Assembly (NCBI GenBank): GCA_951406725.2
Contig: OX597822.1
Coordinates: forward strand, 71,796,001 to 71,860,000
Source of the DNA: Octopus vulgaris
Lineage: Eukaryota
Reading direction: 5' to 3'
DNA: 64,000 bases
The translations under genes and the position numbers were made by a program. Every line of letters starts with the position of its first letter. The first letter of the stretch is position 1. The notes under the pieces are model-generated. The model saw only the letters and a program-made list of their open reading frames with translations, searched no databases and was not told the DNA's origin. This document shows positions 1 to 64,000 of the stretch, piece by piece.

Positions 1-700
1 TCAAAAATAACCATCGTACCACTCCTTCCTAAACACGAACGACACCCAGCTAGAGCCCTCATTGTTGCACCAAATACTAGGCTTCACTATTACTGCAGAT
101 ATTAACTGGGACCACATAACAGAGGGTGGCCCTTCTCTTCATAGCCTAAAAGTATTTCTGACCCTACCAGTTGTTGACTTCATACGAAGTTCACGTGCGA
201 TCCGCATCAGACTTCTACGCAAAATTATTTTGGGGTGCATCCAAGGAAGGGCTGCGCAATGATTAGCACCAAATTCTTCAAAGCTATGCTCCAACCTCTG
301 ACCTACAAGCATGTTATCCCCTTTCCTCTCTCTATCCCTCTCTCCCCTCTCTCTTTCTCTCTCTCTCTCACTTTCTCACTTTCTCTGTCTCTCTCTCTCT
401 TTCTCTCTCGCTCGCTCGCTCTGCTTTTCTGTCGCTATTATAAGGGATTCTATTCTTCAGAGTTGGTCGGTCATGTACGTCTCCTTCTTAGTTATTTCCC
501 ACTCAATTGGCCCTTCTCCTCTCATGAACCTTGTTGAGTCCAACCTCCCAGACCGTGCATTAATCACCTTTCTTCTTAATCCATCTTTCCGAGGTCATCC
601 GACCATGGGCCTCTAGAATCCCCTCTGCTCATGTCTTTCCTACGAATATTGGTTTGCACCAGTTTAAATTGAACGTTAGCAGCATCAACTTTCATCGGTC
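1..700 (+). mobile_element. Degenerate CR1/Jockey-group LINE, RT C-terminal region, interrupted by (CT)n
   Basis: Fragments ILGFTITADINWDHI, LGCIQGRAA, LQPLTYKH..SLALLFCRYYKGFYSSEL resemble the CR1-type tail LQPLxHRR..SLSLFYRYYxGxCSSEL. Confidence 0.6.
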
Positions 701-1651
701 TCGGAGGGTGGGCAAAGATCATGGACACCGACTTTTCTCAAGATCCAGCAAGCGAAAAGAAAGTTGTAGTAAACCAATTTTGCATTTGCTTTTGTCTTTT
801 TGTCTGAAGGATTATATATAATTATAAGATCTTTGCTTAAATTGACTTTTTGTCATGCTTATGTAAACTTTATGTTTATTTCTATGTTAGATTCTACATA
901 AATGACTTGAATCTCATAAACTATTGCTTTTACGTTGCAAGATTTGTCTAAGGAGCATATATTTAAATTCTAGTGTGAACATGTGCCTTCAGCTTTATGA
1001 CTGGTTATGAGAGATGTACTATGCATACTGCTAGTGCTGATACAACTAATTTTATGACTGTGTTTGTTCTCTAGTTCTGAAAGTTCTAAAGATCTATCTG
1101 GTCAACCGCCTACATTTCATTGCCAACTCAGTAATATGTACATAGAAGGATGCATCACCACTAATAGCAATGCCCAGGTCACGCACTGGTTGTGATTTTA
1201 GAACTACAACCCCTCCAGGTCCAGTGTATTTTGTCTGCTTCGTATTTAACTTTGTTAGCTGATAGCCTAGGGCTTAGAACTTTCCACAATTAAACTATGT
1301 TATTGTCGTCAGCCCACTTCTTTTTCTCTGTATATTTGGTCAGGATTGCTGCGTTTGTCTGATAGAATAAGGATATCTCTTGCTATATCCCATTTTATTT
1401 TTAGTGAAAAGGCTGTGTCAATCATACTATATTTCGATAAGACCTTTTCCATTGGGTTGAGGACGGGATGCGAGATGTAATTATATTTCTAAATCCACTA
1501 GTTAAGAAAGTTTTACAGTAGCTAGGGCTGTTTATTAAATATTTTATTGTTGCAGGAAAGCCTGAAGATTTTCTCCGTCACAAAATACAGTGAATAGCTT
1601 TCTTACGGGTTCGAACGTGCCTCGAATGTACTTGAATTGGTAACAAGTTTG

Positions 1652-2772
<1,121 letters not shown>

Positions 2773-3499
2773 GTACCAGCTTGGCACTGGGGTTGATGCA
2801 ATAAGCTAACCCAACCCCCGAACTTACTGGCCGTGTGCCAAAAATTTGAAATAGATATAGATATATATACACACATACACAAATATATACACTTGTACAT
2901 GTAACATGTAAGCGTCCTTGGATGTGCATTCTTCTTCTACATACACACATATACACACACGCACGCACGCACGCACACGTACACATGAATAAATTACATT
3001 GTTTTAGGCTAAACAGCTAGTTCAAGTTAAATTTTTTTCTTTCGTTTTGGTTGCTTGATTTTTTCTTTCTTTCTTCCTTTCATTGTCAGATAGGCAGATG
3101 ACATATTTTCTGGAAAATACTTAATAATGGTTGAAAAACACAACACAAAACATTAGAATTAACAGCAAATATACACGGTTGTGTCTGACGACATTAAAAG
3201 TAAGAATAATGAAGACGATGCAGAAAGAAGGAAAAGAAAAAAATATATATACTAATAATAATGATGATGTTGATGATGATGATGATGATGATGATAATAA
3301 TAATAGTAATAATAGTAATAATAATGATGATGATGATAATAATGATAATAATAATGATTGTTCTTGAGAAGTGGGAGAAGTAAAAAGTAACTAAGTAACT
3401 GGAGGATTTCTTCCAAACAACAAACAATGGCTTCTAGCTGTTTATGGTTCTTTGGGAATTATATTATATTTCTTCTTTCCCTCATATGTAGTATGTGGG

Positions 3500-3909
3500 C
3501 ATGTGTGTGTGTATGTATGTTTGTATGTATGTATGTATGTATGTATGTATGTATGTATATATATTGTATATATATATATATTATATATATATATACATAT
3601 ATATACACACACATATATATGTATATATATACATACACATATATATATATACATATACATATATATACACATATATACACATATATATATACATATACAA
3701 ACACACGCACACATACATATATACATATCTACATATATAATACATATATATATATACATATATAAATATACATACATATATAAATGTATATATATATATA
3801 CATATACATATATATACATACAGATATACATATATATACATATACATACACACATATACATATATACGTATATATACATATATAAATATATATATATATA
3901 AATGTATAT

Positions 3910-3943
<34 letters not shown>

Positions 3944-3965
3944 ATATATACATATATATTTATAT
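3500..3965. repeat. Degenerate (TA/CA/TATG)n microsatellite field
   Basis: Direct reading; explains the overlapping YI/MYVC ORFs. Confidence 0.97.
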
Positions 3966-4360
3966 ACTTTACCATGTGTTATGTATTATATGTACATACG
4001 CGTGTATATAATTATGTAAATTTAAATATATTTACGTATATATATATATATATATATATGTAAATACATATGTGTGTGTGAGTGTGTACATGCGTTTGTA
4101 TATGTATACATATAGACATACATATAAGTACACACTTATATAACTAAAACACAAATACGTACGCATACATACACACACTTGCCAAAAAAAAAAAAAGAAA
4201 GAGCATATAAATACCCTTACATCAACTCCCATCTTCTAAGAAAAAAACATACATAAACCACACATACAAACATGTTGACAAATCTAGTTTGTTGTTTGCG
4301 AAATTAGCCTGAAGCAGATTAAAATACAAAGTTTGTTAGAATTCCGTTTCATTCTTTTAC

Positions 4361-4417
<57 letters not shown>

Positions 4418-4437
4418 CATTGTTGTTGTTGTTGTTG

Positions 4438-4508
<71 letters not shown>

Positions 4509-4642
4509 GGTAAAATAAAATCTCTGACAAAGATACTGAGATGTTCACAATTTTTAAAATTATTTTTGTTCATTTTTACATATATATTTTTTTTATTTAT
4601 TAAGATTTATTATTATTTTTCTTTTAAGTATGTGACATTCAG

Positions 4643-4756
4643 GTTATTGTTTAAAATCTTTTATGATATCAGAGCAAAATTGTATGTAAAACTTGGAATT
4701 TGTAAGAAATGCAATCGCACTGTTAGCTATGTTCAAGCAATACAAGACCAAGAAAG
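4643..4756 (+). other. Candidate internal coding exon (114 bp, symmetric phase) of an unidentified gene
   Basis: ttcag| acceptor, AAG|gtaat donor, length divisible by 3, open frame LLFKIFYDIRAKLYVKLGICKKCNRTVSYVQAIQDQE; no recognisable homology. Confidence 0.3.
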
Positions 4757-6960
4757 GTAATATGCATATACATTCACATGCACACAAGCACACAGGTACA
4801 CACACACACGCACACACACATACGCACACACGTATACACAATACACACACATAGAAATATATGTTGCTATGCATGTATATGCTTATATATACATGCATGA
4901 TCGAATCGATCATGCGAGACATTTTGGTGTTTCGGTGACAATTCACTTCATTAGCCGCTGTTGAACTAATGTTAGTCATAAAACGTCTAGCATTTGTTGA
5001 CGCCATGATGGAATTGTACGTATATCGAGCAAGAAATGACAAAGTAACAAAATAGTTGCTTTATATATCAATGAGAAATATCAATTGTCTAAGGTATAAC
5101 CGGAACTATACACTAGATAGACGCACATGAATCTAAGGAGTATTAAATCGTCTAATCGAGATTTGGGATGCGGTGCAAAGACGTCTTTTTAAGCATCCCT
5201 GTGAACAGTAAACTAAATACACGCACACACATTCATTGGCAGAAAAAGAGCGTTTTAACTGACTAGTTTCTAGTGATCTTGGACTAGTTTCTGGTTTTCT
5301 TAGACTTTCACCAGAGAAAGAATACTTATATCATTAAAGAGATTAATAGCTTCTAGCTTTAATTTTTTTCTGTAGTGTATACTAACTCGGATACAGCTAA
5401 ATTCGTCTGAGTAACTTGTATAGAAGTGCATGCATTATCAATTTAATAATTTGCAATGACAAAAAAAACGTATTTCTTCGAAAATCGTTTGGCGTTAGTG
5501 TCATGATTCAGAACGAACATTTCACTGAAAATTGTTTGCTGCTTAGTCTAGTAGCACAAATTTCGACATGCCTTTGAAAAATTGCTTACCGTCAGTATTA
5601 TGTTCCATATCGAACGCCGGATTCATTAATACTACCGAAACGGAATTCGGGATTATTCACCTCAGATATGAACTGTGTCAACAATGAAGCATATTCGTGC
5701 ATAAATTAATTTAATTATGCTGTTAATATAAAAGGCCTATGCAATATTTGCCGTTAGTTCTCTTGTATTGATTAGTTTTGAAATCTGTCACGTTATAATA
5801 GAGTGTGTCGCCCGAGGTGTAGCCAGCAGTGAGACTTCCTTTCGTCGGATGTAATAGCTTTTCACATCCACAGCCATTGCAGCTTCAGTAGTTATAAGCT
5901 ACACATCTCTCGAAAAGTTAGATACACACGACTTCAGTCGAAGGCAAACTTAGCAGCCATTGCCCGCAGCCTTTTGTCAGATGTAACAGCCTTACTATCA
6001 TAGTCATAATAATAGATGGATATGTTCGAGGCTGATTCGAACCCATAAATAACAAGTTTGCATTTATTGTCAAACTAAATTCAATAGCTTATTACAAACT
6101 CACACGTTTTCGAGAAGTCAGCATAAATAATCTTGCTACACGTCTTTCGAAAAAATTAAATGAACATGGCGTCGGTCGAAGGTAACTTTACAATCATCGC
6201 TTACATCCTTCTATTAGAGCCAGCATATTTTGCAATCACAGTCACTGTAACTTCATAGCTATTACAATCCTACGCATCCTTCGGCAAATCGTCATGAATA
6301 TTTAATTCACAGTATATCATTTTCTCCTAACTTTCCGTTAAAAACTGTATGTGTAGTTTCCCTCCTCTTTCACTGCAGTGACATTATCCGCACTAACCAC
6401 TTTGACATTTACAGAAGAACATTAATAGATGAACATCATATAAAGTGCATTTTCCACCACATACAAATTACTCAATTCACTTTACAAAGACATTTATGTA
6501 AACTTCGCTTTCATAAACGTTGTAAATCTGAAACTCAATTTTCTATGCTTGAATTGCTGTCCATTTCCCAACCGGTACACCTTTACAATCTCTGTTAGAA
6601 CGCGTTTAGTTTTACTACTATGAATTATTTACCTATGTAGTTTGGGCGACGGTTAAATAAAACTGATGTATATACATACATACGTACGTACATACGTAGA
6701 TACATACATACATACATACATACATACATACATACATACATACATACATACATACATACATACATACGTACATAGGTACGTACGTACATACATACATACA
6801 TACATACGTACATACGTACATACATACATACATACATACAGACAGACCTACAGACCGAGACAGACATACGTACATACATACGTGCATGTATACATATATT
6901 CGCATACATCTAGTTATCTATACTCTATCTCCTCTCTCTATTCCCCCTCACTCCTCTCTC

Positions 6961-7011
<51 letters not shown>

Positions 7012-7558
7012 ACACGCACACAAACGTATATACAAGACGTTGAAACAAGGATGGAGAATTTCACATCCACAAAGCTTGTTACAGTTTTATATACAATAAA
7101 TTCACTTTAAATTTCTGTCCAGCACATGTTTTTACTGTGTTGATTATCCTAGGATGTACTATCCAGTCTTCAAGGACTCGTAATAGTAACACCCATTATA
7201 AAGCTGCATAGCTACATTCGTCTTGGATAACACTACAATGCGACTGAACCGACAGAATGCAACTGGATACCACATCCTAAGATATCTATGCAGTAGAAAC
7301 ACGTGTCAGACAGAAATCTAAAGAGTATATAGTATATAAAAGACTAATAAACAGGTTTTGTAGATGTTCAATTCTTCATCTTTATTTTAACAACTGAAAT
7401 ATACACACTGTATACTATATTAAATGCAAAGAAGCGAACTCAGTATTTACCCATTGGATGAAATGCTGTGTGATTGTTTACCTTACACAATTTCCTGTAT
7501 TTCATATCATCTGATGTGGTTTGACAGGCTCTGGATTATACTAGAGTGCTTGTGTATA

Positions 7559-7648
<90 letters not shown>

Positions 7649-7703
7649 CATATATACACATACATATATCTACTCTCACTATATATATATATATATATAT
7701 ATA

Positions 7704-8056
7704 CGTTTATATATTTGTTGTGCAAGATTTTTTATGTGAAGTCGTGTGTTGAAACAGATATTGTTATATTTCGTAATGGTCATTTTGCCAGTTTACCCAA
7801 TAAAGCATGCGCAAATGAAGACATACAATAGAAATACAAAATGGCTGATGGTTAGTAAGGCGAGACACAAAAAAGAAAGAAGAAAACAAAGAACCACTGA
7901 TGCAGTCACAGGAGTGTGACGAAAGAACTCTGGCCGAAATTAGATTAAGATTAATGCAAAAAATAAATAACACTGAAGCAAAATAACACCAAATATATAG
8001 TGCGTGTGTTTTTATTGGCTAAACTGGCAAAATGACCATTCCGAAATATAACAATA
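7704..8056. mobile_element. Miniature Penelope-like insertion made of two inverted pseudo-LTR fragments, flanked by (TA)n
   Basis: 7704-7804 matches 21401-21500; 7803-8056 matches 22829-23082; the two arms are in opposite orientation. Confidence 0.85.
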
Positions 8057-8097
8057 TATATATATATTTTTATATATTTAAATCTTCACTATATATA

Positions 8098-9060
8098 TTT
8101 TTGTCAATTCTTCAGCTAAAACAGTCTCCAGTTCTTGTAGTGATGATGGTGGAGAATATCGAATCCTTACTTGTTTTTCGAAAAGGCACCATAAATGTTC
8201 AATAATATTGAGATCTGGGGACTGTGGTGGCCAGATAAGATGTTGAACTTCACTAGAATGTTCCTCGTGCCATTCAGTAACAACTTTAGCTGTGTGAATT
8301 GGTGCATTATCATGCTGAAAGGTTGCGTTGGAAGAAAGCAGTGTGGGTTAAATGCTTCTTTTGTTGTCTCCACACGTATACTCGGCTGATGGTCGGAAAT
8401 AAGGTAAAGGATGACTCGTCCGAGAAAATAACATTCTTCCACTGCTCTACGGCCCAATTCTGTAGGTTTTTATTCCACTTTAAATGCTTTACAACATTTG
8501 CTTTTGGAAGTAGTGGTTTTCTGATTGCAGCCCTCCTGTGAAATCCAGCTTTGTGCAGCTCTCGGCGAACAGTTTTTGTGGAAACTGGGTTCTCGGGGTG
8601 GTCATTAAGCTCTGCAGTAATTTTGGGAGCTGTACTTTCGTGATCCTTTCTTCCAATTCGCGTAAGAGTTCGACGGTCCCTGTCTGAAAGTTTCGTTTTT
8701 TTTCGGAGTTTTGTTTCGACGGAGAGGTTTTTCCCTCCTTCTCAAAGGCTATCATTACTTTTGAGACCGTACTTCTTGATACACCGAACATTTCAACTGT
8801 TTTCGTTACGCTAGGGCCTGCCATACGAGCACCAACAATGTGACCTCTTTGAAAGTCCGATAGATCTGTCATTTTAATGAATTTTAATTACCTTTTTCTG
8901 ATTATATCTGAAAAGAAACAGCAATTTTATCAAAACATATTAAGCAACACTAATAATGAATCAAAAACATAAAAATAAACAAGCTTTTAACGATTTTATA
9001 GATATTTCAAAATTATGATGCTATGATGCTAGGTGTTTTCATTATTTTGTCCAACCCCTG
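8098..9060 (-). mobile_element. Truncated, frameshifted Tc1-family (DD34E) transposon
   Basis: One TIR (TA-caggggttggacaaaataatgaaaacacc on minus strand); paired-like HTH MTDLSDFQRGHIVGARMAG..VSRSTVSKV; motifs DESSFTLFP, FQHDNAPIHTA, WPPQSPDLNIIE; other end lost. Confidence 0.9.
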
Positions 9061-9485
9061 TATATATACAAGAAGAGAGAAAATGAAGCATGAAAAGATC
9101 AAGAGAAGTCTTAGAAAGAATGAATTTGCAGAAAATGAAAGAGTGTTGCTTGTTATATGTGTAATTTGTGAGAGGAAATGCTTGGGTATGCAGGCCTGGT
9201 CAGCAATCAGAGAACTCACAGGGATCAAGCCCTTGTGAATTGTGATACGGCTATTGTCCAATTCCAACCGATCTTGCCACATTTAGAAAGTTCCTAATTT
9301 CTAAATCATTCTGGTTTGCATGTATAGCAACTATGACAGCATGTCTTTTAATTCTTTGAGTTAGCATGATATCTTGAAAGAGTTATCGGGAAAAAAATGA
9401 TGCACTAAATAATTTGAAGGCGTAATGAAATAAAAACGAAATGTCCTCAAATACTCATCGCCCTCTGTATTTGTATATAGATATA

Positions 9486-10712
9486 TTGGGTTGGCAACTA
9501 AGTTCCCGCCGTTTTTTTTAAATTTTGGAATCTATTGCGTTTTTAAATTTTGGAATCTATTTTTTTTTCTAGTTAACTTTAGTTAATTTTTGTTCACTTT
9601 CAGATCATTAAAATGGAATGTCAAGTTAAGAAAAACGAGCATTTTCGACACCTCCTTCTTTTTGCTTTTAATCAAGGTTCTAAAGCCGCAAAAGCTGCTC
9701 GCGACATTTGTGCTGTGTATGGAGACGGTGCTATAGCTGAAAGAACCGCTCGTGATTGGTATGCCAAGTTCAAAAATGAAAATTTTGACCTCAAAGACAC
9801 ACCTCGTTCTGGCTGTCCAGTTGGGTTCGATGAAGAGCGATTAAACCAACTTTTGCACGAAAATTCTCGTCAAACGACAAGGGAACTGGCAGAAAAAAAC
9901 GGAATGATCCCACACTGTTATAGAGAAGCATGTTCTATCGATGGGAAAGGTTCAGAAATATTGAGCATGGGCTCCGCATGCTTTAAGTGGCAACAACAAA
10001 AATCAACGAGCCGCTGGTTTGCTTGCTCGTCACCGCTCAACTCATGGATACAAGCAACGATTTCTTTACCGAATCGTTACTGGCGACGAAAAATGGTGCC
10101 TGTACATCAATATAAAGCAGCGTAAGGAATGGCTTAGCCTCGGTAAACAAGCGACACGGCGCGTGAAACAAGATCTTCATCTGCATAAAACGATGTTGTG
10201 CGTATGGTGGGACTGGGAAGGGATTATCCATTAAGATATCCATTGCTTGAACGGAACCAAACGGTCAACAGATGGAACGACTCAACACGGCTATTCAAGA
10301 GAAAAGATCTAATCGGCAGCATGGAGCTCTTCTGCTGCACGACAGCACCCGCCCTCATATCGTCAATATGACCAAGGAAGCCATTCAAACGCAAGGCTGG
10401 GAAGTGCTGTCACACCCGCTGTACTCTCCTGATTTGGCACCAACGGATTTCCACCTTTTTCGATCTCTTTCAAATGCTGTGCGTGGAGTTTCGTTCAATA
10501 CTGGTGCAGGATTGAGAGGTTGGTTGGATCAACTTTTCGAGTCAAAATCAGGTGATTTTTACAATCGAGGTATTGAAAATCTTGTTGAACGTTGGGAAGA
10601 AGTTGTAAACAACAAGGGTGAATACATTATCTATTAATTAGTTGTTATCTTATATTAAAGCTTTTAAAACTTTTAGATTTAAAAAACGGCGGTATCTTAG
10701 TTGCCAACCCAA
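9486..10712 (+). mobile_element. Near full-length mariner transposon (mellifera-subfamily-like TIR), frameshifted transposase
   Basis: TIRs ttgggttggcaactaag / cttagttgccaacccaa with TA TSD on both sides; ORF pieces 9613-10637 with HFRHLLLFAF, IVTGDEKW, LLHDSTRPH, YSPDLAPTDFHLF. Confidence 0.96.
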
Positions 10713-10736
10713 TATATATATATATATTTATGTATG

Positions 10737-10780
<44 letters not shown>

Positions 10781-10838
10781 ATTATAATATATATTATATA
10801 TATATATATATATACGCATTATATATAAAAAAAAAAAA

Positions 10839-10895
<57 letters not shown>

Positions 10896-11589
10896 GGATT
10901 TAATTGTAACACAGTAATTCGAAGCCGCCGACAGTATATGCTTACAAGAGTCTTTCCGACTTGATCGTCCAACAATGCAACGCCTTGTCATGTTGTTTAT
11001 TACAACTTATTAACATGTTACATCATCATTATACATGATGCCTTAAGGTCATTCCCATCACAGACTCTACAATAGAGACAATCCCGCGAGCTCTAATAGA
11101 AAATCGGATTTCTCGATTTGATTCTCTTACTATCACACACGACAATGGGAAGCATGCTACATTGACAGTTTCTTTGTTTCAGCGCTGAACCATCTTGTGA
11201 TGTTGCCTAATATGAACAACCAAGCACACTCCATGTATGGCTGCTTTTACCCAGCTCCACAACGCCCATAAAACCATAATTTAAAACGTGACAGCCACTC
11301 CCGTGTTTTGCACAGGTCATAAGCACATTCCTAACTGCAGCTGATTCTTTTGATCTTTTTCCAAAAGGATATACCTACCAAATTTCCAAAACCCTCCTTT
11401 CTTTCACTGTTCAGCCATGATAGGTTTGTAAGCAGTTCCCCTGCAGAGGAAACTTCCACCTTTGCTTCTTACTTTGTGTCCAACTTCGCATTGCTTACAT
11501 AAGGAAATCTCCTCTAAAACTCTCTTTCCACTCTATCTGTTTCACCATTACGTACACGTGCATGTTAACTGTCACTCTTCGATCCAACA

Positions 11590-12040
11590 TCCGAAAGTTG
11601 ACTCTCATTAACGACCGCCTTGAACATTTTGAATCCTTTTCGCTCCGTGATGACCACGCGTTCCACTTCCGTAAAGCCTCATCTACTGAGGGCCTATTCT
11701 CACATGTTACTCAAATGTAGGGTCCGCGCCCTCGAAGAGTTCAATGTAAACTGTTGATGACAGTTGTTGTACTTGAGACCGGTTAAGTTTTCGGCCGTCT
11801 CTAGAACGCTAATCTCATAGCAAATTTTCTTGCCTTTAACTTAATTCTTCCCTTGGATTGGTGACTTCCTGCTAGATGGCATTATCGCAGCGTGTGCTGA
11901 TGGCACTTTCTCTGATCTACATTCTGTTAAATCTGATGTGGCCCAAGATTCGGATTTGTCCACTACGCTCTTCTTCCTGAGCACCAACGACCTACTTCCC
12001 GTCATCTCTGTCAATTCCCTCTCCTGTATCTCATTCGTTA
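11590..12040 (+). mobile_element. Highly degenerate CR1/Jockey-group LINE RT core fragment
   Basis: LINDRLEHFESFSLRDDHAFHFRKASST and WIGDFL..DGTFSDLHSVKSDVAQDSDLSTTLFFLSTNDLL follow the RT pattern QYGFRK.RST / SGVPQGSVLSPTLFLLFINDL. Confidence 0.6.
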
Positions 12041-12324
12041 CTCCTTAACTTTCCACATTCACGCGCAATTACAGGCGACCTCAGATTATACGAAGAGAGA
12101 TCTCGGAAACATTCTTCAGTGCAGTGAAGAATGGAGATGGTGTGACACCCGCCAATTCTAAGATGCAAGGGCCATCATAGTAGCACTAGAAAAAATACCT
12201 TTGTATGCGGTCTCGTATGTATGTGCACAAATATGGATATCATTGCACGTATAAATATATGTTTTGACTAACGTAATTGTTCACAAACATATATTTGTAT
12301 GTATATATAAGTGTATACACTTAT

Positions 12325-13900
12325 TGCATGCTAAATTTCTGAAATGTTTTACATATTTTTATTGTACCGTTGATGATTTATATTTGTAATTAATTAACTG
12401 TGTTTTATGTGGTTTTATGAAACTTGGCTTCTCAAGATTAATGTTGGAACAGTTAGTTATTGGGTTGTCCGGAAAGTTCGTGCCAATTTTTTAAGGAAAG
12501 AAAAAGGTCAATAAATACTTGCCATTACATTTTTAATCAACCAAATATGAACCATTTTGTTGCACAATGCGTCTCCATCTTTCCTTTAACTTGAATATAC
12601 CCTCTTCCCAGAATTGAGGTGGTTTCATGGTTAAGAATCCATCAAGGTATCTTTTTACGTCATCCAGGGAATTGAAATTTTTACCATTAAGACTATTCTG
12701 CAGAGACCTGAATAAGTGGAAATCCGAAGGAGCAATATCTGGTGAATATGGAGGGTGGGGTAACACATCCCAGCCGAGCTGCAGCAATTTTTGTCTGGTT
12801 TCCAAAGCATCAAGTGCTGAAAATGAACTTTCTTATCTTCCATTATAAAGGGTTACAGAATTAACACAGGTTATAGGAACATAAACCTTCTTCCACGAAA
12901 AGATAGCTTAAACTGTGCTCTAAATGGAGGTGTAGTCAAATCCTATTTTATAGACGCAACCATGTTCTAAAATAAGTCGAGAGGTAAGCTACTATAAATT
13001 GACTCGAACTTTCCGGACAACCCAATACATATCCATACATCAAATCTAAAGCTTTCGTCCTGGTAGAGTATCTGTAGAATATTCATTCGATCAGCAGAGT
13101 TATATTCTTCTTCACCAGTATTTAGCCTTATGTAAGCATCTGTTGGGTAACTTAATTTCAGTGCTGATCACAGCTTTTTTTTTCCTTAGGTCACAGATTC
13201 CTGTGTCTAACATGTTACGCTTATCTTTTTCTGGAGTTTTTACAGGAACACTTCACATGTATTCTTTCATATTATGAATTATTACGTCCTCTACATCTCT
13301 ATCACTTCTAATAGCATTCTGTATATCTTAACGTGGGTATATTGCAGAAAGTCATACAACTACGGTATTCGTCTCGAGAAAGTATAAGTACAGACGTACA
13401 GCGCTAAAAAACACACCGAGAACACCAACAGCAGACGTAAAACATTCAACAGCGGCCGTGGAATTACTTCGAAGAAGCTGGAATCTACATTTAGATTAAT
13501 ATATAGAGAATGCCATTTTGAACTAATACTACTTCCATTGATAATAATGAATTTTAAATTCAAATATTGTTATCCTGGAGATTTTCTTTCTAGCAGATAA
13601 CATTGTATAATGTTTTGGTCATGACATCGTACCGCATAGACACATATACTGTGATGACATTTTTTGATATAAAAGACATTCTTCGGATTGACTTTACAGT
13701 GTCTGCATTGGCTGCCCCATCTAGGTGTTTTACCTGCATACATGTGTCGCTTTTGCACATCAGGTTATTTCGTCGTAATTTCTTGCTTCTGTATTGGACT
13801 GACGTGCGAAGGAGTGAGAATTCTAAGACACGTGTGTGTATCTTGAACGTAATTTTCATACCGAATTAGTCTGATGCAATATGATCAATCAGGACATTTG
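12325..13900 (-). mobile_element. Degenerate restriction-like-endonuclease LINE (R4/Dong-like) 3' half, interrupted by a mariner derivative and a ~250-bp insert
   Basis: Successive minus-strand fragments IQKQEITTK, CRHCK.., MRYDVMTKTLYN (zinc-knuckle/RHD region), VPVKTPEKDKRN, LQILYQDESFRF and, beyond the mariner, NINLEK..KICKTFQKF. Confidence 0.65.
12460..13025 (-). mobile_element. Non-autonomous mariner deletion derivative (566 bp)
   Basis: TIRs ttgggttgtccggaaagttcg / cgaactttccggacaacccaa with TA TSDs; start MEDKKVHFQHLML joined directly to LGWDVLPHPPYSPDIAPSDFHLFRSLQN.. Confidence 0.95.
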
Positions 13901-14569
13901 AATTGAAAATAGGATCCTTCAGACGGACTTGTATAAAGTTCCCGCCTCAACACTTCCACTCACGTAGCATGGACTGACTTGAATCAATTATAAATGGCAT
14001 TTAACCTAGAATCCAAGGAGTGCGAAACGGGCAAGCCTACGTCATCAAGCACACACAAATAAACACAGACTCACCACACACAAACACGACTGAATTCCAT
14101 TTTGGTAACACAAGTTTCATGCTACAATGATCATCAGGCAAGAACTGCCATTAATCGGTGAATGTGTTCTTTCATATTCATTAGTATGGACGTATAATTC
14201 TCGATTGCACTGGTTGGTCTCTACTGACTTATTTGAAACGTTCCTTTTATTAAAGAGTTCTTTGGGCTTGTTTATTTGATTGCTTAGGTTTTGTTTTGGT
14301 TATTTTATTTCAGTTTTGTTTAGTAAGGAACGTTTCTTCACATTTTTGCCAATATACTGTTTGCTTAAATATTGATTTTTTATACATTTGTTGTTTTTGC
14401 TATTATTTTTATAAACTAATTTGTTAAAAATCCTCATGTATTATTTGAGGATTTTTTAGCTTCCTCGGATCGTTGGCTGTATTCGAATACAAATATCATG
14501 TGGAGTTATAAGGCGGGTTTTTTTTTTCAGGTTTGGGGCTTTTATATTTTATATACTTTCGTCGAGTTT

Positions 14570-15678
14570 ATATGTGTGTGTGTATGTGTGTGTGTTGGGT
14601 GTGTGTTAGCGTGGTGGATGAACAGATAGATATACATACATATATGCAAGTGTATGTTTATGTGTGATTGTGTGTGTATGAATGTATATATATATATATG
14701 TCTGTATGTACGTATGTATGTATATATGTACAAATGTATATATATATATGCATGTATAGAGACATACTTTCACACGTACACAAAACACAAATGCACGCAA
14801 AAATGCATGCATGCATACGTACATACATACATATGCATAGATACATACATACATGCATACTTACAACCTTTCATAATATATATAAATATATATATACATA
14901 CATACTTACAAACGTACATATATTTACCAACACATACATACATACATACATACATACATACATACATACATACAAACATACATACATATGCATAGATACA
15001 TATATACATGCATGCATACTTACAACCTTTCATTATATATATATATATATACATACTTACAAACGTACATATATTTACCAACATATATATACATACATGC
15101 ATACATACATACATACATACATACATACATACATACATACATACATACATACATACATACATACATACATACATACATACATACATACATACATACATAC
15201 ATACATACATACATACATACGTATGCATTTTTATACATACAAACACAAGTAACAGAGAAATCATATATTATGATAAACATCTTAAAACATCACAAAGCTA
15301 TGCCTGCATACAATTCACTTGATAAATATCCTATAAATATCCCATAAAAATGTTTAAATGCTTTTCATTTGATAAATTAATTTTAATGTCCATGCTGACT
15401 CCATTAAAGCAATTGATTTTGACGTTTACTGTCGTGTAGAATCAATATTGATTGAGTGAGTTGATGGTAAAAAATAAATATTTGTGGACATCACTATTTC
15501 TATGTATGTATGTATGTATGTATGTATGTATGTATGTATGTATGTATGTATGTATGTATGTATGTATGTATGTATGTATGTATGTATGTATGTACGTAGG
15601 TAGGTACGTAATTATGTATTTATGTGTGTGTATGTATGTACGTAGATACGTATGTATGTACCAATGTATGTATAAATG

Positions 15679-15710
<32 letters not shown>

Positions 15711-16223
15711 TACATATACATATATATATTTATATATATATGTGTATGTATGTATGTATGTATGTATGTATGTATGTATGTATGTATGTATGTATATGTA
15801 TGTATATATATGCATGTATTATGGTTGTGTGGTGATGTATTTGTATGTATGTGTATATATGTGTGGGTATGTGTGTATATGAGTATGTATATACAATATA
15901 AATATATATATATACCAATGTATATGTATGTGTATACGTGTCTGTATGTACGAATGTATGTATTTATGCTTTACGTGAGTACATGCGTATATATGACTTT
16001 GTATATATATATATATATATGTACGTAAATATATATATATATGTACGTAAATATTTAGCGTGTATGAATAATGGCGTATAGTAATGCTTTCTATTGGTGC
16101 CTCAGTGGGAGCTCACGCCCATTCAAATATAAACACACATTTAAGTATATATATGTGTGTGTGTGTGTATGTGTGTGTGTGTGTTTGTGCGTGTGTGTGT
16201 ATGTGTGTGGATATGTAAGGTTG

Positions 16224-16259
<36 letters not shown>

Positions 16260-16400
16260 TGTGTGCACCCATGTGTACGCAACAAATACACACGTAAAAG
16301 TACATTAGATGTATATGTACATATATGTATGATCGAATTTGTATATAGGTATGTCCACGTAACAACACTACATCAAAATCTATACGTACGTACACATATC
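14570..16400. repeat. Large compound microsatellite region with (CATA)n then (TATG)n; includes a ~155-bp-period internal duplication (~14820-15100)
   Basis: Direct reading; gcatacttacaacctttcat and atacttacaaacgtacatatatttaccaaca each occur twice. Confidence 0.95.
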
Positions 16401-16562
16401 CACTTGTACATACATATATGTGTCCACATACATTTAGCTAACCACACACACACACACCGAAAACCGCCCCAACCATTTTTTTTTTAGGATGTATCTACAT
16501 TGGTGGTATTTGTAACCTATTAAATAGAATATATTCAGATGTTTGAGAGAGAAAGATACTGT

Positions 16563-16599
<37 letters not shown>

Positions 16600-16786
16600 T
16601 GTGTGTTTGTGTGTGTGTTTGTGTGCTTGTGTGTGTGTTTGTGCGTACTTGTAAATGTGTATGTAAGTATGTGTATTGATGTATGTATTAATAGAAGAAG
16701 GATCGCTGTTATGACATGTATTATCTGTGTTTTTCCTGAAGCATATATGTCTAGATATTGGTTCTTGTATGTTGTTGTTGTTGTTG

Positions 16787-16847
<61 letters not shown>

Positions 16848-17061
16848 GGCGGCTACTGCTAAATGACAGAATCGGTAGCAAAATTCTTAGCGGCATTTCG
16901 TCCGTCCTCACGTTCTGGGTTCAGATTCCGCCAAGGTCGACTTTGCCTTTCCTCCTTTCGGGGTCGATAAATTAAGTATCAGTGGAACACTGGGGTCGAT
17001 GTAATCAATGTCTGCCTCCCTCAAATTTCAGTCCTTGTACCTATAGTAGAAAGGATTACTA

Positions 17062-17790
17062 TTCCTTCGTAACACAGTGCAGATAAAAATGTACCGAAGT
17101 CTTTAGTCATCTGTCAAGGACCTCAGACAGATAATACTTTCCGTTAGATGTGCGCTGTGCCCAATAAGGCTGCATTTTGCAAGACATCAATCTTGCATGA
17201 GATTTCGAGTTACCTTAAGAAGTCTTGAAGTTTCAATTGGATTGAGCCCAACGCTCCGATTACCATTGGTTTCACTTTTATATTACCCTCTCGCATTCCA
17301 TACAGTCTTGTAGCCCATTCGCAGGGTCTCTCAGACTCTCGCTAATCCGAGATATTTCTACTCCAGTTAAGTAACCTTTCCTCCTAATCACTCTCATTTG
17401 GTTCATTAGTTTATTTTCTGACATTGGACACATGCCCTCTTCCATACAAAATTTCAAGGTACGTCGGCCTACTCCGGGACTTCTTTCCAGCTTTGTTCTT
17501 TCATGACATTCAATAAGTGTATCGTACTCTTCCTTCGTCCACTTATGTCTCTTTTTGCGCACACCCGGTATATTGCCATCCTCGTGCATTACATGACTTC
17601 GAAGAACGTTTGTAAATTAGTTAGCAGTTTCTTCCACTACACACTCTATGTGGCCTTTCCTAGACACCGTCAACTTCACTATTCTTTTTCTTTTATTCTT
17701 TTATTCGTTATGACATAACGACCGTCTGAGGCTAGGTCACTGCTCCCTGATGCGGCTGGTTTTGGACGTGCCAAGCGGGAAATCTTCACC
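17062..17790 (-). mobile_element. Internally deleted R4/Dong-like LINE next to a (TAA)n array
   Basis: N-terminal domain RHKWTKEEY..ENKLMNQMRVIRRKGYLT joined to C-terminus PMVIGALGSIQ..LQNAALLGTAH; RT absent; 5' end abuts (TAA)n at 17791-17868. Confidence 0.75.
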
Positions 17791-17803
17791 ATTATTATTA
17801 TTA

Positions 17804-17870
<67 letters not shown>

Positions 17871-18085
17871 GGCGGCGAGCTGGCAGAATCGTTAGCACGC
17901 AGGGCGAAATGCTCAGCGGTATTTCGTCTGCCGTTACGTTCTGAGTTCAAATTCCGCCGAGGTCGACTTTACCTTTCATCCTTTCGGGGTCGATAAATTA
18001 AGTACCAGTCACGCACTGGGGTCGATATAATCAACTAGTTCTCTCCCCGCAATTGTCAGCCCTTGTGCTATAGCAGAAAGGATTA
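17871..18085 (+). mobile_element. SINE family A (tRNA-like head, Nin-like central domain); also at 16848-17057
   Basis: ggcggcgagctggcagaatcgttagc (A box), gagttcaaattcc (B box), gcctttcatcctttcggggtcgataaattaagtaccag; more than 15 copies in the window. Confidence 0.9.
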
Positions 18086-18160
18086 TCATCATCATCATCA
18101 TCATCATCATCATTATTATTATGTGAACGATATTTCGACATCTTGTGTGTTATCAACTGG

Positions 18161-18394
18161 TTCAAAAGATAAATTTGTCAATCTACTTCATTTTGGTTAA
18201 TATAGAAAATATTGAGGTAACGCCTCCTGAAGATATAGAGTCAAAATTAAAAGAAGATTGCTATTGTCGAAATATCGTTCACTAGATAACAATGGCACTC
18301 TTCTTTTAATTTTGACTCTATATCTTCAGGAGGAGTTACCTCAATCTTTTCTATATTAATCAAAATGAAGTCAATTGACAAATTTACTTTTCGA
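18161..18394. repeat. Long imperfect inverted repeat (arms 18161-18267 and 18289-18394, 21-nt loop)
   Basis: cctcctgaagatatagagtcaaaattaaaagaaga is the exact reverse complement of tcttcttttaattttgactctatatcttcaggagg; pairing extends both ways with scattered mismatches. Confidence 0.95.
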
Positions 18395-18970
18395 GCGTCG
18401 GAAAAAGTTGCTTTGGCGTAATTGTTCTGGTTTTTTTTTACATTCTGCGTTCAAAACCTACTAAGATTAACTTTACCTTTCATCCTTTCGGGGGTGATTA
18501 AATAAAGCACTACTGAAGTACTGGGTTGTTATATTCAACTAATTCCACCACCTCACCTCAAACCTTTTGGTCGTCAGCCTAAATTAAAACTCTTGTTTGT
18601 ATATAGTTACCTTGTTCTTTTAGACATTCCCATCATGCTGCTGATATTTTGACTCTTTTGTTTCGTTCTTTGCTGAGGATTTGTTGTTTACTATCAGCTT
18701 ACCTTTTTTTTTTTCGCGCGACTCAGTTATATTCACGAAGAACCATTATCTGCTTCTCTTTCCAGTTCACACATCTCTGCTGTGTATCCATTGCTAAGCT
18801 TAATGTTAGCCTTGTAACACACTGTGAATGTACGTATACACTCCGTGCGGTATGAGACGATTTGGCGCAGCTGTTTCGGTGCAGACGATTTGGGCACGGC
18901 TGGTTGGATATTCAGCCTATTTTGGCAGCAGTATGTTTTTGGCATTGGACACGCGCGCGCGCACACACAC

Positions 18971-19007
<37 letters not shown>

Positions 19008-19137
19008 AACATACACATACACACACATACACAGACACATATGCATGCATATATATACACACACTCATACACATACGCACGCACACACACATGTACGCAC
19101 ACACACACACACATGTACACACGCACGCACACACACA

Positions 19138-19171
<34 letters not shown>

Positions 19172-19805
19172 TTATACACATACAGATAGAATGAGTGAAA
19201 GAGAAGCATTACAATTCATTAAATGAACATGAGTGACATAAACACACATCAAGAGAAAAGCGCTCACACATAGATAGATACGTAGACACATAGGTGGTGG
19301 TGGCGGTGGTAGGTGGGGGAGAGAACGAGAGGAACATTAAAACGACTGATGTCAAACAAGCCAGCGTCGAATTAGCGACGTAAAACAGACAGCACAAAAA
19401 TGGCCGCGCTCAAACGACTCACACCCAAACCTACAATGTTCCATCTTTTCAAGCAGCACTGTACCAGGTATCGCATATAAATTTACCAATTATTTATTTA
19501 ATAATGAAATAAAAATCTTAGCTTTTCGTTTATGAAGCAGGTCGATTGTTAAGATTCATTGACAATGTTTTACATATATTTGAAATTCAAAATGGCTCCC
19601 CCTTTCCTTTCACCATAATCTTTATTCTTTTATTAAACTGTTTTATCACTTCACAATTCTTTTTACCAACCATTTTCAATGCTACAATTTGTTCAAGTTT
19701 CGTTTGAGAAGCCATATTTAATTAAGGGTAAAGAATAAAACAAAAGAATATTAGCACGTGTTATACAACACTTGCGACTATTTTGGGGGAATAAGAATGT
19801 TTCAA

Positions 19806-20185
19806 TTTATATTTGAATAACGGGTGAATTATTATGTTTAAATAATACATAAATGCATATGCCGTACCCGGTATGTTGCCATCCTCGTGTATTACATGAC
19901 TTCGTAGAACGTTTGTAAATTAGTTAGCAGTTTCTTCCGCTACACACTCTATGTGGCCTTTCCTAGACACCGTCAACTTAACTATTCTTTTTCTTTTATT
20001 TTTGTATTCGTTTCAGTCATTTTGACTGCGGCCATGCAGGAGCACCGCCATTAGTCGAGCAAATCCACCCCAGGACTTATTCTTTGTAAGCCTAATACTT
20101 ATTCTATCGGTCTCTTATGCCGAACCGCTAAATTACGGGGACGTAAACACACCAGCATCGGCTGTCAAGCGATGTTGGACACACA

Positions 20186-20239
<54 letters not shown>

Positions 20240-20590
20240 TATACATACACACATACACATATATATATACGACGGGCTTCTTTCAGTTTCCCTCTATCAA
20301 ATCCACTCACAAGGCTTTGGTCGGCCCGGGGTTATAGTAGAAGACACTTACCCAAGGTGCCACGCAGTGGAACTGAACCTGAAACCATGTGGTTGGTTAG
20401 CAAGCTACTTAGCACACAGCCACTCCTGCTCCTATGAAAACATTTTTTGTCAAAATGTTGGAACTTCCTTCATGATTACATTATGGCTTCAGAACACGAG
20501 CATTTTCCCAAAATAAACTTGCACGCGTCAATCAATAGCGTTGTTTAGATATCTACATCTTGGCACCCCCTTCACTATCCTTCTGCGTTG
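19806..20590. repeat. Local duplication copy A (contains a SINE at ~19985-20432); paralogous to 24043-24394 and 17563-17709
   Basis: Shared block cacactctatgtggcctttcctagacaccgtcaactt in all three copies; flanks shared with 24043-24394. Confidence 0.93.
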
Positions 20591-21333
20591 CAATTTTTTG
20601 GTTGCCTTATGGAATACAAAAGAATGCAGACTGGTGCTGATTCGCATCGTATTGACACTGTTATATTTTGTGCTAGTGCTTCAACTACGGTATTGAAATA
20701 TTAGTTGTGCCCCTCTGTATACTCTGCAAGAAACAACCTGCTTACCACCAGAATATGTTATAAGGATTCGTAGCTTCAATCAATAGTATCAATATAATAC
20801 TGACCGAGGCTGGAAAATACATTGTATACCATTCTTAGGATTTGTGATGTACACATTTTTCAATCTTTCTTTAGTGTATATATGTGTGTGTGTGTGTGTG
20901 TGTATGTGTGTGTGTGTATGTGTGTGTGCGTGTGTGAATATGTATGTATATGTATATATGTATATGTATATGTATGTATGTATGTATGTATGTGTGTATA
21001 TACATGAATGTGTATATAGTAAATTAAATTAAATCGTTTTCGATATATCAGCAATAATTGATTAAATACAATTTTTTCTATTTTCTACAGACCAACAGAA
21101 AATAGACCTCTTCCGATACTATTGGTGTAATTCAGTAATCACATAGATAAAACATAGTTTTTGAGTACATGTTAAAAAAGAAATTTCAAATATAGAATAC
21201 TATAGATCTTAATTTACGACAGAAATCATAATAAATATTTATAGACGTGTTCCTGCACTCGTATTTTCATATTTTACAACATCAGTTTGAAAGAAAAGGA
21301 AAGCAGCTCCGAGTCAACATCCATTTACAAAGA

Positions 21334-21400
<67 letters not shown>

Positions 21401-21401
<1 letters not shown>

Positions 21402-23075
21402 GTTTATATATTTGTTGTGCAAGATTTTTTATGTGAAGTCGTGTGTTGAAACAGATATTGTTATATTTCGGAATGGTCATTTTGCCAGTTTAGCCAATAA
21501 AAACACACGCACTATATATTTGGTGTTACTTTGCTTCAGTGTTGTGTATTTTTTACATTAATCTTAATCTTATTTCGGCCAGAGTTCTTTCGTCACACTC
21601 CTGTGACCGCATCAGTGGTCCTTTGTTTTTTCTTTCTTATTTGTGTCTCTCCTTACTAACCGTCAGCCATTTTGTATTTCTATTGTATGTCTTCATTTGC
21701 GCATGCTTATATCTCTATGTGCGTCTATGTTTATTTAGTGTGTGTGTGTGAGGGAAGCCTGTAATATTTGTATCTTCTGTTTATATACGTTCATGTAATT
21801 TGTTTTTGTTGTTGTTGTTTTTGTTTATTCTTATTTTGTTCATGTGTTTACATCCACTTATTATTATCATTACATATGCTATGTATGTATGTATGTATGT
21901 ATGTATGTATGTATGTATAACAACAATACTAGTAATAATAATAATAAATTGAAAAAATATATATATAAAAAAAATATAGTTATTTATTTCTATTTGTTTA
22001 TTTGTCTGTGTATTTATTATGTTTTCGGGATCCTCTACCGTCATATGTTGTGGTGTGTGCTTGTGTTCCATTCTAGTTTTCTATTCAGGCTAGGTTTATT
22101 TTCTATTATATGTGTAGCTTCTGTAATTTGTCTGATTGTTGCATCTGTTCTATGTGTGGACAATATTTTAATTTCTATGTTGTTGATAGATCCCCCGTGT
22201 TCCTGTTCGGCGTGTTGGTACAGAATCGATGAGCTTTTACCTTCCTTGAGTTGTCTCCATATTTCATTTACCCGCTCTTCTATGCTTCTTGCCGTTTCCC
22301 CTACGTATGTCGTTGTCTTGTTACTGCATCGTCCCTCTATACATCTTATACTATAGACTACATTTCTGGCTTTACAGTTTGTTTGTGAGCTAAATCTACA
22401 TACAGTACAGTACTTATCCGTACAGGGGCTTCTACTAAAAGGATAGGTTCTACCAATTATAGATTTGATAGGGTTGCCTGGCTTTTCAACAACCTTAATC
22501 CTTAGCTTAAGTTTGTCTAGGGTCCTTCTAAAGCGGTACGCCAGTTCAACTCCAGGGGTGGTGTCAACGAACATGACACTCTGGTATTTATAGCTATCAT
22601 ACCAAGAGTTGGCCTTCCCTATTTTCATTTTTGTCTTTTCTATAGTGTTCCATGACTTGTTCCTATAGAGTGGGCAAATCCCATTCCTATCATTACATAA
22701 TATATTATCAAATTTCTTCATGGCTCCTTTGTATACTCTGATCCTTTCTTTATAAACAGAAGATACAAATATTACAGGCATCCCCCCACACACACACACT
22801 AAATAAACATAGACGCACATAGAGATATAAGCATGCGCAAATGAAGACATACAATAGAAATACAAAATGGCTGACGATTAGTAAGGAGAGACACAAATAA
22901 GAAAGAAGAAAACAAAGGACCACTGATGCGGTCACAGGAGTGTGACGAAAGAACTCTGGCCGAAATAAGATTAAGATTAATGTAAAAAATAAATAACACT
23001 GAAGCAAAGTAACACCAAATATATAGTGCGTGTGTTTTTATTGGCTAAACTGGCAAAATGACCATTCCGAAATAT

Positions 23076-23082
<7 letters not shown>
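21401..23082 (-). mobile_element. 5'-truncated Penelope-like retroelement with C-terminal GIY-YIG endonuclease and inverted pseudo-LTR, in (TA)n
   Basis: Coding part 22041-22750: VMFVDTTPG..IKVVEKPG..CTDKYCTVC..NVVYSIRC..YVGETARSIEERVNE..LYQHAEQEH..RQITEA..PSLNRK; 22751-23082 is the reverse complement of 21456-21785. Confidence 0.92.
22917..22961 (+). ncRNA. Type I minimal hammerhead-ribozyme-like motif in the PLE pseudo-LTR (copies at 21577-21621 minus and 7891-7935 plus)
   Basis: GGACCA-CTGATGCG-GTCAC-aggagt-GTGAC-GAAAG-aa-CTC-TGGCC: stems I, II and III can be drawn; the core differs from canonical CUGANGA. Confidence 0.5.
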
Positions 23083-23158
<76 letters not shown>

Positions 23159-24042
23159 ATAAATGACTGGGAATCGAACTGGTGAAAGTGTTAGATAATA
23201 AGGCATTAAGACAATATGACTTTCTCCAGCCACTATAAAGTTTGATTAAAGTTTTATATAAAGCGTTCACACATATTTTTGTCAAATAGTCACTTGAATA
23301 ATTAATATTGTAGAAAAATTGTTATGAAAATTGGCCCGGAGAAATGAAAGCGTAAAGGCAATATTGTGATTCGTTCAAGTAGAACGTGTTTTGCATTAAG
23401 ATAAACCAAACTGGAGTAATTCAATATTGTACAAAATAACTTTAAGTTAATCATGTTAACGTTATAATTTAGAGCCATTTATTCGCTAGCAAATAATAAA
23501 TAGCACTGGAGTAGGTGAGAAACGTAGAAATAGACATGGTCAAAATACTTCTCATTCAGTTTAATGTGATGTCTGGTTTAAGGTGGCTGAAAGAGAAACA
23601 ATTCTTTTTAGTGTTGTTACCTGAGAAAGCGAAGCTGGGAAGTTCAGCTCCTTGACAGATGTTAAGCGAATGAGTGAAGTAAAATAATTCAATTGAGTTT
23701 CGCCTTATAGCAACAACATGGCGATCAGAATAGTTATCTAAGATAGGGTAAGATACAGCATGTGATAACCGAGAAACACAAAGGCGTTCATGGCTATGCG
23801 AATGTCTCAGATTGGAAGCGAAGTCTCCCAATATATTTCTGAGTTATGCTAAGCTGTATTTAAAATAGATACTATTTATTGAAAGGAAAAACGCAAATAT
23901 GAAAATTAGATTATCTACTACAGAACCAATCTAATTTATGACTATTACTCTCTCGCACGCACACACATACACACGCGCATGCACACACACACACACAAAC
24001 ATATCTTAGCGATGAAAGCAATATTTCTACCGAATGGCAGTG

Positions 24043-24394
24043 TTTATATTTGAATAACCGGTGAATCATTATGTTTAAATAATAATTCATAAATGCATAT
24101 GCCGTACCCGGTAAATTGCCATCTTCGTGCATTACATGACTTCGTAGAAAGTTTGTAAATTAGTTACCAGGTTCTTCCACAACACACTCTATGTGGCCTT
24201 TCCTAGACACCGTCAACTTCACTACGAAAACATTTTTTGTCAAGATAGACCTTGACAAAATGTTGGAACTTCCTTCATGATTACATTATGGCTTCAGAAC
24301 ACGAGCATTTTCCCAAAATAAACTTGCATGAGTCAATCAATAGCGTTGTTTAGATATCTAGATCTTGGTACCCCTTTCATTGTCCTCCTGCGTC
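24043..24394. repeat. Local duplication copy B (empty site for the SINE found in copy A)
   Basis: caacttcactacgaaaacattttttg joins the two flanks that the SINE separates in copy A. Confidence 0.93.
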
Positions 24395-24606
24395 TTCAAT
24401 GTGGTATTCGTCCTGAGAGAACCTCTCGCACAGATGCATGCTGCGAAGAGCACACATATATCGTTAGTTGTATTCGGTAATCTAACAATGCATCCACATT
24501 TAGTGTGTGTATTAGCTTTTTCTACCCCATCCACGTTGTTTCGGCCATTGAAAGCACTCGTCAGAGAACTGCGGAACGTAAATAAGCACAAATTTGTGTA
24601 TATGTA

Positions 24607-24649
<43 letters not shown>

Positions 24650-26357
24650 GCGTGTGTGTGTGTGCGTGTGAAAGCCAACTCACTGTTTCCCACAGTTTGG
24701 ATCCATTTCTTACACACGCTAAAATGTCAGAGGCTACACGTTTCACCTCTGTTACCGTTTCGTTAAGGGCCAAAAATAAAAGGAATCAGCAACGATAACA
24801 GTAATTATCAGTGGTAAAGAACATAGACCATCACTGGCACGGCAGTTACTATCATTTCCTGCACCATGTAACTACTTTTGAAATACAGAAACATGACAGC
24901 TGTGATACAATCATCTCTCTACAGAATTGGGGAAAAAACTCCTAAACCAGTCAAAATACAGCTGTAATTCTTTGTTTATGTAAACAAACTATGTCTTGGA
25001 CTGTTTGTATGTTCCAATAATTCTTCCAAGTATAGCGATAGATCATGTTTTCTCTTTTTGTTGAAATTGTAATTAATGATCTCAAATTTTTAACTGTTTT
25101 AAACAGGAATATTTCTTAGTCAATCACCACTAAGAATTTTCTGTCTGTATTTCTTTTCCCCTCAGATTGATTTATTATGTATTCAATATATTTATTTTAT
25201 TTTATTTTTACACGCATCCACACATTCCATTAACATGAATACAAGCACAATACATGCGACAATTTAATTAGGCAACTTACTTTCAGCGCCTTGCAATTTG
25301 TACTTTCGTCTCAACTCATCGTTCATTTACTGCACGTAGTGATTCGAAAGCACACGATATATGTAATTTCGCAAAATGCTATATTGTTGTTTGTTTTACC
25401 TCACTTGCAGAATCACTTGTACGAAGGCTCATGCAATCTTCTGTAGACTTACTTGCATGATAACCAATCGTGCTAATCCTTTAGCAATGTACACGTTCAT
25501 GTACACAGATGCATGCCTCATTTTCAGTGAGCGTGCACACGAAGAAGACACACTTCCATTTTGTGTACATATCAAGCAGGCTTCCACGTGCGTATTGTTG
25601 TTTCCTTAAGGGCCGTTTTCCCGGTTTCCTTGGCGTATAGGTTCCCCACCTGGACGGGACGCCGGTCCGTCGCAAGTGAGCTGCAAGATGCAGGAGGAAA
25701 GAGTGAGAGAAAGTTGTGGTGAAAGAGTCAGCAGAAGTTCGCCATTACCTTCTGCCGGAGCCACGTGGAGATTAGGTGTTTCACTCATAAACACACACAT
25801 CGCCCGGTCTGAGATTCGAACCCGCGATCCCTCGACCGCTGCTCTAACCACTAGGCCATGTGCTTCCATGTGCGTATGCTTACATGCTATTTTCCGTTGG
25901 TCCTTTGACCAACTCACTATCTGTATAGCCCACTCCTATAAGTATCTTTACACTATCATTTAGTCATTGTTACCTCTGTTTCAAATTGGTTCTAATTGGT
26001 TGATATTTTCCATGCAATTTAAGTACTTACGTAAAGACCTTATGCAGATATCATTTTAGTTTCACCGTATCCCCATATATTATTTTGGCAAATCAAATGA
26101 TTAATCAGGTGACTACCCTTTCTTTTGCCAATTTGAACAGAAGTATATCTGCTTTCTGCCTCTCACTCCTTCTTAGCCTTCATCGACAGCTATAGGGCCA
26201 TAGATAAGCTTTCTCCATTTTATCTCTCTTGCTAGCTCTTAATCTCTACATTGACCCTGCCTCTACAGAATAATTCCTTTCAGTTTAAAAACGTACATTT
26301 TCCATTTGCTGCTGACCACTCTCAGTTGTTGAACATTTTGACTTTACAAACATGAAA

Positions 26358-26422
<65 letters not shown>

Positions 26423-26508
26423 GCTCTAGTTATATTTAATTTGAATCCTAATTTTTGTAATTACTTTTTCCCAGTAAATGTAATTAAAATTTTTGCATAT
26501 TTTGCATA

Positions 26509-26910
26509 GGCGCAGGAGTGGCTGTGTGGTAAGTAGCTTGCTAACCAAACACATGGTTTCAGGTTCAGTCCCACTGCGTGGCACCTTGGGCAAGTGTCTT
26601 CTACTATAGCATCGAGCCGACCAAAGCCTTGTGAGTGGATTTGGTAGACGGAAACTGAAAGAAGCCCGTCGTATATATGTATATGTATATATATGTGTGT
26701 GTGCGTTTGTCCCCTCCCCCCAACATCGCTTGACAACCGATGCTGGTGTGTTTACGTCTCCGTAACTTAGCGGTTCGGCAAAAAGAGACCTATAGAATAA
26801 GTACTAGGCTTACAAAGAATAAGTCCTGGGGTCGATTTGCTCGACTAAAGACGGTGCTTCAGCATGGCCGCAGTCAAATGACTGAAACAAGTAAAAGAGT
26901 AAAAGAGTAA
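26509..26910 (+). mobile_element. SINE family B (tRNA-like head, CORE-like ccttgggcaagt, internal microsatellite); other copies ~19985-20432(-), 40545-41603(-, interrupted), 58885-59233(-), 59234-59640(+), 59895-60485(+), 62794-63760(+)
   Basis: ggcgcaggagtggctgtgtggtaag..ggttcagtcccactgcgtggcaccttgggcaagtg..gtagacggaaactgaaagaagcccgtcg..agcatggccgcagtcaaatgactgaaac recurs across the window. Confidence 0.9.
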
Positions 26911-27532
26911 TGAGATATTTAATGCATTTTTATGCTCCTTTATTAGGTCATACTAAATTTACTGAAATGTAAAACTGGAATGACCAAAAACTATTCTCTT
27001 CGTTAGAAAATATGAGAAGAAAGCATTTATCGCTGCAAAGAAAATGTAGGCCTTCTCTTTTAAAAGTACTTTTAGATGCTTGAATAAACTAAATTGCCAC
27101 AATTTCTATAAAGAACAAAGGATTTTCGTTTCTTTAGATTATCGATTTTTTTTTTCCTCCATAGCTTCGGCTCAAGGTTTCAAGATTTATAAATGATAAG
27201 AAATGAGATTATAGGATGCTCATGCCTTTCTAAAGAGTTTTAACAGCCAAAGAGAAATGAAATGAAATGAAATGAAATGTCTATCAGTTTTGGTTCACCA
27301 AACATTTGCAGCTACACCACAACGCTTTGCACATTGAATTAAATTATTACTCGAGAAAGAGATACAGAGAAAAACCATTGTGAAGGAATTTTCGTCTAAT
27401 CTTTGCAGCTTTTCTTTTATTTGAACCCTTATCCTGATATTAGTTGCCATGGTATATCTCCTTTCCACTATAAACACCTCATTCGTTGGTATCAATACTG
27501 AAAACATTCGGCTCCACTCTGTTTGATAAGAA

Positions 27533-27577
<45 letters not shown>

Positions 27578-27888
27578 AAGAAACATTGCAAATAACTGAA
27601 TGAAAGAAATGTTAAGACTGCAATTTCAATATATTATCCTGAAATGCATTTATTTATTCGTTTATATATTTATTTATTTATTTATTATTTCACTTTTTTT
27701 ATTATTCTCTTAAAACATGAAATTATATTGAAACACAATTGAATGCATTTTCAGAAAGGATCACATCACAGTTACACACACATACACAGGCGCGTGCACA
27801 CACATACACCCCCCCCCACACACACACATGTATATACTTTTACATTATACATCCATATGTATGCATATTTATACATGTACATACACCA

Positions 27889-27935
<47 letters not shown>

Positions 27936-28305
27936 GTATGTATATATATATTTATATATACATAAATGTATATAATTTTGCATTATGCACCTATATATAT
28001 GCATATTTATACATGTATATACACACATCAATTTATATATATATACTCAATTTGGTGAATGATTTTACAAGTGTGTATGCATGCATGTACGTATGTATGT
28101 ATGTATGTATGTATGTATGTATGTATGTATGTATGTATGTATGTATGTACGTATGCATGTATGTATGTATGTATGTGCAAGCTACATTTTAAGCGTATGC
28201 ATGTAGTTTTACACGAAATTATATTGAAACGCAATTGAATACATTTGCAGAAAGGATCACTCATTCTATGTATATATATTTTTGCTTGTGTATATATTCG
28301 TGATT

Positions 28306-28321
28306 AATAATAATAATAATG

Positions 28322-28415
<94 letters not shown>

Positions 28416-28434
28416 TAATAATAATAATAATAAT
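28306..28434. repeat. (AAT)n microsatellite; similar arrays at 4361-4508, 16790-16846, 17791-17868
   Basis: Direct reading. Confidence 0.98.
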
Positions 28435-31217
28435 ACACGCATACACACGCGTGTATGCAAACACATTCATACTGAAAGGCACATAAGTGTATGCAGTAAC
28501 AACATTTATTATTCAAGATGTTTGATGTTACTTCTCACCCTTCACAAGTGGATCATCATGGAACATTTATCAAAGAATATATTCTCGCATTGTTTAGAAC
28601 TTATTAATACATTTTTTTCGTTGTAAAAGATAAAAGAAATCGTATAAAAAAAACATAATAAACCAGAGCCACAATCAATACACCACAATACATCAACACA
28701 AGGAAAACTTCCTGAATGCTTAGTAATTATATTGAAATTAAAGACAGCATAGAGAATTTATTACACAAGTTTACAGAAATTGAATTTATTAGTTTACATT
28801 TTTCTTTTTAGCTTTTGTGGTTGAGGCGTAGTAAAAAGTTCTTGATATATAATGTGCTAGTCTCTTGGTTGGAAGATCATGAGTTCATACGCCACCAGTA
28901 GCTGCGTTTTCTCTGCTTGTCTCTCTCTCTCTGTCTGTCTGTCTCGATCTTTCTCTCTCCTGAGGTGGTGGGAGTTATTTTGTGTTTGTACTGCATGAAT
29001 TGAAAGTAGTGTCTGTGAATGAATAGGTACACCAGCATCGGTAGCCTAGCGGGGTGGAGAGTGGCGAAGGGTTAAGGACGCGAGGTGGGCAAGGGGGCGG
29101 TGGGGGTAAGGGGACAGGGGGAGGTCAAAGGATCGAAGGGGAGAAGGTGTGAGGGGGAAGAGGGAGAGGGGGCAAGGAGTAGGAAGGCGGTCTGTCTCGT
29201 GCGACGCTTTTATGCGTGTGCCACTTTTTGAATGTGCTGTATCAGCCTGCATACGCTTGGAAAACCGCGGCGGGGAAGGATGGGGGAGACGCGGCACACT
29301 CAGGAGCTGCCCCGAGTAGCACACACACACTCGTGTTACGTCACTGCACCTGCATGGTCATATGAGATTTAAGTATATTCAGTAGTTTTACAGAGTTCTT
29401 ATGCTTCATGAGGTTAATAAGCCTTGTGAAGTTAATAAACCTCAGGAGATTTGTGTTTAACAATAGGTTTTTAAGAGCATGAAACTTGTGCTCAGCACAA
29501 ATTTCATGCCATCAACAGGATGAGAGAAGAGTTATCTTCTCTTGAATAAAAAAAAAAAAACACCGGCCCAATGCTATGTGAACTGAGTTATGTAGATTCA
29601 AGTGGACGGCCTAAACTCAGAATGAGACGTAGACACCGTATATAATCTAAATATTTCTCGAACCAGTAGTTGACCAGTTCTTTACAATAAACGTTTTATA
29701 TGTAGAAAAAATTCTTATTTAAAATTCTTTTACTCGTCTCTTGTTTTGCAAGACTGCAGCCAATGCTTAGGGTGCCACCTTGAAGGCTTCAGCCAATCAA
29801 ATCGGTCCTAGAGCTAATTTTCTTTTCTTTTTCTTTTTTTTTTTTTATATTTTATTAATTTTTTGTAAGTCTGGTAGATTTGGCTGCTTCTCGTGAGTCG
29901 CACAACTGCGTAGAAGCCATTTCAATGGCTTGTATTGAAGTTGGTTTTACGGCTATTTATAGTTTTGTCTCAATTTGTCTGGTATTTTATATTGCTGTTT
30001 AGCGGCGATCATTTCCGCCAGATATTAACTCTACTTGCTACGTGTTAACTTGTTGTTGCTGTTGTCGCAGGTTTAGCCCCAGGTCAACACTGATCGAGCG
30101 GAGCTATCTATGACCAAAGACATTCCAAGTACGACCATACTATGTTTTGGGTGGAAATTAGAACTACAGAATCAAATATGCACTCTCCTTAAAGAAAATG
30201 ACAACGTGCGATGAGGGAGATCTGGGCGCTATTTCTTGCAGGTTGAGTGATCGTGTAAAGGCTACTTCGTGGACTCATAGTTGGTTAAATGATTTCTGTT
30301 AAGAAAGCTTTTTTTTATGGGGATAAGAACGATGCAATCAATTGTTTCCTCCTCCTCCTCCTCCTCTTCCTCCTCCTCCTTCCTTACAATTTTCAACATT
30401 GAGCTAATGTGAAACATCAATTTTTAGTGTTGCCTCGACGAAAAAAATCTGTCCTTGAATTTGCGTGCATAACATTTCTAGCAATATTAACCAGTGGGTT
30501 TTATTATTATTATTATTATTTTTTTTTTATTTTTATTTGGCCACAAGATTTATTATTCGTAGTTTCAGTGATTTATGTAATAAAAATATATATATATATA
30601 ACGGGGTATTCATAGCTAGAATTGGCTTTCATCATAGAACTCTGCGCAATCAATATTGCTCTTTTCGATCAATATGGTTCTGCAGATTAAATCAACGTAA
30701 AAATATACTCTTGGTACTTATTTTATGAAAGACAAAGTAAACTTCAACTTTTATGAAAGACAAAGTTAACTTCGACCAGAATTGAAATCAGCATGGAAAA
30801 CAACGTAACAACAATGGTAAAGTACGTTTTTAGTCCGACTCTTGGCTGGTTTACAAAACCCGTGTTTCTTTTTCTTAATACTAAGACATTGCAAATGGAA
30901 GATGACAAGAGACAGCTTGGCAATCTACCTATCTGTCTATCTATCTATCGATCGATTTATCTATCGCTTTATATGTCTAGCTATCGATTTATCTATCTAT
31001 CTATCTGTCTATCTATCTATCTGTCTATCTATCTGTAAGTATGTATGTATGTATGTATATATGTATATATACACAGGCATAAATACATACATACACACAG
31101 ACATATATATATACATGCACACACACAAAAACAAACATACATACATACATACATACATGCATGCATGCATGCATACATACATACATACATACATACATAC
31201 ATACATACATACATACA

Positions 31218-31250
<33 letters not shown>

Positions 31251-31416
31251 TTTGAAATGCATTAATAGATTTGGGATGTTGGCACGTAATACCAGACTTC
31301 TCTTTCAGCTGAAACAATCTCGAAAATAAGGTTGAGAATTCATTTACGTTTTACCAACCAGCATGCGCACACGTGCGTATACATGTGGACGCCTGCACAC
31401 ACACACACGCACACAT

Positions 31417-31450
<34 letters not shown>

Positions 31451-33640
31451 GCGCGCGCGCGCACGCACGCACATCATATTTATTTAATAGGGAGTTGGGA
31501 TAGATGACTAGAAAATGTCATGGAAAAATCAAAAACAAAGAAAACATCTAATTTATAAGTAGTTGGCTATTTCAAACTCGCCTGTTGCTTCTACCCTACC
31601 ATTAGTGTCACAAGCGCTGATATTACAAATTAACATACATACAAGCAGCGCAATGGCTATTTCCTAACTACCAATAATTTACCTAGCTGCGGCTAAACAT
31701 ATATTTAACGATTTATTAAATTGCATCCTTCACTTTTATAGCCAGATACTTTCGTCTTAGCTACACGTGAATCAGAGTTATTTTAAGTTGTCGTGGCACG
31801 CAGCCAGATTTTATTTCAGTGTCAACAGTACTCTTTCTTCGATATCTTTCTTGTTATTTGTTTTTATACTTCAAAATCTATTGGTATATCTTAGCTTAAT
31901 TCTACGGGGAAACTAAGTTAAAAATATACAAAAACTATCTTAATTAAAATGCTATCTTCTCTCAACAAGAAAAGAAGAAAGAATTGGTTGTCGGCTTCTT
32001 GGTCTCTTAGGTAATTTTATTCCAGGATATGTCTTCAGAAACAGGACTTCAAAATAGAATTTTTTTATACTTGATTCAGCATTTTTTATTTAAGAGATCT
32101 TTAACACATTCCGTTTGAAGATAGGGCGAACTAAATGGAGAAAGAAGTATACTCCGTTAAGCCGAGACAACGAGAAAACCTCGACGTGGTTTCTCAACTC
32201 GCTAGAAATCTCCCTCAAAACACATCCTACGTATTACAAAAGGAACTGACACAGGTAATTTTATCTAGTATATACCTAATAAGATGGGATAGTCATTGCT
32301 GGAATGCTTTCGATTATATATCTGTTCGATCAGAGTTGACCTGTGGCTAAACAACAACAGCAATAACAAATTCGATCATGTACGTCAATAGATGTTTGGA
32401 AAAGACATGCAATTATCCATTACACTTCCGGTTTCTCTCTCCCTTATGGAGGGTAATTTTTAAAATTGATATCATTTAAATACTAATACTGTATTTAATG
32501 ACATGTAAGACGCATCCCCACCCCCGCCAAAATATGTCTCAAAAACCTGCCCGGGATCCTATATGATTTAATGCACCAAAATCATTTTCCGGTATATGCG
32601 CTACTGAAATTGAAGTGCGTCTTACATGCCTACGTGTCTTTTATGCCATCCAATATGTTATTTTTAAAAATTGATCTTGTGCCTGGCAAAGAAATCAATA
32701 TCATCGAAGTTGCTGTAAATATTTTAACCATACTTGGTTTGATGAAAATCTATTGGTAAACCTTAGCTTAATTCAATGGATGTGGGTAAGTAAAAAAAAA
32801 TATCGTAATTAAAATGCCTCTTTCTTAAGAGTGTTAGCAAGGTGAAATTGAGAATAAAAACACCCCAGTCCTCTTTGGTTCTCTATGAACTTTATCTCAT
32901 CTTCCACAATCCTCGCGGTTTTAATCATATTAATTCTAAAGTTTTAGCGGGGAATGTTTTAGGGTCAATAAAGAACACCATAGTTCATAACAGGTACTTA
33001 TTTTATTGACTCCTGAAGGATCAAAAACTAAGTAGTTAAGATTCGAAATCAAAACGTTAAGAGGCGTAAATAAATACCATTTGGCATTTTGTATGCTGCA
33101 CTACCAATTCTTCCAAACTATCCCATTCCCTATTTTTAACCTACTGGAAACGAATAACCAATGCTTCATATCAGGGGAAAATATATTTAAAAGGTAAGTT
33201 ACTAACGCTCTTTAAATCGTTCCTTTTGTACAAAAGGCCTTGCATTTTAGAAGAGAAGAATTGGCTTGTTGTGACCTTCATACGTGTCTCCCATGAAAAA
33301 AAAGGAAACGGGATATATAATTCTATTTAGGTAACTCTAACACGAAATCTAACCGTACCACAACGAATCTGATAAATAAACTGACAAAATACGTTTTGTA
33401 AGTTATCCGTTTTTTCCTTTCAAATATGGAAGAGTTTGAAAAATTTTTTGTTCTTATTTCGTTTTTGCACAGTCAGCAACTATTTGAAATTCCTTTTTCA
33501 TTCTTATCAAGCAATTTTCACTATCGGCTGAACGTGAAAACAAAATCCTGAATTTTAAGATTTTTTGTTTTTTGTGATCCAAATCATTGAATATCGCAGT
33601 ATTACACTAACTGTGTGTGTATGTTTGTGTGCGTGCGTGC

Positions 33641-33719
<79 letters not shown>

Positions 33720-33724
33720 TGTGT

Positions 33725-33764
<40 letters not shown>

Positions 33765-34036
33765 ATGTATAAGCTGCTGGTGTATTTTGATATTTCTGAA
33801 ACAAAAACTGAATTGATTAATAAAATTAATCAATTCTGCCTATTGGAAAACACAAATCTATTGTAGAGGGAAGAAAAACAAAATAGAAAGCCTAGTTATG
33901 TAAAATAAAAACTCGAATGGCGCCTCACGAAAAGTTATATCATAAATGCTTTCCATACATATTTTTTCTGTTCTTGAAGTTTGAAGTTTGCTGTTTGAAC
34001 AACACAGCAGGAATGCTCCTTCCCTCTCTTACACAT

Positions 34037-34090
<54 letters not shown>

Positions 34091-34699
34091 TATATACATG
34101 CTTATGTGTGAGTGTATATATATATGTGTGTGTCTGTGTGCATATGTATACATACACACACACATACACGCATTTATATATATATATTTATTTATATATT
34201 TATATATATATATATGGAAAATAAAATTTATTTATTTTCCACCATGAATGTCCAGTTGTTCGATTGCTGCAAGTGGCTGAGTATTCCGAAGACACATGTA
34301 CCTTAATTGTAATTCTCAGGCGCAATCAGTAGGATAGGGCTGGGCCTTTGAATTTCGGATACAATCCATTTAACGGGCTCCTACGCAGTTTCCATTTCAC
34401 TATATAGCCTCGACTCGAGAGACAATATAGTGACGAATGTCTCGCAGCAAGTTCGAATCGAAACCGGAACATCATGAATGAGAAGCGAACTTCTTAACCA
34501 ATCGGCCATGCAGTGCCTACTATACATATATATTATATATATATATGGAATAAAAGCAGATTGAAGGTGAGTTACCTCGCCTGTCCATGATTCTCAGGTG
34601 TTTTAACATCCGGCGCTTTTAGAGTGTATGTACTCCACCACGCTATTGCAGCCACCGGAAAATACACGATGCATATTCAGTAAGTATATGTAGTTAATA

Positions 34700-34776
<77 letters not shown>

Positions 34777-35434
34777 TGCGTGTGTGAGGAGGTCGGGAGA
34801 GAGAGAGAGATAAATGGTGATTTCCGATGAAATCTTTCGTTCTAAGATTTGGTTCGTTCTGTGTAATTTTTTTTACTTTCCTTGTTAAATAGTTATTATT
34901 ACTTTTTTTTTTTTTTTAGTTGCTTCAGACTGTGAATTGCGGCTAAGCGCGATCGATGCGATCATATTGTTGAAACTAAAATACGAACACTGTTTTTAGA
35001 TCAACTCGTCCCGATTAATGTCGCAGCATGATTTTAAAAGTACCACCAAAATAAGTTTTTAGTTTGAAAACATTTGATAAAGACGATCATGATTATTTTT
35101 TATAAATAAGTCATTAGAATGAGGGCCACAACATGATATTCACAGCAAACAAATATAAACGAGAAATCTTTCTCCAGGAAAAAGGATGTATCATATGTTG
35201 AGTGTGCTCCCCTATCTTCATTTTTTTTTTGTTTTATAATTGTTTGTCACAGAAGGTTATATGGTTGCCAAATGCTCCGAAATGGTGATTGAGGACCGCT
35301 GCTTTCGATTAACTATCTAGTTAAAATTGGATCATATGCTATGACATATGTTTAGAATACAAAGATATTGTTGTTACGGATATTTGATATATAAGTTACA
35401 TTAGTATGTTCCTATTTTAAAATGCATTTGTATG

Positions 35435-35485
<51 letters not shown>

Positions 35486-35598
35486 CTGCTCGCTTAGCCA
35501 GCGGGGTGGCGTCATTTGAAGGCTAAAACAATGCAAAGCGCATTGTGACCAGCGATGTGTAGCAACATCCGATAGCCTGGTCGGTCACGGTGATCACG

Positions 35599-35643
<45 letters not shown>

Positions 35644-36413
35644 GCGTGTCTGTATTTGTGTAAGTGGGTGAATGAAAGAGAGTGAAAGAGAGCAGTTTTG
35701 TGTACTCAATTTGTAATTGTATACTGTTCGTTTGTGTGTTTGCATAATAAAAAGGTAATGGTGGCATAAGAAAAAAAAATGATTTTAAAAATGTGTTCCG
35801 TAGTTTTGTTAACTTTGAAATGTATACAGGTTTTATGTCGAGAGATTGTAGGATCGCACTAGGACTTGGCTCCGTCGTTTAACTGGAGGAGACAAATGGT
35901 GTAGAATTAAAACTTGTAATTATCTACGGAATAGTCTGTAGTCGAATAATAATTTGGGATGTAAAAAGTTGTAAAAGATTGTTTCCGAACTTTTATCTAT
36001 CTCCTCATAATGATGGTGATGATGATGATGAAGGCGTTTTCTTTTAAAGAAGTGCAATGTCATTTTGTTTTAAATGGTGGTGGGCAAGGCATTTTAGTTG
36101 ACCGAATCGATCTGTATGATACTGATAGTTAATATGATCGAACCAGCTGGGATGTAAGGCGAAGTCGAATGGAACTGAAGTACGTAAAGCATCTGACTTA
36201 ATATGCATTGAAAGGCGAATCAATCTCTCTTCTACTGTGTGCACAATGTCCACCTACATCAACAGCACCACCATCACCACCAACATCATCACCACCGCCA
36301 CCATCACCACTACGGCCAGCTTCACTAACAACAGCAGCAGCCCAGCAATACCATATCGATTTGTTGTTGTTTATTTTAGTATGGCATCTCTTCTGAAAAA
36401 AAACTTGTATCGT

Positions 36414-39008
36414 TTACTTTGTTTTCTTTGTGTTCTTTTTGTGTTTTTCTCCTCCGCCATATTCGATCTGAATCGATAAGTTTGAAGGGTTTTGATTCTG
36501 TTTATTACCATCAATGTAATTTATGGCTATATTTTCCAGCAAAGTAATTTTGTTACAGCATTCGTAGATGAATCGACCAACCATTTTACGCCGTTTCCTC
36601 CCATTGATTTTCATGTTGATATAGTCATTACGGTTCTGGCTTCTGAATGACTTCAAATACTCGTAATGATTGGAATCATCTGATAACTGACCATCACTAA
36701 GCCTTGTATATTTCAAAAGATTTATATTACCGTCTTTTATTTCTGTGGCATAGGCCCGGTGCATGGGGTGAACATAGATACCATCTTCATATGTATTCGA
36801 TTTGTTTTGAACAATTTTCAATATTTCTGAAGCTCTATTAAATGCATCCTGTGACATAATCATTTTCGCCTCGCGTTTAGTCTTTCCTCTGATCGACCTT
36901 AGAATGTCAATATGTCTTGGACGATTATTTTCTGTCATTGTAACTGGAATTTGCTTTCGTTCACTCGATACAATGTGCTCTGGTTTCTTCTCTCGTCTGT
37001 CAGCATCTTTGGTAGTCACATTCGTTTCTATTTCTAGAGAATCGAGTTTCGTAGTTTGATTTGGTTTCGCTGAAAATGCGTCGATGTTTTCGTCTGAAGA
37101 AACTTCAGCTCCAATATATGTTGGTGTTTCCATCGTATTTTTATCTGCCATAGAAAAGGTTTTTATATCATGACTTTGTATATCAGTTAATTTCTTTGTT
37201 GGAACGTGGTTTTCTACAGCTTCAAATTCTGTTACTTTCACTTTATTTTCTTCCTGGACTTTTGAGAGTTCTGTGGCAATTTTGGGACTTCCCATTGGTT
37301 CTTTAGAACTTTCTTCAGCGGGTTCATTCACAATCGTTTCTATAAGTTTTTCCCCTTTTACTGTCATATCAACAACATTATTGTCTTCATTTTCCAACAA
37401 TAACATTTCTTCCTTTTGAACTACAACCGTTTGGTTTTCTACCAAAGGTGCAACAGCTACCATGTTTTCAAGCAAACCACTATCTTCCCTGGACGGAAGA
37501 CATTTCTCGGGAAACGATGTTTCCGTTTCATTTGGAATATTCATCTTAAAATTTTCAGATTGTTCGATAGAAGTCATCATCGGTTTTGATGAAGTAGAAA
37601 TTCCAAATTCTTCGACCTGTACGTCAACTTGTTCAAATAAAACGGTAGAATCATTATCTTTGGGTGTCCCAACAATATTACCATCGGTTTCCACGTTTCC
37701 TTTCTCGACAATCTCAATGTGTTCTGATACTGTCATATTGTTTACGGTTGCGTTTTGCACATCTAATTCTTCAGTTATTTCCACAGTTGTTCTCTCTTCT
37801 AATATTTTGTCTCCTCCAATTGTTTCAGTTTTTAATGTAAATTGATTAAAAGAAACGACTTCAGGTTTCTCTTCAAGGATTTCCTGTGAGCTATCTGCAT
37901 CTCCAACAGAAAATACGGACGGTTTTTCAATTATTTCGGAATTAACATTTTCAACATTTCCTATTTCTTCAAAACAAGATAATGCAGATGTTGAAATATT
38001 TTTCAGATTCTCTTCGAGTTCTTCAACTTTTTCACATGTAGGTTCTGTAGAAAACTCTGCTACTTTCTGAGACGAAACATGGATATAATCAGGAGCAACT
38101 TCTGTTTCGGTGTATGAACCACATACACCTTCGACGCCAGTGCGGAAATTCAAATCACCTTCTGATAAGTTAGGTTCTGTAGAAAACTCTGCTACTTTCT
38201 GAGTCGAAACTTGAATATAATCAGGAGCAACTTCTGTTTCGGTGTATGAACCACATACACCTTCGATACCAGTGCGGAAATTCAAATCACCTTCTGATAA
38301 GTTAGGTTCTGTAGAAAACTCTGCTACTTTCTGAGTCGAAACTTGGATATAATCAGGAGCAACTTCTGTTTCGGTGTATGAACCACATACACCTTCGACG
38401 CCAGTGCGGAAATTCAAATCACCTTCTGATAAGTTAGTAAGATTTCCTGTGATATCTTCCTGTGATTCCTCAGAATTAAGCACGTGTGTATCAGTTACTA
38501 CAGGAAAAATATTTTCAGATAACTCTACTGAACTTTGTTTCTGATCTATTAAAATGGCATCCTGAATGTCCTCACCAGATTCTGTGTCACATTTCGCCGA
38601 CGATGTATTCATAAGTTTTACTTCTTCGATATTTTCTGGTTTAAAACTAACCCCATCACTGTTGCTTCCATCAGCTAATTCGCTGAAAGTGTTGTTAACT
38701 ACAGGAACATAAATTTGCGAATCCATCGCTTCGTTCAAAGCCGATTGTAAGGAATTAGATTCAACATTAGACAGGGCATTTGGATATGAAGTGTCTGTTG
38801 TATTACTTTCTGTATACAGTGTGTCCTGCAGTTGGCAGGCTTCAGTGGAAATATTTCCATTGATTTCCATTGTCGTACTTGGTTGTCCAATCACGGTTGA
38901 TTTAACAGAAATATCCTGGTTGTACCCTTCTAGATTTGTCATAGACTTCTCATCATTTACCTCGGTCTCAGTTTTAACATTGTTCACAAATTCGTTATCC
39001 ATATCCAT
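36414..39008 (-). CDS. Intronless 864-aa protein: long Glu/Asp/Ser/Thr-rich N-terminal region with 3x44-aa repeats, basic segment, C-terminal degenerate NUMOD4-like/HNH (HNH_3-type) module
   Basis: 2.6-kb uninterrupted non-microsatellite ORF in stop-rich DNA; aaaATGG start context; AATAAA on minus strand at 36370-36375; C-terminus GIYVHPMHRAYA..KDGNI..MVGRFIYECCN..INYIDGNKQNQNPSNL resembles VHRxVxExF..(D/N)HxDGNKxNNxxxNL. Confidence 0.8.
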   Translation of the reverse strand: MDMDNEFVNNVKTETEVNDEKSMTNLEGYNQDISVKSTVIGQPSTTMEINGNISTEACQLQDTLYTESNTTDTSYPNALSNVESNSLQSALNEAMDSQIYVPVVNNTFSELADGSNSDGVSFKPENIEEVKLMNTSSAKCDTESGEDIQDAILIDQKQSSVELSENIFPVVTDTHVLNSEESQEDITGNLTNLSEGDLNFRTGVEGVCGSYTETEVAPDYIQVSTQKVAEFSTEPNLSEGDLNFRTGIEGVCGSYTETEVAPDYIQVSTQKVAEFSTEPNLSEGDLNFRTGVEGVCGSYTETEVAPDYIHVSSQKVAEFSTEPTCEKVEELEENLKNISTSALSCFEEIGNVENVNSEIIEKPSVFSVGDADSSQEILEEKPEVVSFNQFTLKTETIGGDKILEERTTVEITEELDVQNATVNNMTVSEHIEIVEKGNVETDGNIVGTPKDNDSTVLFEQVDVQVEEFGISTSSKPMMTSIEQSENFKMNIPNETETSFPEKCLPSREDSGLLENMVAVAPLVENQTVVVQKEEMLLLENEDNNVVDMTVKGEKLIETIVNEPAEESSKEPMGSPKIATELSKVQEENKVKVTEFEAVENHVPTKKLTDIQSHDIKTFSMADKNTMETPTYIGAEVSSDENIDAFSAKPNQTTKLDSLEIETNVTTKDADRREKKPEHIVSSERKQIPVTMTENNRPRHIDILRSIRGKTKREAKMIMSQDAFNRASEILKIVQNKSNTYEDGIYVHPMHRAYATEIKDGNINLLKYTRLSDGQLSDDSNHYEYLKSFRSQNRNDYINMKINGRKRRKMVGRFIYECCNKITLLENIAINYIDGNKQNQNPSNLSIQIEYGGGEKHKKNTKKTK
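38041..38436 (-). repeat. Three near-identical 132-bp (44-aa) in-frame tandem repeats within the 864-aa ORF
   Basis: ggttctgtagaaaactctg recurs at 38041, 38173 and 38305; unit NLSEGDLNFRTGVEGVCGSYTETEVAPDYIQVSTQKVAEFSTEP. Confidence 0.97.
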
Positions 39009-39479
39009 TTTATGTTATTTATAAAATTTAATTGATGTTATTATTATTATTATTATCGTTGTTTCATAAATCAATGTCTTTTTCTTTTTTTTTTTTTGTT
39101 TTCTAAATGTCTTCACACAAAAAGTATTTTATAAATAATATTCGATATAAAAAGGATAATTTCTTAATGACACAGAGCTCTTCTGCGCAAGTAGATTTAA
39201 GAATCTTGCCAAGGGACTTGATGCAATACATACAAAAGGACACTAAATTAAATCAATAATAATGATTTGTCGAAAGCAATCTATATAAATATAACTGTTT
39301 CTGCAGTGGCCACAGGGTGTCTAGAGAAACGAAACGGTGTTAATTGATAAAGTCAAAAAGTTTTATGTTCAATAGAGACAGAAAAAATGATACAAAAAAA
39401 AAATTAAGTTTCGATTATGAGAGTGAAATAATTTTGGTGAGAAAAATATTCAAAAATATTCATAACAGCAACACCAACA

Positions 39480-39525
<46 letters not shown>

Positions 39526-41361
39526 TTAATAATCAATTAATAATAACAGTAGTAATGATAATAAATTTTACAGAAATACCGATAAATTCTCAAGGCGTTG
39601 TCACGAAAGTCTGTGTACAAGATTCCAAAATTTAAAATGGTAGTTTTGTTATTTATGTTTTTTTAAAATTTTTTGTTCTTGTTTTTTTTTTCGTTCTCTT
39701 TGTTTGGGTTTTTTTGATTTTTTTGTTGTTGTTGTTTTTTTCTTCAAAATTTATCCTTTTATATTTCTCTGTCGTAGATATCGTTGTTTAGTTTAATGCT
39801 GAAAGTTAAACTTTTCCTTCGTGAGATCTTTTTAAAATCTTCCTTTAAATTGTAAATGGGCTGCAACAAGCTGTAACGTTTTTATCCACAATATTTTGCT
39901 TTCTTACTTCTTTTTTTTTTTTTTGGATATCACAAAATATTTAAAGAAAGAACGAATTAAGAAAAAAAATTCAACAAAAAATATTTTTGTTGTTGGTGTT
40001 AGTGGTAGTGATATCAACTAATTAATCCGCACGCACGCATTTATGTATGAACGTCTGTAAACCACGCATGGGTGAATGTAGTCGGCGATCAAGTTAGACT
40101 CTGTCAGTTTCAGCGGAGACGCGGCAGTCAGAAAAGTGCATTTGTATGGCTAAGAACCACGTACACTCCACTTAGGTTTCTTATCACCGACTGACTCACT
40201 CACACCATTGCTGCCTCTCTTAGTTATATAAATATATGAGTGTGTGCAAAGATCTACTATCACCACCACCACTACTTCACGTATGTAATTTGATTCTAAA
40301 TGCCTAGTTATGAAGAGGGAGGCGGGATATGATTGCATAGATTTCAACCCGATGGCTGCCTCTGTTTCTATATCTTGATAAGAAAAAGGCACACACCATT
40401 AAAACAAGTAGTGCGACGACTCTACGATACGGTTTCGATTTCTGGTTAGAACCCACTTCGTTTCAAAACAGGTTAAATATTCTTGAGAAATAAACGAAAC
40501 TTGAAATTTCCCTATCTTCTACCTTTTCCCTTTTACCTGTTTAAATCATTGAATGCGGCCATGCTGCAGCACCGCCTTGAAGAGTTTAGTCGAACGAATC
40601 GACTCTAGTACTTTTATATATTTATTTGACTCTTTGTTGATATTTTTTTTCAATCTTGTACTTATTCTATCGGTTTCTTTTTGCCGAGCTACTAAGTTAT
40701 GGGAAGGTAAACAAACTAACACCGGTTGTTTAACGGTGGTGGGAGGCAAACACAGACAGACACACACACACATAGACACATACACAACATACATACATAC
40801 ATACATACATACATACATACATACATACATACATACATTCACAACATACATACATACGTACATGCAAGCATGCATGCACACATATACATACATACACATA
40901 TATACACACACATATAAACATACATACATATATATGTATATATATGTGTGTGTGTGTGTGTGTGGAGGCGCAATGGCCCAGTGGTTAGGGCAGCGGACTC
41001 GCGGTTTCGATTCCCAGACCGGGCGTTGTGTTTGTTTATTGAGCGAAAACACCTAAAAGCTCCACGAGGCTCCGGCAGGGGCTGGTGGTGACCCTTGTTG
41101 TACTCTTTCGCCACAACTTTCTCTCACTCTCTCTTTCTGTTTCTTGAGTAACGCTGCGATGGACTGGCGTCCCGTCCAGCTGGGGGGAACACATACGCCA
41201 CAGAAACTGAGAAACCGGGCCCATGAGCCTGGTTAGGCTTGAAAAGGGCGAAAAAACAAATACATATATATAGTTGAAATTTATAGAAAAACAAAAGACG
41301 AAGACGGGTGTATGAACAACAAGCAGGTGTATTAGCTTGATGCTCGGAAAAATGAAAACAT

Positions 41362-41397
41362 CTTTTACGTTTCGAGCCAACGCTCTTCAGCAGAAAG
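41362..41397 (-). ncRNA. Minimal type I hammerhead-ribozyme-like motif, probably a solo PLE pseudo-LTR relic (~41270-41430)
   Basis: CTTT-CTGCTGAA-GAGC-gttg-GCTC-GAAAC-GTA-AAAG; loopless palindromic stem III (ACGT) as in PLE minimal HHRs. Confidence 0.6.
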
Positions 41398-42066
41398 GAA
41401 TAAGAGAAAATAAGCAGAGAGAAAGAATGAAAAAAAAAAAAAAAAACTTGTAGATTTCAGTGATATATACGACGGACTTCTTTCACTCAGAAGACATTAT
41501 TCGGCCAAGGGCTATAGTTGAAGACACTTGCTAAAGTTACCATGCAGTGGGATTGAACTCAAAACCATGCGGTGGCAAAACAAGCTTTTTGCCCACATGG
41601 CTACAGAATCAATCAACATCGAGACGAGGCACGACTAACATTATCGATTATCGCTTCGGAAAACGTACCCAGAGGGCCAGGGTTTTCGTACTAGTTTCTA
41701 TTTCCGGTTAAAGACATCTCATCTCAAGTACATTGCGAAAGGCTTTTAGGGAAATGCATGACTATCACAGCTTCTCTTTTTCTTCGGTTTATTTATTCGT
41801 TTTTTTTTTTTTAACTTCGTGAGCAAAATCAACTTTCACTTTTCTACATTAAATTGCGACTTATTTTAACCTACATCAAAATACCCGGTTTATTATTGCG
41901 CTAGAATGGAGGTGCAGGTGCGGTCGATATGTCTCTCTTTAGTTTATTTGCTGGTTCGGGAATATTACAGCTGTTTCCACCCTCAACACTCCACTGCCTT
42001 CACTGTTCAACCATTTTCCTTTTCAGCACTAAATAACGAACATTGCTTCATTGACTGCTTTTTAAT

Positions 42067-42265
42067 TACCACCACCACCACCACTACCACTACCACCACC
42101 ACCACCACCACCACCACCACAACTACTACAACTACCACCACCACCACCCAACCACCACTACTACTACCACTACCATCAATACTACTACTGCTATCACTAC
42201 TACTACAATTACTACTACTACCACCACCACTACTACTGTTACCACCACCACTACTACTACTGCTA
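42067..42265. repeat. (ACC/ACT)n trinucleotide repeat
   Basis: Direct reading. Confidence 0.95.
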
Positions 42266-42414
42266 CATGAATTTAGAGCACTTAGTCATACTTTGAAACG
42301 ACGAGGTCAAATCTGCATAACAAAATTATAGGCCAATACATGTATAACAAATACCATATAACATAAATTCTTGATTTATTAAAATCATCTCCGCCTCAAG
42401 AGCATGTGTCATAT

Positions 42415-42740
42415 TTACCAAATGGCAATGAAGATCTGCTCGTCTTGAGGAGAGGAGATAATCTTAGCGTCGTGATTCCATGAACCTGCATCTGTAAAGT
42501 CTTGCTTCAGTGTTGTTGGTAGAGCAACGTCTGCTATGACTTTAGAGACCGACACGGGAGTGATAGTACTGGCTGTAGCAACTATGTTTGAAAGTATTGC
42601 CTGTCAGTTTTATCCTGGTGTTGCTTTTCTCAATTTTACTCTTCTTCACTAGAAAGCTTCAGCCTTTCCTCACGCCTTTCTAAAGACCTGTCTAGTTCCT
42701 ACCGCCAACGGGACCAATCACTATCAATGCCCTCCCACTA
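42415..42740 (-). mobile_element. RTE-clade LINE 3' end fragment
   Basis: Minus-strand translation CYSQYYHSRVGL*SHSRRC resembles the RTE/BovB terminal motif CxxxCxSRIGLxSHxRxC. Confidence 0.6.
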
Positions 42741-42934
42741 GAAAGTTAATATCAGCTGTTACACTTAGCTCTAGGTCTGCCCTGATCGAGTAGGTCAATA
42801 ATGAAAGGTGTTCCAATCGTGATTATTCTGTCATTTATTCAGATAGTGTATTTGATGCCATATCATTCAATATGTCCTTCCTCCATTTTTAAGAAAGTAA
42901 AGTGTGATTTGAGGTTGAAATTTAACAGCTATTT

Positions 42935-43405
42935 AACGCCATGAAATTTTCCGATGCTCTAGCGATTCTGCCAGTTCGCCGCCTCAAACACTCATATTAT
43001 AATCCCCTCAGCTGTAAACGCAAGACCTGAAATTTTCGTGGGAGTGAGACGACTCGATTACATCGACCCCAGGGCTCAAATAGTAATTATTTTGTCGATA
43101 CCGAAAGAGATGAAAAGCAAAGTCGACCTCAGTGGAATTTGAACTCAGAACGTATAGACAGACGAAATAGCTATTTCTTTACTACCCACAAGGGACTAAA
43201 CACAGAAAGGACAAACAAGGACAGACAAACGGATTAAGTCGATTATATCGACCCCAGTGCGTAACTGGTACTTATTTAATCGACCCCGAAAGGATGAAAG
43301 GCAAAGTCGACCTCGGCGGAATTTGAACTCAGAACGTAGCGGCAGACGAAATACCCGCTAAGCATTTTGTCCGGCGTTCTAACGCTCCCGCCAAGTCACA
43401 CCACC
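42935..43405 (-). mobile_element. SINE family A multimer
   Basis: Tandem units of the family A consensus. Confidence 0.85.
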
Positions 43406-43696
43406 TAAACCATTCGTATTCTAATGCCTAGGTAGTCCTCCTGATCAAATAACTGGAATAGTGATTGTCGAAACCGACGGAGGATCCATTTACTTTTATT
43501 ATCATGACCGTCAACACAAGGCAATCATATCTTTCTCAAGAAACTTCGTTGAGTGAGCAACAAAATTACCACAGACCAAACTAGGTCACAAGTTAAACTT
43601 TACTGTATGACGCAGTTATTTTTATATTTTAAAATTTCTTTTGAAGATTGGCGGATATATAATTTAATGTAAAAATTAACAACAATAGATGAAATT

Positions 43697-44120
43697 CTTT
43701 TCTACTCTAGGCACAAGGCCTGAAATTTGGGGAAGGGGCCAGTTGATTAGATCGATACCAGTACGCAACTGGTACTTAATTTATCGACCCCGAAAAGGAC
43801 GAAAGGCAAAGTCGATCTCGGAATTTGAACTCAGAACGTAAAGACAGACGAAATATGCTAAGCATTTCGCCCGGCGTGCTAAGGCTTCTTAGTTCTTTAT
43901 TGCCTACAAGGGGCTAAACACAGAGGGGACAAACAAGGACAGGCAAACGGATTAAGTCGATTACATCGTCCCCAGTGCGTAACTGGTACTTAATTTATCG
44001 ACCCCGAAAGGATGAAAGGCAAAGTCGACCTCGGAGGAATTTGAACACAGAACGTAACGGCAGACGAAATACGGCTACGCATTTCGCCCGGCGTGCTAAC
44101 GTTTCTGCCAGCTCGCCGCC
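43697..44120 (-). mobile_element. SINE family A dimer with 21-bp TSD
   Basis: ttaacaacaatagatgaaatt at 43676-43696 and 44121-44141 flanks two tandem units. Confidence 0.93.
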
Positions 44121-44423
44121 TTAACAACAATAGATGAAATTGTCTTTCCCAAAAACAAATGCCTTAGTGAAGTTTGTATTCAGGAACAAGAGGCAGTTGA
44201 CAAGTCCAGTCATCAAATTATACTGAGTTTGTTTGTTTGTTTATTCATTTATTTATGTAATTATTTATTTTGAAGCGGGAAGAGGTGCTTAAACCAGAGC
44301 CACAAATGACTCGACATAGTAGTACTTGAACTCAATACAGTAGTTAATGAAACAATCAGCAATATCACAGTACTCCCACCCACTCTCTTTCTCTACTTAC
44401 ATGAATGAGTTGTAGTATGCTAT

Positions 44424-44715
<292 letters not shown>

Positions 44716-45454
44716 TGTATACTTAGCTCTAAATGAACTATCCAATCAGTTAGCTGAAGGTATCAAACTAGGCCCTAACACGTCTTATGGAAACGCTAGA
44801 AAAGTTGTTGCTGTCGTTATTGATGTTGTTTAGCCTCTAGTAAGCTAAACTCTGATCAAAGGCTTTTCAGCCATGATCATCCTGTTTGTTTATATGTCAA
44901 CGATATGAACTACATCGCCTAATGCAAATGGACGAGTTGTAGGAAGTTGTGCTAACTACATCTTTTCCGGAAACATTACTGGTGTAATTTAAATGGTCTG
45001 GAGTCTGGGCCCAAAATTGATTCCTAGAAAATTTACCTCTGCAGAAGCGTCATTAGTCACAAAGATAATTTTTCAACAAATAAAAAGTGACAAAAATAAC
45101 GCCAGATTTAAATAAAGGCTAGGCTCAGTGTGTTCCAGTATCATTGCAATGCAATGACTGAAACCAGTAAAATAAAAGAATTTAATAAACTTAAGAATTT
45201 AATAAGCTGATGGCTTTGCTGGGTGGAGGTGCTTATCTCCCCTTTTTGAAAACTTAAGGACACAGAAAGCTTGTGTCACGTAGCCAACTGGAAACGATGT
45301 TTCCTGGGGCTAAATAGCAGTAGCATTCTTCCCTTTCCTGAGACTGCCGCATTAAGTTAGCAACAAACCATCAGTTTAACGTGCTGCTACTGTATAAGTC
45401 TCCCTGAGAGATTTAGAAATGCAATATTTCTAATTATTATTTTTTTATATAAAA

Positions 45455-45665
45455 GGCGGCGAGCTGGCAGAACCGTTAGCACGCTGGGCGAAATGCGTAG
45501 CCGTATTTCGTCTGCTGTTACGTTCTGAGTTCAAATTCCGCCGAGATCGACTTTGCCTTTCATCCTTTCTGGGTCAATAAATTAAGTACCAGTTATGCAC
45601 TGGGATCGATATCTGTCCTTGTTTGTCCCCTCTGTGTTTAGCCCCTTATGGGTAGTAAAGAAATA
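45455..45665 (+). mobile_element. SINE family A monomer
   Basis: Matches family consensus. Confidence 0.9.
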
Positions 45666-45920
45666 ATAATTATTTTTATATTTGCAGTAGAAGTTGCATT
45701 CGATCCAGAGGAAAACCTGTTTCTCATCTCCTTGGGTTTGTTATGAACATGAAGACGCACATGACCGGAGTTTAATCCGGTTTTCATATTCCGGCGAATA
45801 AGTAACCGGGATCCCAACATTTTCCTATTGTACGGAACATCTATCCGTCATAGAGTTAACTTCCCGTCTATTGCTGGAACTCATTACACCTGCATTAACT
45901 GGAGCAACGTCAAATGACGA

Positions 45921-46215
45921 GTGAAGGCGCGTGGTTTAGTGGTTAGCGTACTTCGCTCCGGATCGTAAGGCCGCGAGTTCGATTCCTGGCGGTGCGTTAT
46001 GCTGAGCAAGACATTTTTTTTCAAATTGCTCCAGTGCATTCGGTTGGAAAAAAAGGGGGTTGTACCTGTAATTCAAAGGGGGCCAGCCTTGTTACATTCT
46101 GTATCACGCTGAATCTACCTGAGAACTACATTAAGGGTACTTGTGCGTTGGTTTCACGAACCGGCTGTTCTATTAATCGGATCAACTGCAACTCTCTTCG
46201 TCGTAACCGACGGAG
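45921..46215 (+). mobile_element. SINE family D (tRNA-like head); other copies 48358-48654(-), 49490-49735(+)
   Basis: gtgaaggcgcgtggtttagtggttag..gagttcgattcc..tgagcaagac..gtaattcaaaggggccagccttg. Confidence 0.8.
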
Positions 46216-47050
46216 ATCCATTCTTTTTTTTTTTTTTTGCGTGAAATGAAGTTTCGCTCAAGAATACTACGCACCACCTGATCATACGAAGGTAAGTGCA
46301 ATACTTTAATAAACCCAGCCATGCATCTTCACTGCTCAACTGTTTAGCAGAACAAAATCTGTAAAGGTACAAGCCTTTGTGGTTATGGTCTGTGTGTTTT
46401 CATCAAAACCCCTGGGTTAATAGAGTATAATTAATTAAAAAAATTACATTCATGGTTTTCTGGAGGTATTACTGAGTCTTTACGTAAGCGTTTAACTATG
46501 ATGTTTTGGGCATTCACACGTGGTTGAATATTAAGCTGTGGTGTGTAGACGATTTAGCTGAAACCGACAATCGCAAATTGAGCTAGTTTGTATAATCATA
46601 AACTGTGACAAGAATGCACACTAATTTGTGGGTGGTATACAAAGTGGATTCTTCCATACCAGACACGATCACAGTTGAGAGTTTATGCTTTGCTGCCCAT
46701 TACAGAAACACTCATTAAATACATGATATATCACGTGACCGACCAGGCTGTCAGATGCTGCTACACAATGCATTGTTTTAGCCTTCAAATGACGCCACCA
46801 CGCTGGCTAAGCGAGCAGGCCAACAGAAGAAAGAGTGAGAGAAAGTTGTGGCGAATGAGTACAGCAGGGTTTGCCACTACCCCACTGCTAGAGTCTCGTG
46901 GAATTTTAGGTGTTTTCGCTCAATAAACACTCACAACGCCCAGTCTGAGAATCGAAACCGCTATCCTACGACCGCGAATCCGCTGCTCTAACCACTGGGC
47001 CATTGCGCCTCCACCTGATATATATTTTGCTGTAAATATTTTTATAGTTT

Positions 47051-47740
47051 AGGCGGGGAGTCGGCAGGATTGTTAGCACACCGGATAAAATGCTTAGCAG
47101 CACTTCGTCCGGCGTACTGGCAAAATCGTTAGCACGCCGGTCAAAATGTTTAGTAGCATTTCATCAATCTACACGTTCCGAGTTCAAATTCCGTCGAGAT
47201 TGACATTGCCATTCATCTTTTCGGGCCCGATGAAATAAGTACCAGTTAAACACTGGGGTTGATGTAATCCACTTACAACCCACCTCCAAAACTGCTTGCC
47301 TTATATAAAAAATTTGAAAGGCGGCAGAATCGAGCTGGTAGAATCGTTACCGTGCTAGACAAAAGGCTTAGCGGCATTTCGTCTGTCTTTACGTTCTGAG
47401 TTCAAATTTTACCCTAGTCGGCTTTGCCTTTCTTCCTTTCGGGATCGATAAAATAAGTACCAGTTAAACACTGGGTTCGATGTAATCTACTTACACCTCC
47501 CCCACCTCAAAAACTGCTTGCCTTATATCAAAAATTTGAAAGGCAGCAGAATTGAGCTGGTAGAATCGTTACCGTGCTAGACAAAAGGCTTAGCGGCATT
47601 TTGTCTGTTTTTTACGTTCTGAGTTCAAATTTCACACTGGTCGGCTTTGCCTTTCGTCGTTTCGATGAAATTAGGACCAGTTACGCACTGATATCGATTT
47701 AATCGAGTAACCCCATTCCCTAAAATTTCAGGCCTTGTAT
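47051..47740 (+). mobile_element. Tandem array of about three family A-related SINE units
   Basis: Repeated linker aactgcttgccttatat..aaaatttgaaaggc with ~240-bp period. Confidence 0.85.
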
Positions 47741-48730
47741 CGATTGTTTTTATTTATTTTAGTTATGCACCCTTTTCAAGCCTAGCCAGGCTCATGGGCC
47801 CGATTTCCCGGTTTCTGTGGCGTATGTGTTCCCCCCAGCTGGACAGGACGCCTGTCCATCGCAGCGTTACCCTAGAAACAGGAAGAAAGGGTGAGAGAAA
47901 GTTAAGGCGAAAGAGTACAACAGGGGTCGCAACCACCACCACTGCCGGAGCCTCGTGTAGCTTTAGGTGTTTTCGCTCAATAAACACACACAACGCTCGA
48001 TGTGGGAATCGAAACTGTGATCCTCCACTATTGTAGAAAAGATAAAGCTATGGGTTGGCAGAATCATTATTATACTGGATAAAATGCTTAGCAAGATTTC
48101 TTCCGGTTCTTTACATTCTGAGTTCAAACCCACCAAGGTCAGCTTTGACTTTCATCCTTTCGGGGGTCGATAAAACATTACATGCCAAGTACTAGGATCG
48201 ATGTGACCTCAAAAATTGCTGACCTTGTATCCAAAGTTAGAATAGTTATTTGTTTAACTTTCATTCTGTACAGGAATCGAGGCTGCGATGCGGTTTCAAT
48301 TTGAGATTGAAACGATTTTACCCACTTACACTAATGTTGTTGCTTATTGATACTCCATCCGTTGTGACAACGAGGGTTACAGTTGATCCAATAAACGGAA
48401 CAGCCTCCTCATGAAATTAACATGCAAGTGACTGTGTACTCCACAGACACTCATATCCTTAACGTAGTTCTCAGGGAGATTCAGCGTAACACAGAATGTG
48501 ACAAGGCTGGCTCCTTTTGAATTACAGCTGAGTGAACTGAAGCAACATGAAATGAAATGTCTTGCTGAATGGCATAACACACTGCCGGAAATCGAGCTCA
48601 CGGCCTTACGATCGTGTGTCGAATACCCTAACCTCTAAGCTACGCGCCTTCAGTGCTGCTGTTTAGAAAGGCTGGGCAACCTAGCGTTTTCTCCTTCGCT
48701 CATAGCGTCTTGGTGTAGAAAAGAAAACAA

Positions 48731-48972
48731 GGCGGCGAGCTGGCAGAAACGTTAGCACGCCGGGCGAAATGCTTAGCGACATTTCGTCTGCCGTTACGTT
48801 CCGAGTTCAAATTCCGCCGAGGTCGACTGTGTCTTTCATCCTTACGGGGTCGATAAATTAAGTACCAGTTACGCACTGGGATCGATGTAATCGACTTAAT
48901 ACCTTTGTCTGTCCTTGTCTGTCCTTGTTTGTCTCCTCTATGTTTAGCCCCTTGTGGGCAATAAAGAAATAG
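48731..48972 (+). mobile_element. SINE family A monomer with TSD aaaagaaaacaa
   Basis: Consensus match; flanking direct repeat. Confidence 0.9.
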
Positions 48973-50116
48973 GTATATAAAAGAAAACAAAATTAACAGA
49001 GATCAGAAACACAGCCATAGCTGCGCCAATAGCTGTGAAGCAGATAAGAGTTAAACGCACTGAGGAAAAGAATGGGTTAAAGTTTCTATAGGATATATAA
49101 TGCAAATGAAACTTAGGACCAAATCTTCATGACGTGACAGACTTAATGATAACAAAATATGATTTGCAATGATACTGGTTAGATACTAGTTTTACTAGTG
49201 ATTTCAAATTATCAGACTTTTATCGACATCTTTTGACTTTTCAATTGATACGTGTCCAAAATATTATTCAGTTCAGAAATTAATGTTTATCATCTTGCGT
49301 TCAAAGACCATCATAGACAGATAAAGTTCTCAGTATTTCTAAATAGAAAAAAGTGGGTTCTCTATTTGAATGTTTATTTCGTAAGAATCTTGTAAAATAT
49401 GAAACTAATTTAAATAGTTCCCGATTTATAATTGAAATTAAACACGCACACAGAGCTCTTTGTGTAGATCTATCCACACATCCATCTACAGTGAAGGTGC
49501 GTGGCTTACTGGTTAGAGATGTTGCGCTCACGATACTGCAGTCGAGGTTTCGAACCACAGACCGGGCAGTACGATTTGTTCTTGAGCAATACACTTCATT
49601 TCATGTTGCTCGAGTCCAGCCAGCTGTAAATGGGTGAACCTTGCGACGGCGTAGTCAAAAGCTAATACGACGCTAAGCGCATTGTGACCAGCCATGCATA
49701 ACAACATCCGGTAGTCTGGTCGGTCACGTGATATATATGCATACATGTGTGTACGTGGGTTGTGACTATAGCTTGACAACCGGTGTTGACTGGATTACGT
49801 CATCGATTCGACAGAAAAAAAGGATATAGAATACTACTAGACTTAGAAAGGTAATGCGGCCGACTTCAAGGCAGTGCCCCAGTATGGCCGTGGTTCAATG
49901 ACTGAACCACGCAAAGGACAAAAGAAAAATGTTTTGTTTATCAAAATATTAGGCACTGCATAAGTCGCTGATCGGCCCGAAGATAAGGTAGACAACATTT
50001 GAAATGTTCCGTGCAGTGAGATTGAACCTGAAATCCCGCAGTTGCAAAACCGTAAATAATAGTTTAGTAATCGTGAAATGACAGATTTTCTTAGAAAAAT
50101 CGAAAATGTGTTTTTG

Positions 50117-50163
<47 letters not shown>

Positions 50164-50476
50164 TATTAGGGAATAAAAATTCCGGCGTCACAGGGATTCA
50201 AATAAATTGAATTATTCTCGATAAGGAAATATATGTTATTTAGAGATAGAAGTCCCCATGCAATTCATCAAATCCTAATATACATCACACCATATCATAG
50301 AATTTTATTTTAATACTCACTATATCAGTTCCAAATTTCTCATTATACACACACAATACGTAAAAATACCGTATATCTTAAAAGGATAATATGGGGTGTT
50401 GTGACGTTAATGCTTTCAATTAAGTTGTATGAACTCGGTAAAGTATATGTTTCAAGCAGAAATAGCAACCATATAT

Positions 50477-51297
50477 GGCGGCGAGCTGGCGGAACCGTTA
50501 GCACGCCGGGCGAAATGCTTAGCAGTATTTCGTCTGCCGCTACGTTCTGAGTTCAAATTCCGCCGAGGCCGACTTTGCTTTTCATCCTTTCGGGGTCGAT
50601 TAAATAAGTACCAGTTACGCAATGGCGTCGATATAATCGACTTAATCCGTTTGTCTCCTCTGTGTGTAGCCCCATATATTGCAGCTTTCGCAAGTTGGAA
50701 ATAGCATTGGAAGAGGTATCTGTTCGATATTTCGACTATAATGAATAGTAAAATATTGATTTCAAATTTTAGTGGGAGTCCGATAGGATGAAAGGCAAAG
50801 TCGACCTCGGCTGAATTTGAACTCAGAACGCAACTGCAGACGAAATGCTTCAAGGCATTTTTTGTCCAGCGTGCAAACAATTCTGCCAGTAAGATATACG
50901 TTTCTACTCAAGACACAAGGCCCGAAATTTGTGGGGAGGGGACCAGTCAATTAGTTCGATTCCAGTATGCAACTGGTACTTAATTTATCGACCACGAAAG
51001 TCGATCTCGGCGGAATTTGAACTCAGAACGTAACGGCAGACGAAATACCTATTTCTTTACTACCCATAAGGGGCTAAACACAGAGAGGACAAACAAGGAC
51101 AGACGAACGGATTAAGTCGATTATATCGACCCCAGTGCGTAACTGGTACTTATTTAATCGACCCCGAAAGGATGAAAGGCAAAGTCGACCTCGGCGGAAT
51201 TTGAACTCAGAACGTAACGGCAGACGAAATACCGCTAAGCATTTTGTCCTGCGTGTTAACGATTCTGCCAGCTCGCCGCCCTCTGCCAGTAAGATAT
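50477..51297. mobile_element. Cluster of family A SINEs: plus copy 50477-50672, and a minus dimer 50898-51281 inserted at the head of another minus copy
   Basis: TSD tctgccagtaagatat at 50882-50897 and 51282-51297. Confidence 0.9.
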
Positions 51298-52823
51298 TGA
51301 CATACATAGATGGAAGAGCATAATAATGGAATGTGTACGAGACATTTTAGCACAGTAGTTTTGGTGCTACCTATTTGACATCCCCTTCTGTGTGAACATA
51401 TTTCACATTATGTGCAAGAGAAGAGAGAAAAGTGGGTATGTCAATCGTGTTGATAAATTATAATGTCTATCGCGTGACTGCGTTTACGTGTAGCTAGAAA
51501 TAGTACTGTTGCTAAAACAGTGTCCAGTCAGCCGTGCCACACGTCAGCGTCCAGACAACTGCACCTAATGGTTTCGTTCCGCACTGTAATAATGGCATTT
51601 GATGTAAGAGAAACAAAACTGTTTAAGGAAATTGTTTCTGTAAATGAGTTTTAAAAAATTTATCAAGAATTTCTCCGCCGACGGCAGAAAGACCGTTCTC
51701 TCTGTGTTGCATAATCATTGAAATTGTTTTATTCTTAAAAATTATATGAAAATAAAATTTTAATGAAAAAAATTGCACACTAAACAGATTACAAAGTCAA
51801 CGCTGAAATATTGGTTTTAACATTCTAAGATTGTTAATAAAAAAAATTATTAGTGATTATATTAAGTGGCAAGGAAAAGTATACGACAACTAAGTTTTTT
51901 TTTTTTTTTAATGAAAAAAAAAAAAAGATTTGTTTCTATTTGCTGATGTAAGGTGATATGTAGCCACTTATTCTAATTTCTAGATAAAGTTGGTGAGAGA
52001 TACAAATTTATTGGGAGTTGTATCAGAGAGAAATTTAATAACTCAGCACTGTGAGCCAACGAAAGTTACATTACTCCTGTTTACAACGTTGAATTTGCAT
52101 CTCTTTCGGTACATATTTCAAGGCTACGTTGGCTGAGTTGTCGAGATAGCCGGAGAGACATGCCAATAAGGAGATAATACACTATCATTAAAAACACACA
52201 CAGAAGCTTAATAACTACAGTTGCTTCCCTTTTCTGCTAGAGTGTGAAATTCAAACTTACGAAAGCGAAACTGACGTCTCGAATTATTAATTTGAAGTAT
52301 ATTTAAAATTGGCGGTATAGTTTCAATCTCGCTAGGACTTACCCAACAGTGCCTACCAAATTTCATGTTCGATTTTTAAGGTAAATGACGGCCACACTCA
52401 ACTGGTCCGAGGTTTATTTTCATGGCTTAAATTACAATTACGTCTAAAATATTGAGTAAATTATTCTATACGAGTAATCTATCAGCTGTAGTTTTTGTAT
52501 CTGGTTTGCAAGATTCTTTATATGAATTCGTGTGTTCAAACAAATTTTGTTGCTTGCGGGAGAGCCATAGTGCCTTCATATGACACTTGATTTTTTATTG
52601 CTCACAAGGGGGCCAACACAGAGGGGAAAATACAATCCGATTTTGGGGTCAGATACACGAATGGGAATACACACACAAAAAAAAATCACTTTAAAAATTT
52701 AACACAAGATAAATGATTGGAATTTGAACCGGTGAATGTTATACTAAGGCACTATGACTCCCCAAACAAAATAAGCTGTAGTGTTTTTATTATTGGCATT
52801 GATTTTTGTTTTAAGGCGAACGA

Positions 52824-53210
52824 GGATCTTTTCGGTTTGAACGGCAGTTTTTTCTAGCGGTGTCATATGAAATTGTCACCCATAATTATAACCCTAGAAT
52901 CGATCTATTGCATTTTAATCTCTTTTAGGGTGAGGGTATCTTTTTTTTCTTCACAAATGTGAATAAACCCAATCTGTTTCTTAAACGAGGGACATATTCA
53001 TACAGCATAGAATGCTTTTTAACTCAATAGACGTCACTGATTGGTTGAAATTGAAGAAAAAAAACAACAAATATCTTACAAACTATAGAATTTTCTCAAA
53101 GCCAAGAGAGAAAGATGTTTTATAAGCACATTCTACCAGTATACTAAGTTGAAAATTTTTTAGTTACCTAGAAATTATGTTAAAAACTGCCGTTCAAATC
53201 GAAAAGATCC
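52824..53210. mobile_element. MITE with 29-bp TIRs and 8-bp TSD (Merlin-like)
   Basis: TIRs ggatcttttcggtttgaacggcagttttt / aaaaactgccgttcaaatcgaaaagatcc (1 mismatch); exact TSD gcgaacga at 52816-52823 and 53211-53218. Confidence 0.92.
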
Positions 53211-53385
53211 GCGAACGATCCATTGTAACAAGAGAGATTGTAAACACGCTCTGCTATAGACATGCGGAAAAGAACTTCAGTGTCAATTCATACTGTTCAG
53301 CAACTTGTCACAAATGTCAAACTTATTAGGTTACAAACACACAAAAAAAAAAAATAATAATAATAACTATCAATAATTCTATTCT

Positions 53386-53465
53386 GTGGAGGCGCAATGG
53401 CCCAGTGGTTAGGGCAGCGGACTCGCGGTCGGAGGATTACGGTTTTGATTCCCAGTTCGGGCGTG

Positions 53466-53505
<40 letters not shown>

Positions 53506-53706
53506 ATTGAGCGAAAGCACCTAAAGCTCCACGAGGCTCCGGCAGGGGGTGGTGGCGACCCCTGTTGTACTCTTTCGCCTCAACTTTCTCTCACTCTTCC
53601 TGTTTCTTGAGTAACGCTGCCATAGACTGGCGTCCCGTCCGGGTGGTGGGGAACACATACGCCATAGAAACCGGGCCCATGAGCCTGGCTAGGCTTGGAA
53701 AGGGCT
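53386..53706 (+). mobile_element. SINE family C (tRNA-like head, Meta-like domain, poly-A tail); other copies 40961-41250(+), 47768-48025(-), 46825-47014(-), related 25607-25870(-)
   Basis: ggaggcgcaatggcccagtggttagggcagcggactcgcgg head; ctgcgatggactggcgtcccgtcc..gaaaccggg domain. Confidence 0.85.
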
Positions 53707-55061
53707 GAAAAAAAAAAAAAAAAAAAAAAAAAGGATTCTATAACGTATCTGATCACTCTCTATAAAGTTCTTAGAATTAAGTACTTCGTTCATGACACCA
53801 CGACACTATAATCCTACGGGAGAGATTAGTTTTGATTATTTCACTATAGCTGGGCATACCAACTATAAAATGCAAATAATATTAAGATGTCAATTGTAAA
53901 ATGCATTTGGTGTGAGAATTTTAGAGCCTAAGATGAAAATTGGAAGCATTTACGAGGATTTGTTATGGGGGAGAGGGGGATTAAATTTGGCTGTTGCAGA
54001 TTCGATAGAGTGTAAAGAAAACTGTATGGACTTGTTTAACCCACTAGAATTCAGATTACTGTTTGATGTAATATTTATTCACATGGTTTTGAATTATTCA
54101 TGCATTATCTTGTAGTTTAGAGATTTCGAGGAGGTGATTGTTTTTAAAATGACAATGTAGGGTAGGAGTGAAAGGCCAAATCTGGCTAGTTTGAACATAA
54201 AAGAACATTATTCTCTCCTTTGCTACGACATTCGTTAATTCAGACGAATCTCAATTCAGCAGGCCTATAACAAAGGTTTGCAAGCTGGATTTTCTATTTA
54301 CAGGACGAATTTTCCAACATGCGCTTTCTCATTTACCACAGTATGGTCAGATTTGAGAGATTTAGCCACTGTTGCTACAGAGCTAAGAGTTCCTTGAAAG
54401 ATCCCTTGTAGACCGTTAACTTATGAAGATGCAGATCCTATATTTTCAAGTCCTCAGACTGGAGAACAACAACAAAAGCGGAATTTGTAAATTTTTAATT
54501 TTGTTGTTGGAGAGAAGGATAAGGAAAATTTGATGTAGAACGACGCCTGGTGAGAATGGGGAGATAATTGGCGGCTAAAAAAAAAAAAAGCATGCCTCGA
54601 ATTACACCTTTGAGGATTTTATAGAAGTATAAAAAAATACATCGGTGACAAAGCTACCAAATAGAGAGTAGTGAACCATTTCTCAGTCTTCTAGAAAAAA
54701 AATCTTTACAGCTGCAACTAAACAGTTCAGCCATCAAATTCTTCCAATTAAAGCTTTAAAAGGCTGATTAGACAATATTGTGAATATATGGCAGCCATTT
54801 TTTTTTGTTTTAATTTCCACACTCGACATTTATCTTGGTGTTCTAGCCAAACTTCGAAGCTTCATGTAGTTGATAATTTACACGTAGGAAATTAGTGAAA
54901 TTAAAGGGTTTCTCGTAGGTTAGTTAAAAATAAAATGTCTAACGAGACGTCTTAATTTTCCACTTTATTGCAATCTTTTTAACAGGAAAGTACTCATGAA
55001 AAATGTAGTTCCAAAAGAAAAATATGTAAGTTCCATACGATTAAAGTCGTTTAATTTCAGA

Positions 55062-57809
55062 CTAGATCCTAAATGGACCAACGAGATACGATTTTGAAGG
55101 AGCAAATAAGCCTTTCAGGAAATAAATCAAAGCTTCATGAACGGAAATATATTGTTTTAGTGAAGTAACCATAAACATTCTATTGGAGCGGAGGAAGCCA
55201 AGCAAGTGTGATATATTCATTTCAATGTCATGCTTTAGACAATATTTCATAATATAAGACATTATTAGGACACCGGTACGACCAACTCCATCATGACACA
55301 GGACAGCGATAGGAGCTTGGACGGGATCTTTAGTGCGCATAAGATTTTGTACAGAGTCAATCTCTTCCAAAATGCTGACAAAAATTGATAAATCACACGG
55401 ACAGTCATCTCCTGACCATTGAGTGAAATAAAGATTACTTATTAGCTGTTGCTCACCAGAAGCATTGGTGATTGTCAGAACATCTAAAAAGTACTCGGGA
55501 GTTCTCCTATACGTATGGAAAGTAACTGTAAACGGTCCACTCTGAAATTTTTGATCAAGATTCCATTCTTGAGGCCAGTACTGACAACACAAAAGTTTAT
55601 CCTCGTCATCCCTGGCATTCAGCATAATTATTATAGAAACCTTTTGTTCCCAAATCATTTGCCAAAAATCTTCGACAGTATTTTTTAGCGGCGCTTGAGC
55701 TGCAATGAAGCTCAATTTATGCAGACCGCGTCTCCATTTTATACTAGACGCATTTATATAACCAAACATATTGTCAGGTCTTCCAGACAGTTGTACACGG
55801 TTTTCGTCATAAGGTACAATAGATTGATAGCGATTTCGAGAAAGGTTATCTACATGACAACCAACAGAACAAGGCATTTGACTTTTTACGCCAGTTGAGC
55901 GAAACTCGGTGAAAACCTCGCCCTCATTTAATTTACGTTGCAGATTTTCATATTTATCTCTACTTCGAATGTCTTTAAATGCACCTGAAGCCACCATAAT
56001 AAATGGCTTCTTGGAATGCTTATGTACAGCTCCTTTAGAACTTTCTAGGGCCAACAACTCCGATTTAGAGAGGGCTTGATAAGTTGGCTCAGTTACCGCA
56101 GGTTCCAGATATGTGTACTTCCTACTAGGCAACATGGTTTGAGTTTCAGAAACTTTCGACTCCTTACTTTTCTCCAATTTAGCGGGTGAAACGGGCTCAG
56201 TGCTTTTATCTCGTACTTGAATGTCTTGAACTCTCTTCAAAATTTGCCCTACGGTAATAGGTTTCGCAGGATCTATGTCCGTATCCTTCGACTTGGTTTT
56301 TGGAAATGGATATTTGGGTGGATATCTATTAGGAATGCCACTTTCTCTCAATGGTTGCGAATCGGAGAAATGTTTTTCCGTACTTTGTTTAGATTTAATA
56401 TCCGCTTGTGTTTCACTTTCAGCCTTTTCTATTGCATCTAGATACTGCAGAATATTTTTTAAAGTTTGAGAAAGTAAATGCATCGGACTGGTTTCGGTAT
56501 ACTTCTGGAATCGTTCATTAATCATAGATATGTAAAAAGATTGCGTTTGACTACTTTTGTTAAGTTTCTTCGCTTCATATTTTATATCCTTGGAACCAGT
56601 CAGGAATAATTCTTCATCAAGACGTATCTCAGCAGCGCTGACGCTCGTTAAGGGTTTCGACGGACTAGTAATTGCTTCTGTTGCACCTAGAGCAGTTTGT
56701 TCTGGACGTGACGGTTGAGCGAGGAGGTATTGCGCAGTTTCAGTAGCTTCGTAAAGAGATTTGGGAGATGATCGAACGTTATCAGGAATAGAAGTCAGCG
56801 ATTGCTGGTAACGAAGAACAGATCTCAGAGTCTCCGACTGAGAACTTGACAGCAGCAATGAGTAAGATTCGTAGCCGTCAGGCTTGGCAGGTTCCTTTGT
56901 CGATCTGTCGCAGAACTCTGGATTATCTTGATAAAAATGCATCAAAAGGAAAGCCATTTGGAAGAAATATTTTGCTCTCTTCTTATCAGCCAGTTCTAGT
57001 TGTATGGAGCGAGATAACTGTTGGATAATTATACTAGACTTTTGAGAACGTGTGACTGCGGCAATATCTGACCACTTGAGGAGAAAAGCATCAGGGGACC
57101 TTAAATATTTCACCATGATACCGTTGTAGGACGTTATTAGATGCACCGCCTCACGACTCTCGGAAAGTATGGCAGGGTGACACTCTAGGCCGTAGTACGT
57201 CGCAGACTCGAATTCAATTATATAAAAAACCATACTAGTTGTAGAAGATATATGAAGGGTTTGGTAATTCTGAAAAGCTTTTTCTTGAGCAGCTGTAGCA
57301 ATTTTCTCGTCCCTCCGTATGCTAGCAGGAAAAAGAAGGTGGCGGCCCACTGTCGTAACTGTATGCGTTTTGGGATCGTATGGACCTAGAATCACTCGAA
57401 GGTAAAACGAAGCCAGTTTGATAGCCCTTTCAAGTACACAATCATACTGACTATATAAATAATCAACATGAAGTTGCCTGAAATACTGATACAGGGCAGC
57501 CTCATCCTTAATGTTATAAGCACGCGATATATAGTACATCACTCCAAAATAAAAACAATGTTGACTACAATGTTTGTCGAGTTGGGTCCCCAAGGGCTTG
57601 TTCAAATCAATCCATTCAACTCTCACGTCATTAGTGACGTGACGGAAACCAAAATATCTTGCGTCTGTTATTCCAAGTTGGTGGATAGCAAAAGCCATGC
57701 ACTCATGACCGACAGTATGAGGGAATACCATAGTTTCAAAACAAACTCTATCGAACGCGAACACAATAACCTTCATTCCATCTTTAGTATCTATATCAAC
57801 CGATTTCAT
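55062..57809 (-). CDS. Intronless FERM-domain non-receptor tyrosine phosphatase-like protein (PTPN14/PTPN21/Pez family), catalytically divergent
   Basis: N-terminal FERM features (YFGFRH, WIDLNKPLGTQL, FYFGVMYY, YYGLE, WSDIAAV); PPKY motif; PTP motifs RNRYQSIVPYDENRVQL, YINAS, IAAQAPLKNTVEDFWQMIWEQ, QYWP, VLCHDGVGRTG; gccacaATG start context; AATAAA on minus strand at 54964-54969. Confidence 0.93.
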   Translation of the reverse strand: MKSVDIDTKDGMKVIVFAFDRVCFETMVFPHTVGHECMAFAIHQLGITDARYFGFRHVTNDVRVEWIDLNKPLGTQLDKHCSQHCFYFGVMYYISRAYNIKDEAALYQYFRQLHVDYLYSQYDCVLERAIKLASFYLRVILGPYDPKTHTVTTVGRHLLFPASIRRDEKIATAAQEKAFQNYQTLHISSTTSMVFYIIEFESATYYGLECHPAILSESREAVHLITSYNGIMVKYLRSPDAFLLKWSDIAAVTRSQKSSIIIQQLSRSIQLELADKKRAKYFFQMAFLLMHFYQDNPEFCDRSTKEPAKPDGYESYSLLLSSSQSETLRSVLRYQQSLTSIPDNVRSSPKSLYEATETAQYLLAQPSRPEQTALGATEAITSPSKPLTSVSAAEIRLDEELFLTGSKDIKYEAKKLNKSSQTQSFYISMINERFQKYTETSPMHLLSQTLKNILQYLDAIEKAESETQADIKSKQSTEKHFSDSQPLRESGIPNRYPPKYPFPKTKSKDTDIDPAKPITVGQILKRVQDIQVRDKSTEPVSPAKLEKSKESKVSETQTMLPSRKYTYLEPAVTEPTYQALSKSELLALESSKGAVHKHSKKPFIMVASGAFKDIRSRDKYENLQRKLNEGEVFTEFRSTGVKSQMPCSVGCHVDNLSRNRYQSIVPYDENRVQLSGRPDNMFGYINASSIKWRRGLHKLSFIAAQAPLKNTVEDFWQMIWEQKVSIIIMLNARDDEDKLLCCQYWPQEWNLDQKFQSGPFTVTFHTYRRTPEYFLDVLTITNASGEQQLISNLYFTQWSGDDCPCDLSIFVSILEEIDSVQNLMRTKDPVQAPIAVLCHDGVGRTGVLIMSYIMKYCLKHDIEMNISHLLGFLRSNRMFMVTSLKQYISVHEALIYFLKGLFAPSKSYLVGPFRI

Positions 57810-59086
57810 TGTGGCAATTTCAATATTATGCTACATTCACAAAATGCTAGCTGTGCTTTGTCCCGAATCTTCGACGTCTGCAGTGAAGTATTTTGATAGC
57901 TATGGTTTAAGCTGTTATTCTTATTTTTATGATTTTTTTTTTTTTTTTTGCTTTACTGCTTGTATTTATATGTTTGTGTGACGAGTGTGCGTGAGAGCTT
58001 GAGAAAATCTTAGAATACGTGCAGCAATTTTCTATTACAATTTAATAATAACAATGAATTTCTGTTGTTTTTTTTAATAATTTTAGATTTCAACTGAAGA
58101 TGCCTGCGTTTCAGTTTCAAATCAAAGTGTCTGATTTTGTGACATCGTTGTCTAACAACTCAGAGAGCTTCTCTACTTTTCATGCTCACTGTCTTCATGT
58201 TCTAATCAATGCATCCTTGCGAGTTAGTAAATACATGAAAAATGGGTGTGTTCATGATCGATTTCTTTATTGCCCACAGGGGGCTAAACATAGAGGGGAC
58301 ATACACAAATGGGGACAAAAAATTTTTAAAAAAAACGAATGATATAATGATAGGATGAAAAATGAAAGCGATGACACCCGCCCCGTCGAGCCAATCGCTT
58401 ACTTGCCTTTCTTTCAATCGTACTTTAACATGTCTGTTCCTTTAGTTCTTTGTAATTTATTACTGGGAGCAACCTGGTGTAATCAGTTTCCGCACTCCAA
58501 TATTCAGAGTGTGTACATGATCGTAAACAGATTCAAATTTGAGAAAGCATACTCTAAAAATTAAATACAATGTGAGCTCGATACAAATTGGATTGTTAAA
58601 TGTGAAGACTTGTTTAGGCGCGTAAAAAATGTAATTACAAAATAGCATCTATTGGACACAACCCTTAACAGTTATTTTGCATATATCTACAAACTGATTT
58701 TTTTACCTTTGAAATTGTAAGGTATTAACCTGATAGGTCTAACACAGCGCTCGGTTAAGCACCAACACATTTTCTCTTCGTATCTTTAGCTGACTTCACC
58801 ATGTTGCAAGCATTCAGACCAAACCGGTACTTTTCATCTACTCTTTCAATGCAGATGCTCGGATTGGGAGTCTCTCCCACCTCTTCTTTCTTTCAGTCAT
58901 TGGACTGTGGCCATGCTGGGGCACCGCCTAGAGGAATTTTTTTATTCGAATGAATTGATTCCAGTACTTCATTTTTTAAAAACCTGGTACTTATTTTATC
59001 GGTCACTTTTGCCGAACTGCTACAGAGCGGGAAATAAATAAACTAATATAGGTTGTCAAGCAATGGCGAACAAACACAGACACAAA

Positions 59087-59125
<39 letters not shown>

Positions 59126-59367
59126 ATACATATCCTGGGCTTCCACACAATTTCCGTCAACCAAACTAACTCACATTGGTCGGGCCGGAGCCATAATAGA
59201 TGACACTCGGCCAAGATACTACACAGTGGGACTTACCAACCACATGGTTCAAGGTTCAGTCCCACTGCGTGGTGCCTTGGGCCAGTGATTTCTACTATAG
59301 CCTCAGGCTGACCAAAGCCTTGTGAGTGGATTTGGTAGACGGAAACTGAAAGAAGCCCGTTGTGTAC

Positions 59368-59398
<31 letters not shown>

Positions 59399-60051
59399 GG
59401 TGTGTGTGTGTGTGTGTTTGTATGTATGTGTTTGTGTGTCTGTATTTGTCCTCCCTAACATTGCTTGGCAACCGATGCTGGTGTGTTTACGTCCACGTTA
59501 CTTAGCAGTTCGGCAAAAGAGTACGATAGAATAAGTAGTAGGCTTACAAAGAATAAGTCCTGGGGCCGGTTTGCTCGACTAAAGGTGGTGCTCCGGCATG
59601 GCCGCAGTCAACAGACTGGAACAAATAAAAGAATAAAAGAACACACACACACACATACACAATGGTACAAAAACAAAGATGGTCAACTCATGAGGTTATG
59701 CTGGCACGGGCGTGACAAGAACTAGATTTATCCTGTAGACGTGTGGCAAAGGGCGCCAACATCGGACATATATGGCTGTCGGTAGAAACTTGAAGGGTTA
59801 ACCTTTCATGTCCCATCGATATTTTTTGCAATATATTCATTACAGCACTGACATATATACTTTTTTTTTGCGCCATTCATTTTGAATTACTGTGTGGAGG
59901 GGTGGTGCTAGGAAGCCTGCTTCCTACAACATGGTTCCGGGTTCACTCTCACTGCGTGACCCCTTTGGCAAGTGTCTTCTGCTATAGCCTTGTACTGACC
60001 ATAACCTTACGAATGGATTTGATAGACGGAAACTGAAAGAAGCCCGTTGTA

Positions 60052-60117
<66 letters not shown>

Positions 60118-60133
60118 GGGATTCTTTCAGTTC

Positions 60134-60169
<36 letters not shown>

Positions 60170-60749
60170 GTATTTATGTGTGTATATATATATGTGTGTG
60201 TGTGTCTGTGTGTATGTATTTATATATACATATTTATGTATTTATGTGTGTGTGTGTGTGTTTTGTGCCTGTGTTTTTCCCTGCACCGCCACTTCCCAAC
60301 TGATGGTAGTATGTTTATGCCCCCGCAACTTGGCGGTTCGGTAAAACAGACCGATAGAATAAGTATTAAGCTTACAAAGAATAAGTCCTGGAATCGATTT
60401 CTTCGAATAAAAAAAACTCCTTTTAAAGCGGCGTTCAACCTTGACCTCAGTCAAATGACTGCAACGTATAAAGAAATAAAAGAATTAAACATACACACAT
60501 ACAATCTCACACTCACACACACACGCACACACGCGCACATAATTTTCTAAGAAATTATTCAACGAACTAGTAAGATAATGAACTTATTCAAGCAAGATCA
60601 ATTCAAATTGGTATTAATTTACGCTCAAACAGCACCCAGATCAAAGATGATTATTGAGTCAAATGCAGTCAGCCACTTCAAGAGTAGACTTACATAATAG
60701 TTGATGATCCCCAAATTTGAAATCGCCCTTCCCTAATATATAGAAATGT

Positions 60750-61320
60750 TCTTTTCTACTCTAGGCACAAGGTTCGAAATTTGAGGGAGGGGACCAGTCG
60801 ATTTAGATCGACCCCAGTACGCAACTGGTAGTTAACTTATCGATCCCGAAAGGATGAAAAGCAAGGTCGAATTTGAACTGAGAACGTAAAGACAGACGAA
60901 ATGCCTATTTCTTTACTACCCACAAAGGGCTAAACACAGAGAGGAGAAATAAGGACAGACAAACGGATTAAGTCGATTATATCGTTCCTAGTGCGTAACT
61001 GGTACTTATTTAATCGACCCCGAAAGGATGAAAGGCAAAGTCGACCTCGGCGGAATTTGAACTCAGAACGTAGCGGCAGACGAAATACCTATTTCTTTAC
61101 TACCCACAAGGGGTTAAACACAGAGGAGACAAACAAGGACAGACAGATGGATTAAGTCGTTTATATCGACCCCAGTGCGTAACTGGTACTTAATTTATCG
61201 ACCCCGAAAGGATGAAAGGCAAAGTCGACCTCGGCGGAATTTGAACTCAGAACGTAACAGCAGACGAAATACCGCTTAGCATTTGCCCGACGTGCTAACG
61301 TTTCTGCCAGCTCGCCGCCT
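60750..61320 (-). mobile_element. SINE family A trimer
   Basis: Three tandem cgaccccgaaaggatgaaaggcaaagtcgac-type units joined at gacgaaatrcctatttctttactacccac. Confidence 0.9.
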
Positions 61321-62338
61321 TAGAGAGATGGCCCAATATTAATGGTTCTTCTATTGTTCTCATTACTTTTTGGTAGGTGGGGGTAACAAGACTTTCGGAC
61401 CATCCTATAGTGTGAATGTCGTTGGGAAGCTAAACACTATTTCTGCAGGTACTTGATAACACGACGATGCCAAATTTTATCAATTTTCAAGGTAAGTCGC
61501 TACTAGTTACTTTTGAATTTTCCTTTTGAATAGTTAGATGTTATTTTACCAGAAAAGAAAAAATAAATGCGGCTTTTGATAAGAAGTACTGAAATTAATG
61601 CATGTAAGATTTCATAGCTCTTGCATCATTCCATGACCAGCCTATGAACTTTTCAGTCTACCTTTATAGTAAGTTCACCATCCCTGATATGCGAGCAGCG
61701 CTCACCTAGCAAACCCAGAATACTCGCCTCAATATCACTACTCCAATTTGCATTGCAAATTAACAAGTCAAAAATTAAGCACATTATTTACATAATTCCT
61801 CATCTCTTAAATATAGAACTGTATCAAAAATTAAGAATTGTGGTTTCAGCAGCAAAATATCCGTCTTTGGGAAAGAAGCAAAATTACTGTTTGCATTTTT
61901 ACCCCCTCATACCTGGTCGAGAAAGGGTTCAGCATAGTAGCATAACCGTTATCTAAACAACCGAATATGTTGCAAATTTATAAAAGAGGCGACTTGATAC
62001 TCTGCTCGATACCGAGCTCGATATCTTTAAATTTCATTGAGTACAAAGTAGCCATTAGTTATTTTTCAATTATTAAATAATGCTCCGGGAACATAATGGC
62101 TTGTTGAATATCTTAAATTATTCTACATAATGTGTTTTCTTTTTTTTCTTCTTGAAGGTAACAAATACTGATATCAGTGTTAGGTTTTTTAACACCAGTA
62201 ATAAAGTTAATAGTATTTTATTTTAAATTTAAATTGTAATGTGGTTCTTTGCTCTGTATTTTTTTTTTCTTATTGTTCGTTTACGTGCACTTGCGATATA
62301 AATCTAAATACAATTCCATTATTAAAACCCACGCGGAA

Positions 62339-62745
62339 AGCGGAGAGATGGTAGAAGCGTTGGCACGCCAGGTGAAATGCTTAGCGGCATTTCGTCTGTC
62401 TTTACGTTCTGAGTTCAAATTCCGCCGAGGTTGATTTTGCCTTTCATCCTTTTGGGGTCGATAAATTAAGTACCAGTTGCATACTGTGGTCGATCTAATC
62501 GACCGGCCCCCGCCCCCAAAATTTTGGGCCTTGTGCCTAGAGTAGAAAAGAATCGTTAGCTTGCTGGGCAAAATGCTTAGCGGAATTTCATCCGTCTACA
62601 CGTTCTGAATTCAAATTCTGCCGAGGTTGACTTCGCCTTTCATCCTTTCGGGGTCAATAAAGTAAGCACCAGTTAATTGCTGGGGCCGGTCTAATTGGCT
62701 AACCCCTCCTCCAAAACTTCTGGCCTTGTGCCAAAATCTGAAATC
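62339..62745 (+). mobile_element. SINE family A tandem pair
   Basis: Two consensus matches. Confidence 0.85.
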
Positions 62746-63068
62746 AATATTAAAGCCCTCACCTTTAATAGGCTTCCATGAGAATTTAATATAGGCACAG
62801 GCATAGCTGTATGGTTAAGACGTTCGCTAGCAACCATGCGGTTTCAAGTTCAATCCCACAGCGCGGCATTCTAGACAAGTGTCAAAAAACCCTGGCCGAC
62901 CAAAGCTTTGTGAGTGAATTTGACGGTAACTTTGTGGAACACTGTCATCTTTGTGTGTGTCTACACCACTTGATAACCGGTGTTGGTTTGTTTATGTCCC
63001 CTGACCGAGAGAATAAAAACCAAACTTTAAAAAAAAAACAACCTTGTGGTCGATTTGTTCGACTAAAC

Positions 63069-63681
63069 CAGTGGTTCACAAGCATTTTTTTTTACCTATG
63101 GACTCCTCTGTCTACTACTTTATTCTGCTGGACCTCCGTAGTCATTCAATGTTTAAAAACCATACTTATTTTGTTTTTTCACACATTAACTTCAATGGGT
63201 TTGCAATACCACTTTCTGAGAGGACATGTTTCAGTTGCCAGAAACATGTTAAACTAAGGTGGCAAGCTGGCAGAAAGGTTAGCACGCCGGGCGAAATGCT
63301 AAGCAGTATTTCGTCTGCCATTACGTTCTGAGTTCAGATTCCACCGAAGTCGACTTTGCCTTTCATACTTTCGGGGTCGATTAAATTAAGTACCAGTTAA
63401 GCACTGGGGTCGATCTAATCGACTTAATCCGTTTGTCCTTGTTTGTCCTCTCTGTGTTTAGCCCCTTGTGGACAATAAAGAAATCAGAAATAAGAAACAT
63501 GTTAATCTATGTAAAGCAATAGAGAAAGAAACCTAGCTCTTTCTTCTAAAGCAAAATATTTTTCCATGGACCCCGTTAAAGTACTACTGTGAATCCCCAA
63601 TTTACTATTTTGCTTATGGGGACCCCTCAAAATCTTATTTGGACCCTCAGGGTCTACGTGGACCCCGGTAGAGTACCATTG
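63069..63681. mobile_element. hAT (Charlie-like) MITE inserted in a SINE and itself carrying a SINE
   Basis: Ends cagtggttcac / gagtaccattg; exact 8-bp TSD gactaaac at 63061-63068 and 63682-63689. Confidence 0.85.
63253..63492 (+). mobile_element. SINE family A inside the hAT MITE, 13-bp TSD
   Basis: agaaacatgttaa at 63240-63252 and 63493-63505. Confidence 0.92.
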
Positions 63682-64000
63682 GACTAAACCTCTCAAGGCG
63701 GTACTCCAGCATAGCCGCAGTCCAATGACTGCAACAAGTAAAAGTGATAAAAGAAATAAGAAACTGTAACCAATGCAAATATCTAAAGAGCGGCATATGC
63801 TTGATAAATTAGAATATGAAAGAAGAGATAATAAATCTCTTGTCAAGATTAGCTTCTGTTTATCTTTTATCGTTAACCTTCATTTGGTTCAGTCAATGGA
63901 CAGTGGCCATTCTGGCGCATCACCTTGAAGGGTTTTGGTCATCTTATAAAATGTGGCCCGAGTAGACCCGAATGAAATCGGGTTATATTAACCAAAATAT

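Follow-up and report, generated by a model that had tools for sequence, protein, structure and literature searches.

The window, i.e., the whole 64,000-nucleotide stretch of Octopus vulgaris DNA analysed here, carries on its minus strand a single-exon gene whose protein, P0001, joins a long acidic arm to a small basic C-terminal domain. The gene and its transcript comprise the following features.

35650 to 36413, minus strand: likely 3′ untranslated region (UTR), minimum extent, from RNA-like contigs
36370 to 36375, minus strand: AATAAA, read through by transcripts, with contigs spanning from the open reading frame (ORF) to 35650
36414 to 39008, minus strand: single-exon ORF of 864 aa (P0001), from ORF calls, with an identical sequence in NCBI/UniRef and orthologues P0003/P0007 and Argonauta P0004
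39009 to 40192, minus strand: likely unspliced 5′ UTR of 1184 nt, from contig coverage, with 6 short upstream ATG frames (4 to 42 aa)
40189 to 40194, minus strand: Initiator-like motif TCAGTC, its A at 40192 being the likely transcription start, from RNA-like contig ends

As an earlier note had described from the letters alone, the ORF is intact and intronless, with zero stops over its 864 aa compared to a longest stop-free run of at most 165 aa in 500 shuffles; it opens in a plausible start context, aaaATGG, and it contains the HNH motif quoted there. No other ORF longer than 168 aa was found within 24000 to 55000 of the window; a FERM-PTP gene, likewise intronless, is a neighbour. The two halves of the protein are opposed in charge: residues 1-680 have a net charge of −92, a pI of 4.1 and 20% D+E, matching the large acidic arm of about 680 aa proposed before, and the C-terminal 184 aa have a net charge of +15 and a pI of 9.8.

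The transcript was traced with RNA-like contigs whose 5′ ends fall at 40192 in run X1 and at 40190 in run X7. Runs X1, X7 and X9, small runs from three studies that are RNA by guess, with no run recorded as RNA, cover the unit and have no depth over 40267-40437 just upstream of it, a stretch in which the large run X16 reaches a depth of 37. The Initiator consensus is TCAKTY; the minus strand of the window has 97 copies of it, so that for any one point the chance of a match lying no more than 2 nt away is about 0.8%. Contig pieces of the 5′ UTR break only at simple repeats, with no RNA joint inside, and a 5′ UTR intron guessed from sequence (39907-39321) was rejected, as contigs cross both of its ends and no RNA joint was seen. 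At the other end, the poly(A) signal reported in the earlier note is present and is the sole AATAAA/ATTAAA within 1.9 kb downstream of the ORF, but its role as the 3′ end is doubtful: single RNA-like contigs in X1, X7 and X9 run from the ORF to 35650, at least 720 nt beyond it, and it can be no more than one 3′ end among several. Altogether, the results lean strongly towards transcription of the gene from its own Initiator, unspliced, from 40192 to beyond 35650. Four same-species runs guessed as RNA contain next to none of the gene's words, a result that is not readable as tissue specificity.

The gene is single-copy. A genome search for copies gave 1 match among 10 candidates, and DNA matches elsewhere were limited to simple repeats of at most 111 bp; a genome search with PF13392 missed the gene itself, and very diverged paralogues could therefore escape. 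The orthologue of Argonauta hians (P0004, GAB1603394.1) keeps the whole layout, its domain being 68% identical and its arm 35% (aligned residues 1-700), while P0003 and P0007 are further octopod orthologues, the arm of P0003 being 76% identical. Residues 795-845 are identical to P0003 at 51/51 positions and to Argonauta at 40/51, and the 16 differences seen across runs (8 synonymous and 8 non-synonymous, pN/pS 0.27) include no stop or frameshift. Comparison of these sequences strongly indicates that selection is focused on the domain, and there on its surface rather than its active site. Squid, cuttlefish or other mollusc orthologues were absent from the 17, 182 or 7999 candidates scored and from the 4 matches at E ≤ 0.001 in 1.84 billion representatives, each being weak evidence of absence. 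With a single copy, a full-length Argonauta orthologue, a domain conserved above the arm and likely transcription, the proposal that this is a domesticated host gene is well supported.

Within the protein, the features below were distinguished, all of them encoded on the minus strand.

36969 to 39008, minus strand: acidic arm, residues 1-680, likely disordered, from net charge and Argonauta identity, with no Pfam family
38039 to 38437, minus strand: 132-bp (44-aa) unit in 3 tandem copies in the arm (Tandem Repeats Finder, 3.0 copies, 97% matches)
36804 to 36878, minus strand: helix predicted for residues 711-735, ahead of the HNH domain (AlphaFold H12-36), conserved in octopods
36465 to 36785, minus strand: I-HmuI-like NUMOD4/HNH_3 domain, residues 742-848, from phrog_959, hhalign, VIA-align and BFVD
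36582 to 36626, minus strand: basic beta-hairpin, residues 795-809, including GRKRRK, a likely DNA-contact sheet from AlphaFold and the I-HmuI alignment
36453 to 36521, minus strand: degenerate active site with N830, Y831 and Q839, the N96 position lacking Asn, from alignment and AlphaFold

Several independent comparisons agree on the HNH_3/NUMOD4-type fold that the earlier note had recognized. The PHROG profile phrog_959 (HNH) matches the domain with an E value of 2.1e-6, hhalign gives a probability of 96% against phage HNHs, and a phage-only HMM scores it at 30.2 bits, the best among 1000 shuffles being 12.9. VIA-align of the domain model to I-HmuI (1u3e) yielded Z 10.2 and an rmsd of 3.4 Å over 94 aligned residues, with I-PpoI, Smad4 MH1 and NFIC ranked next; Foldseek gave a PDB match with E 2.3e-3, and nearly all named entries among 65 BFVD matches at E ≤ 0.001 are HNH/NUMOD4. 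The model behind these searches has a pLDDT of 74 and was built on an alignment of 79 rows, 73 of them His-bearing HNHs, and is hence biased; a first model from 5 rows, with a pLDDT of 43, was kept out of the fold searches. Pfam HNH_3 (PF13392) scored 13.6 bits (E 0.05), under its gathering cut-off of 24.8, and for the protein NUMOD4 (PF07463) gave no match, an NCBIfam search nothing and a single-sequence PDB search nothing meaningful. ESM Atlas feature scores, all below 0.9, serve as leads only, and a homodimer prediction run without a supplied alignment scored 0.01, which is not evidence either way. The IDGNK.N..PSNL scaffold is retained, and among single domains the best relatives are ordinary HNHs with the His in place. 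Altogether, the matches and the modelled fold show that residues 742-848 belong to the I-HmuI/HNH_3 group within the His-Me finger superfamily.

I-HmuI has D74, H75 and N96 as its catalytic residues (PMC12724721). Y831 (codon 36516-36518) occupies the position of H75, and Tyr replaces this catalytic His in all three octopod orthologues aligned; G811 stands for the His of VHR, and N830 lies at the D74 position, where Asn is also found in many phage rows. The other key residues are N838, Q839 and N843, Q839 representing a change of N83, which is Gln/His in the octopods. At the N96 position, the two Octopus-like rows, P0001 and P0003, have neither Asn nor helix, whereas the helix is partly kept in Argonauta, whose tail carries a shifted N-x-x-H-A resembling the phage metal-binding helix; the AlphaFold model does not predict the last helix in the beta-beta-alpha finger. 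Each of the substitutions listed in the earlier note, namely His to Gly in VHR, His to Tyr, Asn to Gln and the missing final EN, was recovered in the alignment. That the active site is dead is well supported as judged from these residues.

The hairpin at residues 795-809 consists of two predicted strands (E96-102 and E105-110, pLDDT about 86-92) and aligns to the I-HmuI hairpin preceding VHR; its GRKRRK is unchanged in 3/3 octopod rows, and each of the three orthologues has a domain charge of +14 to +15. Two basic patches had been read as possible nuclear localization signals (NLS): GRKRRK is indeed invariant, but in the model it lies within a folded beta-strand and is likely part of a DNA-contact sheet rather than merely an NLS, and the C-terminal basic tail KHKKNTKKTK is not retained in Argonauta. 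Ahead of the domain, residues 701-740 are identical to Argonauta at 26/39 positions, and helix 711-735 has no phage counterpart.

The arm keeps its charge, with a net of −92 in P0001, −67 in P0003 and −88 in Argonauta. No Pfam family matched it, and none of its short motifs (SQ/TQ, SIM, PxVxL, PIP, LxCxE) is kept across the three orthologues. The 44-aa unit is present in one copy in P0003/P0007 versus three in P0001, and the repeat is a recent expansion.

A virus or some other mobile DNA is the likely origin of the gene. Consistent with the earlier note, the ORFs of the window and of 10 kb to either side of it include no Polinton genes (pPolB, integrase, capsid, ATPase), and no terminal inverted repeats occurred among the 25 longest of 2908 inverted-repeat pairs; 11 of these 25 flank the gene, with arms made of microsatellites or a dispersed short repeat. 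A PF03175 genome search gave 0 matches of 1 candidate, and its control was also silent. The label Polinton-type was not sustained: no Polinton gene lies nearby, and the closest relatives found are phage-type HNHs. Polinton pPolB2 insertions are likewise HNH domains in animal mobile DNA, but in 10.1101/2023.08.22.554363 the animal Polinton HNH is described as PacI-like, zinc-binding, inserted in the polymerase pPolB2 (nematode/oomycete) and absent from mollusc pPolB2, while the octopus domain is I-HmuI-like.

Two candidate sources were considered. The genome holds a second HNH_3 gene, encoding HNH_3 plus a MYND finger (G000:C1:153.28-153.29 Mb), which its architecture marks as ZMYND19-type; it is likewise an animal host gene, but multi-exon and with the His kept in its finger. 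As a parent it fails, the octopod core scoring 0.1 bit against its exon and 9.3-24.4 bits against 72/72 phage rows. The P0005 family, unnamed metagenomic proteins of about 600 aa, resembles the octopus domain in having a finger without His, a helix reading [GA]-R-[LF]-I-Y-E, an HP motif at the N terminus and low-complexity linkers, but has three His-less HNH_3 units and Thr-rich linkers. Its standing as a sister or donor is doubtful: the top rank of the family (E 6.7e-10) sums three units, and per domain it reaches at most 29.7 bits versus 35.5 for an active HNH. Its grouping with the octopods (SH-aLRT 88, in an unfinished quick tree of 92 rows and 114 columns) is flagged as a long-branch join, and no locus of the family was found in IMG/VR, JGI contigs, GTDB or GenBank phages.

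We favour a regulator that would bind DNA without cutting it and that carries a disordered acidic arm, a reading drawn from the charge, the hairpin position and the conservation of the domain, to which we give a probability of about one half. A virus or other mobile DNA would have supplied an I-HmuI-type HNH homing-endonuclease gene before Octopus-like octopods and argonauts split, and the change of the catalytic His to Tyr would have abolished cutting with the fold retained. The basic hairpin (GRKRRK) and the recognition sheet may then sit in the DNA major groove, where the N-terminal domain of I-HmuI-like enzymes has been modelled, and the arm may serve for activation or for contact with chromatin, and might damp the basic domain. 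More tentatively, octopods may have independently made a homing endonuclease of phage type into a transcription factor that recognizes specific sequences and has an acidic activation arm. The protein shares its N-terminal sheet and beta-beta-alpha finger with the I-HmuI and NUMOD4/HNH_3 endonucleases of phages and large DNA viruses (1u3e; phrog_959; PF13392), but it is a single-copy animal gene product with a longer N-terminal insert, an extra helix and the 680-aa acidic arm, and it lacks a C-terminal HTH/NUMOD1. I-HmuI-like enzymes are presumed to owe much of their target specificity to that C-terminal region (PMC12724721), and with it absent, binding could be weak or non-specific.

This absence, together with an arm that keeps charge more than sequence, speaks for a non-specific nucleic-acid or chromatin binder, with a histone-chaperone-like arm or RNA binding. 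We regard this as rather unlikely, as the near-invariant hairpin surface (51/51 and 40/51) goes beyond what a plain charge patch needs. The fold could instead have been retained as a module for protein interactions, playing no part on nucleic acids. ZMYND19, the human namesake of the HNH_3 plus MYND gene, has been studied as a lysosomal regulator in mTORC1 control, so that DNA binding is not a given for a captured HNH domain, and helix 711-735 is conserved yet without a phage counterpart; such a module is unlikely, however, given that all three orthologues have a domain charge of +14 to +15 and that basic residues lie on what is the DNA-facing sheet of a solved relative.

In defence, the protein could act as a decoy by occupying proteins, or sites on the DNA, that belong to a related virus or element. 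Such a role would fit the retention of a viral-type domain in one host gene, and His-less HNH repeats also occur in the P0005 family. Yet the domain evolves slowly, not fast like usual arms-race genes, and genome searches of limited sensitivity found no related active element, making this role improbable. We hold a still-active nickase with the conserved Tyr as nucleophile to be very improbable: PacI-group His-Me fingers do use a Tyr, Y831 is invariant in 3/3 octopod rows and the Argonauta tail resembles a metal-binding helix, but the PacI Tyr sits in an extended omega loop and not at the His position (PMC5714182, section 12), and both Octopus-like proteins are without the metal-binding Asn and helix while the rest of the core is invariant. 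That the gene is a relic or cargo of a Polinton or endogenous virus, as its intronless structure, viral-type domain and repeat-rich region might suggest, is hardly credible for a single-copy gene with its own Initiator, an intact full-length orthologue in another family and no element genes in the window or 10 kb either side.

For the favoured DNA-binding regulator, the nearest precedents are Smad MH1 and NFI, animal His-Me fingers without catalytic residues, which match the domain model weakly (Z 3.3 and 2.6). MH1 is akin to the zinc-binding I-PpoI type and occurs across the animals; the octopus domain, by comparison, is of I-HmuI type, was found here only in octopods, has no MH2 domain and is predicted to bind DNA. 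The earlier note's claim of novelty holds in part: this exact architecture or gene was not described in the searched literature, which lay mostly outside subscription journals and supplementary gene tables, but dead His-Me fingers are known in animals from Smad MH1 and ENPP (PMC5714182), and the genome has its second HNH_3 gene with MYND. Smad MH1 lost catalysis and retained DNA binding (PMC5714182, section 12). Should the protein bind nothing specific, the gene would still be of moderate interest as an orphan of horizontal origin not described before. If the transcription-factor reading is true, the gene would represent a recent, lineage-restricted replay of the origin of the Smad/NFI DNA-binding domain with its viral ancestry still readable. 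It is a candidate octopod-specific regulatory gene of foreign origin and offers a tractable test of nuclease-to-regulator conversion. The idea of an MH1-type origin from disarmed homing endonucleases has so far drawn on very old events, seen at the fold level only; the octopus case is apparently recent, with the phage-type motif still alignable and the two octopod families differing in the loss of the metal-binding helix.

The gene is the following stretch, read from translation of the window:

36414-39008, minus strand: 864-aa ORF

Stop-free runs reached at most 165 aa in 500 base shuffles versus the 864 aa found here, and NCBI/UniRef contains an identical 864-aa protein sequence. The arm (residues 1-680) is acidic, with a net charge of -92 and a pI of 4.1, and the last 184 residues are basic (net +15, pI 9.8). 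A 132-bp tandem unit is carried three times in the arm of this gene and once in those of P0003 and P0007, two full-length orthologues on Logan contigs of ~3.55 kb (80% identity overall). The closest named orthologue, also full-length, is that of the incirrate octopod Argonauta hians (GAB1603394.1; 41% overall). Against P0003 and Argonauta, respectively, the arm was 76% and 35% identical, the helix region (701-740) 88% and 67%, the HNH domain 94% and 68%, and the core (795-845) 100% and 78%; in these alignments, most of the conservation falls on the basic domain. Twenty of the 24 runs listed, with five organism labels among them, contained half or more of the words of the gene stretch. Comparison of four runs yielded 16 ORF differences, 8 synonymous and 8 non-synonymous (pN/pS 0.27), which combine allelic and between-species variation with possible errors in the reference, the tandem repeat being patchily covered; one fell inside the HNH domain, at residue 782, and none was a stop or frameshift.

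The C-terminal 181 aa matched the HNH endonuclease family phrog_959 (E 2.1e-6) and, below cut-off, Pfam HNH_3 (E 0.052). I-HmuI (1u3e) was the sole PDB sequence match of a five-row profile that included one active HNH row (E 8.9e-5), and an octopod-only profile aligned by hhalign with eight phage HNHs at 96% probability over 62 columns. An HMM from 72 IMG/VR rows scored the octopus domain at 30.2 bits and the Argonauta domain at 26.3, against 12.9 for the best of 1000 shuffles, a test not fully independent because eight rows had been retrieved by similarity to the query. AlphaFold modeling was poor from five rows (pLDDT 43); from 79 rows it gave pLDDT 74 overall and 81-93 across residues 780-849, in a model biased to the HNH fold because 73 of the 79 rows are His-bearing HNHs. 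Among 48161 chains, VIA-align returned 8 at Z ≥ 2, with I-HmuI at the top (Z 10.2, rmsd 3.4 Å, 94 residues), followed by I-PpoI (Z 4.2), Smad4 MH1 (3.3) and NFIC (2.6). Foldseek retrieved I-HmuI from PDB (E 2.3e-3) and 65 BFVD matches at E ≤ 0.001; almost every named protein among the best 50 was an HNH/NUMOD4 protein, from phages and in some cases giant viruses. The model provided by ESM Atlas, made without the 79-row alignment, also matched NUMOD4/HNH clusters at TM ~0.5. Altogether, the results show that the C-terminal domain belongs to the I-HmuI/HNH_3 fold group, the HNH_3/NUMOD4-type fold that the earlier note had expected AlphaFold and Foldseek to reveal.

The catalytic residues of I-HmuI are given as D74, H75 and N96 in the available part of PMC12724721. 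By alignment, D74, H75 and N83 are equivalent to N830, Y831 and Q839, the N96 position falls into a GGG stretch, and the His of the VHR motif is G811, in agreement with the loss of catalytic residues first noticed in the sequence; the AlphaFold model ends in strand and coil without a helix. Both the Tyr-for-His and the Gly-for-His substitution are common to all three octopod rows, while His in 73 of 73 phage rows holds by construction because those rows were chosen with a His-containing pattern. The Argonauta domain ends in N-x-x-H-A, which resembles the phage helix offset by a few residues and therefore supports phage-type ancestry, with loss uneven among octopods. As judged from alignment and model, a catalytically dead site is the better reading because the two Octopus-like proteins, this one and P0003, lack the metal-binding helix despite an invariant core. 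A Tyr nickase is very improbable; in PacI-group enzymes a Tyr can be catalytic, located in an extended omega loop (PMC5714182, available part). Of two patches called NLS-like, GRKRRK (residues 803-808) lies in a well-predicted beta-strand that aligns with the I-HmuI hairpin preceding VHR. Because of this position, membership of the sheet that faces DNA is more likely than a role as nuclear signal alone, although it could be both. The other, the basic tail KHKKNTKKTK, is not conserved in Argonauta.

Of 10 candidates in a protein search of the 2.8-Gb genome, only the gene itself matched, and a DNA search with 35650-40250, in which 40 of 299 candidates were scored, returned its own locus and 126 simple-repeat matches, none longer than 111 bp, consistent with a single copy. 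No other ORF longer than 168 aa was found in 24000-55000. The window and 10 kb on either side hold decayed mariner/Tc1 and GIY-YIG (Penelope-like) remnants, a FERM-PTP gene, and otherwise only pieces that we take, from their translations, to be LINE and pogo-like. A genome search for Polinton polB gave no match, with the positive control likewise undetected. The proposed Polinton type finds no support, as the surroundings are without Polinton genes and the Polinton HNH described in the available part of 10.1101/2023.08.22.554363 is of PacI type and missing from mollusc pPolB2. By sequence and surroundings, the gene product is placed neither among active homing endonucleases nor among Polinton cargo, because defining features of these, when tested, were absent; an element relic is the least probable reading of all.

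Beyond the observed fold class, catalytic residue loss and single copy, likeness to I-HmuI-like enzymes, whose N-terminal domain has been modelled as DNA-binding (PMC12724721), suggests that the N-terminal sheet and basic hairpin contact DNA, and the acidic arm would provide activation or chromatin contacts. By this analogy the gene product may be a DNA-binding regulator (probability about 0.5). Non-specific binding of nucleic acid or chromatin is a distinctly weaker candidate, service as a protein-interaction module is doubtful, and action as a decoy is unlikely. As a DNA-binding regulator, it would probably act in the manner of Smad MH1, described as an altered endonuclease that still binds DNA but is no longer catalytic; both are animal nuclease-type domains that lack catalytic residues, with binding presumed for the octopod one. 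The nuclease-like domains of ENPP provide another animal example of a dead nuclease fold (both in the available part of PMC5714182). The claim that no animal family of this architecture is described therefore appears to hold for the gene and not for dead nuclease-like animal domains in general. No description of the gene was found in literature listings and abstracts, and it is a genuine domesticated dead nuclease, restricted to octopods and apparently undescribed.

Outside octopods, phmmer against 1.84 billion representatives found only P0005, a metagenomic protein, and P0006, an active HNH, at E ≤ 0.001. P0005 is a member of an unnamed family whose proteins, ~600 aa long, contain three HNH_3 units that lack the His; its G/A-R-x-I-Y-E helix is also present in the octopod domain. 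When domains were scored singly, P0006 came out higher (35.5 bits) than P0005 (at most 29.7 bits); a quick tree grouped P0005 with the octopod domain (SH-aLRT 88), flagged as long branches meeting. As the tree contains no identified Polinton or giant-virus rows, the possible donors include phages, giant viruses, and elements of protists or of the host itself. Protein and sequence database searches brought up no orthologue in decapodiforms or other molluscs, and if the decapodiform absence is real, the decapodiform-octopodiform split at 242 ± 38 Mya (10.1101/2021.11.08.467834, available part) is a loose upper bound on capture. In P0005 and P0008-P0018 the three units stand in tandem, joined by Thr-rich linkers; the metagenomic contigs that encode these proteins measure 2-33 kb, and none was found in IMG/VR, JGI contigs, GTDB or GenBank phages. 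The family may represent an array of dead-nuclease modules that bind DNA as TALE repeats do.

The HNH_3 genome search (3 matches of 28 candidates) gave a sole match above cut-off, an exon that is followed on its own strand, 14 kb downstream, by one encoding a MYND finger:

C1:153290939-153291019 (L002:1363-1692), minus strand: HNH_3 exon, from the HNH_3 search
C1:153276796-153276855, same strand: MYND exon of the same host gene, from the MYND search

We take this layout to be the ZMYND19 architecture. This gene was rejected as parent of the octopod gene by scores, the octopod core scoring far lower against its exon than against phage rows. Diverged HNH_3 paralogues may exist in the genome, because this search missed the gene under study. 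No literature pairing ZMYND19 with HNH was found; the available parts of PMC9068888, PMC13676621 and PMC12663577 do not mention the octopod gene, nor do the two ZMYND19 papers among them mention HNH. On C19 (43.53-43.69 Mb), about 30 MYND-finger matches on both strands form a dense cluster of ~150 kb, a local expansion, and a marginal NUMOD4 match with one internal stop (C20:17779804-17779914, L118; 23.8 bits) may be chance or a relic.

The small runs X1, X7 and X9, from three studies, whose RNA status is a guess, no run being recorded as RNA, cover the locus from ~40190 (X9 from 40072) down to the stretch edge at 35650. Depth at 40267-40437 was zero in all three and 37 in the large run X16, whose contig extends to 40579. 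In X1 the contig stops at 40192, on the A of an Initiator-like TCAGTC motif (chance within 2 nt ~0.8%); the X7 contig stops at 40190 and carries a loose end, presumably Illumina adapter. No RNA joints were found inside the transcription unit in the runs compared; together with the contig extents, this makes a single-exon transcript, and transcription as a one-exon gene, likely, with a 1184-nt leader:

39009-40192, minus strand: 5' UTR, A/T-rich, apparently unspliced, with six short upstream ATG frames

The length of this leader and its upstream frames suggest translational control. The AATAAA named as poly(A) signal is present but marks at best one of several 3' ends, as RNA-like contigs extend the 3' UTR at least 720 nt beyond it.

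Two kinds of neighbors were also seen:

8489-8872, 9613-10637 and 22041-22850: decayed pieces of Tc1-like and mariner (Mos1 HTH) transposases and of a GIY-YIG (Penelope-like) sequence, all ordinary repeats
55062-57809, minus strand: long intronless 915-aa ORF with FERM and protein-tyrosine-phosphatase domains, 16 kb upstream of the gene on the same strand

The latter, which we assume to be PTPN14/21-like, has the catalytic loop CHDGVGRTG and the WPD loop WSG and its phosphatase may therefore be weak or dead. At C25:14007873-14008763 lies a paralogue (36%) with an open frame of 1140 aa, and both are possibly retrocopies.
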